In this document: positions 1 through 64,000 of the stretch, piece by piece | Numbering within the stretch: the stretch's first letter is position 1 | Layout: each line of letters opens with the position of its first letter | Source of the DNA: a virus | DNA length: 64,000 nt | IMG/VR virus record: IMGVR_UViG_3300036781_000236 | Location: 23,999 to 87,998 of that record | Reading direction: 5' to 3' (one strand) | The notes under the pieces: generated by a model | Told to the model about the DNA's origin: nothing | The model's input: the letters and a program-made list of their open reading frames with translations, nothing else | Database searches by the model: none | Made by a program: the position numbers and the translations under genes

Positions 1-32
1 TCACGCCCGCGTGAGAGGCCAGCTATACGAAG

Positions 33-119
33 CGGAGGAAGTCGGGATCGAACCGACACAGCCCTTACAGGCCATCGCCCTTTTCGAGAGGGGTAAGCAC
101 GCCAGCCTTGCGTTCCTCC
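33..119 (-). tRNA. tRNA-Ser (CGA)
   Basis: Acceptor GGAGGAA/TTCCTCC, discriminator G, anticodon loop CT-CGA-AA, long variable arm, T-arm GTCGG-TTCGATC-CCGAC. Confidence 0.85.
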
Positions 120-123
120 AAGG

Positions 124-735
124 CGGCGGGAGTGGGATTCGAACCCACGCACCCCGAAGGGCCTAGCGCGCTAGCAACAGAAGTCTCTCTAAGAGACACA
201 CTCAAGCGTGTAATCATTGATCTTACGAACTACCAGAAGATTTCGTGTAATCTCAGCGTGGTGATTCGGACAAATAGCAAACATGTTACCTACCTCGTAT
301 TTACCGCCGTCTTTACCAGGAACAAGCCTATGGATATCAAAGGTTTTAGAATACTCGCACCCTTCAATCATGCAATATGTGAAGAGAAACCTTTCTGACA
401 AAAAATCTAAACGGCGTGTTGAATCATTTCTTGCTGGACGTTCTCTACCTCTTGTTGGTCTTTGTCGCTTAGCGACACAACTCTTACTACAAAACCGTGA
501 CTTTTTTGAAAAGGGCGAAAACTCCTTATCGCAATTCTCACATCTCTTCGTTGGGAGACGGCGTCGCAACCCATCGCATGCCTTTGAGCAATAGACATTT
601 CGGCTAATGACTAACTGACTAGGACGCCTATAAATAGGCGTACTACATACCGAGCACACAGTATTGGGTGTTCTCATCGTCTGCTGTGCCATAGTGTTTC
701 AGCCGTGCCCTCTTGAACCACTTGAGTACCCCGCC
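124..735 (-). tRNA. Split tRNA-Ser (probably GCT): 5' half about 704-735, 3' half about 124-177, interrupted by an HNH ORF
   Basis: 5' half GGCGGGG-TA-CTC-AAGTGGTTCAA-GAG-G-GCACG; 3' half TTGCTAG-CGCGC-variable arm-GTGGG-TTCGAAT-CCCAC-TCCCGCC-G; the two acceptor strands pair. Confidence 0.7.
189..692 (-). CDS. HNH endonuclease with Cys-rich zinc modules, inserted in a tRNA
   Basis: CSVC..YCSKAC and CENC..FCSKSC modules; DIHRLVP-GKDGG-Y..GN...ICPNHH HNH core; AT-richer than flanks. Confidence 0.8.
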   Translation of the reverse strand: MAQQTMRTPNTVCSVCSTPIYRRPSQLVISRNVYCSKACDGLRRRLPTKRCENCDKEFSPFSKKSRFCSKSCVAKRQRPTRGRERPARNDSTRRLDFLSERFLFTYCMIEGCEYSKTFDIHRLVPGKDGGKYEVGNMFAICPNHHAEITRNLLVVRKINDYTLECVS

Positions 736-830
736 GAGAACGGCTATGTGGTGCGGGTACTCATGAGCGGCACATAGTCGGGATGGTACCACGCTTGCGG
801 TGCCCCACCCCTATGTGTAGGGTAGCAACC

Positions 831-1682
831 ATGACACGAAAAACAGTCAACCGCGATAAGCTGGAGGCATGGCTTGACGAGCAAGGTATCGTCGCTGACG
901 TTACGTTGCTGTTCGAGAAGCCACCGAAGGCACCACGCTACGCAGAACGGAACGCCGAAGCCGCACGTCTCTACACCGAAGAACGCCTGACGCTCCAGGA
1001 GATCGGTGACCGCTTCGGTGTCACCCGAGAATCCGTGCGGCTGTGGTTGAAAGCAGCGAACGTACCGAAGGTTGCGGTGCGGTCCCGGACCACGGAGCGC
1101 CGTAACCTGCGGATCGCCGCGCTGGTGGAACGCCGCGACGAGATGCGCGCGATGTACTTCGAGTGCGGTAACACCCCAGCTTTCGCGAAGCGTCTCGGTG
1201 TCGGACCAGCTATCGCGAAAGGGGTGGTAGACGCGGTGATCGGACGGGATGAGTGGCGGTTAGCGAAAGTGTGCGGTGCTCATCGCGTCTCCGACGACCT
1301 CCTCAGTGGCTATCTCCGTGACGCGGCGGCGCAGGTAGGCCAGGATGTGCCTCTCACCTACAAGGCTTACGACGAGATCGCGGAAGCCCGTGGGTGGCCC
1401 ACACACCAGACGTTCGAGTTGAGGTGGGGAGGATGGCGCGACGCCTGTTCCGCGAACGGTGTGCGGTGCAACGACGTTCGACGTTCCTACACTCGTAAGT
1501 GGCCCGCGGAGAAGTGCTGGGAGTGCGTCCGCGGACTCGCCGTCGAAATCGGTCGTGTCCCCACAGTCACCGAGTACGAGCTGTGGAGCAAGGGACATCC
1601 AGACCGTGCGTCGGTTGCGATTGTGCGTCGCCGTATCGGAGGATGGAAGGACGTGATCCGTACCCTCAGCACCGAACTGTGA
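831..1682 (+). CDS. DNA-binding protein: sigma70-region-4-like HTH plus two homing-endonuclease-associated-repeat-like domains
   Basis: TLQEIGDRFGVTRESVRLW HTH; repeats PLTYKAYD...PTHQTFELRWGGW and PTVTEYE...ASVAIVRRRIGGW; leaderless promoter TTGCGG-17-TAGGGT before the ATG at 831. Confidence 0.7.
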   Translation: MTRKTVNRDKLEAWLDEQGIVADVTLLFEKPPKAPRYAERNAEAARLYTEERLTLQEIGDRFGVTRESVRLWLKAANVPKVAVRSRTTERRNLRIAALVERRDEMRAMYFECGNTPAFAKRLGVGPAIAKGVVDAVIGRDEWRLAKVCGAHRVSDDLLSGYLRDAAAQVGQDVPLTYKAYDEIAEARGWPTHQTFELRWGGWRDACSANGVRCNDVRRSYTRKWPAEKCWECVRGLAVEIGRVPTVTEYELWSKGHPDRASVAIVRRRIGGWKDVIRTLSTEL

Positions 1683-1724
1683 ACGTCACGCGGGCGTGAC
1701 AGTCCTGCTATACGATGCTGGTTC

Positions 1725-1807
1725 GCGCGAGTGGTGGAACGGCATACACGATGCGCTCAAAACGCATTGCCCTTCGGGGCTTGAGGGTTCGAATCCCTCC
1801 TCGCGCA
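1725..1807 (+). tRNA. tRNA-Leu (CAA)
   Basis: GCGCGAG/CTCGCGC acceptor, ATGCG-CTCAAAA-CGCAT anticodon arm, long variable arm, GAGGG-TTCGAAT-CCCTC. Confidence 0.92.
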
Positions 1808-1892
1808 CTTAGGTAGAATGGGGCCAGCGGGCGCGAACCCGCCGACCCCGATACGGGGCCACATCACAACCACGACGAAGGAGTAGCCCCGA

Positions 1893-2429
1893 ATGCAGAA
1901 CACTACCGGAGGACTCTGCGAGTGCGGGTGTGGACAGCCAGCTCCTCTTGCTAAGCGGACAGATAGGCGTCAGGGGACTGTCAAAGGAGAGCCACAACGC
2001 TACATACGTGGTCACAGTATGAAGTCTGGACCCGACGATGTACCTCGTGAGTGTGCTTGTGGGTGTGGAAAACTTACTACCCTGAGAAACGGTCATGCCA
2101 AGAAGTTCGTTCACGGGCATAACTCAGAAGTACGAAATATTACAGAGGCAGACTACACCGTAACCGAAACTGGATTCGGTACACCTTGTTGGATTTGGAA
2201 TCGAACCACTAGCGAGGGGCGCGGTAAAGTACAGATTGACAAGAAGAAGACATACCCATATCGTGTCTTGTACACAATGCTAGTCGGAGAAATACCGCAA
2301 GGCTATGTGCTACATCATCTATGTGAGAACCCGCTATGTGTCAACCCCGAACATCTCCAACCAATGACTCAATCAAAACATATTAAACTACATCGAATAC
2401 CTGGGCATAACCGAAGATCAGATTCCTAA
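1893..2429 (+). CDS. HNH endonuclease with CxCGCG repeats
   Basis: CECGCG/CACGCG repeats, TPCWIW, LHHLCENPLCVNPEHL; RBS AAGGAG. Confidence 0.85.
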   Translation: MQNTTGGLCECGCGQPAPLAKRTDRRQGTVKGEPQRYIRGHSMKSGPDDVPRECACGCGKLTTLRNGHAKKFVHGHNSEVRNITEADYTVTETGFGTPCWIWNRTTSEGRGKVQIDKKKTYPYRVLYTMLVGEIPQGYVLHHLCENPLCVNPEHLQPMTQSKHIKLHRIPGHNRRSDS

Positions 2430-3683
2430 ATCGTTCATTCCTAATAGTGATGCGCAACTAGCATCGCCGCTAGTATTACCGATTGGGCGACTATAACCCT
2501 GTACGTCTGGACTCCAAACTGCGGCGCGCATCTTCGCGCGCGTTCGGTTGTACGCCGACAGGAACGCGTCAACTGCGACCAGACCAGTCCCAGTGTTGGA
2601 GAAGAAATCAGCGAGCAACTCTCTCTCCACCTCGATTCCTTGCCGGGTGACCTTGGTGACGCCAGCGGGGAGCACGCAGTCCTCACCGTCACCGCACGCG
2701 AGGTACAGCTGACACGCCATCTGCTTCGCGGCCTGCAACCCCAACGGTGGCGGCGGGACACCCCACAAGTAGTCCACCGAGAACGTGCCTGGCTGGTCAT
2801 CGTTCAGATCGAGCGCCTGGCATGACGGCCAGAATCCTTGGATGTACGTGGAGTCCGGTGTCGCTCCAGGGAGGCTCATGCGGGTCAGGTACCGCCACTC
2901 ATCGAGCCGGTAGCAGTCGGGGTCAAGCACCTCACCGTTGATCGTCACCTTCAAGATTTGCCGTACGGGGTAGCCGGACAAGCGCACACGGCTAAGTCCG
3001 TTGCAGCCCATCTGCTGACCGTTCTCGTTCCACCATCCCCACCCTGCCCCGTAGCCGCCGCCCCACGCGTACCCGCCCGCGTAACCACCGGGCAGCCACA
3101 GCCACGGCCCTAGCCCGGACGCCCACGAGCACCCGCACGCCTGGTTCATCGGCCGGACGTGAGCGTGAGTCAACCCTGGGAACTGACGACCGGACATTTG
3201 GTACAGCAGCATCCCCGCCTCCACGGCGACCATGTCCCACACCGCCGCGTTATCCGCGTACGTCGCGGAGCAGCACGCGGCTGCTTCCTGCCCCGTGATC
3301 CAGTTCACCGTTGGCCCCTCGACAGGCATCGGCGGAATGGTGCTGACGGGGCCATACGGGGTGTACACGTAGCCTTGCAACTGGAACTCGTACACCGTCA
3401 CACCGTTCACTTCGGTGACGTTCACGAACCCAGCGGACCCACCGAGATAGAGGGACGCCCAGTTCCCGTAGGCGGCGCTAACGGCCGTCTCGACCTGCGC
3501 CTGCGTAGATCCTTCCGCCAACAAACCCACCTTGTCGGTGCCCCACCCTGTCGTAGAACCACCCTCGAAGTACGCGCACACGATCCACCCGACGGTGCCC
3601 TCTGTCTGTTCGCTGAAATACTGCTCCCACGTCGGGGTGGCTAGACACGACTCGTACGGTGGGTAGGGAGGCAGGACGCTCAT
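2418..3683 (-). CDS. Head-to-tail adaptor with N-terminal extension
   Basis: LYQMSGRQF...VRP..C.C, LDPDCYRLD, WPSCQ, ACQLYLAC, LPAGVTKVTRQG pattern of actinophage adaptors; follows tail tube gene. Confidence 0.7.
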   Translation of the reverse strand: MSVLPPYPPYESCLATPTWEQYFSEQTEGTVGWIVCAYFEGGSTTGWGTDKVGLLAEGSTQAQVETAVSAAYGNWASLYLGGSAGFVNVTEVNGVTVYEFQLQGYVYTPYGPVSTIPPMPVEGPTVNWITGQEAAACCSATYADNAAVWDMVAVEAGMLLYQMSGRQFPGLTHAHVRPMNQACGCSWASGLGPWLWLPGGYAGGYAWGGGYGAGWGWWNENGQQMGCNGLSRVRLSGYPVRQILKVTINGEVLDPDCYRLDEWRYLTRMSLPGATPDSTYIQGFWPSCQALDLNDDQPGTFSVDYLWGVPPPPLGLQAAKQMACQLYLACGDGEDCVLPAGVTKVTRQGIEVERELLADFFSNTGTGLVAVDAFLSAYNRTRAKMRAAVWSPDVQGYSRPIGNTSGDASCASLLGMNDLGI

Positions 3684-3698
3684 AGGGTCACATGGTAC

Positions 3699-3728
3699 GG
3701 GCGGGGCCAGCCAACGCTAGCCCCGCCC
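3699..3728. terminator. Hairpin after major tail gene
   Basis: GGGCGGGGC...GCCCCGCCC inverted repeat. Confidence 0.55.
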
Positions 3729-3739
3729 ACACGACCTTC

Positions 3740-4396
3740 TTAGGTCGTTGCCTGCGTCTGCCAACCGCACTCGGCGGTCGGGATGGTGGTGTCGTAGAAC
3801 CACCCTCCGGTCGCAGCGATGGCCTGCGGCTGATCACCGAAGATCCCCTCACCCCAGTTCGGGTTCGACCGCGTCCACGCCGTCAGCTTCGGCTGGTTGA
3901 AGTCCATCTGCAACGAGAAGTCGCTCATCTGCCAGTACGACGACGGCCAGATGTACCGGGTGTACGGGAAGTCCGTCACCTGATGGTCGTCCTGCCAGTT
4001 GTCCTGCCACGCCTCGATAGCGACGTTCGGCTGCGTCGGGGCGGCACAGTCAAGCTGGTTCGGCCAGTTCATGCCGATGGCGGCACCGTCCTGCATGATC
4101 GACGTTCCGCCCGTCAGGATCTCTTCCAGGCCCGGCTCCACCAGACCCTGGTCAAGCTCAAGCGTGAAATACTTGAGCTTGTCGTACCCGTGGTAGAACG
4201 CGATGATGCAGTCACACCCGCCGATCAGCGGCTTGTCCACTCCGGCCTCGATAGCAGGCTTAGCGGAAAGCATGATCGAGTTGTCCGACACGTACACGTT
4301 GTTCGGTCCCGGAGAAGGGTTCCCGAGACTATCAAGGCGCGTGATACGAACCGCACAGATTTTGATCTGAGCAAAGCACTCAGCAGCAGCAGCCAT
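3740..4396 (-). CDS. Major tail (tube) protein
   Basis: CAVRITRLDSLGNP...YVSD, VAIEAW, YIWP, TRSNPNWGEG pattern; strong RBS AAGGAGG; synteny. Confidence 0.75.
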   Translation of the reverse strand: MAAAAECFAQIKICAVRITRLDSLGNPSPGPNNVYVSDNSIMLSAKPAIEAGVDKPLIGGCDCIIAFYHGYDKLKYFTLELDQGLVEPGLEEILTGGTSIMQDGAAIGMNWPNQLDCAAPTQPNVAIEAWQDNWQDDHQVTDFPYTRYIWPSSYWQMSDFSLQMDFNQPKLTAWTRSNPNWGEGIFGDQPQAIAATGGWFYDTTIPTAECGWQTQATT

Positions 4397-4464
4397 TTCT
4401 ATTCCTCCTTCCGGGAGATGTATTGCGGGAAACCCCCCACTATTGTGGGAGGAAGTTTGTTAGG

Positions 4465-5430
4465 TCAGTCTGCCCCGTCGCATTTGATGTAACAACGGTC
4501 AACCAGAACCGCAGCGTGAATAGCCAGGTCGTAACTCACGACGTAATAGCGCTCGGCCCGGTAGGTGATGCTGTTCGGGACATTGTTCGTTGCTCCCATG
4601 CCGCGGTCGAGTGCTTCGCTCACGTTGTCCGGCTGCGTGAACAACTCCGAACGCCGGATATTGATCGCGCCGGTCGCGTAAATCCACTCCTGCGTACCTG
4701 ACGGCGCGGGGTGGTTCGCGGGATGGGACTCCTCCTGGTTCGCCAATGCGTACCCGAAGTCCGGGATCACGATGTTCCCGTTCAACGTGCGGATGTACCC
4801 AGCGCGGTTGTCGATACGGAACTGCCCCATGATCGTCGCCGCCGCCGGGGTCATGTGGATCACACCGAGCTTCCCCGACATGGCCGCGATGTAGTTCTCC
4901 AGGGTCGCCACACCGTTCACGACGCTGGTAGGTGTGTTGCCGAGCGGGAACGCGGTGTTCACACCATCCGCCAAGTGCGGGTTCGCGGGGATACGTGCCC
5001 CAGTCATAAACTCGTATGCGACAGCGGCACCATCCACCGCCGACAGGGCGACGTTGGCGCGGGCCTTGAACAACTCCTGCCCCTGGTCCCCGGCCCACGA
5101 CACACGAGCCGACGTACACGTCTCGGCAAGCCACACCGTCATCGCGCCGAACGTCGGGTTCTCCAACGTTTCGCCGAAGCCCTTCGTCGTCGCGACGCTC
5201 CCTGGTGCGCACGGGTCATACACGTCCCCCAAATCGGGCGGGTACGGGTACACCGCGACACCGTTGATCCAACGCTCCACACCGTCCGCGTCCACATCCG
5301 GTGTCACCAAGGTCACACCAGGTTCGCTCGCCGTCATCGCGGCCTGCAACAACCCGAACTGCTGCGGAACCGGAGCAGGTCCGTCAACGCGCCAGAGGGG
5401 GCCGAAACCGACGGTCTGGGTGCTGCTCAC
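4465..5430 (-). CDS. Major capsid pentamer-type protein
   Basis: P..FGLL start, GVIHMTP, IRTLNGN..IPDFGY, WIYATGAI, RAER.YVV motifs; downstream of hexamer gene; GTG start with RBS. Confidence 0.7.
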   Translation of the reverse strand: MSSTQTVGFGPLWRVDGPAPVPQQFGLLQAAMTASEPGVTLVTPDVDADGVERWINGVAVYPYPPDLGDVYDPCAPGSVATTKGFGETLENPTFGAMTVWLAETCTSARVSWAGDQGQELFKARANVALSAVDGAAVAYEFMTGARIPANPHLADGVNTAFPLGNTPTSVVNGVATLENYIAAMSGKLGVIHMTPAAATIMGQFRIDNRAGYIRTLNGNIVIPDFGYALANQEESHPANHPAPSGTQEWIYATGAINIRRSELFTQPDNVSEALDRGMGATNNVPNSITYRAERYYVVSYDLAIHAAVLVDRCYIKCDGAD

Positions 5431-5615
5431 GTGGTCACCCCCGGAAGGGGTGTTGCGGCAGCCGCCCCGAACCATCCGGCCGCCGCAACCCTGAATCCAA
5501 CAAAGGATGCTTTCTCAAACAGAAAGAAACAGAAGCGGTGTGTGTTATAGTTGGGCCGTAGCGTTGACGCGCTACGGCCCATGCAGGCCAGTCCACCATC
5601 GAGAGGAACGAACCT

Positions 5616-6311
5616 ATGAGTAACCCTACCGGAATCTGCAAGTGCGGATGCGGACAGAAGACGACCGTCTCGGAGTACACGTGGGCCAAGTACGGCTACG
5701 TGAAGGGAGAACCGCGCGACTACCTCAAGGGTCACAGCGGACGTGGCAAGCGCTTGAGCGACCCGTCGAAGGATCTTCCCGTGAACCACAACGGCCTGTG
5801 CCTCTGCGGCTGCGGGGAGAAAACACCTATCGCGACCTACACAAATCGTCCCCTCGGGATCTACGAAGGCATGCCCGTTCGTCACATACGAGGACACCAG
5901 AGCAAGCAAAGAAAGAACCTTGAACGCTACAAGGTCACGAACACGGGATTCGAGACTCCATGCTGGCTTTGGACTGGACCCATCGACGTTCAGGGATACG
6001 GAAAGCATGGAGGACGTTCCCAAGTTGCTCACAAGGCAGTTTACGAGAGCATCCGAGGAACCGTTCAGCGTGGTCTTTTCCTTCATCACAAATGCGAACA
6101 GAAGTCGTGTGTGAACCCAGACCACCTCGAACCACTTTCTCGCTCCGAACATATGAGAGAGCACGCCTTGATGCGTATTTCTGAGGACAAGATCGAAGCT
6201 ATACGCCGTGACGTTTCCGGGGATATTCCCAGAGGAACCGCACGTCGAGTCGCTGAGAAACACGATGTCAGCTACGCACTTGTTTGGCGCATCTGGAAAG
6301 GTCAGAGGTAG
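5616..6311 (+). CDS. HNH endonuclease with CxCGCG repeats and C-terminal HTH
   Basis: CKCGCG/CLCGCG, TPCWLW, LHHKCEQKSCVNPDHL; paralog of 1893-2429. Confidence 0.85.
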   Translation: MSNPTGICKCGCGQKTTVSEYTWAKYGYVKGEPRDYLKGHSGRGKRLSDPSKDLPVNHNGLCLCGCGEKTPIATYTNRPLGIYEGMPVRHIRGHQSKQRKNLERYKVTNTGFETPCWLWTGPIDVQGYGKHGGRSQVAHKAVYESIRGTVQRGLFLHHKCEQKSCVNPDHLEPLSRSEHMREHALMRISEDKIEAIRRDVSGDIPRGTARRVAEKHDVSYALVWRIWKGQR

Positions 6312-6324
6312 AGAATTTGGACGC

Positions 6325-6354
6325 GAGGGGAGTCCCAATGATGGGACTCCCCTC
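6325..6354. terminator. Bidirectional hairpin terminator
   Basis: Perfect 13-bp stem GAGGGGAGTCCCA-ATGA-TGGGACTCCCCTC between convergent HNH and capsid genes. Confidence 0.75.
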
Positions 6355-6396
6355 TTCGACCCAAGATTCACGAACGCGGACAGCTTCGGTTCCTTA

Positions 6397-8328
6397 TCAG
6401 GAAGCAGTCGCGTAGGTGTATGGGCAATTGTGATCAGCATAGGGAGCTGCGACGCGTCCGCTGTCACAAGTGCTTGACACAATAGCGAGAGACTGAATCC
6501 CCACGAAAGCAGAATTCTCAAAGCTCTCACCAAATAGCTGAAATACGTTGGTGCTGTTCAACACGGAGTCGCGGACGATTCCGAGTTCGAGGACTCCGCC
6601 GTCGAGGAACAGATGGCTGCCCTCGGGGAAGAGGTACATGACGACGTTGGACGGGAACGTGTTGAGGACGCCTGCGCCCTGGGTGGCGAACACCTGTCCG
6701 CGTCCTGCTGCGCTGTCGATGTAGTACGTCGGCTCGATGTTGAAGCTGCGGAACAGTGCGGTGACCTTCGCCTCCGTGGTGTCGAACCGCTCGAACTGGC
6801 TGCGGATAACGTCGGAGACGATCAGGTCGACTGCCCAGAACGGCAGCATGAGCCGGAGGATGGCGGTGGGGTCCATGCGGTTCGCGGACCGGACACCGTT
6901 CGCGGCTGCGAGCACCTGCGAGAAGATCGTCGCGGACGCCCCAAGCCCGAGCGAACCGGCGGTGACCTGGGTGCTGTTCGTGTCGATCTGGGTGAGGAGG
7001 TTCGCCTCAGCGAGCCGTGCGTGTGCCGCGAGCGTGGTTTCGGATGCCTGAGCGACCTGCTCCGGGAAGGAGCGGGCACCGAGGTTCCCGAACTGCAAGC
7101 AGTGGTAGATGATGTCCACGTCGGTCTGGACGACTGGAGGGCAGACGACGGTGAGGCACGACTTCTGCGCGGAGGAGCCACCGGCGGCGTCCTGCGCTTC
7201 CGTGATCAGGCCGACGGCGGACGAGAAGGCGCTGAGTCCGGCGGGCTGGACGAAGATGATGCCGCCGCGGTCAGCGTTGAACGACGGCAACGCTGCCTGG
7301 ACGGGCCGCATCGGCGTCGAGAGCATCTGGAGGTTGTAGTACGGCGTCACGGGGTTGCAGAGACCACCGGCTGCGACCAGCGACTGGTCGTAGGGGTTTT
7401 CGATCTGTGCGCGCTTCAGCTTCTCGAACTGCGTCTTGATGCGCTTCGGGTCGGTGACGGACGCAACAAGCGCCATGTCATCCGTCAGACTCTCGCCCGT
7501 GAGGTGGCGATCCTCGGGATAGGTGTGCCGCCAGTCGGCGCGGGCAACGACATCGTTCTCGCGCATTCCTTCCGGGATGTGACCGTAGGAACGAAGGCGA
7601 TCCTGCATGACCTTCGCGACCTCGGTCATCGAATCGAACGCCTCACCAAGAGGCTTGATGTTCGACACCGCTGCACCAGCGGTGAGCGTCACCTTCGCGG
7701 AGCGATGCTCGCGTGGGACGTTCCCGCCGACGGGACGCGGAAGCGGGACACGAACCTGGGCGGCAGCCGTGACAGTCTCGGCCTGCGTCTTGCCCTTCGC
7801 CTTCGCCTTACCGCGAACGTTCGGCATGACCTTCTCACCCGCGGGGATACCGTCGGTCTCGCCTTCGGTGTCCTCGTCGTCCTCAGTGTCCTTCATCGCG
7901 GCCTCCGCGGCGAGCGCGGCAAGTTCGGCGTCCACGTCGGCACCCTCAGCGCCCTCCGTGTCAGCGGTCTCGTCGGTCTCGACCTCGGTGGTGTCTTCCG
8001 CCTCGGCGGTGACACGCGACGCAAGCTCGGTGCGGATCGCGCCAAGCGACTCGACAGCGGCCTTCGCCTCGGCGAGCAGGTCGGCGGGGGTGTACTCGTC
8101 CGTGACGAACTCGGCGGCGTTGTCGCGTGCGGCCTGGACACCAGCGACGATGCTCGCCTCAAGTGCGGAAAGCTCGTCGGCGCTCAGCGCCGAAAGATCG
8201 GTGGGAACGTCCGGGAAAAGGTTGTCGTCGGCGTCGCTGCCGCCGCGCATGACAGGGATCACACGGCCGCGGTAGACGCGGGCGAGGCCCTGCTCGATCA
8301 GATGCTGCTGGTGCGGGTTCATAGCCAT
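6397..8328 (-). CDS. Major capsid hexamer-type protein with acidic N-terminal scaffold-like region
   Basis: SLVAAGGLCNP..PYY, LPSFNADRGG, CLQFGN..ARSFPE, FLDGGVLELGIVRDS.LN..N motifs of Rosebush-like capsids. Confidence 0.85.
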   Translation of the reverse strand: MAMNPHQQHLIEQGLARVYRGRVIPVMRGGSDADDNLFPDVPTDLSALSADELSALEASIVAGVQAARDNAAEFVTDEYTPADLLAEAKAAVESLGAIRTELASRVTAEAEDTTEVETDETADTEGAEGADVDAELAALAAEAAMKDTEDDEDTEGETDGIPAGEKVMPNVRGKAKAKGKTQAETVTAAAQVRVPLPRPVGGNVPREHRSAKVTLTAGAAVSNIKPLGEAFDSMTEVAKVMQDRLRSYGHIPEGMRENDVVARADWRHTYPEDRHLTGESLTDDMALVASVTDPKRIKTQFEKLKRAQIENPYDQSLVAAGGLCNPVTPYYNLQMLSTPMRPVQAALPSFNADRGGIIFVQPAGLSAFSSAVGLITEAQDAAGGSSAQKSCLTVVCPPVVQTDVDIIYHCLQFGNLGARSFPEQVAQASETTLAAHARLAEANLLTQIDTNSTQVTAGSLGLGASATIFSQVLAAANGVRSANRMDPTAILRLMLPFWAVDLIVSDVIRSQFERFDTTEAKVTALFRSFNIEPTYYIDSAAGRGQVFATQGAGVLNTFPSNVVMYLFPEGSHLFLDGGVLELGIVRDSVLNSTNVFQLFGESFENSAFVGIQSLAIVSSTCDSGRVAAPYADHNCPYTYATAS

Positions 8329-8451
8329 TCCTCCTGGCGCAAAGTTGAAGTTCTCGGTTTGCGCTAGGCGGCTATGACGCCGAGCTACCCAGGAACGACT
8401 ATGGCGTTCGGGTGGGTACGCAGAATCTTACCGTGGTGCGTGGTGGCGTCC

Positions 8452-8509
8452 CTCAACCAGCGGTCGAGTGTTGTCACGCGGGCGTGACGGCATGTATCCT
8501 GCTATGCGA
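8452..8509 (+). promoter_or_regulatory. Promoter with C, A and B motifs
   Basis: CTCAACC-agc-GGTCGAG, 5 bp, TCACGCGGGCGTGA; TTGTCA-18-TATCCT; ATG at 8504. Confidence 0.65.
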
Positions 8510-8869
8510 ATGTCGAGGAACATCGTTCATCCCGAGACGGCAGAGAGAAACCGCACGGTAGGTCTTCCTGGCGGTTACACCTTCAACTCCTACACGCCAG
8601 ACGACTACGAAGGCATCACGCTTTCGTTCGGATGCGTCAGGATCGGCGATCACGCGCACATCCTTGTTGAGTCAGGCCGCGTTCTAAGGATTGTCGCAGG
8701 TGATAGCTGCCCGACCGCCAGAACTGGCGGCGCGGGAAAGCTTGTGTTGCGATGGCATGAATGGCTTGTGCTACGCGAGGTTTTGGACGCCGATCCTCGC
8801 ATCCGCATAGCTGAGATTGAGAAGCCAACCACCAAGATGGCGGCACGACACGCAGGAGGGAAGCAATGA
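8504..8869 (+). CDS. Hypothetical protein
   Basis: ORF after promoter, ATGA-coupled to the next gene. Confidence 0.6.
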   Translation: MRMSRNIVHPETAERNRTVGLPGGYTFNSYTPDDYEGITLSFGCVRIGDHAHILVESGRVLRIVAGDSCPTARTGGAGKLVLRWHEWLVLREVLDADPRIRIAEIEKPTTKMAARHAGGKQ

Positions 8870-9564
8870 GCGCGTACATCGTGGCAGTTCTTACGCCTGT
8901 CCTCGCGCGCCCTCACCGCGTTGAGCCATTGATCGCTTCCCTGCGTGCCGCGGCCACGATCACTCCATGCCGCCTGGTGTTCATCGCGACAGAAGGAGAC
9001 GACGAGGAGATCGCAGCGATCCTGCCGCACACGGGCCAGCACGGCGATGTGTGGCTGCTCACCGTCTCGCCCGAGCAGGAAGGATGGGGCAGGAAGATCA
9101 ACTTCGGGATGCGGTTCACCACCGAGCCGTTCGTCTTCACCGGGGCCGACGACCTCGACTTCCACCCCGGCTGCTTCGAACGGATGCTCGCCGCGCACCT
9201 CGAAACCCGCGCGTGCGTGATCGGAACGAACGACGAAGCTAATCCGCGCGTCCAGTCGGGCCACCACTCCACCCACATGCTCGTGTGTCGCGAATACGGC
9301 GAGTGCGGCACCGTAGACGCCCCGGACTCGGGGAATATCATGTGCGAGGCGTACGACCACAGCTTCGTTGATGACGAGTTCGTCGCGACCGCACGCGCTC
9401 GGGGAACGTACGCTCACGCGAAGGACGCTGTGGTCGCGCACAGCCACCCGAACTGGGGGACGGCCCCTACGGACGGCACCTACCAGAAGGGGCAGCGGCG
9501 CTTCGCGGAAGACCAGCGGCTGTTCCAGTCCCGCCGGTACCTGTGGGAACAGCGGCTCGCGTGA
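8866..9564 (+). CDS. Glycosyltransferase (GT-A/GT2-like)
   Basis: VAVLTP..RP, KINFG, FTGADDL (DxD-like), HSFVDDEF, VAHSHP. Confidence 0.85.
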   Translation: MSAYIVAVLTPVLARPHRVEPLIASLRAAATITPCRLVFIATEGDDEEIAAILPHTGQHGDVWLLTVSPEQEGWGRKINFGMRFTTEPFVFTGADDLDFHPGCFERMLAAHLETRACVIGTNDEANPRVQSGHHSTHMLVCREYGECGTVDAPDSGNIMCEAYDHSFVDDEFVATARARGTYAHAKDAVVAHSHPNWGTAPTDGTYQKGQRRFAEDQRLFQSRRYLWEQRLA

Positions 9565-9684
9565 CGCGCCCCCAAGCCATCATCGTCGTCGTCTGCTCCG
9601 TGTTGGCGTGCCTGCTGGGTTTGCTCGGTGCGTTCGCTAAAGCGATGGAAGCCACCGAAAGCGCGTCCGACTAGATCACATTTC

Positions 9685-9752
9685 CCACCCTTGACTTCGT
9701 ATAGCAGGGTCGGTACGCTTTCCGGCGTCACGATCCAACCAATCTAGGAGGG
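9685..9752 (+). promoter_or_regulatory. Sigma70-type promoter with motif B in spacer and conserved leader
   Basis: TTGACT-tcgtatagcagggtcgg(17)-TACGCT; leader GTCACGATCCAACCAA..GGAGG. Confidence 0.8.
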
Positions 9753-9759
9753 TGAGCAA

Positions 9760-10510
9760 ATGAAGTCCACCACTACCGAGGATCTTTGCCGGGAGCGCAC
9801 ATCGCTTCGGATGCAGCGCGACGCTTTCAGCGCAGGCCACGAGCCGGCTTCTGTCATGAACCGCCTGCGAGAGATCGAACGGGAGCTTGCTCGTCGCCGA
9901 ACTGCGTAGCTTTGCGGATCGTCGCCTACTGGGCGGCGGTTCGGAGCGCTACCGCTCCCGAAGCAGGAGGGTGAGATACATGAAAGACGCAGTGAAGGAA
10001 ATGACCGTGCCGACGAAAGCGCACAATCTGTGCTTGCTGCCGGTGTTCGAGAACGGCATCAAGGTCGCAAACTGCACCCATCCTCGCGGTACAGAGCATT
10101 TCCACGAGGTTTGGACGAAGAACACCGAGCCCGCTAAGGAGGCGTCGTGAGCCACGGGGCGTTGGTGTTCGTCGCCTGGGCCATGACCCACGGCATGAGG
10201 TGCTGGAGCGAAGTTCACTTGTACGGTGGGCCGTTGGTGGGGACGTGGCGGGAATGGCTGTGCAAATGAGCGCGGACAAGCTCTCAGGATGGGTCGCTGT
10301 CGGCGGCACTCACCCGCTTCGTGGCTTGACGCTATACGGGCCATTCAATACAGCCGACGAAGCGTCGGAATGGGCTAATGAGGAGCTGGGCCAGGTCGGG
10401 GATTGGTGGATCGAGGAGCTTTGGGCGGCGGAGGAGAAGTCATGACTTCGGAGCCGAAGCTGGACGCTGCCGTTGAGGCTCACCGTGCGGTAGAGACGCT
10501 AAGGACTTAG
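9760..10510 (+). CDS. Chain of small ORFs (9760-9909, 9980-10150, 10147-10269, 10266-10445, 10442-10510)
   Basis: GGAGG RBSs and overlapping stop/start codons, bounded by promoter and terminator. Confidence 0.55.
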
Positions 10511-10558
10511 CGGCGGGTGGATCGTGACTGAACCCTCCCTGGTACGCCGCTAACGAAC

Positions 10559-10580
10559 GAGGCCCCCGCAAGGGGGCCTC
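10559..10580. terminator. Bidirectional terminator
   Basis: GAGGCCCCC-GCAA-GGGGGCCTC between convergent genes. Confidence 0.8.
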
Positions 10581-10583
10581 TGT

Positions 10584-11291
10584 TCATCCAGGCCCGAGCG
10601 TCCAATCCACATACAGGGCGCAGTCATCCATGGGGAAGCACACGGCGACACGGCCTGGGTCCACACCCAATCGGTGCTTCTTCCCGAGCAGCGACTGCAC
10701 CAGGTCGGGATGCTGCACGAGGGACGGGACCGACCCGAGCGGTGTCTCGCCGTGGTCGCGGAGGAACCTGCCGATGATCTCATCATCGGCGACGAACGAC
10801 TCGGGCCACAGCTGTTCGTCCACATAACGGAGCAGGGGGTGGATGAGCCGCACGGGCCAGCACGTAGCTACGGCGCTACACCAACGTGCGGTGGTGAGTT
10901 CCGCCCACGACACCCCTCGGGCGCACGCGCGCTCCATCGCCTGCTTATGCTCGTACGGGTTCCCGCTCACGTGGAACACGAGGACCCTGTCCGGCCTCGC
11001 CACTATCGCAGCGACCAGGGCTTCCGTGAAGCCCTGACATAGCTCACCGTCGTCCTGCACGACCATGCGGTGCGTCGGTGCGCCTGCGTTCGTGAATCCG
11101 CACCCGAACCCTGGTGTCGCCTCAAGCACGGCACGGTAGGTGCGCCACGGCGACCGGCGCGGATGATCGGGGGTCGGGTCGAACACCACGTCCGCGCCTG
11201 TAGCGGCGGCGAGTGCAGCGGCCATGTCAGCGCGTGCGGGCGACGCTTGTATCCCGATGCTAACCCTCAACCCAACGTTTAGGTCTATCAC
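10584..11291 (-). CDS. Glycosyltransferase of actinophage type
   Basis: IQASPAR, MVVQDDGELC.GF, ADDEIIGRF, VPSLVQHPD motifs; lies in structural operon. Confidence 0.7.
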   Translation of the reverse strand: MIDLNVGLRVSIGIQASPARADMAAALAAATGADVVFDPTPDHPRRSPWRTYRAVLEATPGFGCGFTNAGAPTHRMVVQDDGELCQGFTEALVAAIVARPDRVLVFHVSGNPYEHKQAMERACARGVSWAELTTARWCSAVATCWPVRLIHPLLRYVDEQLWPESFVADDEIIGRFLRDHGETPLGSVPSLVQHPDLVQSLLGKKHRLGVDPGRVAVCFPMDDCALYVDWTLGPG

Positions 11292-11309
11292 GCGCGCGTG
11301 ACGGGCCTG

Positions 11310-13001
11310 CTATAGCAAGCCGAGCGCGATGAGTTCCGCGATCTCCGCCAGGTCACGGTCGTCCAACGGCTGCTCGCCGAGTCTGCGTGCCACCCACCCT
11401 GCGGGGAAGCCGCTCCCGCCGACACCAGCCGCCACAGTAGGGATCGGCGCTGGGATCGCGGTGAGGAGTGCTGCCAACGCGCCTTCCCCACCGAGCAGCG
11501 CAACCAGACGCTGGTACTCCGTCACCGTGACACTCAACGCACCCGCACCGGCGAGCGAGGCGACAAACCGCTGATACGGGGTGATCGTTGCGTTCAACGC
11601 CCCCGTGCCCATTAGGGACGCAGCGAACCGCTGGTACAAGGTCATCGACGCGGCGAGCGACCCAGCACCTACCATCGCGGCCGTGAACCGCTTATACGGC
11701 GTCACCGCAGCCGACAGAGCACCCACGCCTGCCAGTTGCGGAGCGAGCCGCTGATATGGCGTTACTGTCGCAGACAAAGCACCCGCGCCTGCGAGGGATA
11801 CGAGTATTTGAACGAGCGGGTTGTAGTCCACCGATGCCCACACGTTCGTGACACCAACCGCTTGAAGGTTGATCACGGACTGCAAATAGCCGATCTGCAT
11901 TGATGTGAGCGTCGCGGCTGTCCACGCGCCACCGTCCGGGTCCAGGTACGTGACCAACGGGTAGTACGACGCCCCTGGCTGTGTCGGGTTCGTCGTCCAC
12001 GTCACCGTGTTCGGAGCCAACGACGCCGACATAGCCTTCGTGCCACCACTTGTCTTCTCGATCTGCACCTTCACCGCCGCCGTCGCATCCGCACCAACAA
12101 GGTCAGCGATCCTGCCGCCAACGCACAGCGTGTTGATCGTGTCGAGTGACCCGACCCCAGACGCCCCGACCGCGAACAGGTCGCTCGCGTTCAAAACCGC
12201 AGACGCGTTATACGAGGTCGCGTCGTCCGGCGGCACCTCATTCACCCTAGTCCAGTTATTCGCTGACCCAGCCGTACCTCCCACTTGCACAGGGAACGTG
12301 TTGCTATCACCTGGCGCTGCGGGATGAAGATGGATGATCTTTCCCGGCCCGCACCACGAGTTCTGCACTGACCCTGTAGCGTCATTCACGGCAAGATCGT
12401 CTGCGTACATCACTCCCTGAGTTACTGTAGAGTTAGGCAATCCAACCTGAAATCTCGCCGTAGAACCAGCAACATTGTTAACACCAGACCCAATCACGAT
12501 TCCAGCCGTACCTGGATCGTTACCTGACGTTCCACAATCTGTATATCTCGCCTCATATGTACACGGAGAAACAGTGGCATCTACCTTGAACTCAATACGA
12601 TACCAATGTCCTACCTGAACAATACCGTTAGCGGTATTACCAATGATAGTTCCACCTGTCTGCTGCAAGAAAAGAGCGCCGTTTCCGTTAGTTGCAATGC
12701 TTCCCTGTGCTCCACCTCCTATCGCAGCCCATTGTGCAAATATCTTACGGTTTCCTCCCTCTGAAATAAGAGTGTCGAACAATACATATGCTCTAGAGTA
12801 GAAAACCGCGGATTGGTTCGTCTTAGCAAACGCCCAGTTGATTGTCTGAGCAGCACCAGAAGGCGCGAACTTCCAAGACGCCAGTCCTGACCGAACTTTT
12901 GCGGCTGTCGTAGAGATCGTTACACCAGCAGAAACGGTGTCTGCTTCAACACCTGCGGTGGCGCTCTGAAGTTCTGCTCCGCTTTGCAGGAGACGGGCCA
13001 T
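11310..13001 (-). CDS. Virion structural/fibre-like protein with C-terminal 20-aa repeats
   Basis: Beta-rich lectin-like N-terminal part (GHWYRIEFK, YADDLAVND); 5-6 repeats like AGAGALSATVTPYQRLAPQL. Confidence 0.6.
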   Translation of the reverse strand: MARLLQSGAELQSATAGVEADTVSAGVTISTTAAKVRSGLASWKFAPSGAAQTINWAFAKTNQSAVFYSRAYVLFDTLISEGGNRKIFAQWAAIGGGAQGSIATNGNGALFLQQTGGTIIGNTANGIVQVGHWYRIEFKVDATVSPCTYEARYTDCGTSGNDPGTAGIVIGSGVNNVAGSTARFQVGLPNSTVTQGVMYADDLAVNDATGSVQNSWCGPGKIIHLHPAAPGDSNTFPVQVGGTAGSANNWTRVNEVPPDDATSYNASAVLNASDLFAVGASGVGSLDTINTLCVGGRIADLVGADATAAVKVQIEKTSGGTKAMSASLAPNTVTWTTNPTQPGASYYPLVTYLDPDGGAWTAATLTSMQIGYLQSVINLQAVGVTNVWASVDYNPLVQILVSLAGAGALSATVTPYQRLAPQLAGVGALSAAVTPYKRFTAAMVGAGSLAASMTLYQRFAASLMGTGALNATITPYQRFVASLAGAGALSVTVTEYQRLVALLGGEGALAALLTAIPAPIPTVAAGVGGSGFPAGWVARRLGEQPLDDRDLAEIAELIALGLL

Positions 13002-13014
13002 CGCCCCTCCTACT

Positions 13015-13554
13015 CTACGTCTCGGTGATCGACTCAGCCCCAGACACAATCTGGGGAGTGTCACCGGGGTTGATCGCTGTGCTAGTGATAGAGCACCAGT
13101 ACAGGATGTTTCCGCTCGATGCTGCGTCTAGGATCGCGAAGTAGGTGACGGTCTGCAACGACCCAGCGTTCGTGCCGAACGTGATCGCGACGCTGTTTGT
13201 CGTCGCCGACCCCGCGGTCGAGGTGCTGTAGTTCGACGTGTTCGCGGTGACCGCTACACGGGCGTACCCTGTGTAGGAAGCCTCACCGCTCGAAGCGCCC
13301 GTAGACGACGCCGACAGCGCCGATGTCCACAACGCCTGGTAGAGCGTCGCGGGTGGCGTGTATGTGGTGGCGTTGAAGATCGCGTTCAGCAGCTTGCTGA
13401 CCAAATATTGGCTCTTGCCCGTCACCCACCGCACGAGGTCGCGGAGACCTGTAGAGGTCGGCTTGAACACCACCGCGCCGCCCGTCACGCGGGCGTGATA
13501 GACCCGGCCGTCGCGGCCGTGCCACACCAACCCGTCCAGCGATACAGCGGTCAC
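13015..13554 (-). CDS. Small virion structural protein (actinophage gp80-like fibre family)
   Basis: YLVSKLLNAIF...YTPPATLYQAL, GYARVAV, FAILDAASSGN pattern. Confidence 0.7.
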   Translation of the reverse strand: MTAVSLDGLVWHGRDGRVYHARVTGGAVVFKPTSTGLRDLVRWVTGKSQYLVSKLLNAIFNATTYTPPATLYQALWTSALSASSTGASSGEASYTGYARVAVTANTSNYSTSTAGSATTNSVAITFGTNAGSLQTVTYFAILDAASSGNILYWCSITSTAINPGDTPQIVSGAESITET

Positions 13555-13829
13555 TGTGTGCTCCTGATGTCGTCCAGCACCTTCTGCACGGCGGTCATCT
13601 CGTCGGGGGTGACGCTAACCATCGGAGAGCCGTCAGCAGGCACCAGGAGTGCGTACCGTTCATGCTTCCGGTCAGACCACGACTCGTCACCATCGGTAGA
13701 GACGCGATAGGTGCCGTCGTCGTTCAAGTACAGCCGTTCCCCAAGCGCGTCATAACCCGTGGCAGGGTCGGTGACGACCGAGTAGTGCCACCCGTCCTGG
13801 TAACACACCGGACCCGTGTAGACGGTCAC
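13551..13829 (-). CDS. Hypothetical protein
   Basis: GTGA-coupled on both sides. Confidence 0.6.
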   Translation of the reverse strand: MTVYTGPVCYQDGWHYSVVTDPATGYDALGERLYLNDDGTYRVSTDGDESWSDRKHERYALLVPADGSPMVSVTPDEMTAVQKVLDDIRSTQ

Positions 13830-15931
13830 GTGGCGTCCTCGGTGACGTAGGACTTCGCGCCGGTTTCAGCGTCGTACTCCACCCGGACACGACGCGCAGA
13901 CGCAGCAACAGGCTCAGGGGTCGTGACATGCACATCGACCTGGGCGGCTGGGACATGAACGTCGATTTTCTGCTCAGGCACGTTCACGATGATAGGCGAA
14001 GGCTCCGCCGCCGCCTGCTCCGGCACATGCACCGTGACGTTCGCGACAGGAGCGGGCTGCACAGGCATGTGAACGTCGAAGCGTGGCTCCACCTTCGACC
14101 CCTCCACCGTCACCGCCAAATCGTGCTGTGGGACGTGAACGTGGATGTCGCCAAGTTGGGGCGCTGCGGGTGCAGGACGCGAGGCGAACTCGCGAAGCAC
14201 CCCGAGCGCCGTCAATGCCAATGCGTCCCCGGTGCCGTGCGTGCGCTCCGTATGCGCAGACGCGACGAGGGACGCGATCCCTTCCGTGGTTGCCTTGTGA
14301 GACGCCGCGAGTGCTTCGATACCGGCGCGCAACGCAGGTGACTCCGCTACGTGCGGCAGCGACGCGACGAGCGCCGACACGTCTGGGGAATCAGAGAGAA
14401 GGTTCTGTGTGTCCCCTTCGAGTTCGAGCGGCTGCGTGGCGAGTTCCAGAAGCGTCGCGAACTCAACCTCAGCGGCCGTCTCGTCGGCCTGCTGCTTCTC
14501 CTCCGCTTCCTCCGCGATCCACCGCTCCACATTCGGGAGCGTGAACACGCCTTCGTCGCCTCCTTCCACCCGCGCGGCCACATCGGAGTGGATAGGCTCC
14601 GCGAGTTCAAGGTGCCAGTACTGCAACGCTTGGTCGACGGGATCGAATCCTGTCTCCTGCCCTTCGAGGACACGGTCTTCCTCGTGCTCTGCCCAGTAGG
14701 CGTTCAAGGCTTCCTGGGCGTCCACGGCGATCTCTTCGATCATCACGCCAGCGTGAACATCATGGGCGGCCGCGACCATAGCTTCGTCGTCTGTGGTGAT
14801 TGCTTCCGCACCATTGTTCTTGCGTGCGTACAACTCCGCGAGGGTCGCGCCTTCCACGGCGTCCTCACCAGCCCATGCTGCTACTTCGTCGGCGGTCATC
14901 GGCAGGAACTCGATCTGCGACGCGCACCGTCCCGGCCGGGTGACGGCAGGATGCAGCGTCCCGAGTTCGTCGTTCGTCGTGACCAGCGCGAGTACCCGGA
15001 GGCCCTGCCCGATCATGCCGTCCACTACGTTCAGGAGCCGCGACAGTCCCTGCCCGTACTTCTCCTTCGCGGTAGCGGACAGCAGCTCCCCCGTGTCTTC
15101 CAGGATGAGGACACGCCACTTCCCGAGCGGGTTGCTTTCCGCGTACACGTCGCCGCTGACGGGTTCGAGCATGTCGTAGCTGTCCGCGAGCAGCACGTTG
15201 ATCATGTAGGAGGGGTCGTCCACGAAGAACGAGTCGGGGTCGGTGATGTAGTGGAACTCGGCCCACGGTGCCCACTGCGACGCAAGCGCCCGGAGCGCCC
15301 ACGACTTCCCTGTGCCGGGCTGTCCCTGCCAAAGCAGCAGCTGGCCGTCAACCGTCTCGGGTGCGTCCCACGCCATGAGCGACCCGAGCGAGTCACGGAC
15401 ATGGGAGGTGTAGTTCTGCTCGATGTCGCCCCACTGTGCGGACTCCACACGACGGAGGCGCGGGATAGGGCCGTGCTTGCTGTTCGCCCAGAACGTGATC
15501 GGGACGGTCGCGTTGTCCTGCGTCAGATACGACGCGGGATACGCCTGCCTGAATGCAGCGCATGCGGTGTCTACCTGCGTCTGACTGTCTCCTGCGACGC
15601 GCACATTGAACCAACCGTCCCCGATGCTGATAAGCGCGAGCGCACCGCTGTTTGTCGCTACAACCGCCGATCCCCTGTCTACGAACAGCACGTTCTTGGA
15701 CGGAAGCCCTGCGCTACTAGCTTCGATAGGCCACGAGTCGCCGCCCCAAACCGGCGACTCCCTCTGCAACGCGTGCTCCTTGAAGAACTTCTCCGCTGCT
15801 CCGCCGTACAACATGTCGTACGTCGGGAGCATCGCTGGGGCCGCAGCCGTGAGGCTACGGAACGCGGCACGGCGACGCTGCGAAAGCGTGCGCGGCTGCC
15901 GCTGCCCGACCTTCACACTGGCGCGACCCAC
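13826..15931 (-). CDS. AAA+ ATPase (DUF5925-like) with C-terminal VHVP-repeat tail
   Basis: Walker A GQPGTGKS, Walker B VLILED, LSRLLNVVDG, RPGRC Arg finger; tail IHVHVP/VTVHVP/IDVHVP...RRVRVEYD. Confidence 0.85.
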   Translation of the reverse strand: MGRASVKVGQRQPRTLSQRRRAAFRSLTAAAPAMLPTYDMLYGGAAEKFFKEHALQRESPVWGGDSWPIEASSAGLPSKNVLFVDRGSAVVATNSGALALISIGDGWFNVRVAGDSQTQVDTACAAFRQAYPASYLTQDNATVPITFWANSKHGPIPRLRRVESAQWGDIEQNYTSHVRDSLGSLMAWDAPETVDGQLLLWQGQPGTGKSWALRALASQWAPWAEFHYITDPDSFFVDDPSYMINVLLADSYDMLEPVSGDVYAESNPLGKWRVLILEDTGELLSATAKEKYGQGLSRLLNVVDGMIGQGLRVLALVTTNDELGTLHPAVTRPGRCASQIEFLPMTADEVAAWAGEDAVEGATLAELYARKNNGAEAITTDDEAMVAAAHDVHAGVMIEEIAVDAQEALNAYWAEHEEDRVLEGQETGFDPVDQALQYWHLELAEPIHSDVAARVEGGDEGVFTLPNVERWIAEEAEEKQQADETAAEVEFATLLELATQPLELEGDTQNLLSDSPDVSALVASLPHVAESPALRAGIEALAASHKATTEGIASLVASAHTERTHGTGDALALTALGVLREFASRPAPAAPQLGDIHVHVPQHDLAVTVEGSKVEPRFDVHMPVQPAPVANVTVHVPEQAAAEPSPIIVNVPEQKIDVHVPAAQVDVHVTTPEPVAASARRVRVEYDAETGAKSYVTEDAT

Positions 15932-15934
15932 CGT

Positions 15935-18106
15935 CTACGCCTCGATGGAATCAGCGAGTTCCGCGATCTCGGCCATCGCGGCCTGGCACTCCGCACCGCA
16001 CACGATCCCGGCGGCCGTCAAAGACATCACCTCGGGTGCTTCACCCGACGCGACCACGGATGCGCGGGTGCGGGGGATCGGGAACCCAGGCACGTTGACG
16101 GCGAGCGCGGCGACGAGTTCGAGGTTGCCGTTCACGTTCCGCCAGTCCCCCGACAGTTTCGCTGCCCGCAACACACGGATCGTTTCCTCCGACGTGCCGG
16201 GACGAACAGCCCCCGCGACCCAGATGCCGTGCTCGTCCTCACCGCACGCCACATCCGCCACCACAGTGCCTGTGTGGTCGTAATGGGCGGCCGCGGCGGC
16301 CTGACCCAACCCCGATGACGCATGGCCGGTGCCGAGGGTGATGTTCCCGACTGGGACACGCTCCCCGTCCGCACAGGCGATCTCACCGAGCATGTAGTAG
16401 GCGTAATCGGTCTTCGACCGTGGCGCGTACACGTGGTTGTCTGGGAACGCGATGTGCGGGACGTTCCACTCAGCAGCATGGCCGTACACCTGCCCGTCGT
16501 CGGTGACGGTGAGCGGCTGCGGCCCGTCGAACTCGGGGTTCGCGAACCACTCCACGGGCGGGCGAACGGGGATCTCGGTCTCGACCGCGGAAGCGACCAG
16601 AGCCGCAGCGTTCCGTACCGGGGTGACGCGGTAGCCGCCCTGCGACGTGACTGTCCACATCGCTTCGAGCTGCGTCGAAGCGACCAGCGACGACGCAAGC
16701 TGGATCGTGGCTTCAGCGAACGCCTGGAACGGGCACGCGGTCGCCATACCGATAGTGGCGTCAGCGACGACGATGATCGTGTCGTCGCCCTTCTCCCCAA
16801 ACGCGATGTCGATGAGGGAGGGTGCGTCGGTTTCGTCGTCGGGCTTCGGTGCCCACACGCCTTCCGCGTCGAACCAGTCGCTTTTCGGCCCCACATCGTA
16901 CTGATGCACCGCCAAGTCCACGCTGATGCCGCGCAACGTGCCATCTCCGACCATGCGGGCGATCATCTGCCCGAACTCGCCGTCATCGAACACACCCGAC
17001 GCCTGGATCAGATTCCCTTCGCGCCAGATGTTGTCGATCCGTCCCGCGACCTGAGCGCCATCGTGGCCGCCCTCCGCAGACGTTTCGACCAGGCCCATGA
17101 GGGTGAGCGGCAGGTCACGCCACGAGATGCTGTCAGGAGCGAACGCACGGTTGTCCGCCGTCATCGCGGCCTCCGGTGCAAGGGTGGCGGTCCACTGCAT
17201 CTGCGCAGATGCCTTATCCGAACCTGTCGGCACCTTCGTGATGTCAGGCAAGCGCGGCGACGGGTTCCGCTTCGGGATACGACTCGACGGCTTATGCGCG
17301 TCGATCAGCGGAATACCGTCGTCGCCCGCGAACGTGAGAGCGAATCGTGCGAGGGTGTCACGCAACGGTGTGTCCTGACCGTCACGGACAGTGACGTACT
17401 CCGCGATCTCCGCGATCAGGCCGTCCACCGCAGCGGCAGCGAGGTCTTCGCCGTCCATGTCCGTCGTCTCGAATCCGTCGCAGTCACAACCGAGGGCGGA
17501 GCATGCACCCATGTTGCCGTCGCCGCCATGCATGCCGTCAGGGTGGCCGCAGTCACCGTCAGCGCACACCGCCGTGTTCGCGACGGCTGCCAACTCCTCT
17601 GTGTCGGCCTCGGCATTCGCGTTGTCGTCCTTCCACGGCACGGTGATGGTGTCGTCCTCGTACTTCTTCGCGGCTGCCTTGTAGTAGCCCTCCACTGCCG
17701 TCTTGATCTTGGCCTTGTCGGCGTCCGGGATGTCAGCGCCGCCACGGGCACCCGAAAGCACACCCGCGACCGCGGTGACAGCCTTCCAGACGGCGTGCTT
17801 GCCGCCGTCCTTCGACACGAACGGGAACTTGTACGACGACTTGACCGCAGGGTCACCGTCGGAGTCCTTCCACATGAAGCAGTCCGCGTCGGCGGGAAGT
17901 TCGTAGTCCTTCGTGGCCGCGGGGCCGTCCCACGCCTCGTCGCGCGCGCCGAGCGGAAGACCGTCCGCTCCGCTCGCGTCAGCGGTGATCGCCGCGAGTT
18001 CCGCGACCTGCTCCTCAGTGAACGCAGGGATGCGCTTCTCGGCCGCCACACGTGCGGCGGCCCTACGTGCCCTACGACGAGCCTGTGCGGCTCCAGATCC
18101 AGCCAT
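15935..18106 (-). CDS. Capsid maturation protease (Rosebush-like) with N-terminal extensions
   Basis: TADNRAF, GHDGAQVAGRID, LRGISVD, VYGHAAEW, GEDEHGIWVAG, LSGDWR, ALAVNVPGFP. Confidence 0.85.
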   Translation of the reverse strand: MAGSGAAQARRRARRAAARVAAEKRIPAFTEEQVAELAAITADASGADGLPLGARDEAWDGPAATKDYELPADADCFMWKDSDGDPAVKSSYKFPFVSKDGGKHAVWKAVTAVAGVLSGARGGADIPDADKAKIKTAVEGYYKAAAKKYEDDTITVPWKDDNANAEADTEELAAVANTAVCADGDCGHPDGMHGGDGNMGACSALGCDCDGFETTDMDGEDLAAAAVDGLIAEIAEYVTVRDGQDTPLRDTLARFALTFAGDDGIPLIDAHKPSSRIPKRNPSPRLPDITKVPTGSDKASAQMQWTATLAPEAAMTADNRAFAPDSISWRDLPLTLMGLVETSAEGGHDGAQVAGRIDNIWREGNLIQASGVFDDGEFGQMIARMVGDGTLRGISVDLAVHQYDVGPKSDWFDAEGVWAPKPDDETDAPSLIDIAFGEKGDDTIIVVADATIGMATACPFQAFAEATIQLASSLVASTQLEAMWTVTSQGGYRVTPVRNAAALVASAVETEIPVRPPVEWFANPEFDGPQPLTVTDDGQVYGHAAEWNVPHIAFPDNHVYAPRSKTDYAYYMLGEIACADGERVPVGNITLGTGHASSGLGQAAAAAHYDHTGTVVADVACGEDEHGIWVAGAVRPGTSEETIRVLRAAKLSGDWRNVNGNLELVAALAVNVPGFPIPRTRASVVASGEAPEVMSLTAAGIVCGAECQAAMAEIAELADSIEA

Positions 18107-18184
18107 GACCGATTCCCCTTTTCCAGATGGACGGTGAAAGTTCCGTGGGCCGTAGGCTAGCGCGGCGGGGTGGTAGCTCCACAC

Positions 18185-18245
18185 CCACCCTTGACTTCGT
18201 ATAGCAGGCTAGGTATGGTTGGGGAGTCACGATCCACCAAGGAGG
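18185..18245 (+). promoter_or_regulatory. Sigma70-type promoter with motif B in spacer (near copy of 9685-9752)
   Basis: TTGACT-tcgtatagcaggctagg(17)-TATGGT; leader GTCACGATCCACCAAGGAGG. Confidence 0.8.
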
Positions 18246-18251
18246 CACACC

Positions 18252-18650
18252 ATGAGCAAAGAAACACTTCTGCTTCAGGAGTACGGGTTCGGCGGTAAGC
18301 GCGTTCCCGATCTCACCATCGAGGTTGAGTACCGCAAAGCGCCGTACTACGACCACGACACCACCTACGCGCCCGACCATCGCGGCAAGACGCTGACGGC
18401 GTACGACGTGTATGTGGACGGAACCCTCACAGGACGTATCCGTCAGACCATCGCGTCAACGGACAGGAACTACAACACGATCCGTGTTCCTGGACGCGGC
18501 AAAATCGCGTGGTCGTGGGATCGCAAGCACACAGCAGGACCGAACCGACAGGATCGCACCAGCAACTACCCTGGCCTCTACAGAACTTCCAAGCGCTCCG
18601 CGGTTGGCGACATGATGGGATACGGATGCGCCACGAAGGTTGCATCGTGA
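18252..18650 (+). CDS. Hypothetical protein
   Basis: Strong RBS, first gene of an inverted island. Confidence 0.7.
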   Translation: MSKETLLLQEYGFGGKRVPDLTIEVEYRKAPYYDHDTTYAPDHRGKTLTAYDVYVDGTLTGRIRQTIASTDRNYNTIRVPGRGKIAWSWDRKHTAGPNRQDRTSNYPGLYRTSKRSAVGDMMGYGCATKVAS

Positions 18651-18850
18651 GTGTCGTCGCGCGAGTCTACGACAGCGGCGGCATCACGGAGCACACCGAC
18701 ACCGTGCAGATCGCCACGCTCGTAGCGTCACTCAACCTCGCAGGCTTCGAGATGAAGCCTCACGGATCAGTTAGGGATCGCGTGCAGATGCGTAACGAAG
18801 CAGCCGGTGTCGACATCACCCTGTCCCTTCTCAAGAACGAGGATGCATGA
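18647..18850 (+). CDS. Hypothetical protein
   Basis: GTGA/ATGA coupling on both sides. Confidence 0.6.
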   Translation: MSVVARVYDSGGITEHTDTVQIATLVASLNLAGFEMKPHGSVRDRVQMRNEAAGVDITLSLLKNEDA

Positions 18851-19308
18851 GCTACGACTTCTCCGCACGTATCGACACGGGCGGCCCGTACCCGCACTAC
18901 ATCGAACCGTCCTTTGATGACACCCACCCTGGTCTAGCTACCAACGGGGTCGAGGGTTCCACCGTGGCCTTCTACCCGGAGGGAGGTTACACCCGCATCG
19001 GGAACTACACCTCGAATGTCTCCCCGATCTGGGCGCGCTGCCTCACGAAAGCCGCGCTCAGCATCCGGTACCCGAAGCACCTCCCAGACGGGGATATGTG
19101 GCTGTCCGACATCGACGGCGAACGCCTCGGTGACATCACGACGCTTCTCCACGCCGCCGTCGAGTACGGCATCGACCACCTCGAAGATCTGCGCGAACTG
19201 GAACCCGAGAACAGGTGGGGAAACGCGGAAGGCGCGATCACCTACCTGTGGGACATCCAGCGGTTCAGCGAGATGCACCCCAACGCGTTCCTGAGTCTGA
19301 ATCGCTAA
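18847..19308 (+). CDS. Conserved-looking phage protein
   Basis: GNYTSNVSPIW...PENRWGNAEGA..YL motif; followed by terminator. Confidence 0.7.
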   Translation: MSYDFSARIDTGGPYPHYIEPSFDDTHPGLATNGVEGSTVAFYPEGGYTRIGNYTSNVSPIWARCLTKAALSIRYPKHLPDGDMWLSDIDGERLGDITTLLHAAVEYGIDHLEDLRELEPENRWGNAEGAITYLWDIQRFSEMHPNAFLSLNR

Positions 19309-19373
19309 AAGCTTCTCGGCTGGTGCAGGGATCGTGACAGTTCTCCTGCCTCCAAGCCGCCGAGGATGAGCAG

Positions 19374-19393
19374 ACGGCCCCGCAAGGGGCCGT
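19374..19393. terminator. Bidirectional terminator
   Basis: ACGGCCCC-GCAA-GGGGCCGT. Confidence 0.8.
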
Positions 19394-19401
19394 TACGCTT
19401 T

Positions 19402-21066
19402 CTACTCCGCTTCCGCGTCGTCCCCGCTCATATAACCAAGCGTGCAACGACAGTTGATCACCGATCCCGCCTCACCGGATGGGTCACCTGGGAACATGAG
19501 CGAGTCGCCGTCCACGTCGAAAGGAGCGTCGAGGGGCTGCGTTTGTCCGTCAAGCCCGTCCACAAGTTCATGGCGCGGGTAGATAGCTCCCTCGGCGGTC
19601 ATCCACACCTTGCTTAGCTTCGAGTTCCCGCCGGTCGCGGCGTCAATGGCTTGTGTCGCGGCGAGGCTCCCGCCCCCTGTGGCCCCGGCGAGGGTGGTGC
19701 GGGCGATAGTGACAGCGCGGGTGTAAGACTGCTCGTTCATCCCTACCTGGATCGCCCTAGCGGTGTCCGGGATCGACAAGCCCTGGTCGTAGGACGCCTG
19801 CACGATCTTCGTGACGTTGTCCAACGTCGTCTGCGCGATGTTAGGGATCTGGCTCGCGGTGTTCGCGATCTCCTTCGCGACATACGGGTTGCTCACATCG
19901 AAGCTGACCCCTGCGCTTTCCAAACTGGCTTGTGTGACCGAACGAACCATCGCCTGCCGGACAGGCTCCGTCTTCGTGCGTAGCGAGAAGATCAGCGCAT
20001 CCACGTCCAGCATTTCGGCAGGGGCCGGGGCGCTCCACACGGGGTTACCGGCGGACGCCGCGTACAGATCAGCTTGGGCGTCGCGGAGGTTCGCCTTCGC
20101 CGCCTCAACATGCTCGGGGCTGCTTCCGTCGGATAGGGCGGTGCGGAGTTCGCCCTTAGCTTCCTCGACGGCCTTGTGGCGTGCCGCCAACTGCTCCGGG
20201 GTGAGCGTGGCGGGAGGCTGCTTCTTCGCGGCTGCGGCCGTCAACGGCAATCCCCCGGTGAGCGGCAGCGTGATCTCGACCTGGTCGCCCCGGACTACGT
20301 AGAGCGCATCGAACGTCAATGGAAGCCCGAACACCGTTGCGGTGTCGGGCGCGTCGGGTGTGCCAGTGGATGCGTGCGCTTCGAAGCCGTGGTCGCGGGC
20401 GTACTCGACCCCGTACTTCACCAGTGCCTGCGTCACCGCTACCCGCAGTTCGACCAGACCTGGTACGTCGGGAAGGAGGATGCCGATGGTGTCGCCGTCT
20501 GGTTTCCCGAACTCGCCGCTACCTGCCACCACACCCGTCAGGGGACCGCAGTTCGCAGCGACCAACCGCAATGCGTCACCAAGCATGTCGAGTGGCCCAT
20601 CGATCTCCCCGAGCGACGCCAATGTGACGTGCAGCATCCCCGCTGGGTCACCGCCAGGGACAGTGAGCGCAGCGGATTGCTCCGCAGTAGGTTTCAGACA
20701 AACCATCGTGCTCAACGGTGTCGGAGCCGCCGCCGTCAACGCCAATGACGCAACGAGCGACCGGACATCAGCGGGCGCGAGTCCTACGAGCGCCGCCATG
20801 TCCGCGTCCCGACGTGCCGAAGCGGTGAGGTGGTTCGTCACTGTCGCCGTGAAGTTCGCGGCTGCGTCACGGCCTGCTTTCCGCAGGATCGGTTCGAGCA
20901 CCTTCACCATCCGCGGCACCAGATCGTCGGCGCGCTTATACCCAGCCTGGATGACACGGTTGTGGTGCGCCGCCGATGGTGCGACAGGGACAGCCTTCTC
21001 TGGCTTCGGCTGCGTCGCTTCCACCGCTTCCGCGGTGGTCTCCTTGACGGAGCGGTACTCGGGCAT
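19402..21066 (-). CDS. MuF-like minor head protein with internal 2H-phosphoesterase domain
   Basis: C-terminal RAVTIARTT, KVW...RH..DGQ..PLDAPF...FPGDP..INCRC (MuF); internal HVTL and HAST 2H motifs. Confidence 0.85.
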   Translation of the reverse strand: MPEYRSVKETTAEAVEATQPKPEKAVPVAPSAAHHNRVIQAGYKRADDLVPRMVKVLEPILRKAGRDAAANFTATVTNHLTASARRDADMAALVGLAPADVRSLVASLALTAAAPTPLSTMVCLKPTAEQSAALTVPGGDPAGMLHVTLASLGEIDGPLDMLGDALRLVAANCGPLTGVVAGSGEFGKPDGDTIGILLPDVPGLVELRVAVTQALVKYGVEYARDHGFEAHASTGTPDAPDTATVFGLPLTFDALYVVRGDQVEITLPLTGGLPLTAAAAKKQPPATLTPEQLAARHKAVEEAKGELRTALSDGSSPEHVEAAKANLRDAQADLYAASAGNPVWSAPAPAEMLDVDALIFSLRTKTEPVRQAMVRSVTQASLESAGVSFDVSNPYVAKEIANTASQIPNIAQTTLDNVTKIVQASYDQGLSIPDTARAIQVGMNEQSYTRAVTIARTTLAGATGGGSLAATQAIDAATGGNSKLSKVWMTAEGAIYPRHELVDGLDGQTQPLDAPFDVDGDSLMFPGDPSGEAGSVINCRCTLGYMSGDDAEAE

Positions 21067-21271
21067 CTGGACGCCCAACCCTAAACCTCTACTTGACCCT
21101 CATCACGCGGGCGTGATTCGCCCATCACCGCAGCCTGCAACCGGCGAAGCTCGGATGCCTTCACCACTTCCTCGCCACCAGACTCGTCCCACGCCAATGC
21201 GCCGCCATGACCGCGCTGCTCTTTGACGACAGCCTCGGCGTTCGCGCAACGCGTCTCACGTGTCATGTCCA

Positions 21272-21439
21272 TCACTGCTTCCTCCGTGGCGGTGAACCAT
21301 CGATCTTGTCGAAAGCCCGCTCGGACGCCTTGCCTACCTCATCGACAGTGGTCTCTACCGCCTCGACAGCTTCCGCGACGATGGTCAACGGAGCCGTGAT
21401 GACTTCACCGACGATCCTCCCGAGAAGCTTCCCGATCAC
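21272..21439 (-). CDS. Small hypothetical protein coupled to portal
   Basis: GTGA overlap with the portal stop. Confidence 0.5.
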   Translation of the reverse strand: MIGKLLGRIVGEVITAPLTIVAEAVEAVETTVDEVGKASERAFDKIDGSPPRRKQ

Positions 21440-23385
21440 GCCGTCACCTTCCCGTTCGCAGCGGCAGCAACCCTGTTCGTCAACGACGCCGACACCGGGG
21501 CCGGGAGCGTCTCGAACAAAGTTCGTGACGCGTGCAACTCGACGTTCGACACGAACAACTCCACCATCGCCGTGTCCGTGACGTGACATGACCGCAACGC
21601 TTCCTCGATCATCCCTCGCGCACCCGCGACCAGCTGCGCAGGCTGCTGCTTCGTCAACGTCTTCACGCGATCCGCACCCAGGGTAGCCGCGACAAGGTTC
21701 GCGCGTACCCCGTCGATCAACGCCAACGCGTCCGGGTCCTTCTTCGCGAGGGACCGGAGCTTCGACCCGGCGAGTTCGCGGGCACGATACACCGCCAGTT
21801 CCGCCGCGATAGACACGGCCGCCGTCGCGGCCGATCCGATCACCTCGCCGCTGATCGGCTGCGGCGGCTTTCCCTTCGTCGTCTCCGACGCCGACCCGCC
21901 AGGGCCACGCACCGGAGCGGACGTTACGCCACCCGATCCGCCATCCGCACCACCTGTGTCCGGGGTTTCGAGCACGCCAGGCGCGATCTCCAGTTCCGAC
22001 CCTGGACGCAGTGACGGTGTCCCGTACACCGCCAAACCAGGGTCGCGGAGCTTGATCCCCAAGTACACGTTCCGTTCCTCAGGGGACGGCGCATCGGCGT
22101 CATCGAACCCCTTCGACTTCCGGTACGTGTCATCGCTGATCGTGCCCCGGTCGAACGCCTCATCAGCAGCAGCGCCCCGGTCAGGGTGGTTGATGATCGC
22201 GGACGCGTCGTAGTCGATGCAATAGGTCTGCCAATCAGCGACACCCATATCGCTAAGGTAGGGACGCAGGTAGGACTGCGTGAGGTCGGACACCAACTGT
22301 TGCGCCATCGGCTGCAAGTGCGCCTTCCACGTGCTCTCATCGACCTGCCATGCGTTCCAGTGCGTCAGGTCCCCCATCCCTGTCAGGATCTCCGCTGGAA
22401 GGTCGAGTCCGATAGCGATACGACGGATGCATTCCTCCCTCAATCCTGTCTCCGGATACAGCTGCACTGGGTCGACAAGCTCCATGTGGTACACAAGATC
22501 CTTGAGGGATTTATTTTCTGGGACAGGGACGCGCATGATCAGCGGAACAACAGCGGACGCTGACCCTTCGTTCTCGATGGAGGCAGTCATAGCGTCCGTC
22601 AGGTCCTGCAAGAAAATGTCGTTCAACGGGTCTTCGTCACCCAGCGGTTCTAGCGGGGTCTGTGACAGGGCGTCGTCTATCCACAGAATCCCGTTCCCTG
22701 CCTGCCGTGAACGGGCGCGCGCGCGGACGACGGCGGTGAGTAGCACGAGTTCTTCCACGAGCAGGAGGACACCGGCCATTGAGGAGTCCGCGAGTGCCGA
22801 CCACCTCGGCGACCGCTTCCACAGCCTGTACGCGACAGCGCTGTCGTCATCAACGGGGAAGAAATCCTCGTCCTTCACCTCGTGGTAGTTCTGGATCATG
22901 ATCGACGGTGCGCGGTACCGCATGATCACGCCGTCCATGACGCGCAACTCGTCGGTGGACAGAACCTCCCACTGCTCCAACCCGGTGAACGGGTCGTTGC
23001 TCACGAGGAGGTACGCCTCCCCGGTGAGAAACATGAGTTTGCCGTACTGCTGCTGCAACCCGTTCCGCTGCCCCTTACCTCCGCCGGGGTCCTGGATACG
23101 GGCGAGCGCGTCAACGACGTTCTGATTCGTGGTGGGCTTGATCTCCCCGTCAGGTTGGATCTGCGCAGGTAGCAGCGTCAGTAGGCTCATGGCGTGCCCG
23201 ACGTAGTTCGCGGCGTACTTGATCTCCCCCACCATGTCGTAGTACGACAGGGCGCGGGTCTGCCACGGCTGGATCAGGCGGCGCATGATCTGCGCGTCCC
23301 GCTGATGCACCCGTACCCCGGCGGCCGTCAACGATGCGGGATTACCGATCCGCATCCCTGGCTTCTTGCGGCTAAACCACCCCAC
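21436..23385 (-). CDS. Portal protein
   Basis: WQTRALSYYDMVGEIKYA, GEAYL, SRQAGNGIL, SAVVPLI, RRIAIGLDLPAEILTG, HWNAWQ motifs of Rosebush-like portals. Confidence 0.88.
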   Translation of the reverse strand: MGWFSRKKPGMRIGNPASLTAAGVRVHQRDAQIMRRLIQPWQTRALSYYDMVGEIKYAANYVGHAMSLLTLLPAQIQPDGEIKPTTNQNVVDALARIQDPGGGKGQRNGLQQQYGKLMFLTGEAYLLVSNDPFTGLEQWEVLSTDELRVMDGVIMRYRAPSIMIQNYHEVKDEDFFPVDDDSAVAYRLWKRSPRWSALADSSMAGVLLLVEELVLLTAVVRARARSRQAGNGILWIDDALSQTPLEPLGDEDPLNDIFLQDLTDAMTASIENEGSASAVVPLIMRVPVPENKSLKDLVYHMELVDPVQLYPETGLREECIRRIAIGLDLPAEILTGMGDLTHWNAWQVDESTWKAHLQPMAQQLVSDLTQSYLRPYLSDMGVADWQTYCIDYDASAIINHPDRGAAADEAFDRGTISDDTYRKSKGFDDADAPSPEERNVYLGIKLRDPGLAVYGTPSLRPGSELEIAPGVLETPDTGGADGGSGGVTSAPVRGPGGSASETTKGKPPQPISGEVIGSAATAAVSIAAELAVYRARELAGSKLRSLAKKDPDALALIDGVRANLVAATLGADRVKTLTKQQPAQLVAGARGMIEEALRSCHVTDTAMVELFVSNVELHASRTLFETLPAPVSASLTNRVAAAANGKVTA

Positions 23386-23397
23386 GTGCGGGGCCGG

Positions 23398-23568
23398 TTA
23401 CTGGCCGGTCGTCGGGGCAGGCTGGTTCGGCCTGTCCGGCGGATTCCACACCAGGCTAGCCATCGTGACTTCGCGGCGGTCGGAGCGAGGGGTGCGCGCA
23501 CCCGTGGCCTGGTTCGCCTCAGCGTTCTGCACCGCTGTCTTCACGCTTCCAGAGCATCCACAACCCAT
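23398..23568 (-). CDS. Small MGCGC-type protein upstream of portal
   Basis: AAGGAGG RBS; starts MGCGCSG (57 codons, absent from ORF track). Confidence 0.65.
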   Translation of the reverse strand: MGCGCSGSVKTAVQNAEANQATGARTPRSDRREVTMASLVWNPPDRPNQPAPTTGQ

Positions 23569-23647
23569 ACAGGGCCTCCTTCGGTGGTGATTCGGTTCGG
23601 GACTTGTAGGCTAGCGCGGCGAACGGTTAGCGCCCCCAGATACACGA

Positions 23648-23669
23648 CGGGCGCTCCGAAGAGCGCCCG
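23648..23669 (-). terminator. UUCG hairpin
   Basis: CGGGCGCTC-TTCG-GAGCGCCCG on the minus strand. Confidence 0.6.
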
Positions 23670-23732
23670 CACCCGAAGGTGACCTGCCAGCCCCGTAGAG
23701 GCCGCTAGGTTCCGTCCAACCCTACCACGCGG

Positions 23733-24023
23733 CTATTCGTCCCGGCCGAACGCCTGATCGCGAGCGCGACGCAGGTGACGGATCAGGTCGTTGATCGCCT
23801 GCCGGTCAAGATCAACGTAGAAACCGCCCAGGCTGATTTCCCTAACGTCCGTTCCAGTGGCATCAGACATGACACGAACACCGTCTGCGCCTGTCTGCGC
23901 GTCGACACACTTACTCACGACTTGCACATACTGGTCGCGGTTCCAACGAACCTCGACTATGGCCTTGCGCGGGTCGTTCTCGTCAAAAGCCAGTGGGCTT
24001 CCGTACACGGATTCTTTGGGCAT
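23733..24023 (-). CDS. Hypothetical phage protein
   Basis: RBS AGGAGG; LDRQAINDLIRHLRRARDQAFGRDE tail. Confidence 0.7.
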   Translation of the reverse strand: MPKESVYGSPLAFDENDPRKAIVEVRWNRDQYVQVVSKCVDAQTGADGVRVMSDATGTDVREISLGGFYVDLDRQAINDLIRHLRRARDQAFGRDE

Positions 24024-24089
24024 CTCGCCCTCCTTGCCCATCACGGGCGGTAGTGGAACCCGCAGACCGTATCACGCCCGCGTGATGGC

Positions 24090-24455
24090 TCAGGGGTCGA
24101 GCCAGCGGGCAGCAAGGCCAACGGTCATACTCAACGCGAACGGCGCGAGCACCGCCACCGTCCACGACGGCTCCAGACGCCACGCCACATACGCTACGAC
24201 CGACCACCACCAGCCCTGGCAGAACGCGCACTCAAGAAGCTCCGCGAGCACAGGACGCCTGTACGTGACTGTCGCGGTGACCTGCTCCGACGTTAGCCCG
24301 TTCACAGCGTTCTGCGAGCCTGTGCGAGACACGGTAGTGCCGAGCAGCCACGCCCGGGCGCGGACGACAGGAGGGAACGTGTCCCAACCAACGAGTCGCA
24401 CCACCCGGAGAGTGCCGAGCGCTAGCACCACCGACAGCCAAGGAGACGGAATCAC
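24090..24455 (-). CDS. DUF1360-like membrane protein
   Basis: RVVRLVGWDTF...ELLECAFCQGWW plus hydrophobic helices. Confidence 0.7.
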   Translation of the reverse strand: MIPSPWLSVVLALGTLRVVRLVGWDTFPPVVRARAWLLGTTVSRTGSQNAVNGLTSEQVTATVTYRRPVLAELLECAFCQGWWWSVVAYVAWRLEPSWTVAVLAPFALSMTVGLAARWLDP

Positions 24456-24847
24456 GTATTCACCACCGTGAGATTCGAAGCAACGCTTGTCACTTCGAAG
24501 GTACGGCAGCGAGCGCAATACCACCGCCGCTGGTAGGTAAGACACTTTCCCTGATAGCCGGGTTCGACGCGCCAGAGTTCTTTCTCCTCAATGAGCCGCC
24601 AGTCATGCGACTGAAACTCACCTGTGACAGTGACGTGTGAGCACCACGTATCAAGGTCGCGCATGTCTGCCGCACCCGCGGCCTTGTTCAACCCGTCGAC
24701 CATGGCCTTCGCCAACTCCTCTTTGTGCGGCAGCGATTCCTTCACCCGAGCGATCCATCCGATACCGACGTCGTCGTAGATCGTGACGGGACCGTGCGCC
24801 CTATATACGTAGGCGTACGGGGGATTGAACACGTCGCTGCCGCTCAT
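24452..24847 (-). CDS. Hypothetical protein
   Basis: Coupled ORF. Confidence 0.55.
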   Translation of the reverse strand: MSGSDVFNPPYAYVYRAHGPVTIYDDVGIGWIARVKESLPHKEELAKAMVDGLNKAAGAADMRDLDTWCSHVTVTGEFQSHDWRLIEEKELWRVEPGYQGKCLTYQRRWYCARCRTFEVTSVASNLTVVNT

Positions 24848-25443
24848 GGCTGCATCTTACGCAAGCCACGGAACGGTCTGCATGTCAGCGTGCCGTCAGC
24901 CAACCGCAACAACACGTTTCGCGGACACCCGTTGCCAAGCCACTTCGCGAGGACGGTGACGGGTTCGCCGCGAAGCAGGTACGTCTTACCGACCATGCCG
25001 CTCACGCTTCCTCGTCCTGTCGAGCAGGAGGCTCAGAGTGCGGCACATAGCCCAACACTTCCAAACACTGGCAGCCATCGACTGGACCCCACGACGGGCA
25101 GACCTCATGGAATCCTCTGTCGTGTTCGCACGGCATCACCAGCAATCGTCCTGGCTTGTCAAGCGCTCCCGTGATCCATCCGCCGCAAGCGTCACAGACA
25201 CAGTACGGGTCAGCGAAGCGCCGCTCATTGTAGACCGCAACGTAGGTGCGCGTGATCGTCACGAGAGGATGTTCTGCCACTGGGGGCACCAGTCCAACCG
25301 GCAACACCGCACCTTGAGGTACAGGTGCAGCCCGAGCGGCCCAGCCCACAGGTGCAGGCCGGGGCTTCCGTAGCGGGGACGTGAGACGCTGAAGAACGGT
25401 TCACTCATTCGTATAGCTAGCTTACCACGCGGGCGTCATGCAT

Positions 25444-25824
25444 CTACTCTGCCGTCCACGGCTCTCGTGGGTCTGTGATCTGCCAAAGATGAAAGACGTG
25501 GTCTTGCTGCGGTACGTTCACGTACACCTCACGTGGCGGTAGCAGCATCCCGAACGTCAACTCTGGGTCGAGGAGCCTGTATCGCGCGGTCTTGATTTCG
25601 TCCCATGACGGATGCCGTGTCGGGTGGGAGATGGAGAGATGCCACAGGTACTCGCCGTTCACACCAGCGGGTTCGCGTCCGAGCAGTATGGAGCATTCGC
25701 CCATCTCGAACAGACTGGCTTTCATCCCCATTCGCTTCATCACGTCAGGGAGAGCGCGCTGAGTGAACCCGGCTTCGACGTAGCCTGGTTCATGGCTGCC
25801 AGGGATCGGCTCCTTGTACGGCAT
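25444..25824 (-). CDS. Conserved phage protein
   Basis: WHLSISH..RHPSWDEIKTARY...YVN....VFHLW. Confidence 0.7.
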   Translation of the reverse strand: MPYKEPIPGSHEPGYVEAGFTQRALPDVMKRMGMKASLFEMGECSILLGREPAGVNGEYLWHLSISHPTRHPSWDEIKTARYRLLDPELTFGMLLPPREVYVNVPQQDHVFHLWQITDPREPWTAE

Positions 25825-26657
25825 TAGATCGGTGCGGGGTCGTAGATCATGCTGCTGTCCGCGTACGGGTCAGGACTGTAGAACCACGTCGTGAAATGAT
25901 CGCCGACGCGCTGCTCCCACTCCGCGAGCGCCGCCGGATCGTCGGGCGGCAGGCCATGCATCCGCCAGTGCGCCCCCACGGACTCGTCCATAGCGGTGAG
26001 CGCATAGGCTCGCGCACCTGTGGCGATCTTGCGGACGTACTGCTCCCGTGTGCGCCAGCTGTAGTGCCGCACCACAAGACCCGGGGCCGCGGGTGCGATC
26101 CCCGGCAGGTACGCGGAGTGGTTCCCCATGTGGATGATGAGTCCGTCGCACAACCGGACGCACACCTTCGGGAGCGGTGCCCGCTCCCGTTTTCGCCACC
26201 CGATGCGGCGGAACGGGTTCGGTTCGCTGCTCACCAGTTCGTCTGTGAACCTGTCCCGCTCGAACTCCAGCGGGTCGATAGCCGTAGGGATGTGGTTGAA
26301 CAACTCGGTGGTCACGACACGAATGTCGGGGGCCAGACCATCGAGGTAGACGCGGATCGGGCGGTTGTCGGTCGTCATCCACGCTTCGTCCAGATCGGAT
26401 GCGACAGCCCACGTGAACCCCATGTTCAGCGCCCGTGCCGCGAGGGCACTCATCTTGTCCGACTGCTGGTACGCGGGGTCGGGGTCGTCAATGAGCGTGA
26501 TCGCGTCCCCGAACGACGCCATGATCTCGCGTGTCCCGTCTGTGCTGAGATTGTCCGCGACGATCAGGTGGTCGACCTGGGTGAGCATGTGCTCGCACCA
26601 TGCCTGAGCTATGTCGGCTTCATCCCTCGCCATCGCTATCGCTACGCAAGCGCTCAC
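25824..26657 (-). CDS. Glycosyltransferase (GT2-like)
   Basis: MARDEADI, IVADNLSTDGT, WAVASDLDE, IHMGNH, RHYSWR. Confidence 0.85.
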   Translation of the reverse strand: MSACVAIAMARDEADIAQAWCEHMLTQVDHLIVADNLSTDGTREIMASFGDAITLIDDPDPAYQQSDKMSALAARALNMGFTWAVASDLDEAWMTTDNRPIRVYLDGLAPDIRVVTTELFNHIPTAIDPLEFERDRFTDELVSSEPNPFRRIGWRKRERAPLPKVCVRLCDGLIIHMGNHSAYLPGIAPAAPGLVVRHYSWRTREQYVRKIATGARAYALTAMDESVGAHWRMHGLPPDDPAALAEWEQRVGDHFTTWFYSPDPYADSSMIYDPAPI

Positions 26658-26838
26658 TTCGACATCTTGTACGTTAGGACAGATCCGATGATGGCACCGC
26701 ACCCTGCTAGTACAAGCATGAGAGACAGAGGCCACGCCCCTACCTGATGGTTCCCATCCACGATCATCGTCGGTAACGCCACAGGGAGCGCTGCCCAGTA
26801 TGTCCCCATCAGAAATCCCCACAGGACGAAGCATGTTC

Positions 26839-27315
26839 TCATGCTTCGTCCTCGCCGTCTTCGAGTTCGTAGAGCACACGGTCATGCTCACCCAACATCC
26901 ACTGCTCCTTGAACGCCGCCTGGTTGTAGGTCGGCATGTACCCGGTACCGCCCGTGGCGGCAAGGAACGCCGCCGCGTACGGCAGACGGTGCGTGCCCAC
27001 GGTCTTGCGCGGTGACCCGTCAGGACGGTACGGCTCGAACGTGTACCTCACTGCGCGGCTTCCGGTTGCACGGCCGCCGAGTGCCTTGACGGCTTTCCGC
27101 CACGCCGAGCGGCACTCGGAGCACTTGAGCGCTTCAACGTCGAACATCGAGCCGCCGGGGGCGGATGCCCTTTCGGGGTCGTTGCCGAAGAACGGATCGT
27201 CTGAGGTGTCGGGCGGCGAGCAGATCGTCCCGTTCAGAGCGATGTTCATTAGGGATTCCAGCACCTCGATGGCCGCGTCCGGATCGGGATCTTGCACAGG
27301 AGACACTGTAATCAT
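26839..27315 (-). CDS. Hypothetical protein
   Basis: Coupled ORF. Confidence 0.55.
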   Translation of the reverse strand: MITVSPVQDPDPDAAIEVLESLMNIALNGTICSPPDTSDDPFFGNDPERASAPGGSMFDVEALKCSECRSAWRKAVKALGGRATGSRAVRYTFEPYRPDGSPRKTVGTHRLPYAAAFLAATGGTGYMPTYNQAAFKEQWMLGEHDRVLYELEDGEDEA

Positions 27316-27911
27316 GCGTGGTTCCTGCGGAAGATGAGGCCGGTGTCGCGGAAGTAGTTCGTCGCGCGGCCGTTCAACGCTGCGAGTCGTCGCGCGTTTT
27401 CGGTGTTCTCCTCATCGAACCGGAACCCTGCGGCGGCGAACGCACCGATCCAGTAACTATCGGGCTGAAGGTTCACGTGATGCCACCCTGCCTGCCCCGG
27501 CACCGCATGCGTTACCGCGACAGTGTGAGCCTGACACATGGTGCGCATGACGTTCGGGAGGTACTGCTCCTCGATGTGCTCCAGGAACTCGCAGCACCAG
27601 ATCGTCCCGTACGTATCACAGCGGAATGGACCATGCGTGAAGTCGTGCTGGTAGATACGGATGCGGTCGAATGGCATCCCGTCGACCCCTTCGGAGTAGA
27701 GACCGAGACTTGAGAACGCATCGACGGCTACCCCGTCGCCGCACCCAACGTCGAGCAGGCGTGTGTTGCGGCGCTCTTTCGCGTCCTCCGCGATCCACGC
27801 CCAGAGTTCTGGGTAGATACAGTCCTTGTCGCCAGTTTCGACGTAACCGCCGAGGTGGCCGTCCACGACCATCACGTGCTCGTCGGAGACCGGGATACGC
27901 TCCACCGTCAC
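27312..27911 (-). CDS. Class I SAM-dependent methyltransferase, glycan-modifying type
   Basis: LLDVGCGDG, HDFT.G, CCEFLEHI, AVPGQAGWHHVN.Q...YW. Confidence 0.85.
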   Translation of the reverse strand: MTVERIPVSDEHVMVVDGHLGGYVETGDKDCIYPELWAWIAEDAKERRNTRLLDVGCGDGVAVDAFSSLGLYSEGVDGMPFDRIRIYQHDFTHGPFRCDTYGTIWCCEFLEHIEEQYLPNVMRTMCQAHTVAVTHAVPGQAGWHHVNLQPDSYWIGAFAAAGFRFDEENTENARRLAALNGRATNYFRDTGLIFRRNHA

Positions 27912-29403
27912 GCGGCACCAACCAACGGCTTACCGTAGCGTTCCCACACGGCCTGCGACCAAGGGTCAGTAGCGGTGCCGTCCTGCTGCTTCATCTGTCC
28001 GTCCTGGAAGACGTTGAGAGGTAGGACGCCCTTGATACCGGGGCGCTTCAGCACACGACCTGCTGTTACCAAGGACTCGACGCTCACGTCGGGGGTTGTA
28101 TCGAGGAGCACGCGTCGCACCCGAACCGTCCAGCCGCAGCCACTCCAAATCGACCCGACCTCAGGAAGCGCGTCAGCGTCCATCAGTGCCTCCGTCATGG
28201 CGGATTACGCTCACGTCCGACACAAGCGCCTCCATCTCCTCCGGTGATATACGCACAACCTGCGTAGCAGGAGTGACTCGCGGCGGTCCTTCTAGCGCTT
28301 TGAGCAGCAATGCTGCCTCCGCTGGTTTCACCATCGCGGAGAACTCCCCTGACTCCACCGCCCACCTGAGTTTCGCAACCACGTTCGCGAGTTCGCTGAT
28401 GGCGTTCGGCGAACCGGAGCGAGCGGCATCCTCACGGGTAGCCGCAGGCATCGCAAGAACTGCCGTCCCCGATGGCCTCGTAAGCCCCTCCGGTTCGCGC
28501 AACGCCACCTCGCGCTCAAGCTCATCGATCCGCGCTGCCGCCTGAACCATCAACGCACGGTCATCCATCAAGAAGACCTGGAGGTCGCGGTTCGCGCGCT
28601 CCCGCAGCAGCTCGCGCAACGTCGCTGGTGCCTCACCCCCGAACACTGGTGCTCCTCGGTTTGACGCGAACGTTGCTGCCGAAGTAGTCGCGGTCGCGGC
28701 GCATCCGTGCGGTGAGCGGTCCGCGTGGGTGCTCATCTAGATGTTCGATCCTGCTGCGATAGTCCGACACCGCCCACGTCTGACCGAACAGGGCTGCCCC
28801 GGCGATGTTGCTCTCATAGAGACGGCGAAGTTCGCTGCGTACGGAATGGCGGACGCTCATGCCGCCACCTCGCCGCAGAAGTCGTGGCCGTCCTGTGTCG
28901 GCAAGTAGTGCCACGACGCCGACCATGCCGTCCACTCACGCCACACCAACCCACGCGATGCGAGCACGCCGAGCGTACGTCCCACCGCTGAAGGCGTCAG
29001 CTTCCGGTAGCGCATTTGGTCTATGTCGTCGGCGCGTTCCGCTGCGTCACGAATAAGCCAGCCGAGTACCGCCAACGCTTCGATGGGGTGCCCTGTATCC
29101 TTCGCGCACAAAGCGCGCAGCACGCTCTCCTGTAGACGCGTGAGAGGCGGTATTGTCGCGTCAGCCACGGTAGTCCCCTCCGTCGCCGCCGTCGTTGCGG
29201 ATGCCGTTCACGTAGGCGATCTCGTGCTCGACTCCGATGAAGCCGCCGTCGCCTGGATCACGACGTAGCGAGATCGAGCTGCCGTCACCCGCGAACAGGA
29301 TCAGATCGCGCGGCCAGTTCTTAGCCAGGCGCTTCAGGCCACGTACGATGCGCTTCTCGTCCTCAGTGAGCACGTCGAAGTCCTCTGGCTCCACAAAATA
29401 CAT
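27908..29403 (-). CDS. Chain of small hypothetical ORFs (27908-28198, 28173-, 28857-29168, 29161-29403)
   Basis: Overlapping ORFs behind a leaderless promoter; 28857-29168 looks winged-HTH-like. Confidence 0.5.
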
Positions 29404-29476
29404 TGCCCGCATCGTATAGCAGGCTTCGGGTGGGGTCAACTCTCAACCAACACCCGAGACTTTCACGCGGGTGTGA
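29401..29476 (-). promoter_or_regulatory. Leaderless promoter with A, C and B motifs
   Basis: TCACACCCGCGTGA..GGTTGAGAG-TTGACC-17-TACGAT-7 nt-ATG. Confidence 0.8.
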
Positions 29477-30110
29477 CAGGCCACGCAACGGTGCAGATCA
29501 CGTCACGGTCGTACTCGTCGCGGTAGCTCATCTCACCGCTCGGCGCGAGCGGTAGCACCGTCCTGTCTTCCGTGAGGTCGACCGTCCAGATAGACGTGCC
29601 CCCCGGGACATGCAGCCGCTCAATCCCGAACACGGCGTTGACGGCTTCGGCGACTCCTGGGAACCCTGCGCCCTCACCGGGGTAGTAGTCGTGTCCGCAC
29701 AACAGCCTCCGGGTTTTCGGGAGCCAACCTGCGATGTCCGCCAACACCGCCTCGTAAGTGTGGGCACCGTCGATGAAACACATATCCACGTCCGGCACGT
29801 CCACGGCGACAGCGGGGCTGAGGCCACGTACAGCGTGGAGGTTCGCGAACCTGCCGCAGTGCCCCATGAAACTCCCGAACGACACGTCATGCTCGTCGTC
29901 CCATGTGTCGATGCACCACACTGGCCCCTTGCATCCGGTGAGAAGCGCGGTGGACGAGCGGCCGTGCAAGCAACCGATCTCGGCAACGCTCCCCATCGTT
30001 TCCGCGGTGGCGCGTAGCCACCTCAGTTCGATATCTGACATCCACCCTGGCACGTCGAGTCCGGCCACGTCGGTGCCGTAGGTTGGTTCGGGTCCCATGA
30101 TCGGAGTCAC
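29463..30110 (-). CDS. SAM-dependent methyltransferase (Methyltransf_24-like)
   Basis: GWMS..E, EIGCLHGRS, IDTW, FIDGAHTYE.V..D, GHDY. Confidence 0.88.
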   Translation of the reverse strand: MTPIMGPEPTYGTDVAGLDVPGWMSDIELRWLRATAETMGSVAEIGCLHGRSSTALLTGCKGPVWCIDTWDDEHDVSFGSFMGHCGRFANLHAVRGLSPAVAVDVPDVDMCFIDGAHTYEAVLADIAGWLPKTRRLLCGHDYYPGEGAGFPGVAEAVNAVFGIERLHVPGGTSIWTVDLTEDRTVLPLAPSGEMSYRDEYDRDVICTVAWPVTPA

Positions 30111-30844
30111 AGCAGCCTGCTCCTTGTCGGTGGTGGTTTCGCGGCGACCATCGCCGTCATCGGCTCGAAGTCACCTTCGAGCGCGCTGCCTGCCGCTTCG
30201 ATGTAGGCGGTCGCGAGTCGCGCCTGTTCGGGTGCGTGCTCGTGGAGGTTCTCTTCCTGGTCGCCGCGAGGATGCCACAAATGCACAGCCGCACCGGGGT
30301 AGCGGCGCACCGTCCCGTAGATGGCGTTCAGCGCGAGCGCCAACGCGACATCGTCGGGGCCGTGACCGACGAACCGTTCGTCCGCGCCACCGACCTGCCA
30401 GAACGCGGCAGCCGGGACGATCACCAACCCTGACCAGCAAATCTTCTCCCCGATCCACTCCACGTTCGTGTGGTCGAACGTCACCTTGTCGCGGCCGTCC
30501 ATGAAGGTGTCGGTGGCGTGCTCGCGTAGCTGGACGTACCGTTCCGGTAGCCGCCACACACCGTCTGCCACGGTCGCTTCGACAGCGTTCCGGAACGCGG
30601 CTGCGTCGTCGGGAACGGTGTCTGCGTCCACGATCACCAGTACGCTCCCCGATGCTTGCGATGCGGCGATGTTGATCGCCTGCCCGTGGTTGAACAGTCC
30701 GTCGTGCTGGTGGAGGTCGTCAGCGACGATCGCTTCCACCCCGAGTGCCGCGTGCGCGACGGCCTCGACGTAACTGAACAGGCGGTCCCGGTGTGGGTCA
30801 CCGGGCCGGTACGGGATCACGACCGACGCGTCCAAGGACGACAC
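30107..30844 (-). CDS. Glycosyltransferase (GT2/GT7-C-like)
   Basis: VVIPYR, FNHGQAIN, IVDAD, GGADERFVGHGPDD, HLWH. Confidence 0.85.
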   Translation of the reverse strand: MSSLDASVVIPYRPGDPHRDRLFSYVEAVAHAALGVEAIVADDLHQHDGLFNHGQAINIAASQASGSVLVIVDADTVPDDAAAFRNAVEATVADGVWRLPERYVQLREHATDTFMDGRDKVTFDHTNVEWIGEKICWSGLVIVPAAAFWQVGGADERFVGHGPDDVALALALNAIYGTVRRYPGAAVHLWHPRGDQEENLHEHAPEQARLATAYIEAAGSALEGDFEPMTAMVAAKPPPTRSRLL

Positions 30845-30845
30845 G

Positions 30846-31553
30846 TTAGACGGGGAGGCAGAGGAGGTTGCCCCACCCATCCGACACTTCTCCGTGCGAC
30901 AGGTTCGCGGCGTCCAACGCTGCCTCCACCGTCGCCTTGTACGTGTCACGGGCGTCACCGTCGAACATCGGGGCGTGCGTCGCCAACATCACCGGGACAC
31001 GCAGGGTGGCAAGGAACGGGGCGGCTTGCGGCAGAATCGCCTCCTCCCCACCCTCCACGTCGATCTTCACCAGGGAACACGCCCCAAGACCGAACCGCTC
31101 GAACAACCCTTCCAGGGTGAGCGCGGGCACCTCGACACGGTCGGTAGCGTGGAGCATGCTCGACATCGAATCCCCCAACGCACCCAACGGGTGACGGCCG
31201 ATCCACCCGGTGCCTGCCTCCGCACCGACCATGCCTTCCCACACTGTGATATCGGCGTCGTTCCAGTTGGCGTGCTCGCGCAGTTGGTGGCACGCGACGG
31301 GGTCTGGTTCGACGGCGTACACCTTCGCCCCGAGCTTGGCGGCGTACAGGCTGACGGGGCCGATCCACGCACCAACGTCCACGAGCACGTCCCCTGGTCG
31401 CAGCCGTTCGTTCAGGACACCGATGGTGTCTGTTTCCCAGGAGTGCTGGAACTGGTCCCAGAACGCGGCCTCGTGGGGTTGTCCGCTGTCGGCGTCAGGG
31501 TCACGGACAGTGAAGATGTGGCCGTCACGGGTAACGGTGCGCCGCTCGCTCAT
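30846..31553 (-). CDS. FkbM-family methyltransferase
   Basis: VDVGAWIG, AVEPDP, VKIDVEGGE. Confidence 0.9.
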   Translation of the reverse strand: MSERRTVTRDGHIFTVRDPDADSGQPHEAAFWDQFQHSWETDTIGVLNERLRPGDVLVDVGAWIGPVSLYAAKLGAKVYAVEPDPVACHQLREHANWNDADITVWEGMVGAEAGTGWIGRHPLGALGDSMSSMLHATDRVEVPALTLEGLFERFGLGACSLVKIDVEGGEEAILPQAAPFLATLRVPVMLATHAPMFDGDARDTYKATVEAALDAANLSHGEVSDGWGNLLCLPV

Positions 31554-32227
31554 GGCGTCACGGTACCGTCGAGGACTGCCCGCATCTTCTCACGGGAGCC
31601 GCGGGACGCGAGATAGAGACGGCCAAGCGCTTGGTTTGCTGCATGCGCTGGGTGCCCTTCGCGGCTCTCCCACACACGAGGATGCCACAGGTGATAGACG
31701 GGGCCAGGGATGCGTTGGTGTCCGCCGCCCATCACGTCGCAGGCAGCGAAGAACGCCCAGTCGTCCCAGCCCCACCCGGCGAGTCGTTCATCGAACCCGC
31801 CTACGTCGTCCCACAAGCTGCGTGGCACGGCGAGCGCGGACGAGTACGTGTTCTTCTCGGTGCGTTCAACCATGAACTCATCGATCTTCCAGCCGCCCTG
31901 CAACCGTGCCGTGCCCTGCTGCGACAGATCCCGGATCTCGCTATGGGCGAACGTCAGTTGTCCTGTCTCGCGGGCGCGTGCGACGGCATCGACGTACTGG
32001 AGGTGCTCCCCCAAGATCACGTCGCCGTCGATGATGAGCGCTACGTCCCAGTCACCTGCTTCCACGGCCGCGGTGTTGATCGCTTTGCCGCGGTTGAACA
32101 ACCCATCCGTGTCGTGCCCTTCGATGATGGGCCACCCGAGCCACGCCCACCACTCCCTCGTGAACTCCCATAGCCGGTCGCGGTGCCCACCATCGGGACG
32201 CCAGGGAACAAGGATCGGGACGGTCAA
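31550..32227 (-). CDS. Glycosyltransferase (GT2/GT7-C-like)
   Basis: VPWRPDGGHR, FNRGKAIN, IDGD, GGFDERLAGWGWDD, HLWH. Confidence 0.85.
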   Translation of the reverse strand: MTVPILVPWRPDGGHRDRLWEFTREWWAWLGWPIIEGHDTDGLFNRGKAINTAAVEAGDWDVALIIDGDVILGEHLQYVDAVARARETGQLTFAHSEIRDLSQQGTARLQGGWKIDEFMVERTEKNTYSSALAVPRSLWDDVGGFDERLAGWGWDDWAFFAACDVMGGGHQRIPGPVYHLWHPRVWESREGHPAHAANQALGRLYLASRGSREKMRAVLDGTVTP

Positions 32228-32886
32228 CGGTGCTCCGCGAGGTACGCGAGGGTGGCGGCGCGGTCGAAGCGACGGTCGCGATAGTCGCGATACAAAGTAT
32301 GGTTGCGCTCGTACAGGTCGTTCCCGCGCGTGACCCCCGGTGGGTTCGGGTGCCACAGGTGGCATACCGGCCCGTCGACCACACGGGGCGGACCGGCCAG
32401 ACCGTGCAGACACTCTAGGATGGCGCTGTCCTCAAGCCCGAAGCCGGTGAATCGCTCATCGAAGCCGCGGCTCTCTTCCCACAGGTCGCGGCGTACCCCA
32501 AGCAAGCTCACGCCCGTGAACGGGTTGACTGTCCATGCGTCCGCGTGTTCCAACTGGATCTCGCCGCTCAGGACACGCGGGGTGTCGTGCTCGGTGAGCA
32601 TGCGGAAGTCGGTCGCTCCTGCGTACCCGTAGAAGTACGCCTCCTCCGCAACTTTGCTAGCGACCTCGGGTGGGCACGCGATCTCGGCGTCCGTCCACAG
32701 CACCACGTCCCAGGACAAGTCATCGTCAGGCACGGCACGGTTCCGCGCGACTGACCAGTTGAAGTCACCGTCGCTGTCCCCGGTGTGCAACTCGTACCCC
32801 ATCTGCGTCCAGCGTGGGAGCGTGTACTCCCAGATCGAGGCGCGGTCCACGGTGGGACGAGCAGCGCAACACACCACGGCTTTCAC
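32224..32886 (-). CDS. Glycosyltransferase (GT2/GT7-C-like)
   Basis: FNWSVARN, WTDAE, GFDERFTGFGLED, HLWH. Confidence 0.8.
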   Translation of the reverse strand: MKAVVCCAARPTVDRASIWEYTLPRWTQMGYELHTGDSDGDFNWSVARNRAVPDDDLSWDVVLWTDAEIACPPEVASKVAEEAYFYGYAGATDFRMLTEHDTPRVLSGEIQLEHADAWTVNPFTGVSLLGVRRDLWEESRGFDERFTGFGLEDSAILECLHGLAGPPRVVDGPVCHLWHPNPPGVTRGNDLYERNHTLYRDYRDRRFDRAATLAYLAEHR

Positions 32887-32940
32887 AGCAGCGACGCTAT
32901 CACGCGGGCGTGATAGCACTGCTATACGAAGTTCGTCTAG

Positions 32941-33684
32941 CTAGTGTCCCCATCCCGAGTGGATGCCGATGTGCTGGCACCACACGTCACCGTTCAAGGC
33001 ATCCTCGATGCTGCCCCACAGGCCATACTCCACGTCAGGGTCGCTCTCCGCTAGCTGCTGCGTGAACACGTGCTCGCACCCAGGGTGGGAGGGGAGCACG
33101 TGCGTGGCGAAGAACTGGGTGGGCCACAGCGACGGGTTGAACGTCAGGTTCCGGCGGTGCGCGATCCATACCGCAACCCACGCGAGTCCGCCAGAGCCGT
33201 TCGTGTCATCAACGTTCGTCCACACCTCGTCGTACCGCTCCCGCGCGGTCGCGATGAACCCACCGGGCGGCTCGCCCTTCACGGCGTTCCGCACCAACGC
33301 CATCTGCGCGAGCGTCGGGTGCGTGTCGAGCACCGACGCGAGGTCGCGCAGGTCGACGTGACGGTTGAACGTGAAGTCCCCTTCCAGGAGGAACACGTAC
33401 GGCTCGACGGCCTGCGCGTTGTCTGCCCACACTCTGGATTGCGATCCGCAGCATCCCAATCCGGGCGGCTCAGTTGTGAGGACACGCGCGCTTTCACCGA
33501 AGTAGTTCAGCGCGAGGGACTCCGTCCACGCGAGCGCCTGCGCGTCCGTGGGATTGTCGTGGTGGACGAGTACCGAGGTGGGTGCTGGTGTCACGTTCGC
33601 TGCGAACGACGCCAGCGACGCTACGAGCGGCGCGGCGTCACCGTGAGTTAGCACAGCAAGCCGGTACGCGAAGTCGTCTACCAC
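32941..33684 (-). CDS. Glycosyltransferase (GT-A)
   Basis: LAVLTHG, FLLEGDF, LAQMAL.R, TFNPSL, CQHIG; paralog of 36669-37475. Confidence 0.75.
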   Translation of the reverse strand: MVDDFAYRLAVLTHGDAAPLVASLASFAANVTPAPTSVLVHHDNPTDAQALAWTESLALNYFGESARVLTTEPPGLGCCGSQSRVWADNAQAVEPYVFLLEGDFTFNRHVDLRDLASVLDTHPTLAQMALVRNAVKGEPPGGFIATARERYDEVWTNVDDTNGSGGLAWVAVWIAHRRNLTFNPSLWPTQFFATHVLPSHPGCEHVFTQQLAESDPDVEYGLWGSIEDALNGDVWCQHIGIHSGWGH

Positions 33685-34803
33685 GGCACGCACTCCCCTT
33701 CGTGTCCTTCGAGGAGAGAGCACTTGTACGCGATGGACGAACTCTTCCATACACGGTTCGGGCACTCGGGTCCCTCGACGCGGTGCCGTATCTCCTCGAA
33801 GAACGGCCACAGCGTCTCGCGGATGTCCTCATGCACGTCCGCGGGATCGGCAGTCTCGTCGTGCTGCATCGACGCTCGCTCGATACGCGCGAAGTCGTCC
33901 ATGAGCGCCAACGTTGCGCGTAGGCGTACGTCGAGGAGAAACGATCGGAACTCAGTATCCACGGTAACCCGTAGATCCCTGCTGGTGAACTACGTTGCCG
34001 CTATCGATAACACGCCACGGCCCACGGTGTTCCACTCCAGCGATGCGTAGCCCAACAGACTCGTATGATTTACCTACCGTGAACTCATACGAGTGATGTG
34101 CCAAAGTGGTCCAACCGAAAAAGGTGCGGATCTGGACAACGGGATACGCGCGAAACTTGGTGTCCACCGTGCTCATTTCGCAGCCTGCTTGAACGCGGTT
34201 ATTACCAGGCGGTTCATGCACGTCGGAAACGTCTTCCGCCCCTGTGTCTCCACCGTCACGGTCTTGTCGGACCACTGCACGAGCATCCACCGCGCAGGGA
34301 GCAACCGTGGCTTGGCGTGACTCACCGTTTCTCCCACCCTGGCAGTTCACGGTTGATCAAGTACAGCCGTGTCCCGCAGCTCTCGCAGTTCAGGGCGCGT
34401 GGCTCGTTCAGGTCACCGCAACCAGGGCACGCAGGCAGACGATCCGGTGCGGCCCTGTCGGTCGCGTCCTGCGCATCAACCCAGCTGCCACCCAAGCCCG
34501 TCATGTGCGCCACCAGAGGGACTCGCCGACCATCGTGGCGCGTTGCACGAGGCTGAACTCCTCCAACCGTTCCAGCCGGTACGCGATCCCCGGCACGCCA
34601 CCTTCCGCGAGCGTGTGCAGCCACACCATCGGTGATGTTTCCGTCACGTCACGCATGCTCAGCAACTCGCGGGCTTCGCTAATGATCTCCGCTGTCTCGT
34701 CGGACTCGAACGCCTGCACCGTCAACGAGTGCAGTTCCGCGGTGGTCATTGGGCCGCCGAGCATCCCAAGCAGCAACGCTGTTTGCGGGCCAAGGTTCAT
34801 CAC
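33678..34803 (-). CDS. Chain of small hypothetical ORFs
   Basis: Several short coupled ORFs, one with a zinc-ribbon CPGC..CESC. Confidence 0.45.
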
Positions 34804-35708
34804 GCTGGTGTGACCGGAATGCGCTGGATTCCTTCTTCGACCGAGACCAGCGGTGTCCAGCCGAGCAGATCATGCGCTTTGGTTGCGTCAAGAACGGAGT
34901 GTTGCACGTCCCCGATCCGTGCAGGCTCACGCACATGAGACGAGGTCACGAATGCGGCTTTCGTACACCAACGGTGCAGATCGTTCACCGATGAACCTAC
35001 CCCAGTGCCGACGTTGAACACACCCGGGTTGCCTGCGGCAGCGAGGAATGCCGCTACCGCGTCGGTGACGTACAGCATGTCACGGGTCTGTTCGCCGTCA
35101 CCGTAGATCGTGCAGCGCTCGCCGCGCATCGCGTGATCGAGGAAGATCGCGACGACACCGCCCTCCTGTGCCACTGACTGACGGGGGCCGTACACGTTCG
35201 CCAACCGGAGCACAGTGTTCGCGGTGTCATGCACCCGGTTCCACCCGAGCACATACCCTTCCGCGGCGTGCTTCGACATCCCATACGGCGACACAGGGCA
35301 TGGGGGAGTGTCCTCAGCCGCTGGCACGTCGCATTCTCCATACATCGCGCCCCCAGTTGAAGCGAACACCACTGGGCATCCCTCCAACGCAGCCGCGTGA
35401 AGGACACACACCGTCCCAACAACATTCACGCGCGCGTCGTATCCAGGGTTCCTGACCGATGCTTGCACGTCCGCTTGCGCTGCGAGGTGGAACACCACGT
35501 CGCAGCCGCTGACCGCGTCCCTGACGATCTCTTCGTCTGTGACGGAACCAAGGAAAAAGGACGCCGATGGTGAGACGTGGTCGTCGTTCCCAGTCGACAG
35601 ATCATCCAGCACGACCACAGTGTCCCCGCTCGTCACGAGTGCGTCTACGAGGTGGCTTCCGATGAAGCCTGCGCCTCCCGTGATGAGCGCCTTCAAATCT
35701 TTCCCCAC
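34800..35708 (-). CDS. NAD-dependent nucleotide-sugar epimerase (UDP-glucose 4-epimerase-like)
   Basis: GGAGFIGSH, HLAAQADV, YGMSK (YxxxK), RLANVYGPRQ, GDGEQTRD. Confidence 0.92.
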   Translation of the reverse strand: MGKDLKALITGGAGFIGSHLVDALVTSGDTVVVLDDLSTGNDDHVSPSASFFLGSVTDEEIVRDAVSGCDVVFHLAAQADVQASVRNPGYDARVNVVGTVCVLHAAALEGCPVVFASTGGAMYGECDVPAAEDTPPCPVSPYGMSKHAAEGYVLGWNRVHDTANTVLRLANVYGPRQSVAQEGGVVAIFLDHAMRGERCTIYGDGEQTRDMLYVTDAVAAFLAAAGNPGVFNVGTGVGSSVNDLHRWCTKAAFVTSSHVREPARIGDVQHSVLDATKAHDLLGWTPLVSVEEGIQRIPVTPA

Positions 35709-36348
35709 TGTCGCAGATACTCGATGTCTTGCCTACCGCGCTCGCGGTGTCCCCACCATCCTACGTACACGGCCATCACCGCGATCACCGCAGCACCGAT
35801 CAGGAATCCCCACATGCCCCACAGCGCGTATCCGAATACGCATGTCGCGAGTGGTACCCACGACAGCCAGATAACCAGACCGGGTATTTCGTCGTATCCT
35901 TCCATCATCGTTCCTTTCGTTGTGCTGACTTCGCAGCTGCGACCTGCGCCGGGTCGGCAGTATCGGACTGGAAGCACACGAAGTCGTCGCACCCACCGAA
36001 TGGCTCCTCGGCGTGAGGATGCTCAGGGTGGGCGCACTCACCCGTGTTCAGGTATGCGCCGTGCTCGTCACCGTTGAAGCGGTAGAACTGGCAGAAGTCG
36101 CACGCGTCTATGCAACCTGTCCCGCAGAACTCAGGCATCGGTGTCTTTCGCGATCAGCTGCTCGTACTCCAAGAACTGCGGCGACCCGATCACCAACGTC
36201 ACACGCTCATGGCTGTCCACGTCCTCGATGGTGACAGTCGGGTCCGAGGCGATACCGATGACGCGGTAGATGCCGTCGCCGTGGCGGAACACGTCACGCA
36301 GGCCGACACCACGAACACGGTGGTTGCTCATGTCAGTATCGAGTCCCA

Positions 36349-36669
36349 TTACGCCAACGCCTCGGCGAGGGTGAGTACGTCCATGTTCAACGTCAGCGCT
36401 ATGTGGTGTTCAAGGCGTGCGCCGCGACTCTTGTGCCACCCGTCGAGTAGCACGATCCCGTCGCAGTACGTCAGGATGCGTACGTCGTGGCGGATGAAGT
36501 CTTCCCACAGGGAAGTGCCTGCGAGGAGTCCACTCTCGGCGTCGATCTCCGCAGGAGACACAACCTCGTAGCCGTACTCGCGCAGCGCGGCGCTCGCCTC
36601 ATGGAAAGCCGGGTAGTTGAACTCGGGGTAGCCAGTCATCGGTCCGCTCACGTACACCTTGCTCGCCAT
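36349..36669 (-). CDS. DUF4406 / nucleoside-deoxyribosyltransferase-like protein
   Basis: VYVSGPMTG..FNYPAF, CDGIVLLDGW..SRGARLE. Confidence 0.8.
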   Translation of the reverse strand: MASKVYVSGPMTGYPEFNYPAFHEASAALREYGYEVVSPAEIDAESGLLAGTSLWEDFIRHDVRILTYCDGIVLLDGWHKSRGARLEHHIALTLNMDVLTLAEALA

Positions 36670-37475
36670 CAGTATCCGATCCCGTCACGCACGCCTACGT
36701 GCATGCAGTTCGGGGTCCCATCGCCCCACACCCCGAAGTCCCATCCCTGCTCGCGCAAAGCCCACCCGTAGATGCCTTCGCACTCCGCGGTCACCATGTG
36801 CGGGTCGGGCCACGGGTGCTGCTCCATCCAGTCGCGGCGCATCAGCGAAGGGTTCGTGGTCACGTACATACGGTGCCGCAAGAAATGCACGTCCTTCGCG
36901 TTCGTAGTGCACATTGTTCGCAGTTCGTAGTCGTCGCGGCGTAGCTCGTACAAGCCTCCGGCGGCACGCTCTGCGTGATTGACGGCCTGCCGCATCAAAG
37001 ACATTTGCGCCAACGCGGGAGTCTCGTCCAGCACCTCAGCGAGGTCGCGTAGGTCGACAGGCTCGGCGATCTCGAAGTCGTGTTCCAAATGGAAGACGTG
37101 CGACACCCCTGGCTTCGCTCCCTCCGCCCACGCTCGCGCCGTGGCATGGCAGAATCCGCGCTGCGTATCCGCACCGATAACCAGTGACGTATCCCACGCG
37201 TAGCCTGCGCCTCGGGTTGCCTCGGACCATGCGTTCGTGTGCATGTCGCGTAGCGGGCCGTCCACGATGAGAACTACCTCTTTGGGTGCGGGGGTGACGT
37301 GCTGGACAAACGCGGTGAGGCACCGCTCCAACGTCGCGCCCGCGCCGTGCGTCAACACCACAAGGCGGTACGTGAACGGCTCGTTGAGTGACTGCTCCAA
37401 CTGCTCACGTGCAGCGGCGAGTGCTTCGGGTGTGGACTTGTGGTGGATGTCCTCCCACCGATGATGCCCTGTCAC
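36669..37475 (-). CDS. Glycosyltransferase (GT-A)
   Basis: LVVLTHG, IVDG, FHLEHDF, LAQMSL.R, TTNPSL, CMHVG. Confidence 0.78.
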   Translation of the reverse strand: MTGHHRWEDIHHKSTPEALAAAREQLEQSLNEPFTYRLVVLTHGAGATLERCLTAFVQHVTPAPKEVVLIVDGPLRDMHTNAWSEATRGAGYAWDTSLVIGADTQRGFCHATARAWAEGAKPGVSHVFHLEHDFEIAEPVDLRDLAEVLDETPALAQMSLMRQAVNHAERAAGGLYELRRDDYELRTMCTTNAKDVHFLRHRMYVTTNPSLMRRDWMEQHPWPDPHMVTAECEGIYGWALREQGWDFGVWGDGTPNCMHVGVRDGIGY

Positions 37476-37853
37476 GCGCGTCTCTTCACATCGACACTGC
37501 ATAGGAAGACGCAGAGCAGCGCAGCACTCAATGCGCACCAACCCAGGACGGCCGCGGCCTCCCAATTATGGCGGAAGTGGTTAGAGGCGTTACCGACCGC
37601 CGCTAGTACCGAGGTCAGAACGAAGACAGACGCCACGATCCCTGACAGGATACGTGCCTCCGTCATCATTCCCCACCTCCCGCGCGAGTGATCGCCTGAC
37701 CGAGACGTTGCGCGTCCGGACCGCTTAGGCGAACCTCGTAGTCGCCGGGGAGACGCAATAGCACCGTTGTGTACGCGATGTCCGCGTAGGGCCACTCACT
37801 GATCGTGACGACGGTCTGCTTCGGAGTGCTGGACCCCCATTCGAGTTGGTCTG

Positions 37854-38069
37854 TCACGGCGCTCCGAACACCTGCTCGATAGCAGCGATGGTCTCGTCGT
37901 TCAGCGGCAGGAATCTGTCTGCTGCTTCGAGCACGTCCCCGTCGTGCAGGATCATCTCGCGTGGTGTCCACTCGCCGGTCGCGCCGTCCAGGTAGCAGAT
38001 CAGCACTCCTGGCGATCCCTCGGATCGAACCTCGGCGGTTTCTGCGTCTAGTGCAGTCGCTGTGATCAT
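37854..38069 (-). CDS. Hypothetical protein, leaderless
   Basis: ATG 7 nt after TACGAT. Confidence 0.6.
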   Translation of the reverse strand: MITATALDAETAEVRSEGSPGVLICYLDGATGEWTPREMILHDGDVLEAADRFLPLNDETIAAIEQVFGAP

Positions 38070-38142
38070 GCCGCCTATCGTATAGCAGGGAACCTGCCTG
38101 GGTCAACTCTCAACCCGTGGTCGAGGCATCACGCGGGCGTGA
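38067..38142 (-). promoter_or_regulatory. Leaderless promoter with A, C and B motifs
   Basis: TCACGCCCGCGTGA-tgc-CTCGACC-acg-GGTTGAG-ag-TTGACC-18-TACGAT-7 nt-ATG. Confidence 0.8.
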
Positions 38143-38738
38143 CGAGACGTGCCATCGAGGCCATGCAGTCGTCGCATGTGAGGACACCGTAGAAGCTGCA
38201 CGCGGTGGAACCCGCAGGGTTCACGTACCTGTCGCAGCCGTCGCACTTGAACGACGGCTGCTCGTCCGGACGAGCACCGATGTGGCTCATGTACACGAAC
38301 GACAGGTTGCGGCCTCGGTTCCACTGACGGAGCGTGTCGCGTACGTCGTCGGGCCACGAAGCCCATGACGTGACCGTCGAGCGGCTATACACCGTGTGCC
38401 CGTTCACAAGGCGCGTGTTGCGATAGAAGCTCACGCCAGCGGATCGTTGCGGGGGACGCTTCACGACTTCCCATCCAACGAGGCATGATGCTCGCAAGGT
38501 GCTTCTACGAAGCAGCAATCCTCGGTAAAACCGTTGGGGTAGACATCTCCTGCGTTCTCATCGAGTCCAGCGGCACGTGCTCTGCCGACCCATTCTTCAT
38601 GCGTAACCTTGCGTAGCCATACGTGCTCGCCGAAGTGGTTCACAATCTTGCTGTCAGGTCCCCACCTGAGAAACTTCAGTATCTCCTCCGGTCCTACTCC
38701 CTCATAACCGAGGCGATCAAGTTCATCCCTGGGAGTAG

Positions 38739-39395
38739 TCACAGCGGCTTGTTGCGTGGGATAACGGACAGGTCATACCTGGCGCAGATCGCATCGTAGG
38801 TCGCGGTGCGCACCGCCGCTGGTTGGAGGTTGCGTCCGTCGGGGTTGCGGGTAGCGCAGTAGACCGCATCGGGGACAGACACCAGCCGTGCCCCCCTGAT
38901 CGCCATAGCCACGAACAACGCGAAGTCCTCGTAGATCGGCCATTCGTCGCTGAACCCACCAACCTCAACGAACAGGGTGCGTGGGACGGCGGTGCCGATA
39001 CATGCGCAGTTGACTTGGGGCCAGCGGTCCCAATCCGGGATGCTCGGCACGGTGAGGCAGATCCCGTCGGGTTCAACCAAGCCCATCGCGGGCACGAAGA
39101 TGGGTTCGCCCCAGAACGGCCCGTTGTCTTGGTCGTCCCACCATGCTGCACGGATCGCGTCCACGTACCCGTCGCACAGGGCGTCGTCTGCGTCCAGGTG
39201 GATCAGCATGTCGCCCGTAGCTTGAGCGGCAAGTGCGTTGCGGGCTGCGGCGACACCCATGTCTGGGTAGTGCGCGATGAGCACCTCATCCGCGCCTTGG
39301 CCTTCCGTGCTCGGCACGGCATGGGCGTAGGCCATGTCCTCCCACCGCCGATCGCCACACGTAGCCACGACGATGCTGACGCTCGGCCCGTTCAC
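38739..39395 (-). CDS. Glycosyltransferase family 2
   Basis: VSIVVAT, AAARN, LIHLDADD, VGGF..W..YED. Confidence 0.85.
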   Translation of the reverse strand: MNGPSVSIVVATCGDRRWEDMAYAHAVPSTEGQGADEVLIAHYPDMGVAAARNALAAQATGDMLIHLDADDALCDGYVDAIRAAWWDDQDNGPFWGEPIFVPAMGLVEPDGICLTVPSIPDWDRWPQVNCACIGTAVPRTLFVEVGGFSDEWPIYEDFALFVAMAIRGARLVSVPDAVYCATRNPDGRNLQPAAVRTATYDAICARYDLSVIPRNKPL

Positions 39396-39560
39396 CCTGC
39401 TATGTCTATCACGCGGGCGTGAACGTTCACAACAGGTTCCACACGTGAGCGATCTCACCGATCACGATGACCGTCGACACGAGCTTCGCGGTATCGAACA
39501 CGAACCCTGCGACCTCGACCACCCGGCGGAATCGACGCCAATGAGCACGCAGTCGCGTGG

Positions 39561-42500
39561 TCACGGCTTCTCCGTCAACCGCGCCAGCAACTCACGAAGC
39601 CTGCGCTCGCTCTGCTTACCTTGATGGCCCTTGCTGAGAACGTGTCGTACCGTCTGGATGGCGTCATCCCGCGCATCGCGCAAAGGGGTCGTTTCGTCGC
39701 GGTACCAATCCATGTACCGACCGGCCTTCTCTTTCCAGCGGTCGCGTTCGGTGCAGGCGGCTGCTAGCTCAACCAACAACGCATCGAGCGCCCTGAACGC
39801 AGCGGCACGAGGCCCAACTCCAGCCTCATTGCGGTCTGTTCCTCCCGAGCCAGAACGAAGTTCCGACCGGATCGCGTCGATGTGTGCCTGCGTGTCTGTT
39901 GGGAATCCGCCGCTCACTGCTTCTCCTTCGGCAGCACCAACGCATCAACTTCGGGGTCAGAGTCGGGAGTCGGCTCCGCCTCCGGAGTACCGCCCAGAAC
40001 CTTGAACTCGCTCGGTGAGTACCAACCGAACACTTCCTCATCGTTCGCGAGCCATGCAAAAACCTTTGCCTTAGGGCGGCTCCCGATCATCGTCTTCTTG
40101 ACCGTCGCGTATTTCCCAGCGTGACTCGACATCAAGATCAACACAGACATGCCCGCTTCCGGAACATCACCCATCCCGCTCACTGCTGCTTCCCTCCACT
40201 ACGAGCGTCGCGCATGACGGAGTCGTCCGTAGCGCACGTCCACCTGAGGAAGCTGATCCTGTCCGGAGACCGGTCGTAGAGTTCGGTGACGCAGGCGGGG
40301 CATAGGACGCCTGGCGCGGCCTCGCCGTCGAGCGCCCGCGTGTATCCCGTGACCGCCGTCCAGATCGCGTCGGGGACATGGAAGACGAGCCGTACGCGGC
40401 CGCCGCACCGCCCACAAATCTCGGTCTCGTGGCCGCGTGCTGTCCAGTAGAGGCAGCGCAGCCGTGCGAGCCGCAGACGGTACGGCGGCCAGTCACGGCC
40501 ACGAAGCGCGGTGCGTGCGAGAACGAAGCGTGTGGGAAGCCAGAAGCGGTAGCTACCGTCAGGCAGGAGCCCGAATCCGAACGGAAAGCCCTGCGGCGCC
40601 TCAGCCATGGTGGTCTCCGTCCTCACCAGGAACGTCGCCGGCCCACTGGCGACATTTAGAGCAGTAGGCGCGGTAGTACTCGTGGTCATCGCAGGACTCC
40701 AGACCTCCAAGCGCCACCGGCTCGGTCGAATCCGGGAACCGAACGCAGTAGCACTCCGAGCCGTCAGGTGCTGCTCCGGCGCACATACCGCCAGCCGAAT
40801 GACGTTCGCGCGGATGGCCGCAGCTCGGGCAATCTCCCTTCAGATGCCTAGCCACGGTTGTCTCCCTGCTCGCCCTTCGGGGCTTCCGGAGGAACCGCCG
40901 CGAAGACGACGGGTTGTGACGCCTCAACGCGAACGGCCGCCCCGAGCCGTTCCAGCAGCCTCTTCCGCTTCTGAGCGCCTGAGCGCGACAGGTACAGCGC
41001 CCGCGTGGGCCACGTGAACTCCGGCTCGATCTCCTCCGGGTCTGGCCCTGGCGCGTACTCGTACCCGTAGAGAATCCGGTGCCAGTCCTCGGGAGGTTCT
41101 GGCTGGCTCTCGTAGACGAGCTTGTAGACGCGCACGTCGCTCATGCCTTGTCTCCCCATCCGAGGAGGAACCGCTCGATCTCATCGGTAAGAGAATGTGG
41201 AAACTCGCTGTTACCGTCGATGTCTAGTGCTTTGCGAAGTAGTTCGGCGGCTTCCGGTGGAACAGACACCGCAGCGAACGGGACGGCTGTCGCATTGAGC
41301 GCCGCTCCGCACTCGGCGGTTGCCCGTGAGAGACGTGCGGCCTCAGCGTCGGCGGGGCGACCTGTCCCGTTCGGGTACTCCGTGTTCAGGAAGTCGTTGG
41401 CGACCTCAGTCAAACATCGGGCTGCTTCAAGCGCTGCCCGGTCGGTGGCTTGTACAGGAGAAGACACCGCAGCGAGGGCGTCGAGCACGGCCATCACGTC
41501 CCGGTAGAACGCGACGCTCTCTGGCCCGCTGTTCCGGTCGAGGCACCGCTGCGAATGAGACCGCAACCGCTCGGTGGCTTCTGACGGAAGCAGCGAACCA
41601 GCAGAGCCAGAATCGGGAGTCGGCGCAAGCGCCTCCGGTGTGACGGCAGCGGCATCGGGAGATGGGTGACCGTGACGTTCACAGAGCAGTCCGTCGGGAA
41701 GCTGGCCTCCGCGCCCATGCTCGCCGCACGTTGGGAATCCGCAGATCGCGACCCATTGGTCATGGCCGCACTCGCTGATCGCGGGACGGCCGCACGAACA
41801 GATACCTCGGTCACTCATGGCTCGCCTCTTCTGCTGTTACACGGGCGTCCCCGACGCCTCCCAGAACTTCGTCTGTGTCCATCTCGACGTGCTCGGGCAG
41901 GTGCATGAAGTCGCCTGGCTGCGGCTCGGGTGGTGTTGATGGGACACCAGCAGCAGAGGAAGATGGCCCGGCTTTAGGTACCGGGCCGTGAGCGCCTGAC
42001 CCCAGGGGGTCTTCATCAGCGCAACCAACCTCAGCAACAGCAAGAGCAGCTTCGATCTCCTGTCCGCGCTTGATATGAACCTCTGACGGCTTGCGGTCGA
42101 ACGCGACGTGTGGAGCAAGAGCAGCAAGGGCGATCTTGCGAACCTCCGCGAGGCAATAGCTCGCGTCGTCGTCCGGATCGACCTGGAATCCAAAGATCTC
42201 GCTGAGTGCTTCGCGTAGCTGAGCGATGATGCCCTCGGCCGCGTACCACTGATCGCACACGTCCTGAAAGTCTTCGTACGTGACGCGGCTGTCGCGTTCC
42301 TCGGTGAGGGAAACGACCAGCGCCTCAGCCGCTTCCGCCCGCTCGATGAACGGAAGCTGCACGTACCCGTAGGCCGTCGAGCCGAGGTAGCCATCGAGGC
42401 TCTGCACCCAGTTCGTGAGACCGCGCTTCTCCATCTCGCCGCGCGTGCGTTCGTAGTCCGTGGTTGGCATCCAGTCGTCGCCCCGTAGCGTCGCGTTCTC

Positions 42501-43565
42501 CTCAAGCAACGCATCCACCGCCCGGAGCCCCTTCAGAACGTCATCGGGACGCGCCGCGCGACTCATCGCTGCCTTCGCTGTCTCGGCGTGTGTGGATACG
42601 TCACTCACCGAACAGCCCCCGAACCAACTTCGGGAGTCGCCTGACGGCTCCGAGTAGAGGCAGTGGCGGTGGTCGTGAGAATCTGGTCGATAGAGTCGCG
42701 AAGCTGCCGGGCTTCGGTGTGGCTCAGATAGACCTCAACGCGGGCGCTGCCGTATTCACGCTCGATCAGAACACGTACGTAGTTGCCTGAGGGAGAAGCG
42801 CCGCAGTAGCCACGCAGCCACTTCGAGACACGCGCACCGCTCACTGCTGCTCACCTCCGTTGCTTTCACTCGGACGCAGAGCGTCTCCAAGCTGTTCGTT
42901 TGGCTGTCCGGGTTCTTCTGTGAAGGGACGAAGCGCGTCGCGAAGCTCGCAGGCTGCTGCATCGAGGGCCTCGTCATGGTCGAAGCTGCCGCGCGCCTCG
43001 GTGAGGTCATCGAGGCTTCGCGCGGCTTTGACGGCGCGAACAAATGCCCGCAACTCCTCTGAGTGCATCTGCACCCACCAGCAGTCAGGTTCGGCCAGAC
43101 GCTCGATGCGTTCTAGGTCGATCCGAACAACAGAAGTCACGACGCACGCCCTGACTGAGGCGGGATCTTGTGGAAGGTCATCTTCTCGGCCGCGACCACC
43201 CAACGAAGATCGCCAGTGAGCGTGACTACATCGCTGTACGCGGGCTTGCCGTCTTCGCGGTCGCCCTCTTCCCCGATTGCGCCGGAGAAGGTCTTCGTCG
43301 TTCCGGCGGACTGGTACGGACAGGTGATCCGCCAAACACCGAACTCGTCGTACCGGATCGCGAGCACGGTCCCGTCTCCGAAGATCAGCCAGGTGTCCTG
43401 GTCGTCGCTGTCGGGGTTGAACTCCTCGCTGAGGCTTCCCTCGACCTCGATCAGATCGTCGGAGTATCCGTAGACGGTCACCGTGGACAGTCCGGGTGCC
43501 TCCACTACGGGCGTCGTGACGCCCTCCAAGCTGTTGCCCTGTTCGCTGTCTGTCTTCTCGTTCAC
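39561..43565 (-). CDS. Chain of about 10 translationally coupled small hypothetical genes
   Basis: GTGA/ATGA overlaps (e.g. 39914-40183, 40848-41144, 41141-41818, 41811-42608, 42605-42844, 43137-43565). Confidence 0.55.
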
Positions 43566-43693
43566 TGCTCACCCTCCAATGCTCGAAAATATTGGGAAGC
43601 CATCACGGATGGCTCGTAGTAGAACCCGCGCTCTTTATCCCACTTCGTTCCTGTCCAGTCCTCGTAACTGTCCAGCGAAGGCAAGGAACTCAT

Positions 43694-43811
43694 GGAGCAG
43701 GGACAGTGGAGGAATCGAACCTCACCGCGGCCATGCATCACAGGCGGTGTCGAAGCCGCCGCATCCCTGCCGGGAAGGCGCAACCATGCGCGTCTGATCC
43801 ATCCCTGCTCC
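43694..43811 (-). ncRNA. tRNA-like RNA 2 (118-nt core)
   Basis: 13-bp closing stem GGAGCAGGGATGG/CTGTCCCTGCTCC; T-arm GAGG-TTCGATT-CCTC; internal hairpins GCGCA-TGGT-TGCGC, TCCC-GGCA-GGGA, GGCGG-CTTCGACA-CCGCC. Confidence 0.55.
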
Positions 43812-43848
43812 ATCAACTCTCTCTTGGTGTAAGAACAGAAGGACTCAC

Positions 43849-43966
43849 GGAGCAGGCGGCGGCGGGATTCGAACCCGCGGGCTGGGGCACCCATAACCCC
43901 AGCAGAATCATCGACGGGTTGATCGAGTCTCCCGTTGTGGCCGCTTCGGGTACACCGCGCTGCTCC
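43849..43966 (-). ncRNA. tRNA-like RNA 1 (118-nt core)
   Basis: GGAGCAG-C-GCGGTG/CGCCGC-CTGCTCC stem, D-arm CCCG-AAGCGGCCACAA-CGGG, abnormal anticodon arm, 7-bp variable stem, T-arm GCGGG-TTCGAAT-CCCGC. Confidence 0.65.
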
Positions 43967-43986
43967 ATCAGTCCTCCACCCATCAC

Positions 43987-44205
43987 TTATGCCTGAGCCC
44001 GCATCTTCCGCGCCTCGCGCATGATCTTCCGTACAGCTGCGTTGTCGTAGGATTCGATGTCCCACTCCTCGCCGCCGTAGTCCTTGCAGAAGCGGTCGAT
44101 GAACTCCTCAGTGGAGAGCCGTTCGTCACCGAACCAGTCGAGGGTATTTAGGATCATCGGCTCCATTTCTGGGGTGATGTCCTCGGCTGTGGTGAGCACT
44201 CTCAT
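43987..44205 (-). CDS. Hypothetical protein, leaderless
   Basis: ATG 6 nt after TACGAT. Confidence 0.65.
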   Translation of the reverse strand: MRVLTTAEDITPEMEPMILNTLDWFGDERLSTEEFIDRFCKDYGGEEWDIESYDNAAVRKIMREARKMRAQA

Positions 44206-44282
44206 ACCCCCATCGTATAGCAGGGTAGCGGCATGTCAAGTCTCAACCTTAGGTCGAGGCCCGTCACGCGGGCGTGACGGGC
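44203..44282 (-). promoter_or_regulatory. Leaderless promoter with A, C and B motifs
   Basis: 24-bp near-palindrome GCCCGTCACGCGGGCGTGACGGGC, CTCAACC-tta-GGTCGAG, TTGACA-16-TACGAT. Confidence 0.8.
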
Positions 44283-44287
44283 GTGGC

Positions 44288-45007
44288 TTATCCGGTGGTG
44301 GGCTTGTTGCCCTTCTTGCGGTTCTTGATGTAGACCGCGTACCGCAACCACCAACTCGGCGGGATAACCTTCGGCACCGAGGGACGCACCTTCTTCGCGC
44401 TCTTCCCGTAGGGCTTCCAGTCCCCTTCACCCAGCCGCCACGCGACCCACGCGAACCACCCAGTGCGGGCACGCAGCTTGTCTTGCGGGGTCGGCACATA
44501 TTTCGGGACAGGCAGACGGAGGTACTGCGCGACACGGCCGTCCTGGGACAGCCGATACGTGTTCGGGGCACCCTGATGACCAAACGACCACAGCAACGGG
44601 TCGACGCCAGCTTCGAGCACCATCGCGGCGTGCTCGTCCCCGTCGGGTCCGAACGTCACGACATCACCGACCAGCAAATCGCTAGGACTGTCGAGGTGCT
44701 GCAAGTTGAGCCACAGCGTGTAGCTGTTCCCTCCCGTACCGAAACCGTTCCCCATCGGGTCAACGCACCCAGGCACCCACCAGCTAAGAAACTGGACGCC
44801 CTTCGAGCAGTCGCCAACCACCTTTGAGCCGGGCACGTACTTCCGTCCTGTGGTTGGCATCGCGCACGGACGCGCAGCGAGGTACGTCCAGTCGTGATTC
44901 GTGGTCTCGTCCGCCAGGGTGGCGCGCATCACTGCTTCCAGCTGCTTCCGGATATCGGGTGTCGCTGCCTTCGGGGCAGCCTTCTTCTTCGGGGCGGGCT
45001 TCGTCAC
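44288..45007 (-). CDS. Endolysin candidate, NlpC/P60-like peptidase
   Basis: GDCSKG (Cys), GNSYT, GDVVTFG..EHAAMV (His); adjacent to holin-like gene. Confidence 0.65.
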   Translation of the reverse strand: MTKPAPKKKAAPKAATPDIRKQLEAVMRATLADETTNHDWTYLAARPCAMPTTGRKYVPGSKVVGDCSKGVQFLSWWVPGCVDPMGNGFGTGGNSYTLWLNLQHLDSPSDLLVGDVVTFGPDGDEHAAMVLEAGVDPLLWSFGHQGAPNTYRLSQDGRVAQYLRLPVPKYVPTPQDKLRARTGWFAWVAWRLGEGDWKPYGKSAKKVRPSVPKVIPPSWWLRYAVYIKNRKKGNKPTTG

Positions 45008-45231
45008 TTGCCGATGAGCTTGTCGTGTCCTGCGATCTGCACCGTCGCGCGTGCCGTCACCTCACGGGACTCGTACCATGACACCGCCAGAGCGAGCGCG
45101 GTAGTAGTGACACCAACGAACGCGAGGATGGCGTCCTGCTGCGCCTGGCTGATGCTCACCCCGAACGACACCGCCAACGTGAGTCCGTCAGCGACGACAG
45201 CGAGAATCACGGCTTTCACAGTGCTCGACAT
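45004..45231 (-). CDS. Holin-like membrane protein
   Basis: Two hydrophobic helices, LAVSFGVSISQAQQDAI, C-terminal R..VT. Confidence 0.65.
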   Translation of the reverse strand: MSSTVKAVILAVVADGLTLAVSFGVSISQAQQDAILAFVGVTTTALALAVSWYESREVTARATVQIAGHDKLIGK

Positions 45232-45260
45232 TACGTGTCCATCTCCTTGATCACCTCCGG

Positions 45261-46037
45261 TTAGAGTGCTGCAAGATCGGCTTGCAAAGCCGCCAGGTCG
45301 AACCCTGCTGGTGTCGCGCCCTGCGCGTCCAGCCAGTCACGGGACAGTAGCGCGTACGCTTCGTCAACGTAGGTGTGCAGGAACGCGGTCGTCATCTTCA
45401 GCGTGCCGCCCCACGTCACGACCGTGAACGTGTCCGGGTCGTACCCCACGATAGGGATAGCGTGGCCGCCCCACGAACCCGGTTCCGCGTCCTTCACGGC
45501 CACGTCCCATTCGTGCTGGCCCTGCGCGGACAGCGGTAGCGCCGCACCGATGTACAGGCCGCCGAACACCGCCGTGGCTTGCTTCACGAGGTTCGTGTCA
45601 CGCAAGCTCACTTTCGCGTATCCGACGATCCTGTCGCCGCCGAAACCGACGTTGCGCCACTGGTTCAGCACGTCGAGTTCGACACGTCCGGTGTCGGTGG
45701 GGCCACCAGGCTGGCATGGCTCATTCGGCGGTGCGCCGGTCGCCCAGTACAAGCCGAGCACGTCACCGTCGGTGGGAGTGACGAGGGTGTTCGCGTTCGC
45801 GGTCCACGCCTGCACCATGTGACCGGCGGCGGCGGCGGTACAGTCACCGAGCTTCTCGTTGCCGTACATCGGCCACGATCCCACCTTAGCCGTCATGTCG
45901 AACACAGCTGGGGCCGGGGGCAACTCCGCGTGGGTGTAGCTGGTGAGCATCACCGTGCGCGGGTCTTCGCGGGGCGGGAGCGCACCGAGAGGCAAGTGAG
46001 CGAACGAGCCGTGCTCCGCAAGCACAGGGTGCGTCAC
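45261..46037 (-). CDS. Papain-like cysteine peptidase
   Basis: MYGNEKLGDCTAAAAGH, WGGHAIPIVGYD, VVTWG. Confidence 0.75.
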   Translation of the reverse strand: MTHPVLAEHGSFAHLPLGALPPREDPRTVMLTSYTHAELPPAPAVFDMTAKVGSWPMYGNEKLGDCTAAAAGHMVQAWTANANTLVTPTDGDVLGLYWATGAPPNEPCQPGGPTDTGRVELDVLNQWRNVGFGGDRIVGYAKVSLRDTNLVKQATAVFGGLYIGAALPLSAQGQHEWDVAVKDAEPGSWGGHAIPIVGYDPDTFTVVTWGGTLKMTTAFLHTYVDEAYALLSRDWLDAQGATPAGFDLAALQADLAAL

Positions 46038-46548
46038 GCGGCGATATCCTCGCACTCGCACTTCACAACCAGCCACTGGCCGCGTCTACCCACTACCGTA
46101 GCGACTCCTTCAAGGATCTCTCTTGTCCTGGTTAGAAGCGGGTCAGTCGTCGCTGGTGGAAGGGTGTCGTCGCTGGTCACGTCTTTGTCGTGAAGCATGG
46201 CGCTCATGCAGTCGCGAACTCCTTCGTCTTGCAATCGCACGGGCCGTTCGGGAACGCTGGCTCGTTATGAACCGAGCAGTCAGACGCATGCATCACACCA
46301 CTGACGCAGGCAGCGCACTGGCATCCCGATGCGATTTCCTTCGTGTCGCACTTGCAGTCCCCACCACACGGGCAAGCCTCGGCCTGCTCGCTGGTGGCGC
46401 GGTACCGGGCGATCACATCCGCGATGTCACGGAGCAGCACCTCGATACGCTCCAGCCCGTCATCGAGCGGCTGCATGTCTGGTGCGATCCGCACCGACGC
46501 AGTAGCGATTGGCTGACCCATCGCGCCGAATCGTAGCGTGCTATACGG

Positions 46549-46782
46549 TCATCGCCCAAGCTTGTGGCCATGGCTGTGATGCGAACGGCACGCCGGGAAC
46601 CCATGCTCCGTGTCCGTGTGCCCGATCCGCCAGCAGCCACGCTGATGGCAGGTGTGCTTCCGCCACAACATCCACACCCCCACCACGAGCGGCAGTTCAC
46701 CGAGGTCACCGAGCACCCCGCCGTAGAGGCTTGCGCCGTTCGCTGAGAGCGGGTGGAGGAACGCATGCCACGCTGACCCCAT
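46549..46782 (-). CDS. Small membrane protein with Cys/His tail
   Basis: Hydrophobic segment then CHQRGCWRIG...CRSHH. Confidence 0.55.
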   Translation of the reverse strand: MGSAWHAFLHPLSANGASLYGGVLGDLGELPLVVGVWMLWRKHTCHQRGCWRIGHTDTEHGFPACRSHHSHGHKLGR

Positions 46783-46812
46783 ACCCCTAGTGTGCGCAGC
46801 GAAGCGGACGGG

Positions 46813-47277
46813 CTAGTCGTCGTCCAAGGGTGGCAACAACATCTCCATCAGATCCGCAACTGGGCCTCGGCGGTAGTCCACCGCGTCCGTTCCCTTCGAA
46901 GAGTTACACGGCGTGCAAAGAGTCTGATAGTTGCTCATGTCATCACGTCCACCAACGTCAAGCGGCACAACGTGATCTATTGTCAGCCGTTCGGTAGACC
47001 CGCAGCGCAAGCACGCCTGCCCGTCACGGGCATATATAAGGTTTCGCACATCAGCCCTGATACCACGTCTAGGTGTCGGGGCAAGAACGGAATACGTCTC
47101 ATCTAACTTCGTGGCAGCAGAATGGAAAGAAAACAAAACGTCCTCAACCTCTTTCATTCTCTGTCCGTAGTCGAGGTGTTCGCTTTTGTCGGCGATGTCC
47201 ATGATCGTTCTTACGGCTACCTCTGCTACCGCCTTGTAGGCAACATCCGATTCTACGTACGCTGTAGGTCTCGTCAC
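46813..47277 (-). CDS. HNH endonuclease
   Basis: RDGQACLRCG..LTIDHVVP..GG...N.QTLC..CNSSKG. Confidence 0.85.
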   Translation of the reverse strand: MTRPTAYVESDVAYKAVAEVAVRTIMDIADKSEHLDYGQRMKEVEDVLFSFHSAATKLDETYSVLAPTPRRGIRADVRNLIYARDGQACLRCGSTERLTIDHVVPLDVGGRDDMSNYQTLCTPCNSSKGTDAVDYRRGPVADLMEMLLPPLDDD

Positions 47278-47534
47278 TTAGGCACGATTCCGCATCGCTT
47301 GCAGTACACACCCGAGCGGTGACGGTACTCGGCGTCACACACCACTGTCTTGCCGCCACGGGTTCGCTTCGCTGTAGACGGCGCATGGACAGGCGGCATC
47401 TCCGCGCTGTCGAGATCGAGTACCCGATCCGCTGCACCACGTAGCCACTCCGCAAGCGTCACACCATCGGCTTTCGCTGCGGCCTTGTACGCGGCCATGC
47501 GTTCGTCGTCGGTCTTGAGGAGGTAGGTAGCCAC
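47274..47534 (-). CDS. Ribbon-helix-helix-like DNA-binding protein
   Basis: YLLKTDDERMAAYKAAAKADGVTLAEWLR. Confidence 0.6.
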   Translation of the reverse strand: MATYLLKTDDERMAAYKAAAKADGVTLAEWLRGAADRVLDLDSAEMPPVHAPSTAKRTRGGKTVVCDAEYRHRSGVYCKRCGIVPK

Positions 47535-47671
47535 GCCCCAGAAGTATATACGTTCGACTACGGAAGGGTGGCGGCTGCCGTCCACGGACAAGGCTCCCCG
47601 GGACCCGTGCCGTGCAAACACAGGTCGACCAGTGGATGTCGTGGTGGGCAGCAGCCGCCACTACCCGTAGG

Positions 47672-48196
47672 CTACCGCGTCAAGCGGCGGAGCGTGGCGA
47701 TAGCGCGCTGCGCGCGAACCAGATCGCGGCCTCGCATGACACGGATACGTTCGACCAGTGCTTCACGGTTCCGTACCTCCGCTTCCCATCGCTCCGTCAT
47801 CGCGCCCAACGCCATCACCAAGGACTGGATGCGGCGGCGGGACTCACGGTTCGACGCGCCATGCCCGAGTGCTTGCAGCGACAGCAGCTGGGCGCGCTGC
47901 TCCTTGATACGTCGTTCCAGGCGGTGCGCGTAGTTCTCCCACGTCTCCCCTGTCCGCATCTGGTGCTCCGGCATGAAGTCGCTGCCGTGACCGCTGACGG
48001 GGTTCGAGGACAAATGCCATCCTTCGCAAACCCGGCACACGTAGAAGTGCGTCTCGGCGTCCTTCCCGTCAGGGTGTTCTAGCCGGTAGCCACGCACCCG
48101 CACCAACGCGGCGAGCGCAGCGGCCTCGGTGTCGTACCTCACCTTGCCGGTGTTGCACCCGCCCGTCTCTGTCCGCTTACCCATAGCCGCCATCAT
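47672..48196 (-). CDS. Hypothetical zinc-finger/coiled-coil protein
   Basis: C.TGKVRY...Y.C..C.GWHLSS. Confidence 0.6.
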   Translation of the reverse strand: MMAAMGKRTETGGCNTGKVRYDTEAAALAALVRVRGYRLEHPDGKDAETHFYVCRVCEGWHLSSNPVSGHGSDFMPEHQMRTGETWENYAHRLERRIKEQRAQLLSLQALGHGASNRESRRRIQSLVMALGAMTERWEAEVRNREALVERIRVMRGRDLVRAQRAIATLRRLTR

Positions 48197-48237
48197 ATAG
48201 CAGGCTTTGTCACGCGCGCGTGACGGACATCAGACGC

Positions 48238-48265
48238 AATGCGGGCACCCGAAGGTGCCCGCATT
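48238..48265 (-). terminator. UUCG hairpin terminator
   Basis: 12-bp stem AATGCGGGCACC/GGTGCCCGCATT. Confidence 0.75.
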
Positions 48266-48296
48266 CTCAGACCCGCCCCGTGGTCAGCGTCAGATG

Positions 48297-48527
48297 TTAC
48301 TCGACGCCCAACTCCACCAGTTGCGCCCGCGCCTTCGCGGCACGCGCCTCGGCCTTCTCGATGCTCACGCGGAGCGCCGTAACGCTCAATCCGCGCAACG
48401 GCTGCGGCGGCAAACCCTCCGCGACACGTGCGTCACGAAGCAGACCGTCGTACTCCTCCGAGTGCGCCGTCTGCAACGCCTTCACCGCCGCCGCGCGTGC
48501 CGTCAATGCGCTCTTCGTACCAGCCAT
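48297..48527 (-). CDS. Small hypothetical protein
   Basis: RBS GAGG, followed by terminator. Confidence 0.65.
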   Translation of the reverse strand: MAGTKSALTARAAAVKALQTAHSEEYDGLLRDARVAEGLPPQPLRGLSVTALRVSIEKAEARAAKARAQLVELGVE

Positions 48528-48575
48528 AGTTCTGTACCTCTTTCGGTTCGGGGATACAACTAGGCGGACTCTACT

Positions 48576-50036
48576 CTAAAATGGGCCGCCGCGCGGGCGC
48601 ATATCCGACAGGCCAGTGCGTGGGTCTATCCCACGGATCTGACGACGAGGGACAGATGACCTAGCGGGTTGCTGCTGCGGCTTCCAAATCTCCAGTTCCG
48701 TCAGCGCCCACACCAACGCATCCATGCGGTCTGGGGAATCCGCTTCACCAGCCCACGTCGTCATCTCGTCCTCTAGATCCTCGAACACACCGACATGGTG
48801 AACCGACGGTGATGGGTTACCGTCACCGTCTTTGCGGTCATACAGCGTCGAGATCGGCTCCGCGCGTGTGCGTTTCCCACGCGACGCCGACACGAGCTTC
48901 ACCGGCACAGACGGATCAACTGCCTTGATCACCATCGAGACCATGTCACCGCCGTTGTTCTTCTCCGCAACGATATGGTCGGCTTTCCAGTCATGGTAGG
49001 CATCAACCGCCGCTTGCGACCACTCAGCCGGTCCACCGCGAACAATCGTGCGGTCAGCGAGCACATACCCATGCCGATCGCTATGACCCCTGCCGCACAC
49101 GATGATCCCGGCGCTGTCCGACGTTTCCCCGCTCGTTGCGTTCGGGTCAATTGCCACCACAATCCTGGACAGCGGCGGCTCCGCGATAACACGGCCCAGG
49201 TCGATCATCGCCCGGGTCCACAACGCGCCCTCTACGTCCTCCAACAGTTCCGCTTCGATCTCCTGCCGCCCCGTACGTGTCCCTTCCAGCGGTGCGACGA
49301 CGGTGTCCCACCACGACACCGCGAGGTTCTGTCGGTTCTCATATGACGAGCCGCGAACCACGACCAGCGAGCGATCAGGCATGCCGAGAACGTCACGGGT
49401 GAGTTTGTTCGTCTTCGGTGTCGAGGTCAGTACGGCCCGCGGACGCACACCGAGTCGCAGCCCAAGCTTCAGGTTCGACCATGTCGTCTCCAGCACATCG
49501 CCCTTGCGGGCATCATCCCAAGACGACACCTCCTCACCCCACACGTAGTGATGCTGCGGGCCACGCAAACGGTCAGGTGTCTCCGACGAGAACCCCTTGA
49601 ACATTGTGCCGTTCGCTAACGTCAACTCCATCAGCGTCTTGTTCCACGCAGCCTCCCTCGACTGACCGAACAGCGCCGCCGTCGGGATCACCGACAAAAG
49701 GCCAGTTTCGCCTTCCACCATCGTTGAGATCACGTCACCGCGAGTAGGAGCAACCAACGCGATACGGCACTCCTGCTCCACAGCGCGTTCCTTCACCCAC
49801 TGAGCAGCAGAAAGCGTCTTTCCGAATCCGCGTCCGCAAAGAAGAAACCAGAACATCCAGTCGCCATCCGGTGCTTGCTGCTTCGGACGACCAACAAACC
49901 TCCACGACCGCAGAAGCATCCCCTTCAAATGATCCGGGGACATGCCGTGCTTCCGTGCCTCCTCCGCGATCAGCGCCTCCCGCTCATGAGGAGGCAGAGC
50001 AGCAAGACGCTCCAGAGGGGATTCGCTGCCCGTCAC
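48576..50036 (-). CDS. terL: Terminase large subunit
   Basis: GRGFGKT Walker A, RLRGPQ...WGEE, TSTP, GRQE..AE, VAIDP, AEKNNGG, KRTRAEP, SPDRMDALVWA. Confidence 0.93.
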   Translation of the reverse strand: MTGSESPLERLAALPPHEREALIAEEARKHGMSPDHLKGMLLRSWRFVGRPKQQAPDGDWMFWFLLCGRGFGKTLSAAQWVKERAVEQECRIALVAPTRGDVISTMVEGETGLLSVIPTAALFGQSREAAWNKTLMELTLANGTMFKGFSSETPDRLRGPQHHYVWGEEVSSWDDARKGDVLETTWSNLKLGLRLGVRPRAVLTSTPKTNKLTRDVLGMPDRSLVVVRGSSYENRQNLAVSWWDTVVAPLEGTRTGRQEIEAELLEDVEGALWTRAMIDLGRVIAEPPLSRIVVAIDPNATSGETSDSAGIIVCGRGHSDRHGYVLADRTIVRGGPAEWSQAAVDAYHDWKADHIVAEKNNGGDMVSMVIKAVDPSVPVKLVSASRGKRTRAEPISTLYDRKDGDGNPSPSVHHVGVFEDLEDEMTTWAGEADSPDRMDALVWALTELEIWKPQQQPARSSVPRRQIRGIDPRTGLSDMRPRGGPF

Positions 50037-50476
50037 GCAGCGTTCGTGCGGCGAGCGTCGAGTTCGCTCAAGCGAGCGTCGAACTGCGTCGCTACCTCAG
50101 CAGCCTCCTGATCCGTCATCTCCAATGGATCGTCGGCTTCCACTGGTGCGTACTGCGGGGCCTTCCCCCACCCGCGCTCCGCGAGAAACTGAGACGCCTT
50201 CAACCGAAGCACAGTGTCTTCTTTCGGGTTCGCCATGATGCTCGTCCAGAACCCGACGAGGAGATCAGCTCCTGTCTGTCCCTCTGTGGTCGAGGCGGCT
50301 TTGTCGAGGCGTTCACGGACGGCTTTCGCGAGTCCCTTGGGGCGTCCGCCTGGGTTCCCGGACACGCCTTTCTGGAAGGGGCGGAGGTTCTCGACGCGTC
50401 CTCTGCTTTTCTCCTTGTTCTGAGTGGGGGGTGCGGTGTCGTCTACGGTGCTCATGGTTGGTGTGTCAGGGTACAT
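50033..50476 (-). CDS. Terminase small subunit candidate (DUF5681-like)
   Basis: NLRPFQKGVSGNPGGRPKG, ERGWGKA; coupled to terL. Confidence 0.7.
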   Translation of the reverse strand: MYPDTPTMSTVDDTAPPTQNKEKSRGRVENLRPFQKGVSGNPGGRPKGLAKAVRERLDKAASTTEGQTGADLLVGFWTSIMANPKEDTVLRLKASQFLAERGWGKAPQYAPVEADDPLEMTDQEAAEVATQFDARLSELDARRTNAA

Positions 50477-50679
50477 GCGTGGGGCGGACGTTGCCGCTAT
50501 AGCAGGCTAACGTTCGTTCCGTTCGACCCAGTCGTATGCGGTGGTCGCGTAGGTGTGTTCGTCCACCTTCACATAGGTGACCGCTAACCAGCCCCACATG
50601 AGCCGGGTTGAGATCGAGGAGCGGTGGAAGGAGCCTCGTAGTTGGAAGGGACGTTCAATCACGAACCGTAGGTGCATTG

Positions 50680-51426
50680 TCACTCCTCGGTAAATACGGG
50701 TTGGTGGGAAGCGGCAGGATCAAGAGCACGATGACGCGGGTCTGGGCGCACGCTCACCCACCGCACCAACTGACCCAGTTCGTGCGGTCCCAGAGCAGGT
50801 ACTTGTTTCCGGCGTGGCGCTGGCTTCACCACCCGTGCACAATGGTCGTCCACCTCGATCAGCCCTAGATCGGCGGGGACCCACACCGTCGGGGCCGTCA
50901 GCTCCACCGTGGACTTCGCGAGATAGCCCCTCCCGCCGCACACCCGGCACTCAATGGTGCGGTAGCCGCCATAGGCTCCGTAGCCGTCCTTGGCGTCGTA
51001 CGGGTACCGCGACACATGACGTGACGCAGTCGTCGGGACAGGAACCATCTCCTTGCAGCGGCCGTGACGGCGGTTCGGGCACCACGACCGGCTGAACGCA
51101 TCGTCGTCCCAAACGGGTTCCACGAACGCCAATTCCGCGGCGGTCAGCAAGCCCTTCGGGACAGCCAACCAGAACTCGTTACACCACTCCACGTTCAACA
51201 AGCGCTTCCGTGGATTCAACAACTCCTGCCGCAGATCGCTACGAGACACCTTCACCTCGTAGCCCACCCGTGCATGCCCGCACGGTTTCGTAGACCCCCA
51301 CGCCGACATAGCCAAAAGGTCGATGTTGCGCCACTCCTCAAGGCACGTCCACGCACCAGGACCAGCCACAGGTCCGAGCGCCGGGTGACGGCGGTACAAC
51401 GCCGCCTTCACCTCAGCCGCAGTCAC
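50680..51426 (-). CDS. MmcB-like PD-(D/E)xK nuclease
   Basis: IDLLAM...GYEVKVSRSDLRQEL..P.K, FWLAVP. Confidence 0.7.
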   Translation of the reverse strand: MTAAEVKAALYRRHPALGPVAGPGAWTCLEEWRNIDLLAMSAWGSTKPCGHARVGYEVKVSRSDLRQELLNPRKRLLNVEWCNEFWLAVPKGLLTAAELAFVEPVWDDDAFSRSWCPNRRHGRCKEMVPVPTTASRHVSRYPYDAKDGYGAYGGYRTIECRVCGGRGYLAKSTVELTAPTVWVPADLGLIEVDDHCARVVKPAPRRKQVPALGPHELGQLVRWVSVRPDPRHRALDPAASHQPVFTEE

Positions 51427-51652
51427 CCGTCCGCCTTCTCCAACAACATCCGGATTGTCGGCGGATCGCAAGCAGCGATGAACTCCGCCAGCGACGACGG
51501 GAAATCCGGGTTCTCGAACACCTCCGCGACCTCAACCACCGATCCGACCGCGAACACGTGCTGCGGGTAGCCGCCACGCCACTCCCACGGCCGATCCACA
51601 TTCGTACCGCTAAGACGCGCCAGCGCGATCCGCAACCTGTCCATGTTCCCGC

Positions 51653-53911
51653 TCAACCCAACACATCCCACAAATCCATCTGGCCGCTCTCAACCACCGA
51701 CTCCTTCTCACGCTCCGCTGCATCCCGCGCGTACATCACCGCGAGCGCATCCTCACCATGCTCCGCCCAAAACGCGACCCGTGCTTCTGCGACAGCCATG
51801 TAGTCCTGCTCACGCTCAATCCCGATGAACCGTGCCCCCTCAAGAACCGCCGCGCAACCCGTCGACCCCGACCCCATGAACGGGTCCAACACCGTCCCCC
51901 CAGGTGGCGTGACAAGACGGATCAGGTACCGCATCAAGTCGATGGGCTTCACGGTCGGGTGATGATTCGCACGCGCCGTCGCGCCACGAAGCCGCGGATT
52001 ATCCGCCGCAACCTTCCGTCCGTCAGTCCAAACAGAGGCTGCGTCTGCCTCAAGACCAGCACTGCGCTCCGCGCGGCTGACTTTAGGGCAGTAGAAGAAC
52101 CGCGACGCCCCTCCCATGTCGTCGTACTCCGCACCCGTCGAAGTCATGCCCCACCCATCGCCCGGAGCGGCAGAGGCGCGCGGCGCGCCGATACGGCTGA
52201 CCGACTCCCCGGTCTGCGCGTCGAGGATCACGCCAGCCTCGGCGTCGAGGATCACGTTCGCGGGCCAGCGACCGCTATTAAGTTCCTCTGTGGTACATGC
52301 GCCATACTCTCCATACACCTGATTCGTGCGGATGCCGTCACCAATCGGAAGATCGCGAGTACCTCCATTAGTACCAATCCTGCACGCGTCGATGTTGAGC
52401 GCCCCAGTGCCGTGCGCGAGGACGTTCGCGGCGACAGTCCCTATCAGTGGCTTGCGTGCGACGACGATCGGCTCGAACGCCGGTTCAGGACTTGCGTCGG
52501 CTGCGGTGGTAGCAGTCTGGCCCGCAGAACTTGCCACCGCCAGGACGCCTGAACTCACGTCCGCAACCTGCGCAAGTGCTGACGCCACCGCGAGCGCGAT
52601 GGGCTCGATAGCAGTCGCGGGAGCAGAAGCACTCAGGATGTCGAGCCACTTCGTCCATTCGACGCTCGAAGGAGCGTCCACATTCTGTGCATAGCACGGT
52701 TGCCCAACGGTCAGGCACTCGCACACTGGCATGGTGGTCGGCGATGTGAGCGGCGCGAGTAGTGAGTTCAAGGTTCTCAAGGCGGTTGTCGTGCTTGATG
52801 CCGTTGAGGTGGTGGACATTCTCGTCTGTGTTGAGAGGTCGGCCAAGATGCTGCTCCATGACTTGACGATGTTCGAGCACGTTGCGGCCAGCGCCAGTGA
52901 GTTGTACGTACCCGTCCGCTCGGATTCGTCGGGTGACATGACCGTTGCGACACTCACGCGAGCAGAAACGCACCATGCCGCGTGCGGCCCGCGAAGACTT
53001 GACAAGGAAGGATTCACCGCACGCTTCGCAGGTGTGAGTGCTAGCCATAGAAGTGCCGCGAGACCATGGTGGATAGTGTTGACTTCATCCCAACATGGTA
53101 CCGGACTAAACGGCTTTTGAGCCCATACGACTGGCTCGTGCGCAGGTTTGAGCGCTGTTCCCCAGCCCTGCCACTCGCGGGCGGCGCTGGTGTACGGAGA
53201 CGTGATCGGAACAACGCGTGTCGCGCCTGTCCCTCCGTGCGTTTCGCCCGCGAATCCAAGGCGGGACTCCGATGTGTCGACCATCTCCGCCACGCCGATT
53301 ATCTCTCTTGCTTTGAAGTCCTGAGACTCGACGGTTCGTTCAGCGACTAGCCTCTCGATCTCGGCGGGAACCGCCGGAAGGTACGGTCGAAGAAGATCAA
53401 ATAGATCAGCCGTCGCGACGCTCGGCTGAGTCGGGTGGGTCGTGAGGTGATGCCCCATGTCCGTCCCAGTGATCTCGTTCACCCGTTGCGGAGTCATGTG
53501 CTCGCGTAGCCATGTCTGGAACGTGCGTGCTCGATCCAGCCGTTCCACCGACGCATCGAGCTTGTCGATCCCCTTTGATACATCAAGGCTTTTGGGAAAT
53601 CCTGAGCCGAACATCCAAGCGATCTGGTCGCGTATATCGAATCCAGCGTCCTCGATAGCGACGGCGATCCGATGAACTGTGCGGGTGCCACCAAACGCCA
53701 ACAGATGGCCGCCAGGCTTCAGCACACGGAGAGCAGCCTCCCACGTTTTCGGATCGAACGCGACCCCAGAACTGTCCCACGATTTTCCCATGAACCCGAG
53801 TTCGTACGGCGGGTCGCACACGACCGCGTCAACGGATTCCGGTTCGATCGCAGCCATCGCTTCGACGCAGTCGCCGAGGATCAGCCGGGGGGTGAAATCG
53901 GTGCCCGTCAC
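51653..53911 (-). CDS. N6/N4 DNA methyltransferase with about 200-aa insertion carrying a nested HNH gene
   Basis: DPPY, LKPGG, GSGFPKS, GRWPAN, HPTVKP, VLDPFMGSGST; KPAHEPVVWAQKP duplicated as EPAFEPIVVARKP. Confidence 0.9.
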   Translation of the reverse strand: MTGTDFTPRLILGDCVEAMAAIEPESVDAVVCDPPYELGFMGKSWDSSGVAFDPKTWEAALRVLKPGGHLLAFGGTRTVHRIAVAIEDAGFDIRDQIAWMFGSGFPKSLDVSKGIDKLDASVERLDRARTFQTWLREHMTPQRVNEITGTDMGHHLTTHPTQPSVATADLFDLLRPYLPAVPAEIERLVAERTVESQDFKAREIIGVAEMVDTSESRLGFAGETHGGTGATRVVPITSPYTSAAREWQGWGTALKPAHEPVVWAQKPFSPVPCWDEVNTIHHGLAALLWLALTPAKRAVNPSLSSLRGPHAAWCVSARVSVATVMSPDESERTGTYNSLALAATCSNIVKSWSSILADLSTQTRMSTTSTASSTTTALRTLNSLLAPLTSPTTMPVCECLTVGQPCYAQNVDAPSSVEWTKWLDILSASAPATAIEPIALAVASALAQVADVSSGVLAVASSAGQTATTAADASPEPAFEPIVVARKPLIGTVAANVLAHGTGALNIDACRIGTNGGTRDLPIGDGIRTNQVYGEYGACTTEELNSGRWPANVILDAEAGVILDAQTGESVSRIGAPRASAAPGDGWGMTSTGAEYDDMGGASRFFYCPKVSRAERSAGLEADAASVWTDGRKVAADNPRLRGATARANHHPTVKPIDLMRYLIRLVTPPGGTVLDPFMGSGSTGCAAVLEGARFIGIEREQDYMAVAEARVAFWAEHGEDALAVMYARDAAEREKESVVESGQMDLWDVLG
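52485..53048 (-). CDS. HNH endonuclease nested off-frame in the methyltransferase
   Basis: CEAC..FCSREC, EHRQVMEQHLGRPL...ENVHHLNGIKHDNRLENLEL, further FCS/FCG zinc modules. Confidence 0.88.
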   Translation of the reverse strand: MASTHTCEACGESFLVKSSRAARGMVRFCSRECRNGHVTRRIRADGYVQLTGAGRNVLEHRQVMEQHLGRPLNTDENVHHLNGIKHDNRLENLELTTRAAHIADHHASVRVPDRWATVLCTECGRSFERRMDEVARHPECFCSRDCYRAHRARGGVSTCAGCGREFRRPGGGKFCGPDCYHRSRRKS

Positions 53912-54111
53912 GCCCGCGTGAGAACAGTGCTATACGAACGCACGGTTCAGGCGCTCCGCCGCCTTACGACACACCCCACGACAATACTTCCGCCTATCCT
54001 CGAACGACCGCGGCGCGAACTCCGCATCACAGAACTCGCAGCGACGCACAGCGAGTCTCCGGCGGCGCGCCAGGTCGATCAGTTCCCGCACCCGTTGCCG
54101 CTGCCACGCGT

Positions 54112-54525
54112 TCACTGGCTGCCCCTAGCGTCGAACGCGGTGAACTCGATACCGCGACGGTTCTTCTCGACCCGCAACGCCAACGCCAGTTCCGGGTGCC
54201 CCGCGAGATATATCTCGCACTCGCAGAAGCAGTAGTTCGCGTCGCAGTAACGGTGATGAACCAAACCCATACCCCCCGGTGACCGAAGCACGCGCTTCTT
54301 CCGCGCAGAACGCTTTGTCACTGGTTCCTCGTTCGTCTCGTCGGGGAGACGATTTCCTTTCGCGCTATTACACGGTCCGCACATCGTCTGCAAGTTCTCG
54401 TGCCGGTTCGTGCCGCCACGCGACAACGGCACGATATGGTCAATCGTCAAATCATCGGACGTTCCGCACGCCACGCACCGGTGGTTGTCGCGGGCGTACA
54501 CCTTCTGGCGCTTCCCCTCACGCAC
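54112..54525 (-). CDS. HNH endonuclease
   Basis: RDNHRCVACG..LTIDHIVPLSRGG...NLQTMC..CNSAKG. Confidence 0.88.
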   Translation of the reverse strand: MREGKRQKVYARDNHRCVACGTSDDLTIDHIVPLSRGGTNRHENLQTMCGPCNSAKGNRLPDETNEEPVTKRSARKKRVLRSPGGMGLVHHRYCDANYCFCECEIYLAGHPELALALRVEKNRRGIEFTAFDARGSQ

Positions 54526-55093
54526 CGTCTAATCCCTCCAACGGCGGGTGCTCTGCCTTCGCGCGCGCCCGACGCGCAGCGCGCTTCTCAGCAGACGGAG
54601 ACAACCCCAACAGCAACCCCGGTGCCGCCTGCCAGTCAACCCACGCACGTCCCACCTGGCCGCTCCCAGGGAACAGATCGTCCAAGGTGTCGTCCGGGCG
54701 CGCACCAAGCCACTCGAACACCCACCGGCAGAACGCCACCGGCTTCTGACCGATCACGTAACTGTCGGGCTTCACCCGCCACTGATAGGAGTCCGGCTCA
54801 ACCTGGTTCCAGTCCCTCACCCCCTGCGGGACACGAGCCGACATGACGATCACGGGTTCCCACGACACCGTGACGGTGTGCTTCACCCACGCCAACACCC
54901 GAGCTTCGCGCGGGCACAACGGCAAGATCCACCGGAGCGACTCCGCGTTCGTGCACAGCGCCCACCCGTCATAGCCGTCATATCGGAGCTTCCAGATCAG
55001 CTCCTCGTGGTCAACCTCACCCGCATAATCGGGGTGGTCCGCATACAGGTGCGCGCGCCCAGGGTAGGGCGGATCGGCCACCGCGAGCCTCAC
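54518..55093 (-). CDS. Small N6/N4 DNA methyltransferase
   Basis: ADPPYPG, WEPVI, GQKP..F, DDLFPGSG. Confidence 0.75.
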   Translation of the reverse strand: MRLAVADPPYPGRAHLYADHPDYAGEVDHEELIWKLRYDGYDGWALCTNAESLRWILPLCPREARVLAWVKHTVTVSWEPVIVMSARVPQGVRDWNQVEPDSYQWRVKPDSYVIGQKPVAFCRWVFEWLGARPDDTLDDLFPGSGQVGRAWVDWQAAPGLLLGLSPSAEKRAARRARAKAEHPPLEGLDGA

Positions 55094-55655
55094 GACTGCG
55101 CGAACGGTGTCGCGGCGAACGGCGAAACGATCCACGTGCCCGTCTCGCACACCCGGCCGCCAGGCTGCACGTCAAGTACCCCGCAGATCGACTCCCCCTC
55201 GTCCGTGAGCACCACGAGCGCGACACCGACCGCGCCTGGGTCGGCGCACGCGCACACCACTGCCAAGTCCGCGCCGTCCCACTTATACAACCTGTACCTG
55301 TACGCGGGATTGTCGCGCGGCCATAGATCGTCTGTCGTCAAACGCGTCAGGTCGGTCACGCGGGCTTCTCCTGCTGCACCGTCAACCGTGCATCCGCGAA
55401 CGCGAACGCCCTCGTCAGAGCGTCATGCGTCGCGTTCAAACCCGCCATCGCCGCCACGATCTCCGGGGCCAACTCAGGATCGAGGGCAACGAGCGCCTGC
55501 AACGAGTCCAGGGTGTGACGGGTGTAGGTCAGCGACCCGAGGAGACGTTCGGAGCAGCGCGCGTACAGCAGCAGCTGCTCCATCCTCAACCGGATCAGAT
55601 CCTCCGCTTCGGTCATACCCCCATCGTATAGCAGGGAACGTGGGAGCGCAAGTGT

Positions 55656-56009
55656 CTAGGCGGCGACCATACCCCGACGACGAGCCAACCGCGCCTCACA
55701 CAACTTGCGGGCCTGCTCTGTCGCGTGATGATGCCCGCACCGCGGGTGATCCCTAACGGCCTGTCGCACGACCGCACGACGCAAACTCTCCCACATCGGG
55801 TGGTGAGCCGAACACGACGTGCCGATGTTCGACAGATCGTACGGGTCGCCGCCCTCGGACAACGCAACGATGTGGTGAGCGTGGAGGGGTGCGTTAGAGC
55901 AAGCGCCGCCAAGCAGCCGCGCCACGGTACAACGGTCGTCGTCTCTAGCCAGTGCTTGGGCGCGAAGCGCCCGCCACCTGGCCGTGCTGTAGAACGATTC
56001 GCTGTGCAT
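55656..56009 (-). CDS. HNH endonuclease (packaging-type)
   Basis: FYSTARWRALR..ALARD..RC, HAHHIV...GG..Y...N....C..HH. Confidence 0.8.
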   Translation of the reverse strand: MHSESFYSTARWRALRAQALARDDDRCTVARLLGGACSNAPLHAHHIVALSEGGDPYDLSNIGTSCSAHHPMWESLRRAVVRQAVRDHPRCGHHHATEQARKLCEARLARRRGMVAA

Positions 56010-56108
56010 AAGGCATCTAGCTATACGATGCCCATAGCATCGGATAGCAAACCTCGACCTGAGGTAGACGGTCATCACGTGGGCGTGAAACCCGGAGGAG
56101 AGTTCCGG

Positions 56109-56756
56109 TTACCCGTTCAGTTGCTGCGCGGCGAGCATCAACGCAGCCAGAACACTCTCGGACGTACCCGACGTGCCGCGCTCGCGTGCAACGATGCCCA
56201 ACCAAATCTCTGCTTGCGCGAAGTCCGCCTCGCTATACACCAGCACGAGTTCCTTCAAGCCAGGATCGCGGTGCTCGCGCTTACCGCTCTTCGCATCGAT
56301 CACCGCAGGACCGGTCTCATCGAGCTTCTGCAAGCGTTTCAAAGCAGCGTCAAGATCCGAGTCCGCGAAGCCTGTACCGCTAAGACCGTCGTCCATCTCC
56401 GCGAGCAACGCCAGTTGATCCGTTAGAAGCGCGTCATCGAACGCACCTGCGGCAGCGGTTCCGTTATCGGCCACGTTGTAGGCGAGTCGTTCGTTGTCGT
56501 CGCGGAACTCGTTCGGGATAGCCGCTACGTGCGTCCACCCGAGTTCCTGCGCCGCCAACACAAGATGGTGTCCGCCGATGATCGTGGTGCCGTCGACCAG
56601 TATGGGACGTACTTGCCCGAAGCGTTCCAAGGACGCACGGATAGCGGGCACGTCGCCTTTGCGTGCGTTACCCGAGAACGGGTCCAACGTGTCTATAGGA
56701 ACGAGGAACTCGCTCAATGCGGACGATCCCTCCCACACCTTCGTGACGGCGGTCAT
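56109..56756 (-). CDS. ParB/Srx N-terminal domain protein
   Basis: P...NARKGDV..I..SLERFGQ.RPI, IIGGHH..AA..LGW, ADN. Confidence 0.8.
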   Translation of the reverse strand: MTAVTKVWEGSSALSEFLVPIDTLDPFSGNARKGDVPAIRASLERFGQVRPILVDGTTIIGGHHLVLAAQELGWTHVAAIPNEFRDDNERLAYNVADNGTAAAGAFDDALLTDQLALLAEMDDGLSGTGFADSDLDAALKRLQKLDETGPAVIDAKSGKREHRDPGLKELVLVYSEADFAQAEIWLGIVARERGTSGTSESVLAALMLAAQQLNG

Positions 56757-56948
56757 GCCTGCAACTCTACGTCACCGACAGGTCGAACCTGCCGCGGATC
56801 GATCCTGTATTGCAACCCGTCCTGACCGACCATCACGAACTGCGCCCCGAACAAGATTGCGTCGGCGTCCAGCAACAAGGCTTCGCGGACGGTGGTGTGG
56901 AGGACACCGAACGGGCCGTAGTACAGCACAGGCTTCTTAGTCATGCGG

Positions 56949-57428
56949 TCAGGCTACTTGCTTGCGCGGATGCTCCCGCAGCAATGCGTCGAGCAGCCCG
57001 TGCTCGGTGGCGAACTGGACGGTACAGACCGGAAGCCGCTCGAACGCCACGACGGCGTGGCGGGACGTGTGACGCATATGGTCGCTCGCGCAAAGCGCTA
57101 CAGCGTTGCGGGGGTCCCACAGCAGCGCGTGCAAGCCGAGTCGTTTCAATCGCTGCTGAGGGACGGCGTGGTGCGCCTGCAAGGGTGCGCCGTCTTCGTC
57201 CCATGCTTCCTGCTCGGTGCAGCCGCACTGCGCGCACCGTTCACCCGAGATGGCCGCACGGAACGCTGAACCCTCGACCTTCACCTGAGCGTTATCACGC
57301 GCGCGTGACGCACGCCCCTTCGCCCCGATAGGGGCTAGCTCGGTGCGTTTCAACTGGCTATCGCCCTGCGCCAACGGGGTCTTCGCCTTCAACGGCGTGC
57401 GCCGCTGCAACGGCTTACCAGGCTTCAC
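56949..57428 (-). CDS. HNH-like nuclease
   Basis: PLQRRTPL start, CAQCG, QAHHAVP, N.VALC..DH. Confidence 0.65.
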   Translation of the reverse strand: MKPGKPLQRRTPLKAKTPLAQGDSQLKRTELAPIGAKGRASRARDNAQVKVEGSAFRAAISGERCAQCGCTEQEAWDEDGAPLQAHHAVPQQRLKRLGLHALLWDPRNAVALCASDHMRHTSRHAVVAFERLPVCTVQFATEHGLLDALLREHPRKQVA

Positions 57429-57869
57429 TGCCGCCTCCTAAACCATCTGCGTCGCGAGCGATCTATCGCGTAGCGGCGGGCAATATTCGCTACGCCGTCC
57501 AAGCCCTGCTGCTCCAGTAGTTCGACTGACACCCGCGTGAGCGGATGCCCAGACGCGACACGCTTGACCCTCTCAAAGTTCTGTAGCTCCTCCAACACTC
57601 GTGCGTTGTAGACACGTCGGCCCTCCGTACAGAGAACGAGATCGTTGGACTGAATCCATTCGACAGCCTCAATCAGCTTCGTCAGAGACGAAAGATCGAA
57701 CTCACGGCTCACGGCTTGCAGTCCTTCGCCCGCAGGTGCCACACACGGCGTCCCACGACGATGCCGCGGTTCAGGTCAGTGCGGAACCCGAGCGAGTCCG
57801 ACTTCCGTACGGCCTTGTCGCACACCACGCACCACAGTGCGTAGCCGTCTACATCCACACGCGGTTCGC

Positions 57870-58343
57870 TCACTCCGAGGGACCAGACGGGAGAGCCAAC
57901 TGCATCTTTGTCGGCATCGCCCCAGACACGTACGCCTCATCTATCTGGGGGCGCATCCACTCACCCACCGTCTCACCCGAAGGCAAAACGATATGGGCCA
58001 TGAACTCGTCTTCAAACAGGGTGATTTGGGCCTCGACGGCTTCCAACTTCGCTTTCACGACGAGCGCGAGCGCACGCCAGCGTTGGCGGCACGCCTGCTC
58101 CCACTCCTCCAACGCAGCGTCAGCGGTTCGGTACCCGCGCGAGTGCTGCGTGAATCGTCGGTCAGTCTTGTCGGGAAGCGGCAACTCGAACTTGATGTGA
58201 CGACCGTGCGCGCGAAACTGGATCGCTGCGCCCTTGTCGTTCCAGCCATACATGAAAGCGTCACACCCGTAGCGTTGCAAGATCCGTTCGATCTCCGCAC
58301 GGGACTTCTCGACAGAGACGGTGGTGTTCTGCGCGTAGCTCAC
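57870..58343 (-). CDS. Conserved phage protein
   Basis: YAQNTTVSVEKSRAEIE..L.RYG, RQRWRALALVVKAKLEAVE. Confidence 0.75.
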   Translation of the reverse strand: MSYAQNTTVSVEKSRAEIERILQRYGCDAFMYGWNDKGAAIQFRAHGRHIKFELPLPDKTDRRFTQHSRGYRTADAALEEWEQACRQRWRALALVVKAKLEAVEAQITLFEDEFMAHIVLPSGETVGEWMRPQIDEAYVSGAMPTKMQLALPSGPSE

Positions 58344-60327
58344 GCGAGTGTGATTTGTCCGGGATGGACGTACGGCAACGGCTCGCCGTCAAGCTCGAGC
58401 TTGACTAGCTCTGAGCGCGCGCCATCCCAACCGCACTCTCCGCACCCAACTTCACAGAAAGCGCCTGAGTCTCGCGCGACGTGGTCCCAGTCGACATCTT
58501 TCTCACCGTCTGTGGGTTCTAGGTTCTTATCGAGAGAACGAAAGCCCTGCACGAGCACGGCTTCCAAGAATCCGTCCGTTTCTTTGCACTTCGGGCAGCG
58601 GTAGGTCGACTTCGGTGTGTCCGTCATGGCTAGTACCAGTCCCCAGCACCAGTGATGTGCGCGTACTGATCACGACGATACGCCTGCGCGCTCTCAACTT
58701 TAGCGAGACGTTCCGGTGTCGGTAGATAGTGCAACTCGTCCTCCTTATACGCGCGGGGGTCGTCGTCGCTTTCGTGGTTCTCGAAGTACGAGAACCCTTT
58801 ACCCCACGTGGTGAGCCAGATCGTTTCGTGGTCTGTCGCCGGGTCGCTCTCGACACCGTGAACGTCGAACTCGCACCCAGCGCGTAGGAGCGCCCAGCAC
58901 TCACCGACCTGGAACTGTGCCGTGTAGCTGTCGAGGTCGTGCCAGTTCGTCTCCGGCACTGTCGCCTGCTCGCAGATAGCGATCAGTTCCTCCCGCGTGT
59001 AATCCGTGCGGACGGTCACAGCGACTCTCCGTTCACGACGAGACGGCCCCGAGTGTCGATACGGTCACCCACGACATGCGCGTGAGGGCACACGAACTCA
59101 CCGTACGCCACTACCCGGTACACGAAGTCGGCCCCACCTGCGCGTGTCTCAGGGTTGGTGACGCACCCGCAGATCAACGTCACTTCCACCTGTGTGTCGC
59201 GACGCGGCTTCATGCATCCTTCCATTCGGTAAGTGGCTTGAACTCTTCGCAAGAGTCAACGATAGGAATGTCCGGCCCACGGTTCATCCAGAGCGAACAC
59301 CCTGGCGTGTGACACTCTCCGCCCTTACCAGCGAGACAACCTGTGCAAAGCACAAGCGTCACTCGCACCAAGCCGAGCGTCTCTTCGAGAGGGACGCTCA
59401 TGCGCCCTCAATCCGCACGTACTGCCTTTTCGGGGTCCGGGTCTGCGCAGCCGCGACGATCACGGCGTACGCGGGATTCGCTCCCGCGATCTGCTTCGCG
59501 ACCGCCGCATTGACTTTGTAGGTGACTGTCTCCCCTACAAGCGCCTGGTAGCGCTCCGCAGGTAGCCCCGCGTCCAACAGCTTCACGAGTTCGGTGATGT
59601 CCCACGTGAGTTCCGTGTCCGCGCTCACCGAAGCTGTCACCGCCCCCAGGTGCAACGTTTTGGTGCCCTGCCGTGCGCTCTCCTCCACCAGCGCGGCTTC
59701 CAACACCGCGCGGGCGCCGTCGGCGTGACGCTTCCAGTCCCGCAGCGACGACAACGCACGCGCGACCTCCGCGGCATCATCGAGGTTGACGATCTGGCCC
59801 GTGCCGGGGAGTACGAGTTCGCGGGATTCGTTGACGGCTAGGTCGGTCACGCGGGCGTGATCTCAATCTTCGGCTCCGACTTCACCGACATCTTCCGTGG
59901 CTGCCACGCCACCTCGCTCACCGCGACGAACGTGCCGTTCACCGGATCGCTGTCTGTGTCAGCGGCCTGCATCGCGTACACCCGCAGAGCGTGGTCGCGG
60001 TCCCTGGCCTGCACATCGCCGCTAGGAACCCAGACCGCGCGCGTCTCGCCAGAATCCGGGTACACGATGTCGCTCATTTTGAACACATGGAACGTGGTGA
60101 GCGTCTTCTCAGAACCCATCGGGGTGTTCCTCCATCGTGTCGATGCTGCTGTAGCGGATCGCTCCGCCATCGTCGGTGTCGAGCCACACGTCTACCCCGG
60201 CGCTCATCGAGCCGACCAGTGAGCCGGATACCGCATCGCTGATCACGGCGAGCACGTCGTCCTTGGACTTGAATGTGTCCGCGAGTGTGAACGCGCGGCC
60301 GTTACGGGTAGTCACCCGAACTGTCAT
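58340..60327 (-). CDS. Chain of small hypothetical ORFs (58340-58627, 58630-59019, 59210-59401, 59398-59850, 59847-, 60109-60327)
   Basis: Overlapping start/stop codons. Confidence 0.55.
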
Positions 60328-60995
60328 GCTTCCTCTCCTTCGTTCAGGGCAGCCACCAACGGCTCCCACACATGCGACGGGATCAGATAGCCGTCTTCGT
60401 ACGGCTCCGCGAGTTCCGCGGCCTTATGGGCGCACCACGCGACGTGCTCGGCGGCGACCATGATCCTGTCGCGCCGCCCCAACGCGCCACCCCCACCGCC
60501 TGTGCTTTGCCGCGGGCCGTTGATCGCGGCACGCAAATCCTCACGAGTCCAGGCGTTGTCAACCGCCTTTTGCAACCACTCGTTCTGCTCATCCGGTGAC
60601 AACTTGCCAACTGGCTCATGTGTGAGCGCAGGCAGTTCGACGCGCCGCCGGGACTTCGCGATACGCGCCGACAAACTCATGTAGTTACGGAGCGTGTCCG
60701 CCGCGAGTCCTGTGACACGCGCGGCTACGTCGTAACGGTCAGGTGTCGCGCCCTCCGTAGCGGCGTAGGCGTCGTCACCGAACGAACCGACACCCCACAG
60801 CAGCCAGTCGCCCAACGCGAACGCTGACCAGCGGTGAACGTGGCCGAGGCCACGGCCGATGCTCTCCCACTGTTCGAACGACAGCTGGTGCCCTTCGAGG
60901 TCGAGTCCGACGAGGGACAGTGAGCCGTCGGGGAGGTTCGCGGCTTGCTCCAAACCAGCGAACACCGAGTTCTCACGGGTAGCGATCTCGCTCAC
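60324..60995 (-). CDS. LmbU-like DNA-binding protein
   Basis: LSFEQWESIG..L....WSAFALGDWL..G, Y..AA..TGLAADTLRNY, SRRRVEL...H..V..L...EQ.EWL. Confidence 0.7.
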   Translation of the reverse strand: MSEIATRENSVFAGLEQAANLPDGSLSLVGLDLEGHQLSFEQWESIGRGLGHVHRWSAFALGDWLLWGVGSFGDDAYAATEGATPDRYDVAARVTGLAADTLRNYMSLSARIAKSRRRVELPALTHEPVGKLSPDEQNEWLQKAVDNAWTREDLRAAINGPRQSTGGGGGALGRRDRIMVAAEHVAWCAHKAAELAEPYEDGYLIPSHVWEPLVAALNEGEEA

Positions 60996-61535
60996 AGCAG
61001 CGACTCCTGTCCTGGTTGCGCGCCGTCACGGCCGACGAACATCTTGCACTGACCGTTCCCCAACCCGTCCTCGTCACGGGGAATCAGGAGGTGGAGGATG
61101 CTGTCGGGGTTGTTGCACTCCTCGTAGTTATGGAGGGTGTGCGCCATCCAGACGGGGCACGGCGGGTCGACACCGATGTCTAGGTCGTAGTGGATGCAGT
61201 TGGTGCAGTAGTGCGCCTCGTACGCTGCGCCCTCGCTGCCGTTGGAGAAATAGCCCACTAGCTGCTCGTCTCTACGTGCTCGCCTGGAAGGAAGCCGCCT
61301 GGCGCGTTATACCGTGCCTGCACCTCGTCCCACGTCTCGGGGAACGCCGCACGGAGCTTCGCTGCGTTGGTGGAGTCGGCCTGCCTCATCGCTGCCATGA
61401 TGAGCGCGTAGAAGTCAGGCTCGTAGGTCTTGCTTAGTTCGTATTCGTAGCGGCTCACGTGACCGATGATATAGCAGGGAAGCGGGCTGGGCAACTCTCA
61501 ACCTGAGGTTGAGGCCCGTCACGCGGGCGTGACGC

Positions 61536-61919
61536 TCAGGCGGCGATGGTGGCGCGGCGTGGGCCGTGCCGTTTCCGCATCGCCTCGAACGTGAGACCGT
61601 AGTGCTCGCTCAGTGTGCGGATCGTTTCGTCCTGCCGCGACAAGCCGTTCGCTGCTGCCCCCGCGTCCACCGCCGCCAGCAACACGGCTGGGACCCGTAG
61701 CGCGAGCACGTCATCGTTGGGGTTCGGGTGGGCGCGTCTGCCTCGTGGCTCCCACGGTGTCCCGTAGTGCTCGGAGAGGACAGCGACGACGGTGTCGTTG
61801 AGGTTGCTCTCCCGTTCGAGCACGTCGGTGACGATGGCGGCGCGCAACCCTTCGGGGGCGAACGGCAGCCCTGTGGTGGCGGACTGCAACCGCACGAACA
61901 GCTGTCTCAACTCGGTCAT
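61536..61919 (-). CDS. Tandem RHH-like protein
   Basis: Internal duplication, both halves end LSEHYG; LRVPAVLLAAVD..A...GLSR. Confidence 0.55.
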   Translation of the reverse strand: MTELRQLFVRLQSATTGLPFAPEGLRAAIVTDVLERESNLNDTVVAVLSEHYGTPWEPRGRRAHPNPNDDVLALRVPAVLLAAVDAGAAANGLSRQDETIRTLSEHYGLTFEAMRKRHGPRRATIAA

Positions 61920-61962
61920 CGTGTGTCAGGGTAGCGCACAGTTACGCCCGTACCCCCTGAAC

Positions 61963-61992
61963 GACGTAGCGCCCCTTGCGAGGCGCTACGTC
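61963..61992 (-). terminator. Hairpin terminator
   Basis: 11-bp stem GACGTAGCGCC/GGCGCTACGTC. Confidence 0.65.
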
Positions 61993-62044
61993 TCTAGCGG
62001 CGGTTCACGGAGGGCTTGTCACGGTCCACCCCGCCGCTAAGACA

Positions 62045-62557
62045 TCAGTCGTTCCAAGAAAACCACTTGTCAGTTCGAACATAGGTAGCGTCTTCGCGCT
62101 TCTCTACGTTGCCGCGCTCGACCATTTTCACGAGCGCCTTCTCCACACGTCCAACGGTCTTCCCAGCCTTCTCCGCGATTTGTGCGGAGGTTGATCCGTC
62201 TGGCTTGATATACGCGTAGACGCTTTGCTCAAGAGATGTTGTGTAAACGTCCATCTCTTTGAGATGCTCACGAATCGCCTGCATTGATTCGGAGTAGGTT
62301 TGACCGTTGTCGGTTGAACTCCATCCACAGGAGCAGTGGGCTTCGGAGCAGCGGAAGGTGCCACCGCCACGAATGGGCGAACCGCCAAGAGTGCGAGTTC
62401 TAGTGCGGGTAGTGTGACGCTCGGACTGTTTCCAGATCGCGATATTGAGTTCATGTACCCGCTGATAGGCAGCGTAGTGATCGACAACGGTTTCGACAAC
62501 CTCGCCAGTCGCGTCTACTACTTCGTAGTGGCTTCCTCTGTTGATGTACTTGAACAT
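62045..62557 (-). CDS. Hypothetical protein with C-terminal winged HTH, own promoter and terminator
   Basis: TSAQIAEKAGKTVGRVEKALVKMVERG; promoter TTGACA-18-TAGTGT with motif B in spacer. Confidence 0.7.
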   Translation of the reverse strand: MFKYINRGSHYEVVDATGEVVETVVDHYAAYQRVHELNIAIWKQSERHTTRTRTRTLGGSPIRGGGTFRCSEAHCSCGWSSTDNGQTYSESMQAIREHLKEMDVYTTSLEQSVYAYIKPDGSTSAQIAEKAGKTVGRVEKALVKMVERGNVEKREDATYVRTDKWFSWND

Positions 62558-62620
62558 TTCGTACCTCCGTGTTGGTGTGACCGTGACAACCACAACACTA
62601 CACCCTGCTATACGAAGTTG

Positions 62621-63073
62621 TCAAGTCATGTCCAGGGCGGCGACCGCACGGATCTCAGCGTCGCGTGCCTCACGGAAGAACCGAAGCATCTGCCCCCGTA
62701 CGACTTCGGGGCGGTCGGCGCACCGGATCGAGTGCCACCCCCCCACATGCGCGACGGCTTCCCGCACCAGCGGATGCACTACCGGGGCGTCCGCTTGGCG
62801 GGGGCCGCGTGCCCACTGGATGCGCGCCTCGACCTGCCGTGCCGCGTCGCGTTCCGTCGGCAGCCCCAACGCGGTTTCGGCGCAGGCGGCGCGGATCTCA
62901 CCCACCGATGGTGCCCACTCCCGCGACGTTCGCAGCAACGCTTTCACTGCCGCCGCCAGGGTGGATTCGGGTATGTCCGCGAGTTCGCGTTCGTACTGGC
63001 CTAGGTCGAACGGCTGCCGCGGATACGCACGGGCGAGATATGCGACGGTGTCGGTACGCGACGGGGCGCTCAC
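62621..63073 (-). CDS. Helicase loader/inhibitor-like (G39P-like) protein
   Basis: LARAYP...LADIP....AAV......WAPSVGEIR; near DnaB. Confidence 0.55.
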   Translation of the reverse strand: MSAPSRTDTVAYLARAYPRQPFDLGQYERELADIPESTLAAAVKALLRTSREWAPSVGEIRAACAETALGLPTERDAARQVEARIQWARGPRQADAPVVHPLVREAVAHVGGWHSIRCADRPEVVRGQMLRFFREARDAEIRAVAALDMT

Positions 63074-63356
63074 GCCGCAGCGGGCGGGTCGAGCTTCCGG
63101 GTAGCACAGTCACGCGCAGCCTGCCTTGTCGGCAACACCTGCGACCCGCAGTGATACCCACCGCACGCACACAGATACGCGACCAACTTTCCCTTCGGGT
63201 CAACGGTGGGTTTCCCCAACCGCCGCAGCACCGTCCGTGCGTCCTTCCGTGTCTCATAGGTGCGTTTCCCTGGTGTGGGGCACCCGGCGGCTGCTTCGGA
63301 CAGCCAGAACTCCACACGCCAGCTACGGTCGCTCTCACTCCACTTCTTCGCCACCG

Positions 63357-63878
63357 CTACGCGCTTTCGCGGAACGCGCTGGTTTCGGCGGTGGGTAGGA
63401 ACTCACGGAGCGCCCACCGCTCGAACGCACGGTTACACAGACAGAACTTGTCGCGCTTCTCACGGATCAGTTCGACAGCCTCGCGACGCGAGTAGCCGAG
63501 GTCGACCAGCACCTCAACGGTTACGAGCGACGAGCGGTTCAACCCACCCGAGCAGTGAACGAGAACGGGGCCTTCGCCGAGGCAGCGTGCCGCGGCTAGG
63601 GCAGCTGCGTAGATCGCGCCTTGCATCGAAGGCAAGTCGAACTCGTCATCATCCACTAGCGGCACATGGACTGTCACACCCTGGTAGCCCTCCATCGGTT
63701 TCTTCGCTAGGAACTCCTCACACGACACCACGAGGGAGTACCCGATGTAGGACTCTGGGCGGACTCCTTGCCACAGACCAGGGAAGATTTCGCTGACGGC
63801 GGGGATCGCGACGATTCCGGTGTAGTCAGGCTTCGCCACGACACCATTACGTATATCAGGGTGGGTGGGTGGGGTCAA
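63357..63878 (-). CDS. Dual-specificity/Tyr phosphatase
   Basis: VLVHCSGGLNRS (CX5R), PLVDD, IREKR. Confidence 0.85.
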   Translation of the reverse strand: MTPPTHPDIRNGVVAKPDYTGIVAIPAVSEIFPGLWQGVRPESYIGYSLVVSCEEFLAKKPMEGYQGVTVHVPLVDDDEFDLPSMQGAIYAAALAAARCLGEGPVLVHCSGGLNRSSLVTVEVLVDLGYSRREAVELIREKRDKFCLCNRAFERWALREFLPTAETSAFRESA

Positions 63879-64000
63879 GGATCGTACCGCCGCGAAGCCG
63901 CGTTCGGCTCCCGCGCAAGGTCACCGAACGTAGTGTACCTGTCCACGAACGCGACGTTCACGGTCCCGGTGGGGCCGTTGCGGTGCTTCAACACGATCAG
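63875..64000 (-). CDS. DnaB-like helicase, C-terminal fragment (runs off window)
   Basis: LIVLKHRNGPTGTVNVAF...TTFGDL. Confidence 0.8.
   Translation of the reverse strand: MIVLKHRNGPTGTVNVAFVDRYTTFGDLAREPNAASRRYDP

What the first reader, a model, noticed from the sequence alone, without database searches (positions are those of the whole stretch)
43683..43977. Tandem tRNA-like RNAs of equal length on long stems
Seen: two units each begin TGATGGAGCAG and close with CTGCTCC; both cores are 118 nt although their interiors differ. Each has a TTCGA T-arm next to an acceptor-like helix extended to 13 bp, then continued past a small internal loop (GGAGGACT/AGTCCTTC; GAGTT/AGTTC) to over 20 bp. Unit 1 has tRNA-type D, variable and T arms but a 15-nt anticodon loop; unit 2 has extra hairpins and a second TTCGA loop. 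Neither has a usable anticodon or a free NCCA end. Inference: a tRNA-mimic ncRNA class, e.g. an RNase III-processed decoy for anticodon nucleases or tRNA-sensing defences, or a Y-RNA-like RNA.
Basis: partly seen in the sequence, partly recalled or inferred. Interest (0 to 1): 0.85.

Follow-up and report, generated by a model that had tools for sequence, protein, structure and literature searches.

The report
Paired tRNA look-alike RNAs in phage
A soil phage carries two neighbouring genes for small RNAs that are shaped like transfer RNAs but are sealed by a long, shared stem, so they cannot decode and more likely imitate tRNA for another purpose; no relative of them was found.

Summary
On the minus strand, in a 421-bp non-coding gap of an 88-kb soil phage record, lie two units: A at 43980-43838 and B at 43825-43683. 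Each is a tRNA-derived body closed by a 23-24 bp helix. The outer helix, including a G.G mismatch, has nearly the same sequence in both units. The 104-nt interiors are unrelated (25% identity, chance level) yet equal in length.

Both units have a canonical T arm and a GG-bearing D-type hairpin. Neither has a 7-nt anticodon loop or a free acceptor end. They reach no Rfam threshold: tRNA-Sec scores 22.6 and 15.8 bits against a cut-off of 47, and there is no tRNA or YrlA match.

They are not YrlA. The arm order is not permuted, there is no GNCGAA motif, and the phage has no Ro60 gene. The closest reachable relative phage does carry Ro60 plus five Y-like RNAs in the same neighbourhood, but with a different handle.

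Pattern scans of viral, metagenome and genome collections found no homologue, so there is no covariation evidence.

Best reading (0.45): these are processed, non-decoding tRNA mimics mounted on a shared handle. This scan earlier noted handle-mounted tRNA mimics beside Ro60-like genes on other phage DNA; this is a Ro60-less variant. Their function is inferred, not shown.

The parts
43838..43980 (-). Unit A: handle-closed, class-II-type tRNA-like RNA (143 nt as folded)
   Evidence: Fold -76.2 kcal/mol, z -4.73, 0 of 200 shuffles. Pair table. A cloverleaf-constrained fold is -75.3 against an MFE of -76.2.
43953..43977 (-). Unit A, 5' strand of the closing helix: P1 43977-43970, G of the G.G mismatch 43969, P2 43968-43960, bulged C 43959, P3 43958-43953
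   Evidence: Pair table. The 11-nt core TGATGGAGCAG is identical in unit B (D4).
43838..43861 (-). Unit A, 3' strand of the closing helix: P3 43861-43856, P2 43855-43847, G of the G.G mismatch 43846, P1 43845-43838
   Evidence: 13 of 14 bases are shared with unit B (D1).
43931..43950 (-). Unit A, D-type arm: 4-bp stem CCCG/CGGG with a 12-nt loop holding GG, preceded by UA
   Evidence: Read from the sequence printed. Used by ARAGORN's relaxed model.
43905..43929 (-). Unit A, anticodon-type stem (5 positions, one C.U mismatch) with a 15-nt loop. The word UCGAU occurs twice, 12 nt apart.
   Evidence: With relaxed settings ARAGORN reads it as a CGA anticodon plus a 10-nt insert.
43881..43903 (-). 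Unit A, long variable-type arm: 7-bp stem, 9-nt loop
   Evidence: Base-pair probability 0.90 at the pair sampled.
43862..43878 (-). Unit A, T arm: GCGGG / UUCGAAU / CCCGC
   Evidence: T-arm descriptor hit at genome 67876. Aligned to the T arm of the Rfam tRNA-Sec model.
43683..43825 (-). Unit B: handle-closed tRNA-like RNA with extra hairpins (143 nt as folded)
   Evidence: Fold -65.3 kcal/mol, z -2.72, 2 of 200 shuffles for 43683-43822. Pair table.
43799..43823 (-). Unit B, 5' strand of the closing helix: P1 43823-43815, G of the G.G mismatch 43814, 15-bp helix 43813-43799
43683..43706 (-). Unit B, 3' strand of the closing helix: 15-bp helix 43706-43692, G of the G.G mismatch 43691, P1 43690-43683
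43778..43791 (-). Unit B, D-type hairpin: 5-bp stem with the 4-nt loop UGGU (a tRNA-Sec-like D arm)
   Evidence: Pair probability 0.99. Aligned to the D arm of the tRNA-Sec model.
43764..43775 (-). Unit B, short hairpin UCCC-GGCA-GGGA with a GNRA-type tetraloop
   Evidence: Pair probability 0.98. Sequence.
43743..43760 (-). Unit B, hairpin GGCGG / CUUCGACA / CCGCC with an 8-nt loop. It competes with another pairing in the MFE.
   Evidence: Pair probability only 0.12. ARAGORN's relaxed call uses it as a 'tcga' anticodon loop.
43709..43723 (-). Unit B, T arm: GAGG / UUCGAUU / CCUC
   Evidence: T-arm descriptor hit at genome 67722.
44212..44239 (-). Sigma-70-like promoter match, TTGACA-16-TACGAT, just upstream of the 72-aa gene
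   Evidence: 1 match found against 0.4 expected. This is a consensus match only.
43987..44205 (-). 72-aa orphan gene. Its stop codon ends 9 nt before unit A's helix, so co-transcription is likely.
   Evidence: Codon-position GC 0.56/0.38/0.78. The only match among 5.8 billion proteins is itself.
43597..43620 (-). Hairpin AGCCAUC-CGU-GAUGGCU followed by a U-rich stretch: a candidate terminator before the next gene
   Evidence: Folds. The consensus scan did not call it, so this is inferred.

Best explanation
These are two adjacent genes for small, non-decoding, tRNA-derived RNAs. In each, a tRNA-shaped body is mounted by its acceptor end on a long closing helix, the 'handle'.

The body has a canonical T arm plus a hairpin with GG in its loop. 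These are the parts that build the tRNA elbow.

The handle's outer part, including a G.G mismatch set 15 bp from the T-arm junction, has the same sequence in both units. The two bodies are different tRNA derivatives: A is class-II and Ser-like, and B has a Sec-like D arm and a GNRA-capped hairpin.

Likely working (inferred):
1. The 72-aa gene and both units are transcribed together from the promoter-like site at 44239-44212, and transcription ends at the hairpin near 43600.
2. Each unit closes on itself as it is made.
3. A double-strand-specific RNase (RNase III type) or a handle-binding protein acts at the shared helix and frees stable RNAs of about 120-140 nt.
4. The sealed tRNA-like heads, with no usable anticodon and no free CCA end, stay out of translation. 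They bind, and so titrate or recruit, a host or phage factor that recognises tRNA shape.

What is shown: the anatomy, the tRNA descent, the non-coding nature, and non-membership of the catalogued families. What is inferred: expression, processing and the binding partner.
For: Structure:
- z -4.73 and -2.72 for the two units, and -5.04 for the whole gap, with both units self-closed.

tRNA descent:
- The T-arm descriptor hits 9 places in the genome, 7 in tRNA genes and 2 here, against 1.7 expected.
- tRNA-Sec is the best Rfam model for both units, at 22.6 and 15.8 bits.
- Unit A's cloverleaf lies within 0.9 kcal/mol of its MFE.

Non-coding:
- Codon-position GC is flat at 0.61/0.57/0.60 across the open frame. 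The flanking genes give 0.56/0.38/0.78 and 0.60/0.46/0.82.

Handle against cargo:
- The interiors are 25% identical, with a shuffle mean of 27.6% and p 0.77.
- The helix strands are 67% and 78% identical, with cores of 11 of 11 and 13 of 14.
- Both units have the same 118-nt length, the G.G mismatch in the same place, and 15 bp to the junction.
- The handle words occur nowhere else in the genome.

Context:
- The units lie on the same strand as all neighbouring genes, with a promoter-like site upstream and a hairpin downstream.

Precedent for the design:
- The closest reachable relative phage has Ro60 with five handle-bearing tRNA-like RNAs in the same neighbourhood.
- YrlA RNAs are tRNA mimics on a protein-binding stem (PMC4201824, passages read).
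Against: - There are no homologues, so there is no covariation. The only comparison is between two paralogues whose bodies may not be homologous.
- There is no expression evidence.
- No partner protein was identified. The adjacent 72-aa protein is an orphan with a low-confidence helical model.
- Unit B's tRNA-like fold is 4.4 kcal/mol above its MFE. T-arm pair probabilities are only 0.47 (A) and 0.40 (B).
- The terminator is not called by the consensus scan.
- The same phage has a tRNA-Ser(GCU) gene split by a 526-nt insert. So broken tRNA genes do exist in this genome.
Confidence: 0.45

Rival explanations
1. They are Y-RNA-type partners of a Ro60/Rsr ring protein. The protein would be the host's, or a phage Ro60 gene that was lost or lies in the unassembled 8%. 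The handle docks the ring and the tRNA-like head recruits an effector.
For: The closest reachable relative, G001, shares hits with 40 of 162 candidate ORFs and is collinear (terminase 59%, major head protein 58%). Between its terminase and its homologue of the 271-aa gene it encodes a bona fide Ro60 (vWA_Ro60 195.9 bits, TROVE 135 bits). That gene is preceded on the same strand by five RNAs sharing a handle. One of them weakly matches Rfam YrlA (21.5 bits, E 0.18). Earlier notes of this scan describe non-permuted tRNA bodies on handles beside Ro60-like genes in other phages (AI notes, not evidence).
Against: - There is no TROVE match in the 92%-complete record.
- tblastn with the relative's Ro60 finds nothing better than E 5.4.
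- All proteins of 300 aa or more that I scanned are structural, replication or glycan enzymes, or a stand-alone vWA protein that is not Ro60-like.
- The relative's handle, GGRCCG..CGGTTAYC, occurs 5 times there and 0 times here.
- There is no GNCGAAN0-1G motif in either unit (sequence).
- There is no YrlA match at E up to 10.
- The stretch syntenic to the relative's Ro60 locus is contiguous here and lacks it.
Confidence: 0.15
2. They are decaying tRNA genes (pseudogenes), left from a second tRNA cluster and no longer functional.
For: They fail ARAGORN at default settings and fall below every Rfam threshold. The anticodon loops are disrupted. With relaxed settings unit A reads as tRNA-Ser(CGA) with a 10-nt insert flanked by a repeated UCGAU. 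The phage keeps an intact tRNA-Ser(CGA) elsewhere and has another tRNA gene split by an HNH-bearing insert. The relative has tRNA-Ser-like genes near its terminase.
Against: Decay does not build or keep 23-24 bp near-perfect helices. It also does not keep two handles 11 of 11 and 13 of 14 identical while the bodies are at chance identity, or keep equal lengths and the same mismatch position. The T arms and GG hairpins are intact. A 421-bp non-coding gap is unusual in this tightly packed minus-strand gene array.
Confidence: 0.15
3. They are cis-acting RNA elements of the operon. As tRNA-like 'punctuation' or stabiliser structures they would set the 3' end of the 72-aa mRNA and the 5' end of the next one, or protect them, through RNase P, Z or III. 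They would not act in trans.
For: The position fits. Unit A's helix starts 9 nt after the stop codon of the 72-aa gene, and the units fill the gap before the 142-aa gene on the same strand. In one 194-nt contig of a soil run, the sequence next to the same gene end continues as the helix without its interior. That would leave a plain hairpin where a terminator would sit (table 5; the shorter side is only 20 nt).
Against: One hairpin would do for termination or stabilisation. Two elaborate tRNA-like bodies of equal length with intact elbows are more than that task needs. The sealed acceptor helix is a poor RNase P or RNase Z substrate by what is known of those enzymes (general knowledge, not tested).
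Confidence: 0.12
4. They are working but very unusual tRNAs. Examples would be a Ser-type tRNA whose loop insert is removed or tolerated, or an 8-nt-loop tRNA. They would be released from the handle by processing.
For: Relaxed ARAGORN models exist: A as tRNA-Ser(cga) with a 10-nt insert, B as an ambiguous 'tcga' 8-nt loop. Phages are known to carry irregular 8/4 Ser tRNAs (PMC5389517, abstract and passages read). Unit B's 3' strand reads ...UCCCUGC-U-CCA (sequence).
Against: - There is no tRNA-model match at E up to 10.
- ARAGORN's model for B uses a poor acceptor stem with mismatches, not the real closing helix.
- Position 37 would be U in A's loop as ARAGORN reads it.
- Short inserts of this kind in bacterial anticodon loops have no known removal pathway (general knowledge).
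- The CCA in B lies inside the helix, and unit A has none.
Confidence: 0.05
5. This is an account of origin, not exclusive of the others. A pre-existing hairpin behind the 72-aa gene was the acceptor site, and different tRNA-like cargos were inserted into or exchanged within its loop. The constant handle is then the old hairpin.
For: The handles are near identical while the cargos are unrelated. In soil runs, contigs from X4 and X5 match 43962-44041 and 43962-44068 with 1 difference each and then break exactly at 43962. That position pairs with 43853 in unit A's helix. One X5 contig joins 43853 to 43962, skipping exactly the 108 nt between the two paired bases.
Against: There is one low-depth 194-nt contig with a 20-nt side. 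The tool itself warns that such joints often come from repeats or other organisms. The X4 contig does not show the joint. No mobile-element genes lie nearby: no integrase, resolvase or reverse transcriptase. A scan for the empty hairpin in viral contigs gave 84 stretches, of which the 80 matches I parsed were all chance-like.
Confidence: 0.08

Closest known systems
YrlA / bacterial and phage Y RNAs bound by Ro60 (Rsr); Rfam RF02553; Chen et al. 2014, PMC4201824 (passages read)
   Same: A small non-coding RNA in which a tRNA-like domain (T arm, D arm, elbow) sits on a stem formed by the 5' and 3' ends. It is often present as two RNAs in tandem, occurs in phages too, and does not decode. The closest relative phage has such RNAs with Ro60 in the same genome neighbourhood.
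   Different: YrlA is circularly permuted: T arm, then a closed 'acceptor' hairpin, then D arm, so the closing stem stands where the anticodon stem would be. Here the order is D then T and the closing stem continues the acceptor stem. There is no GNCGAAN0-1G motif, no Rfam YrlA match, and no Ro60 gene. The handle sequence is different.
Irregular class-II tRNAs: tRNA-Sec (RF01852) and 8/4 or 9/3 'allo-tRNAs', including phage 8/4 tRNA-Ser (PMC5389517, abstract and passages read)
   Same: A longer-than-7-bp acceptor helix, a long variable arm (A), a 4-nt D loop on a long D stem (B), and a short 4-bp T stem (B). tRNA-Sec is the best-scoring Rfam model for both units. The authors suggest that some allo-tRNAs may be regulatory RNAs.
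   Different: Those tRNAs have a 12- or 13-bp acceptor/T branch with a free 3' end and a 7-nt anticodon loop, and they are aminoacylated. Here the helix runs on for 23-24 bp, the loops are 15 and 8 nt, and the scores are 22.6 and 15.8 bits against a cut-off of 47.
Handle-mounted tRNA mimics beside Ro60-like genes in other phages
   Same: By their titles: non-permuted tRNA cloverleaves grafted by the acceptor end on a conserved stem, several in a row, with a shared handle and differing bodies.
   Different: Those sit next to a Ro60-type gene. This phage has none. I could not compare handle sequences because the notes carry none.
Phage T4 stable RNAs C and D ('species 1 and 2') in its tRNA cluster; adenovirus VA RNA I/II (both recalled from general knowledge, no call)
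   Same: Virus-encoded, tandem, roughly 120-160-nt, highly structured RNAs with tRNA-like features and a terminal stem. VA RNAs act as decoys for a host sensor.
   Different: There is no sequence or family relation. T4's RNAs lie inside the tRNA cluster and their function is unknown. VA RNAs are eukaryotic pol III transcripts. These are analogies only.
t-elements, mascRNA-type tRNA-like processing signals
   Same: A tRNA-like fold embedded in a longer transcript next to a coding region. mascRNA-menRNA gave a weak match to unit A's T-arm half (15.2 bits, E 3.9).
   Different: Those have an open acceptor end cut by RNase P and RNase Z. Here the end is sealed in a long helix. The match is far below the cut-off of 42.5.

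Membership tests
tRNA (Rfam RF00005; ARAGORN) | Covariance-model score at or above 29 bits, or an ARAGORN call at default settings | tested here: not met
   There is no RF00005 match at E up to 10 in 43500-44150 and none at gathering over the window. ARAGORN finds 2 tRNAs in the window, neither of them here.
tRNA (Rfam RF00005; ARAGORN) | T arm with a TPsiC-type 7-nt loop, and a GG-bearing D loop | tested here: met
   UUCGAAU on a 5-bp stem (A) and UUCGAUU on a 4-bp stem (B). Descriptor hits. GG lies in the D-type loops (sequences).
tRNA (Rfam RF00005; ARAGORN) | 7-nt anticodon loop on a 5-bp stem | tested here: not met
   A has a 15-nt loop. B has a 4-nt GNRA loop and an 8-nt loop.
tRNA (Rfam RF00005; ARAGORN) | 7-bp acceptor stem ending in a free discriminator and CCA | tested here: not met
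   The helix continues to 23-24 bp. B's UCCA is base-paired, and A has none.
tRNA-Sec (RF01852) | Score at or above 47 bits; UCA anticodon | tested here: not met
   22.6 bits (B) and 15.8 bits (A). No UCA anticodon loop.
YrlA / Y RNA (RF02553, RF01053) | Covariance-model match | tested here: not met
   No YrlA or Deinococcus Y RNA match at E up to 10. The same kind of search (E up to 10) does pick up a weak YrlA match in the relative.
YrlA / Y RNA (RF02553, RF01053) | Permuted order: T arm, closed acceptor-like hairpin, D arm (PMC4201824) | tested here: not met
   The order here is D-type hairpin then T arm, and the T arm abuts the 3' strand of the closing helix.
YrlA / Y RNA (RF02553, RF01053) | GNCGAAN0-1G motif near the 5' end (PMC4201824) | tested here: not met
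   Absent from both unit sequences as printed. The nearest word is CCCGAAG in A's D loop, which lacks the first G.
YrlA / Y RNA (RF02553, RF01053) | Encoded within about 4 kb of a Ro60/TROVE gene on the same strand (PMC4201824) | tested here: not met
   No TROVE match in the record. tblastn with the relative's Ro60 gives a best E of 5.4. The record is 92% complete, so absence from the virus is not proven.
YrlA / Y RNA (RF02553, RF01053) | Bound by Rsr/Ro60 in vivo | not testable with these tools
   Needs immunoprecipitation or in-vitro binding.
allo-tRNA (8/4, 9/3) | 12-bp acceptor/T branch split 8/4 or 9/3, long V arm, 7-nt anticodon loop, free 3' end | tested here: not met
   A long V arm is present in A only. 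The branch is 15+5 (A) or 15+4 (B) bp beyond the mismatch, and there is no 7-nt loop.
tmRNA | ARAGORN or Rfam tmRNA model | tested here: not met
   ARAGORN finds none, even in relaxed tmRNA mode. There is only a 17-nt T-arm match to tmRNA_permuted, 10.5 bits.
Retron msr-msd ncRNA | Flanking inverted repeats plus an adjacent reverse transcriptase | tested here: not met
   Inverted repeats are present, but there is no RVT_1 match anywhere in the record.
Phage attP carrying a tRNA 3' end | An integrase in the genome, usually adjacent | tested here: not met
   No Phage_integrase or Resolvase match. The complementary 5' strands and full bodies are also not expected of an attP core.

The most novel reading that the evidence does not exclude
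This is a Ro60-independent class of phage 'handle-and-cargo' RNAs. A constant hairpin behind a small gene serves as a socket into which different tRNA-shaped bodies are placed; a soil relative may carry the empty socket. The sealed tRNA heads would act as decoys or baits for host factors that recognise tRNA shape, such as tRNA-cleaving or tRNA-modifying defence enzymes. It would be a functional counterpart of the Ro60/Y-RNA array that the sister phage keeps in the same neighbourhood.
Probability: 0.2. Interest if true: 0.8.

Novelty: new variant of a known kind. Interest (0 to 1): 0.55.

Why it matters
tRNA mimicry by small RNAs is so far tied, in bacteria and phages, to the Ro60/YrlA particle. 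Here the same design idea appears with a different wiring: a tRNA-shaped head on a constant stem, two in tandem, but not permuted, with the acceptor end sealed, a different handle and no Ro60 gene. The sister phage meanwhile keeps a classical Ro60 with five Y-like RNAs nearby.

If the RNAs are made and stable, tRNA mimics would be a more general phage tool than the Ro60 system. They would also offer a compact pair of RNAs for testing what sealed tRNA look-alikes bind. Candidate partners include RNase P, tRNA-modifying enzymes, and tRNA-targeting abortive-infection nucleases or transferases.

If they are relics, they still document how tRNA genes are remodelled in this phage lineage, next to a tRNA-Ser gene split by an HNH-bearing insert.

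Tried and rejected
**Coding reading.** A 167-aa frame on the minus strand (43562-44065) and a 134-aa frame on the plus strand (43592-43996) run open through the units. Their codon-position GC is flat at 0.61/0.57/0.60 and 0.64/0.59/0.58, unlike the flanking genes. I rejected the coding reading.

**Homologue hunts, all empty.**
- blastn 'distant' against 50,697 phage records: no match.
- Pattern GGAGCAG..GGTTCGA..CTGCTCC in viral contigs: 8 stretches. Of these, 7 look like coding sequence and 1 is two ordinary tRNAs.
- Handle pattern with a 90-120 gap in metagenome contigs: 22 stretches, none with a T arm between the arms. One of them, L044, is an AT-rich repeat contig that carries the same core as a plain hairpin. 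It has GC 0.41 and no tRNA-like body, so I took it as chance.
- The same pattern in genome contigs: 28 stretches, 0 with TTCGA inside.
- Handle pattern with a 0-30 gap in viral contigs: 84 stretches listed. I parsed 80 matches, and the helix extends by at most 4 further pairs.
- My own descriptor (T arm plus a helix of 12 or more pairs) over 1.56 Mb of held loci found only unit B and chance hits. It missed unit A because of its bulge.

**Neighbour-gene routes.**
- The 72-aa gene has no relative in viral contigs or among 5.8 billion proteins.
- The 243-aa wrong-frame ORF and the 271-aa gene gave nothing.
- The 142-aa gene gave 19 loci. No tRNA-like motif lies upstream in any, and 1 of the 19 has an ordinary tRNA-Cys far away.
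- The lysin gave 337 homologues and 12 viral loci, but only the lysin is shared with them.

**Runs.** No RNA holder was listed. In the four soil runs that I laid, no contig covered 43504-43961 apart from a 20-nt piece. I draw nothing from that gap.

**72-aa protein.** There are no Pfam or PHROG families. The AlphaFold model has mean pLDDT 63.9 with three helices. Atlas structure neighbours are small helix-turn-helix-like bundles at TM 0.5-0.64. This is too weak to use, and I ran no fold search.

**vWA protein beside the tRNA cluster.** It is not Ro60-like.

**Other.** Supplements of PMC4201824 (lists of phage YrlA RNAs) and of PMC5389517 (phage 8/4 tRNAs) were not seen and could hold closer look-alikes. 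Literature searches for phage tRNA-like decoys and for Ro60, Y RNA and phage listed nothing that, by title or abstract, describes sealed, non-permuted tRNA mimics without Ro60. I did not read those papers in full.
Full report
**What is there.** The window is the last 64 kb of an 88-kb IMG/VR virus record: 92% complete, linear, GC 0.63, found in soil runs. Nearly all genes run on the minus strand. The finding lies in a 421-bp gap between a 72-aa gene (43987-44205) and a 142-aa gene (43137-43565). Just upstream is a lysis cassette: a 271-aa protein, a holin-like 75-aa protein, and a 239-aa protein whose invariant Cys and His columns make me read it as a cysteine-peptidase-type lysin.

Read on the minus strand, the gap holds two units, A (43980-43838) and B (43825-43683).
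- TGATGGAGCAG occurs twice, 155 nt apart.
- The partner strand, CTGCTCC(G/A)TGAGT, also occurs twice, 155 nt apart.
- GGAGCAG to CTGCTCC spans 118 nt in both units.

**It is an RNA structure, not a gene and not chance.** Frames that run open through the gap have flat codon-position GC (0.61/0.57/0.60). The flanking genes show the genome's strong third-position bias (0.78 and 0.82).

Each unit folds with its two ends paired:
- A at -76.2 kcal/mol, z -4.73, 0 of 200 shuffles fold as well.
- B at -65.3 kcal/mol, z -2.72, 2 of 200.
- The whole 401-nt gap folds at z -5.04 (0 of 100), with each unit closed on itself in both the MFE and the centroid structure.

A T-arm descriptor finds 9 sites in the whole genome. 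Seven are in the phage's tRNA cluster and two are these units. Simulated genomes give 1.7 on average. So the units descend from tRNA genes.

**Anatomy.**

Unit A:
- The closing helix is 8 bp, a G.G mismatch, 9 bp, a bulged C, then 6 bp.
- Next come UA and a D arm (CCCG/CGGG with a 12-nt loop holding GG).
- An anticodon-type stem carries a 15-nt loop.
- A 7-bp variable arm follows, then a perfect T arm (GCGGG-UUCGAAU-CCCGC) that abuts the helix.
- This cloverleaf costs only 0.9 kcal/mol more than the MFE.

Unit B:
- The closing helix is 8 pairs, the same G.G mismatch, then 15 bp.
- It is followed by a 5-bp hairpin with loop UGGU (a tRNA-Sec-type D arm, as cmscan aligns it).
- Then come a GNRA-capped 4-bp hairpin and a 5-bp hairpin with the 8-nt loop CUUCGACA. 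The latter has pair probability only 0.12, because a rival pairing exists.
- About 19 loosely structured bases follow, then a 4-bp T arm (UUCGAUU).

In both units the G.G mismatch lies 15 bp from the T-arm junction.

The handle strands are 67% and 78% identical between A and B, with cores of 11 of 11 and 13 of 14. The 104-nt interiors are 25% identical, no better than shuffles (mean 27.6%, p 0.77). The handle words occur nowhere else in the genome.

**What it is not.**
- *tRNA.* ARAGORN at default settings and Rfam at gathering scores find nothing here. At E up to 10 the best models are tRNA-Sec at 22.6 bits (B) and 15.8 bits (A), against a cut-off of 47. There is no tRNA, YrlA or tmRNA-body match. 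With relaxed settings ARAGORN can force A into tRNA-Ser(CGA) with a 10-nt insert, and B into an 8-nt-loop 'tcga' model on a poor acceptor stem.
- *YrlA.* By the passages I read in PMC4201824, YrlA is defined by a permuted order (T arm, closed acceptor-like hairpin, D arm), a GNCGAAN0-1G motif near the 5' end, and a Ro60 gene within about 4 kb on the same strand. None of these is met here.
- *Retron or attP.* The record has no reverse transcriptase, tyrosine integrase or resolvase. That argues against both readings.

**Context.**
- A sigma-70-like site (TTGACA-16-TACGAT, 44239-44212) precedes the 72-aa gene.
- Unit A's helix begins 9 nt after that gene's stop codon.
- After unit B come two direct repeats (D3) and a 7-bp hairpin with a U-rich tail near 43600. 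Then follows the ribosome-binding site (read by eye from the sequence) and the start codon of the 142-aa gene.

I infer one transcription unit: the 72-aa gene, then A, then B. The 72-aa protein is an orphan with a low-confidence three-helix model.

The phage's seven ordinary tRNAs lie 44 kb away.

**Relatives.**
- No collection that I could scan holds the units or the handle (checked in 15, 33, 72).
- Loci found through the neighbouring genes lack them.

The closest phage I could reach is G001: 92 kb, with terminal repeats. Of 162 candidate ORFs, 40 have hits in it, and the two genomes are collinear (terminase 59%, major head protein 58%). Between its terminase and its homologue of our 271-aa gene, G001 carries:
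- a bona fide Ro60 (vWA_Ro60 195.9 bits, TROVE 135 bits);
- five RNAs on the same strand just upstream, sharing the handle GGRCCG..CGGTTAYC. One of them weakly matches Rfam YrlA in the permuted order (21.5 bits, E 0.18);
- two tRNA-Ser-like genes that score better as tRNA-Sec (42 and 34.7 bits).

Our phage has neither that Ro60 nor that handle (0 copies). The corresponding stretch is contiguous here. Units A and B lie about 2 kb further along, behind the lysis genes.

So this lineage does use handle-bearing tRNA mimics, but A and B are a different make.

**Soil runs.** One run holds the whole stretch and may be its source. Five others hold small shares. Laid at 80% likeness, contigs of X4 and X5 match the 72-aa gene's end and the outer 5' strand of A's helix, with one difference each, and break exactly at 43962. 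One 194-nt X5 contig joins 43853 to 43962. These two bases pair with each other in A's helix. The contig would therefore carry the helix without its 108-nt interior. The shorter side is only 20 nt and the depth is 3.6, so this is a lead and not a result.

**Reading.** The near-identical handles over unrelated, equally long bodies with intact elbows are hard to get from decay. They fit a designed 'handle plus tRNA-shaped head'. With confidence 0.45, I take A and B to be processed, non-decoding tRNA mimics. The shared helix with its G.G mismatch would be the site where a double-strand RNase or a docking protein acts. The sealed heads would bind a factor that recognises tRNA shape.

Expression, processing and the partner are all inferred. 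The rivals are:
- an orphan Y-RNA-type partner of a host or lost Ro60 (0.15);
- tRNA pseudogenes (0.15);
- cis-acting processing or stabilising elements (0.12);
- cargo inserted into an old hairpin, as an account of origin (0.08);
- odd but working tRNAs (0.05).

**Novelty.** The units belong to no catalogued RNA family and have no homologue in what I could search. The idea of tRNA mimicry on a stem is known from YrlA. Earlier notes of this scan report handle-mounted tRNA mimics beside Ro60-like genes on other phage DNA (AI notes, which led me to test for Ro60). I therefore class this as a new variant of a known kind. It rests on one genome and has no covariation support.

Noticed in passing
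window 122-735, minus strand: With introns allowed, ARAGORN reads a tRNA-Ser(GCU) gene interrupted in the anticodon loop by a 526-nt, low-GC insert. A 167-aa HNH-type endonuclease frame (window 189-692) fills almost all of the insert. No Rfam group I intron match was reported for the window. So it is either an unusual intron or a gene broken by a homing endonuclease.
   Followed up: partly
L064 13520-14460 (= G001 about 46390-45450, minus strand) and L262:3825-5450 (minus): The relative phage has a bona fide Ro60 gene (541 aa) preceded by an array of five RNAs sharing the handle GGRCCG..CGGTTAYC. At least one has the permuted YrlA-type order. Two tRNA-Ser-like genes that score as tRNA-Sec, and an HNH gene, lie just upstream.
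   Followed up: partly
L256:3064-3975, minus strand (genome 22064-22975, just outside the window): A 303-aa stand-alone vWA-type protein with an LDKSGSM metal-site motif (phrog_7371) lies about 150 nt downstream of the tRNA cluster. It is not detectably related to Ro60.
   Followed up: partly
window 43645-43675: Two direct repeats, TCGTTCCTGTCCAG and TCGTAACTGTCCAG, 17 nt apart, lie between unit B and the terminator-like hairpin. They could be a protein-binding site or part of the next gene's promoter (D3).
   Followed up: no
window 43853/43962 (soil-run contigs): One 194-nt contig of run X5 joins two bases that pair with each other in unit A's helix, skipping the 108-nt body. A contig of X4 breaks at the same base. 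This may be an 'empty hairpin' allele or an artefact.
   Followed up: partly
window 44288-45007, minus strand: The 239-aa lysin, which I read as a cysteine-peptidase type from its invariant Cys and His columns, has 337 homologues at E up to 0.001. The best 120 listed are 57-82% identical. In the seven distinct viral loci compared (of the 12 fetched), it is the only gene shared with this phage apart from the 271-aa gene in L060. So it moves as a module.
   Followed up: partly
L044 (metagenome contig, 1251 nt, GC 0.41): An AT-rich repeat contig carries the same 13-bp handle core, G.G position included, as a plain hairpin with a 4-nt loop, in repeated units. It has no tRNA-like body. I judged it a chance find of the pattern scan.
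   Followed up: partly

Follow-up and report, generated by a model that had tools for sequence, protein, structure and literature searches.

A probable ShiLan-type hidden HNH homing element in the DNA methyltransferase gene of an uncultivated virus

The window, the 64,000-nt stretch of IMG/VR virus record IMGVR_UViG_3300036781_000236 that was analysed, contains a gene for an N6/N4 DNA methyltransferase that probably harbors a homing element of the ShiLan type, in which an HNH endonuclease gene is hidden out of frame within a phage methylase gene. This kind of element was described previously, as the "ShiLan domain" or hidden out-of-frame HNH of the ShiLan gp65-type methylases of mycobacteriophages (Gosselin et al. 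2023, PMC9957025; Arsenault, Gosselin and Gogarten 2025, PMC11855218), and the model of an overprinted, translated and tolerated loop is already in print (PMC11855218). The novelty implied by the initial annotation of the window is thereby lost, and the window contains a divergent further member of a known arrangement. That the original observation is not due to chance is confirmed by the recurrence of the architecture in 33 further loci and by a depletion of stop codons that is strong relative to controls.

Architecture of the invaded gene

The open reading frame of the methyltransferase (Table 1) is assigned to PF01555, N6_N4_Mtase (Pfam, E 1.4e-30), with its best stretch at residues 640-709, and is identical in sequence to database protein P0001. 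Mycobacteriophage methylases are 43-52% identical to it in tblastn searches. The boundaries of the insertion were set by alignment with the insert-free alleles P0004, P0007, P0008 and P0012, according to the convention of PMC11855218. In alignments with these alleles and with the insert-free methylases of Quico (gp82) and Gompeii16, the insertion lies between ...GWGTALK and PAFEPIVVARKP. It consists of 41% Ser, Thr and Ala, versus 25% in the remaining methylase protein, and raises the predicted mass of the enzyme from 56.9 to 79.7 kDa. The initial annotation had correctly recognized this unbroken Ser/Thr/Ala-rich stretch, the full HNH reading frame in another frame of the same strand, and the overlap of its stop codon with the point at which the methylase resumes: the TGA (52485-52487) falls within the final four bases of the insertion, TGAA (52484-52487), two codons ahead of AFEP. 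It was likewise right that a conserved methylase segment occurs twice in different coding, since KPAHEPVVWAQKP and EPAFEPIVVARKP, which conform to the pattern KPxxEPxVxAxKP, are identical in 8/13 residues and 25/39 bases.

Table 1. Features of the methyltransferase gene and its insertion (positions are those of the window)
Feature	Position	Strand	Remarks
Whole methyltransferase ORF	51653..53911	(-)	752 aa; begins with GTG; frame continues across the insertion
Methylase N-terminal part	53147..53911	(-)	residues 1-255; DPPY at 33-36; end ...GWGTALK; from alignments with insert-free alleles
ShiLan-type insertion	52484..53146	(-)	663 nt, 221 methylase-frame codons, residues 256-476; stop-free
Upstream motif copy, KPAHEPVVWAQKP	53111..53149	(-)	residues 255-267; the insertion begins here, the first K excepted
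HNH endonuclease ORF	52485..53048	(-)	187 aa; methylase frame +2; ATG start
Downstream motif copy, EPAFEPIVVARKP	52448..52486	(-)	residues 476-488; HNH stop codon overlaps the first codon
Methylase C-terminal part	51653..52483	(-)	residues 477-752; contains the beginning of the target-recognition region, the sequence HPTVKP and the FxGSG AdoMet motif

Two half-size PHROGs families divide the methylase near the insertion, with phrog_6025 matching residues 9-256 and phrog_3008 residues 483-720, a hint at split forms at this position. Among the best 120 homologs, no half-size methylases were found; all were compact full-length proteins of 327-412 aa.

The nested reading frame belongs to PF13392, HNH_3 (Pfam, E 7.6e-10), is matched by HNH families of PHROGs with E values as low as 6e-18, and encodes a protein of 21 kDa with three zinc-ribbon-like CxxC...C pairs in addition to the HNH_3 core. 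A search of solved structures with a sequence profile of the HNH yielded 0 matches at E<=0.01. The top tblastn matches of the HNH are situated within annotated methylase CDSs, namely those of ShiLan, Bipolar, Mantra, Starcevich, Pollywog, MISSy, Murica, Filuzino, OwlsT2W, Totinger and the Cylindrospermopsis phage Cr-LKS3. The HNHs hidden in ShiLan, Bipolar and Cr-LKS3 are 45-49% identical to that of the window; for ShiLan the identity is 45.3% over residues 6-152 (E 3e-31). Production of the HNH as a fusion with the methylase by -1 frameshifting was considered and rejected: the HNH frame is already blocked 13 codons ahead of the ATG, where no slippery heptamer was seen.

The window shares with ShiLan the PF01555 host, the site after ...GWGTALK, the stop-free host frame, a homologous HNH in the +2 (third) frame, about 11 initial inserted residues that mimic those after the insertion, and the lack of a detected intron or intein signature. 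The two differ in the length of the insertion (221 codons in the window, 202 in ShiLan), in the third, C-terminal zinc-ribbon-like CxxC pair that the window HNH carries, in the stop of the HNH (TGA in TGAA versus TAA in TAAC), in the residue after the insertion (Pro versus the Thr or Ser of the ShiLan type), and in their source, the record of an uncultivated 88-kb soil virus as opposed to a cultured mycobacteriophage. The hidden HNH of Pacc40 gp60 (PMC11855218) is likewise an endonuclease gene overprinted on an open methylase frame, but its methylase family, insertion site and HNH lineage differ from those of the window; it is an instance of a recurring strategy and not the same element.

The open methylase frame and how it can be explained

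With the 33 further loci, the architecture is represented by a total of 34, whose shared ancestry means that the counts are not those of independent events. The loci that were read individually agree in insertion site, in the +2 relation of the frames, in having an open host frame and in the duplication of the motif. In each of the 33 loci with matches to the N-terminal end, the HNH and the C-terminal start (the window included), the HNH occupies methylase frame +2, and in 32 of them the gap of 504-624 nt is stop-free; the exception, L014, has one TAG in the methylase frame. The 34th locus, L031, is open too, such that the frame is open in 33/34 loci overall.

The stop depletion anticipated from the initial annotation was borne out by a comparison of 15 nested clusters, defined at 90% nt identity, with 64 non-redundant free-standing HNH relatives. 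The nested HNH genes have 0 methylase-frame stops in 2457 codons whereas the same relative frame of the free-standing genes has 221 in 6025 codons (3.67 per 100), with 2/64 genes stop-free. The other shifted frame is similar in both sets (4.64 versus 5.29 stops per 100 codons). Before a codon starting with A, xTN codons end in A or G in 0/101 nested cases but in 138/315 free-standing cases, and M[KNTIM] dipeptides number 0 and 15, respectively. Synonymous-codon shuffles of the window HNH had a mean of 3.0 stops and were stop-free in 0.2% of trials; across loci, the probability of a stop-free frame in shuffles ranged from 0.0015 to 0.65. As this null is conservative, the codon pool having already been purged of xTG and xTA codons, the main weight was placed on the comparison with the free-standing relatives, which shows that the methylase frame across the insertion is held stop-free by selection.

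A dead methylase with an open frame that is only a by-product of G+C-rich sequence is, in this light, extremely improbable. The window has a G+C content of about 60%, long spurious open frames are common at such a composition, and in some lineages the shuffles were stop-free in up to 65% of trials. However, the free-standing relatives that accumulate stops are of similar G+C content, and loci with 36-40% G+C are open as well (L030, 0.36; L091, 0.40). Furthermore, D33 P34 P35 Y36, G680 S681 G682 and other residues are invariant in 32/32 insert-bearing alleles, which shows that the catalytic motifs of the methylase stay conserved in the invaded alleles.

Selection on the open frame might also reflect true dual coding, in which the methylase-frame peptide, the "ShiLan domain", would be a functional domain, for example a helical arm with an effect on DNA binding. 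The frame is kept open over deep divergence, AF2 with a deep alignment predicts helices at residues 274-290, 315-333, 339-360, 371-389 and 417-453 (pLDDT 60-78), and a small helical hairpin is also reported in PMC11855218. When only insert-bearing sequences are aligned, however, residues 270-477 all have a pLDDT <50, and Pfam gives no match for the insert in the methylase frame. Conservation in that frame, e.g., of TSTTST, is a direct consequence of the HVHH conserved in the HNH. In a young lineage, cluster L002 (11 loci), the variable columns are distributed 22/9/52 over HNH codon positions 1/2/3, the 52 columns of the third position, out of 83, being methylase codon position 2. This pattern points to selection on the HNH protein alone and, with most changes at methylase position 2, to a read-through peptide that is probably an unconstrained linker. 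Dual coding is thus unlikely.

A different possibility is an unrecognized self-splicing intron that carries the HNH gene and excises itself from the mRNA, the open frame being incidental. A relative of the window HNH lies between two lysin CDS fragments of Streptococcus phage Javan616, in a layout typical of intron-borne homing endonucleases, and group I introns occur in lysin genes of streptococcal phages. In addition, the start of the insertion resembles the downstream exon, which has been discussed as a possible guide-sequence signature (PMC11855218). Among intron-encoded HNHs, I-HmuI is listed as the Foldseek match of the ShiLan HNH (PMC11855218, Table 1). Nucleases of the I-HmuI type and the window HNH are both of the HNH_3 type, are flanked by DNA-binding modules and occupy a conserved site in a phage gene, and a patchy distribution is seen in relatives of the window element, too. 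In the I-HmuI type, however, the host frame is interrupted and the host mRNA is repaired by a ribozyme, whereas in the window no ribozyme was found and the host frame is preserved. Rfam 15 gave 0 matches at E<=10 on both strands of positions 51000-54600, a scan that a divergent ribozyme could escape, and the authors' own RNAweasel/MFannot runs on ShiLan found no intron (PMC11855218). Little space remains for a ribozyme, as the initial annotation pointed out: some 100 nt on the 5' side of the HNH gene and about 0 nt on its 3' side. An intron, moreover, needs no open host frame, yet the frame is open in nearly all loci, with 0 stops in the nested set where about 90 are expected at the free-standing rate. 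Together these data make an intron very unlikely.

The initial annotation had offered two routes by which the host gene could be spared, overprinting of the homing endonuclease on a tolerated loop and ribosomal hopping between the duplicated motifs. The stop depletion favors the former. Hopping is not supported: a bypass needs no open 221 codons, yet they are open in 33/34 loci. The two similar motifs that flank the insertion, each with terminal Lys-Pro codons, are suggestive of such a mechanism, and the bypass in T4 gene 60 adjoins a mobile endonuclease insertion. Bypasses of the T4 gene 60 type, however, have a short non-coding gap of tens of nucleotides, take-off and landing codons that match, and a stop immediately behind the take-off site, and known translational bypasses extend over about 50 nt or less. 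By contrast, the gap in the window would be 663 nt, it has no stop anywhere within it and hence none after any would-be take-off site, and the two motif copies have only 25/39 bases in common. Bypassing also provides no reason for a stop-free frame that is maintained by selection. The probability of hopping is therefore extremely low.

Removal at the protein level, by an unconventional intein whose methylase-frame peptide splices itself out post-translationally, is highly improbable. The in-frame insertion at a conserved site and the patchy distribution are intein-like (PMC9957025), and the window element resembles inteins with homing endonuclease domains in its proposed co-translation with the host, in its location at a conserved motif and in its proposed spread by homing. 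Unlike in inteins, the endonuclease gene lies in a frame other than that of its host and would give rise to a separate protein, and the mature methylase presumably retains the insert. The absence of intein motifs noted at the outset was upheld: the insertion starts with Pro256 and ends with Pro-Glu476, followed by Pro477, such that the junctions lack a Cys, Ser or Thr nucleophile and a His-Asn. Pfam searches at E<=0.01 detected no Hint or intein family, AF2 models of the insert consist of helices or disorder rather than a beta-rich Hint fold, and residue-level constraint was not seen in the insert peptide. For the window element, Pro at the +1 position rules out intein chemistry.

The duplicated motif and the start of the nested gene

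Insert-free alleles contain the motif once, as ...GWGTALKPAFEPIVVARKPL..., and the downstream copy of the invaded alleles aligns with this single copy. In the upstream (N-) copy the residues K, P, E, A, K and P are invariant in 32/32 insert-bearing alleles and, in a second count, in 40/40 insert-bearing alleles. In the downstream (C-) copy the Glu position is occupied by E in 19/32, D in 11/32 and another residue in 2/32 insert-bearing alleles; it is E in 80/80 insert-free alleles. The downstream copy is not simply decaying, since 30/32 alleles retain A, 30/32 R, 30/32 K and 32/32 P. This contrast in conservation between the two copies is not mentioned in the available portions of PMC9957025 and PMC11855218. 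AF2 with insert-bearing sequences only predicted the upstream copy as a strand (E255-265). With a mixed alignment, which had put the single copy of the insert-free alleles onto the downstream copy, the downstream copy became a strand (residues 482-486, pLDDT about 92) and the upstream copy was disordered. As the outcome flips with the alignment, AF2 decides nothing as to which copy is folded.

Tentatively, and with slightly more doubt than confidence, these observations can be joined in the proposal that the element is "self-complementing". The 5' end of the insertion would carry its own motif-VIII strand, KPxxExxxxAxKP, such that the N-terminal lobe of the methylase is complete before the loop of ~200 residues begins; the borrowed copy would have taken over the function while the native downstream copy drifts.

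The nested gene also has a recurrent start. In 12/15 lineages, an SD-like motif is found 4-8 nt ahead of a conserved HNH start that precedes the first CxxC by 4-7 codons; in ShiLan and Bipolar, the SD-like motif is followed by a GTG start at offset 96. A putative ribosome-binding signal is thus usual before the HNH start, which is at odds with the published suggestion of leaderless initiation, and the accessible text of PMC9957025 and PMC11855218 makes no mention of it. The window departs from ShiLan in this respect, in that no SD-like motif was found within the <=20 nt before the only possible start. The window HNH may therefore be poorly made or heading to decay.

Movement of the element and its significance

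In the 55 pairs of cluster L002, the inserts are 89-100% identical whereas the 450-nt flanks are only 36-78% identical, which shows that in relatives the element moves between divergent methylase alleles. The closest insert-bearing relative of the window methylase is P0002 and the closest insert-free relative is P0004, against which it is a mosaic: the two agree in 156/159 residues at the C-terminal end (the last ~160) and in 32/37 at the N-terminal end, and are diverged between. A near-identity DNA search of the phage collection returned only two 107-nt matches, in the region of the downstream motif, and a search of viral contigs with the C-terminal part of the window methylase revealed none closer than 58%. 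A search for sequencing runs that contain this DNA brought up no RNA run and a single DNA run, a soil metagenome that may be the source of the record. Beyond mycobacteriophages, the ShiLan-type arrangement was found in a cyanophage, in MAG contigs of Betaproteobacteria and Cloacimonadota, and in viral contigs of low G+C content.

In the mechanism we propose, the element is removed neither at the RNA nor at the protein level. Ribosomes would read the methylase straight across the insertion and produce an enzyme of ~80 kDa. Its 221 extra residues would probably make up a Ser/Thr/Ala-rich loop that separates the motif-VIII strand from the target-recognition region and is for the most part free of constraint. 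Synthesis of the HNH would be separate, by internal initiation 4-7 codons before the first CxxC, aided in most lineages by the SD-like motif, with the loss of which expression in the window is perhaps weak. The HNH is predicted to cut or nick insert-free alleles near the conserved coding sequence of KPAFEPIVVARKP, after which repair would copy the element in. The duplicated motif would serve as a spare part: its insertion-borne 5' copy would make the N-terminal lobe of the methylase complete, and constraint on the displaced downstream copy would presumably be relaxed.

Homing endonuclease genes are usually viewed as persisting in genes that are essential or useful to the host because they hide in introns or inteins that splice themselves out. 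The ShiLan type suggests a solution with no splicing at all, in which the host simply reads through the parasite in another frame. The window extends this type by a divergent member in which Pro occupies the +1 position and for which P0004 is a naturally occurring, partial counterpart that lacks the insert. The arrangement reaches far beyond the mycobacteriophages and is kept by measurable selection against stops in the host frame. If the element is indeed self-complementing, the departure of both motif copies from the canonical target sequence would be explained, as it would give immunity to self-cleavage. Structural complementation together with a stop-free overprinted linker would then constitute a third way, besides RNA splicing and protein splicing, in which a homing endonuclease gene can stay harmless to its host.

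The nested HNH and the ShiLan domain

The DNA methylase of this 87,998-base uncultivated virus, whose possible source is a soil metagenome, the one sequencing run listed as containing it, has 221 inserted codons without a stop in the methylase frame, flanked by two motif copies that agree at 8 of 13 residues and 25 of 39 bases. A complete HNH gene lies within the insertion, off-frame on the same strand. The ORF, motif, HNH and frame readings therefore bear out every element, coordinates included, of the initial annotation's description. The inserted stretch is rich in Ser, Thr and Ala (41% versus 25% in the rest of the methylase) and raises the predicted mass from 56.9 to 79.7 kDa. The HNH, a single copy in the record, has matches in numerous PHROG HNH families as well, down to E 6e-18; its ORF is intact, including the residues invariant among four aligned HNHs, and it has a third, C-terminal CxxC pair that is common to the related contig loci L009-L012.

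Features of the window and of related contig loci (L-handles)
Feature	Sequence	Position	Strand	Remarks
Methylase ORF, 752 aa	window	51653-53911	-	PF01555 N6/N4 DNA methylase, E 1.4e-30
Insertion, 663 nt	window	52484-53146	-	methylase residues 256-476
Upstream motif copy KPAHEPVVWAQKP	window	53111-53149	-	residues 255-267, read in methylase frame
Downstream motif copy EPAFEPIVVARKP	window	52448-52486	-	residues 476-488, read in methylase frame
Nested HNH ORF, 187 aa	window	52485-53048	-	frame +2 of methylase, between motif copies; PF13392 HNH_3, E 7.6e-10
61-aa ORF between free-standing HNH and methylase	window	53930-54115	-	CxxC...CxxxC zinc ribbon; weak match to HNH PHROG phrog_1271, E 3.3e-4
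Free-standing HNH gene upstream of methylase	window	54112-54525	-	PF14279, E 9e-14; PF01844
210-aa ORF two genes upstream of methylase	window	54518-55150	-	DPPY motif; no match in Pfam or PHROG
Methylase ORF, 1110 aa	L017 (IMG/VR contig 3300012020_000007)	288-3620		open
Second insertion, ~1.2 kb	L017	1121-2340		begins with Cys after AWVYG, ends PTGN before SGFPKS
HNH_3 ORF, 316 aa	L017	1189-2139		E 7.7e-7; host frame +1
Second methylase interruption	L009	3296-4142
Second methylase interruption	L010	3323-4760
Second methylase interruption	L016	3203-4193
Two-gene methylases (Daenerys, DRBy19, Atcoo, ShiLan)	L004; L005; L006; L191	2282-2422 (L004); 3566-3706 (L191)
HNH relative between CDS fragments	L192 (Streptococcus phage Javan616)	1679-4064
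Methylase with LAGLIDADG-like insertion	L003 (Mantra)	1413-3737		residues ~60-215

A tblastn search of a phage collection with the window HNH gave top matches that fall within CDSs annotated as DNA methylases (44-49% identity, E 6e-33 to 6e-26), those of the mycobacteriophages Starcevich, Bipolar, Pollywog, MISSy, Murica, Filuzino, OwlsT2W, ShiLan, Mantra and Totinger and of Cylindrospermopsis phage Cr-LKS3. Bipolar, Cr-LKS3, Mantra and ShiLan likewise have an unbroken methylase ORF with the HNH in its frame +2 and two copies of the motif; GWGTALKPAFEPIVVARKPL occurs once in alleles free of the insertion (Quico gp82, Gompeii16 gp58 and the database homologs P0004, P0007, P0008 and P0012). Judged by its sequence features, the window element is the ShiLan domain. 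The window copy has the defining features of that domain; mobility is seen in relatives, and the window methylase is a mosaic at the protein level. Compared with the insert-free P0004, 156 of 159 C-terminal and 32 of 37 N-terminal residues are identical and the middle has diverged, which is consistent with exchange of the central segment together with the element. Among the best 120 database homologs of the window methylase, 40 have the insertion and 80 lack it. The arrangement is real and unusual, yet already in print. Only two papers were found to use the term, both computational: the domain was described in 2023 as an enigmatic mobile insertion (PMC9957025) and identified in 2025 as an HNH hidden out of frame (PMC11855218).

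A free-standing HNH upstream of the methylase is found also in ShiLan (gp64) and Daenerys (gp60). The 210-aa ORF may encode a second, divergent DNA methyltransferase.

Selection on the open methylase frame

Relatives collected with a profile of four HNH sequences comprised 80 viral and 21 genome contigs, all of which were aligned with the window's methylase N part, HNH and C part. The N-end, HNH and C-start were present in 33 loci, window included. In every one the HNH is in frame +2 of the methylase, whose N and C parts share one frame, and that frame is stop-free across the 504-624-nt gap in 32, also at low G+C (gap G+C 0.36 in L030 and 0.40 in L091, a Cloacimonadota MAG). L014 has a single TAG, upstream of the HNH start. 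A 34th nested, open case, L031, was set aside because its methylase was too divergent for the script, and L053 has its HNH upstream of a methylase rather than nested in one.

The 33 loci, some of them the same phage from two collections, formed 15 clusters at 90% nucleotide identity, whose representatives were compared with free-standing relatives, 64 after redundancy was removed from 71. Stops in the methylase-equivalent (+1) frame numbered 0 in 2457 codons of the nested genes and 221 in 6025 of the free-standing genes (3.67 per 100), counts that do not represent independent events, as the nested loci share ancestry; only 2 of the 64 free-standing relatives were stop-free. The other shifted frame had 4.64 and 5.29 stops per 100 codons, respectively. 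Codons of the type xTN preceding a codon that starts with A ended in A or G in 0 of 101 nested and 138 of 315 free-standing cases, and dipeptides of M followed by K, N, T, I or M, which force a TGA, numbered 0 and 15. Synonymous-codon shuffles of the window HNH, a conservative null, yielded a mean of 3.0 stops and were stop-free in 0.2%; across lineages the stop-free share was 0.15-65%. The stop counts and shuffles therefore give a positive answer, for loci of shared ancestry, to the question of stop depletion in homologs that the initial annotation had raised.

For the host enzyme, 32 insert-bearing alleles were aligned (the window, 17 database proteins of at least 90% coverage, with P0014 excluded, and 14 locus translations), leaving out truncated, redundant or doubly interrupted loci. 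DPPY (33-36), G680 S681 G682 and further core residues show no variation among the 32. A dead methylase gene or an open frame arising by chance is contradicted by these catalytic motifs and by the stop controls and is hardly credible. The host methylase appears to be maintained in invaded alleles, and the overprinting proposed at the outset is the reading that these data favor.

In the cluster named L002 (11 loci, including the cyanophage), HNH codon positions 1, 2 and 3 had 22, 9 and 52 variable columns, a distribution indicative of purifying selection on the HNH protein. Third positions of HNH codons coincide with second positions of methylase codons, so the read-through peptide is altered by most changes and appears to be unconstrained except for the ban on stops. 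A functional dual-coding loop in the methylase, against which this pattern argues, is thus unlikely. In the 55 pairs of the cluster, inserts were 89-100% identical and the 450-nt methylase flanks, taken as rough fixed windows, 36-78%, which extends to uncultivated viruses the horizontal spread reported in 2023 (PMC9957025).

Excision of the insertion from the mRNA as an intron is very unlikely. Rfam gave no match over 51000-54600, the authors' tools likewise found none (PMC11855218), little non-ORF sequence is left in the insertion, as already noted with regard to a ribozyme, and an intron would not need an open methylase frame. Even less probable is an intein that splices itself out of the protein, since the insertion starts with Pro256, ends with Glu476 and is followed by Pro477, the endonuclease is out of frame and a Hint family is absent, in keeping with the earlier failure to see intein motifs. 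Ribosomal hopping between the motif copies, the second mechanism initially considered, can scarcely be upheld: the bypass would have to skip 663 nt, no take-off site is followed by a stop, and the model gives no reason for a frame kept open.

HNH initiation and the two motif copies

In PMC11855218 the HNH is taken to begin with a GTG 18 bases inside the insertion, for which no ribosome-binding site was found and leaderless initiation is proposed. ShiLan has a second in-frame GTG at offset 96, preceded by CTGGAGGACGA and followed by the first CxxC 4 codons later; the two GTGs of Bipolar are separated by a stop. An HNH start 4-7 codons upstream of the first CxxC is preceded, at 4-8 nt, by an SD-like word (GGAGG, GGAG or AGGAG) in 12 of 15 lineages; ordinary internal initiation is therefore the likelier general mechanism of HNH production. 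The exceptions are L030, L089 and the window, where the sole possible start is the ATG at 53048, the frame being closed 13 codons upstream. No SD-like word was found within 20 nt of this ATG, and the window HNH may therefore be weakly expressed.

All 32 insert-bearing alleles retain K, P, E, A, K and P in the upstream motif copy. In the downstream copy P is kept in all 32 and A, R and K each in 30, and the Glu position holds Glu in 19 alleles, Asp in 11 and another residue in 2; the single copy of insert-free alleles has E in 80 of 80. We infer that the conserved Glu and the strand now come from the insertion-borne copy, with constraint on the native copy relaxed. AF2 models settle nothing as to which copy joins the fold, as the answer flips with the alignment. 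A mixed alignment, which placed the insert-free sequences on the downstream copy, yields a predicted strand there (482-486, pLDDT about 92) and disorder in the upstream copy. When the input is restricted to insert-bearing sequences, the strand moves to the upstream copy (255-265, pLDDT 62-77), the downstream copy loses it, and residues 270-477 score less than pLDDT 50.

Other interrupted or split loci

In L017 the methylase ORF holds a second insertion besides the ShiLan-type insert. Its ends look intein-like, no Hint family was found in Pfam at E<=0.01, and the insertion leaves the host frame open; it may be an intein with the endonuclease encoded out of frame. The second interruptions of L009, L010 and L016 lie further downstream (850-1440 nt, between C-part residues ~82 and ~124-175) and hold a 211-239-aa ORF with zinc-ribbon/HNH-like features. 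The methylase changes frame there, which suggests a split gene or an insertion of the intron type and sets these loci apart from the open ShiLan site. The LAGLIDADG-like Mantra insertion (LAGLIDGEGCF), in frame after DPPY, has no visible splicing domain and is the "second endonuclease" of PMC9957025.

Half-size PHROG families fit both methylase sides of the insertion (residues 9-256 and 483-720). Because phrog_6025 (192 aa) ends at residue 256 and the match to phrog_3008 (244 aa) opens at residue 483 with profile position 1, alleles split at the site may exist. In many mycobacteriophages this methylase carries a two-gene annotation: a 30-aa ORF separates the genes, and the C-terminal ~85 residues (HPTVKP, FxGSG) follow in another frame after a ~180-nt spacer. 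The Javan616 relative of the window HNH (43% identity over residues 6-121) sits between two CDS fragments, both annotated lysin amidase; the layout is that expected of an intron-borne homing endonuclease, with the same HNH lineage in a frame-broken host gene.

All mechanistic steps past these sequence patterns we infer. To the published ShiLan element the analysis adds quantitative support for selection and a wider host range, together with an SD-like motif ahead of the proximal HNH start and the unequal conservation of the two motif copies.
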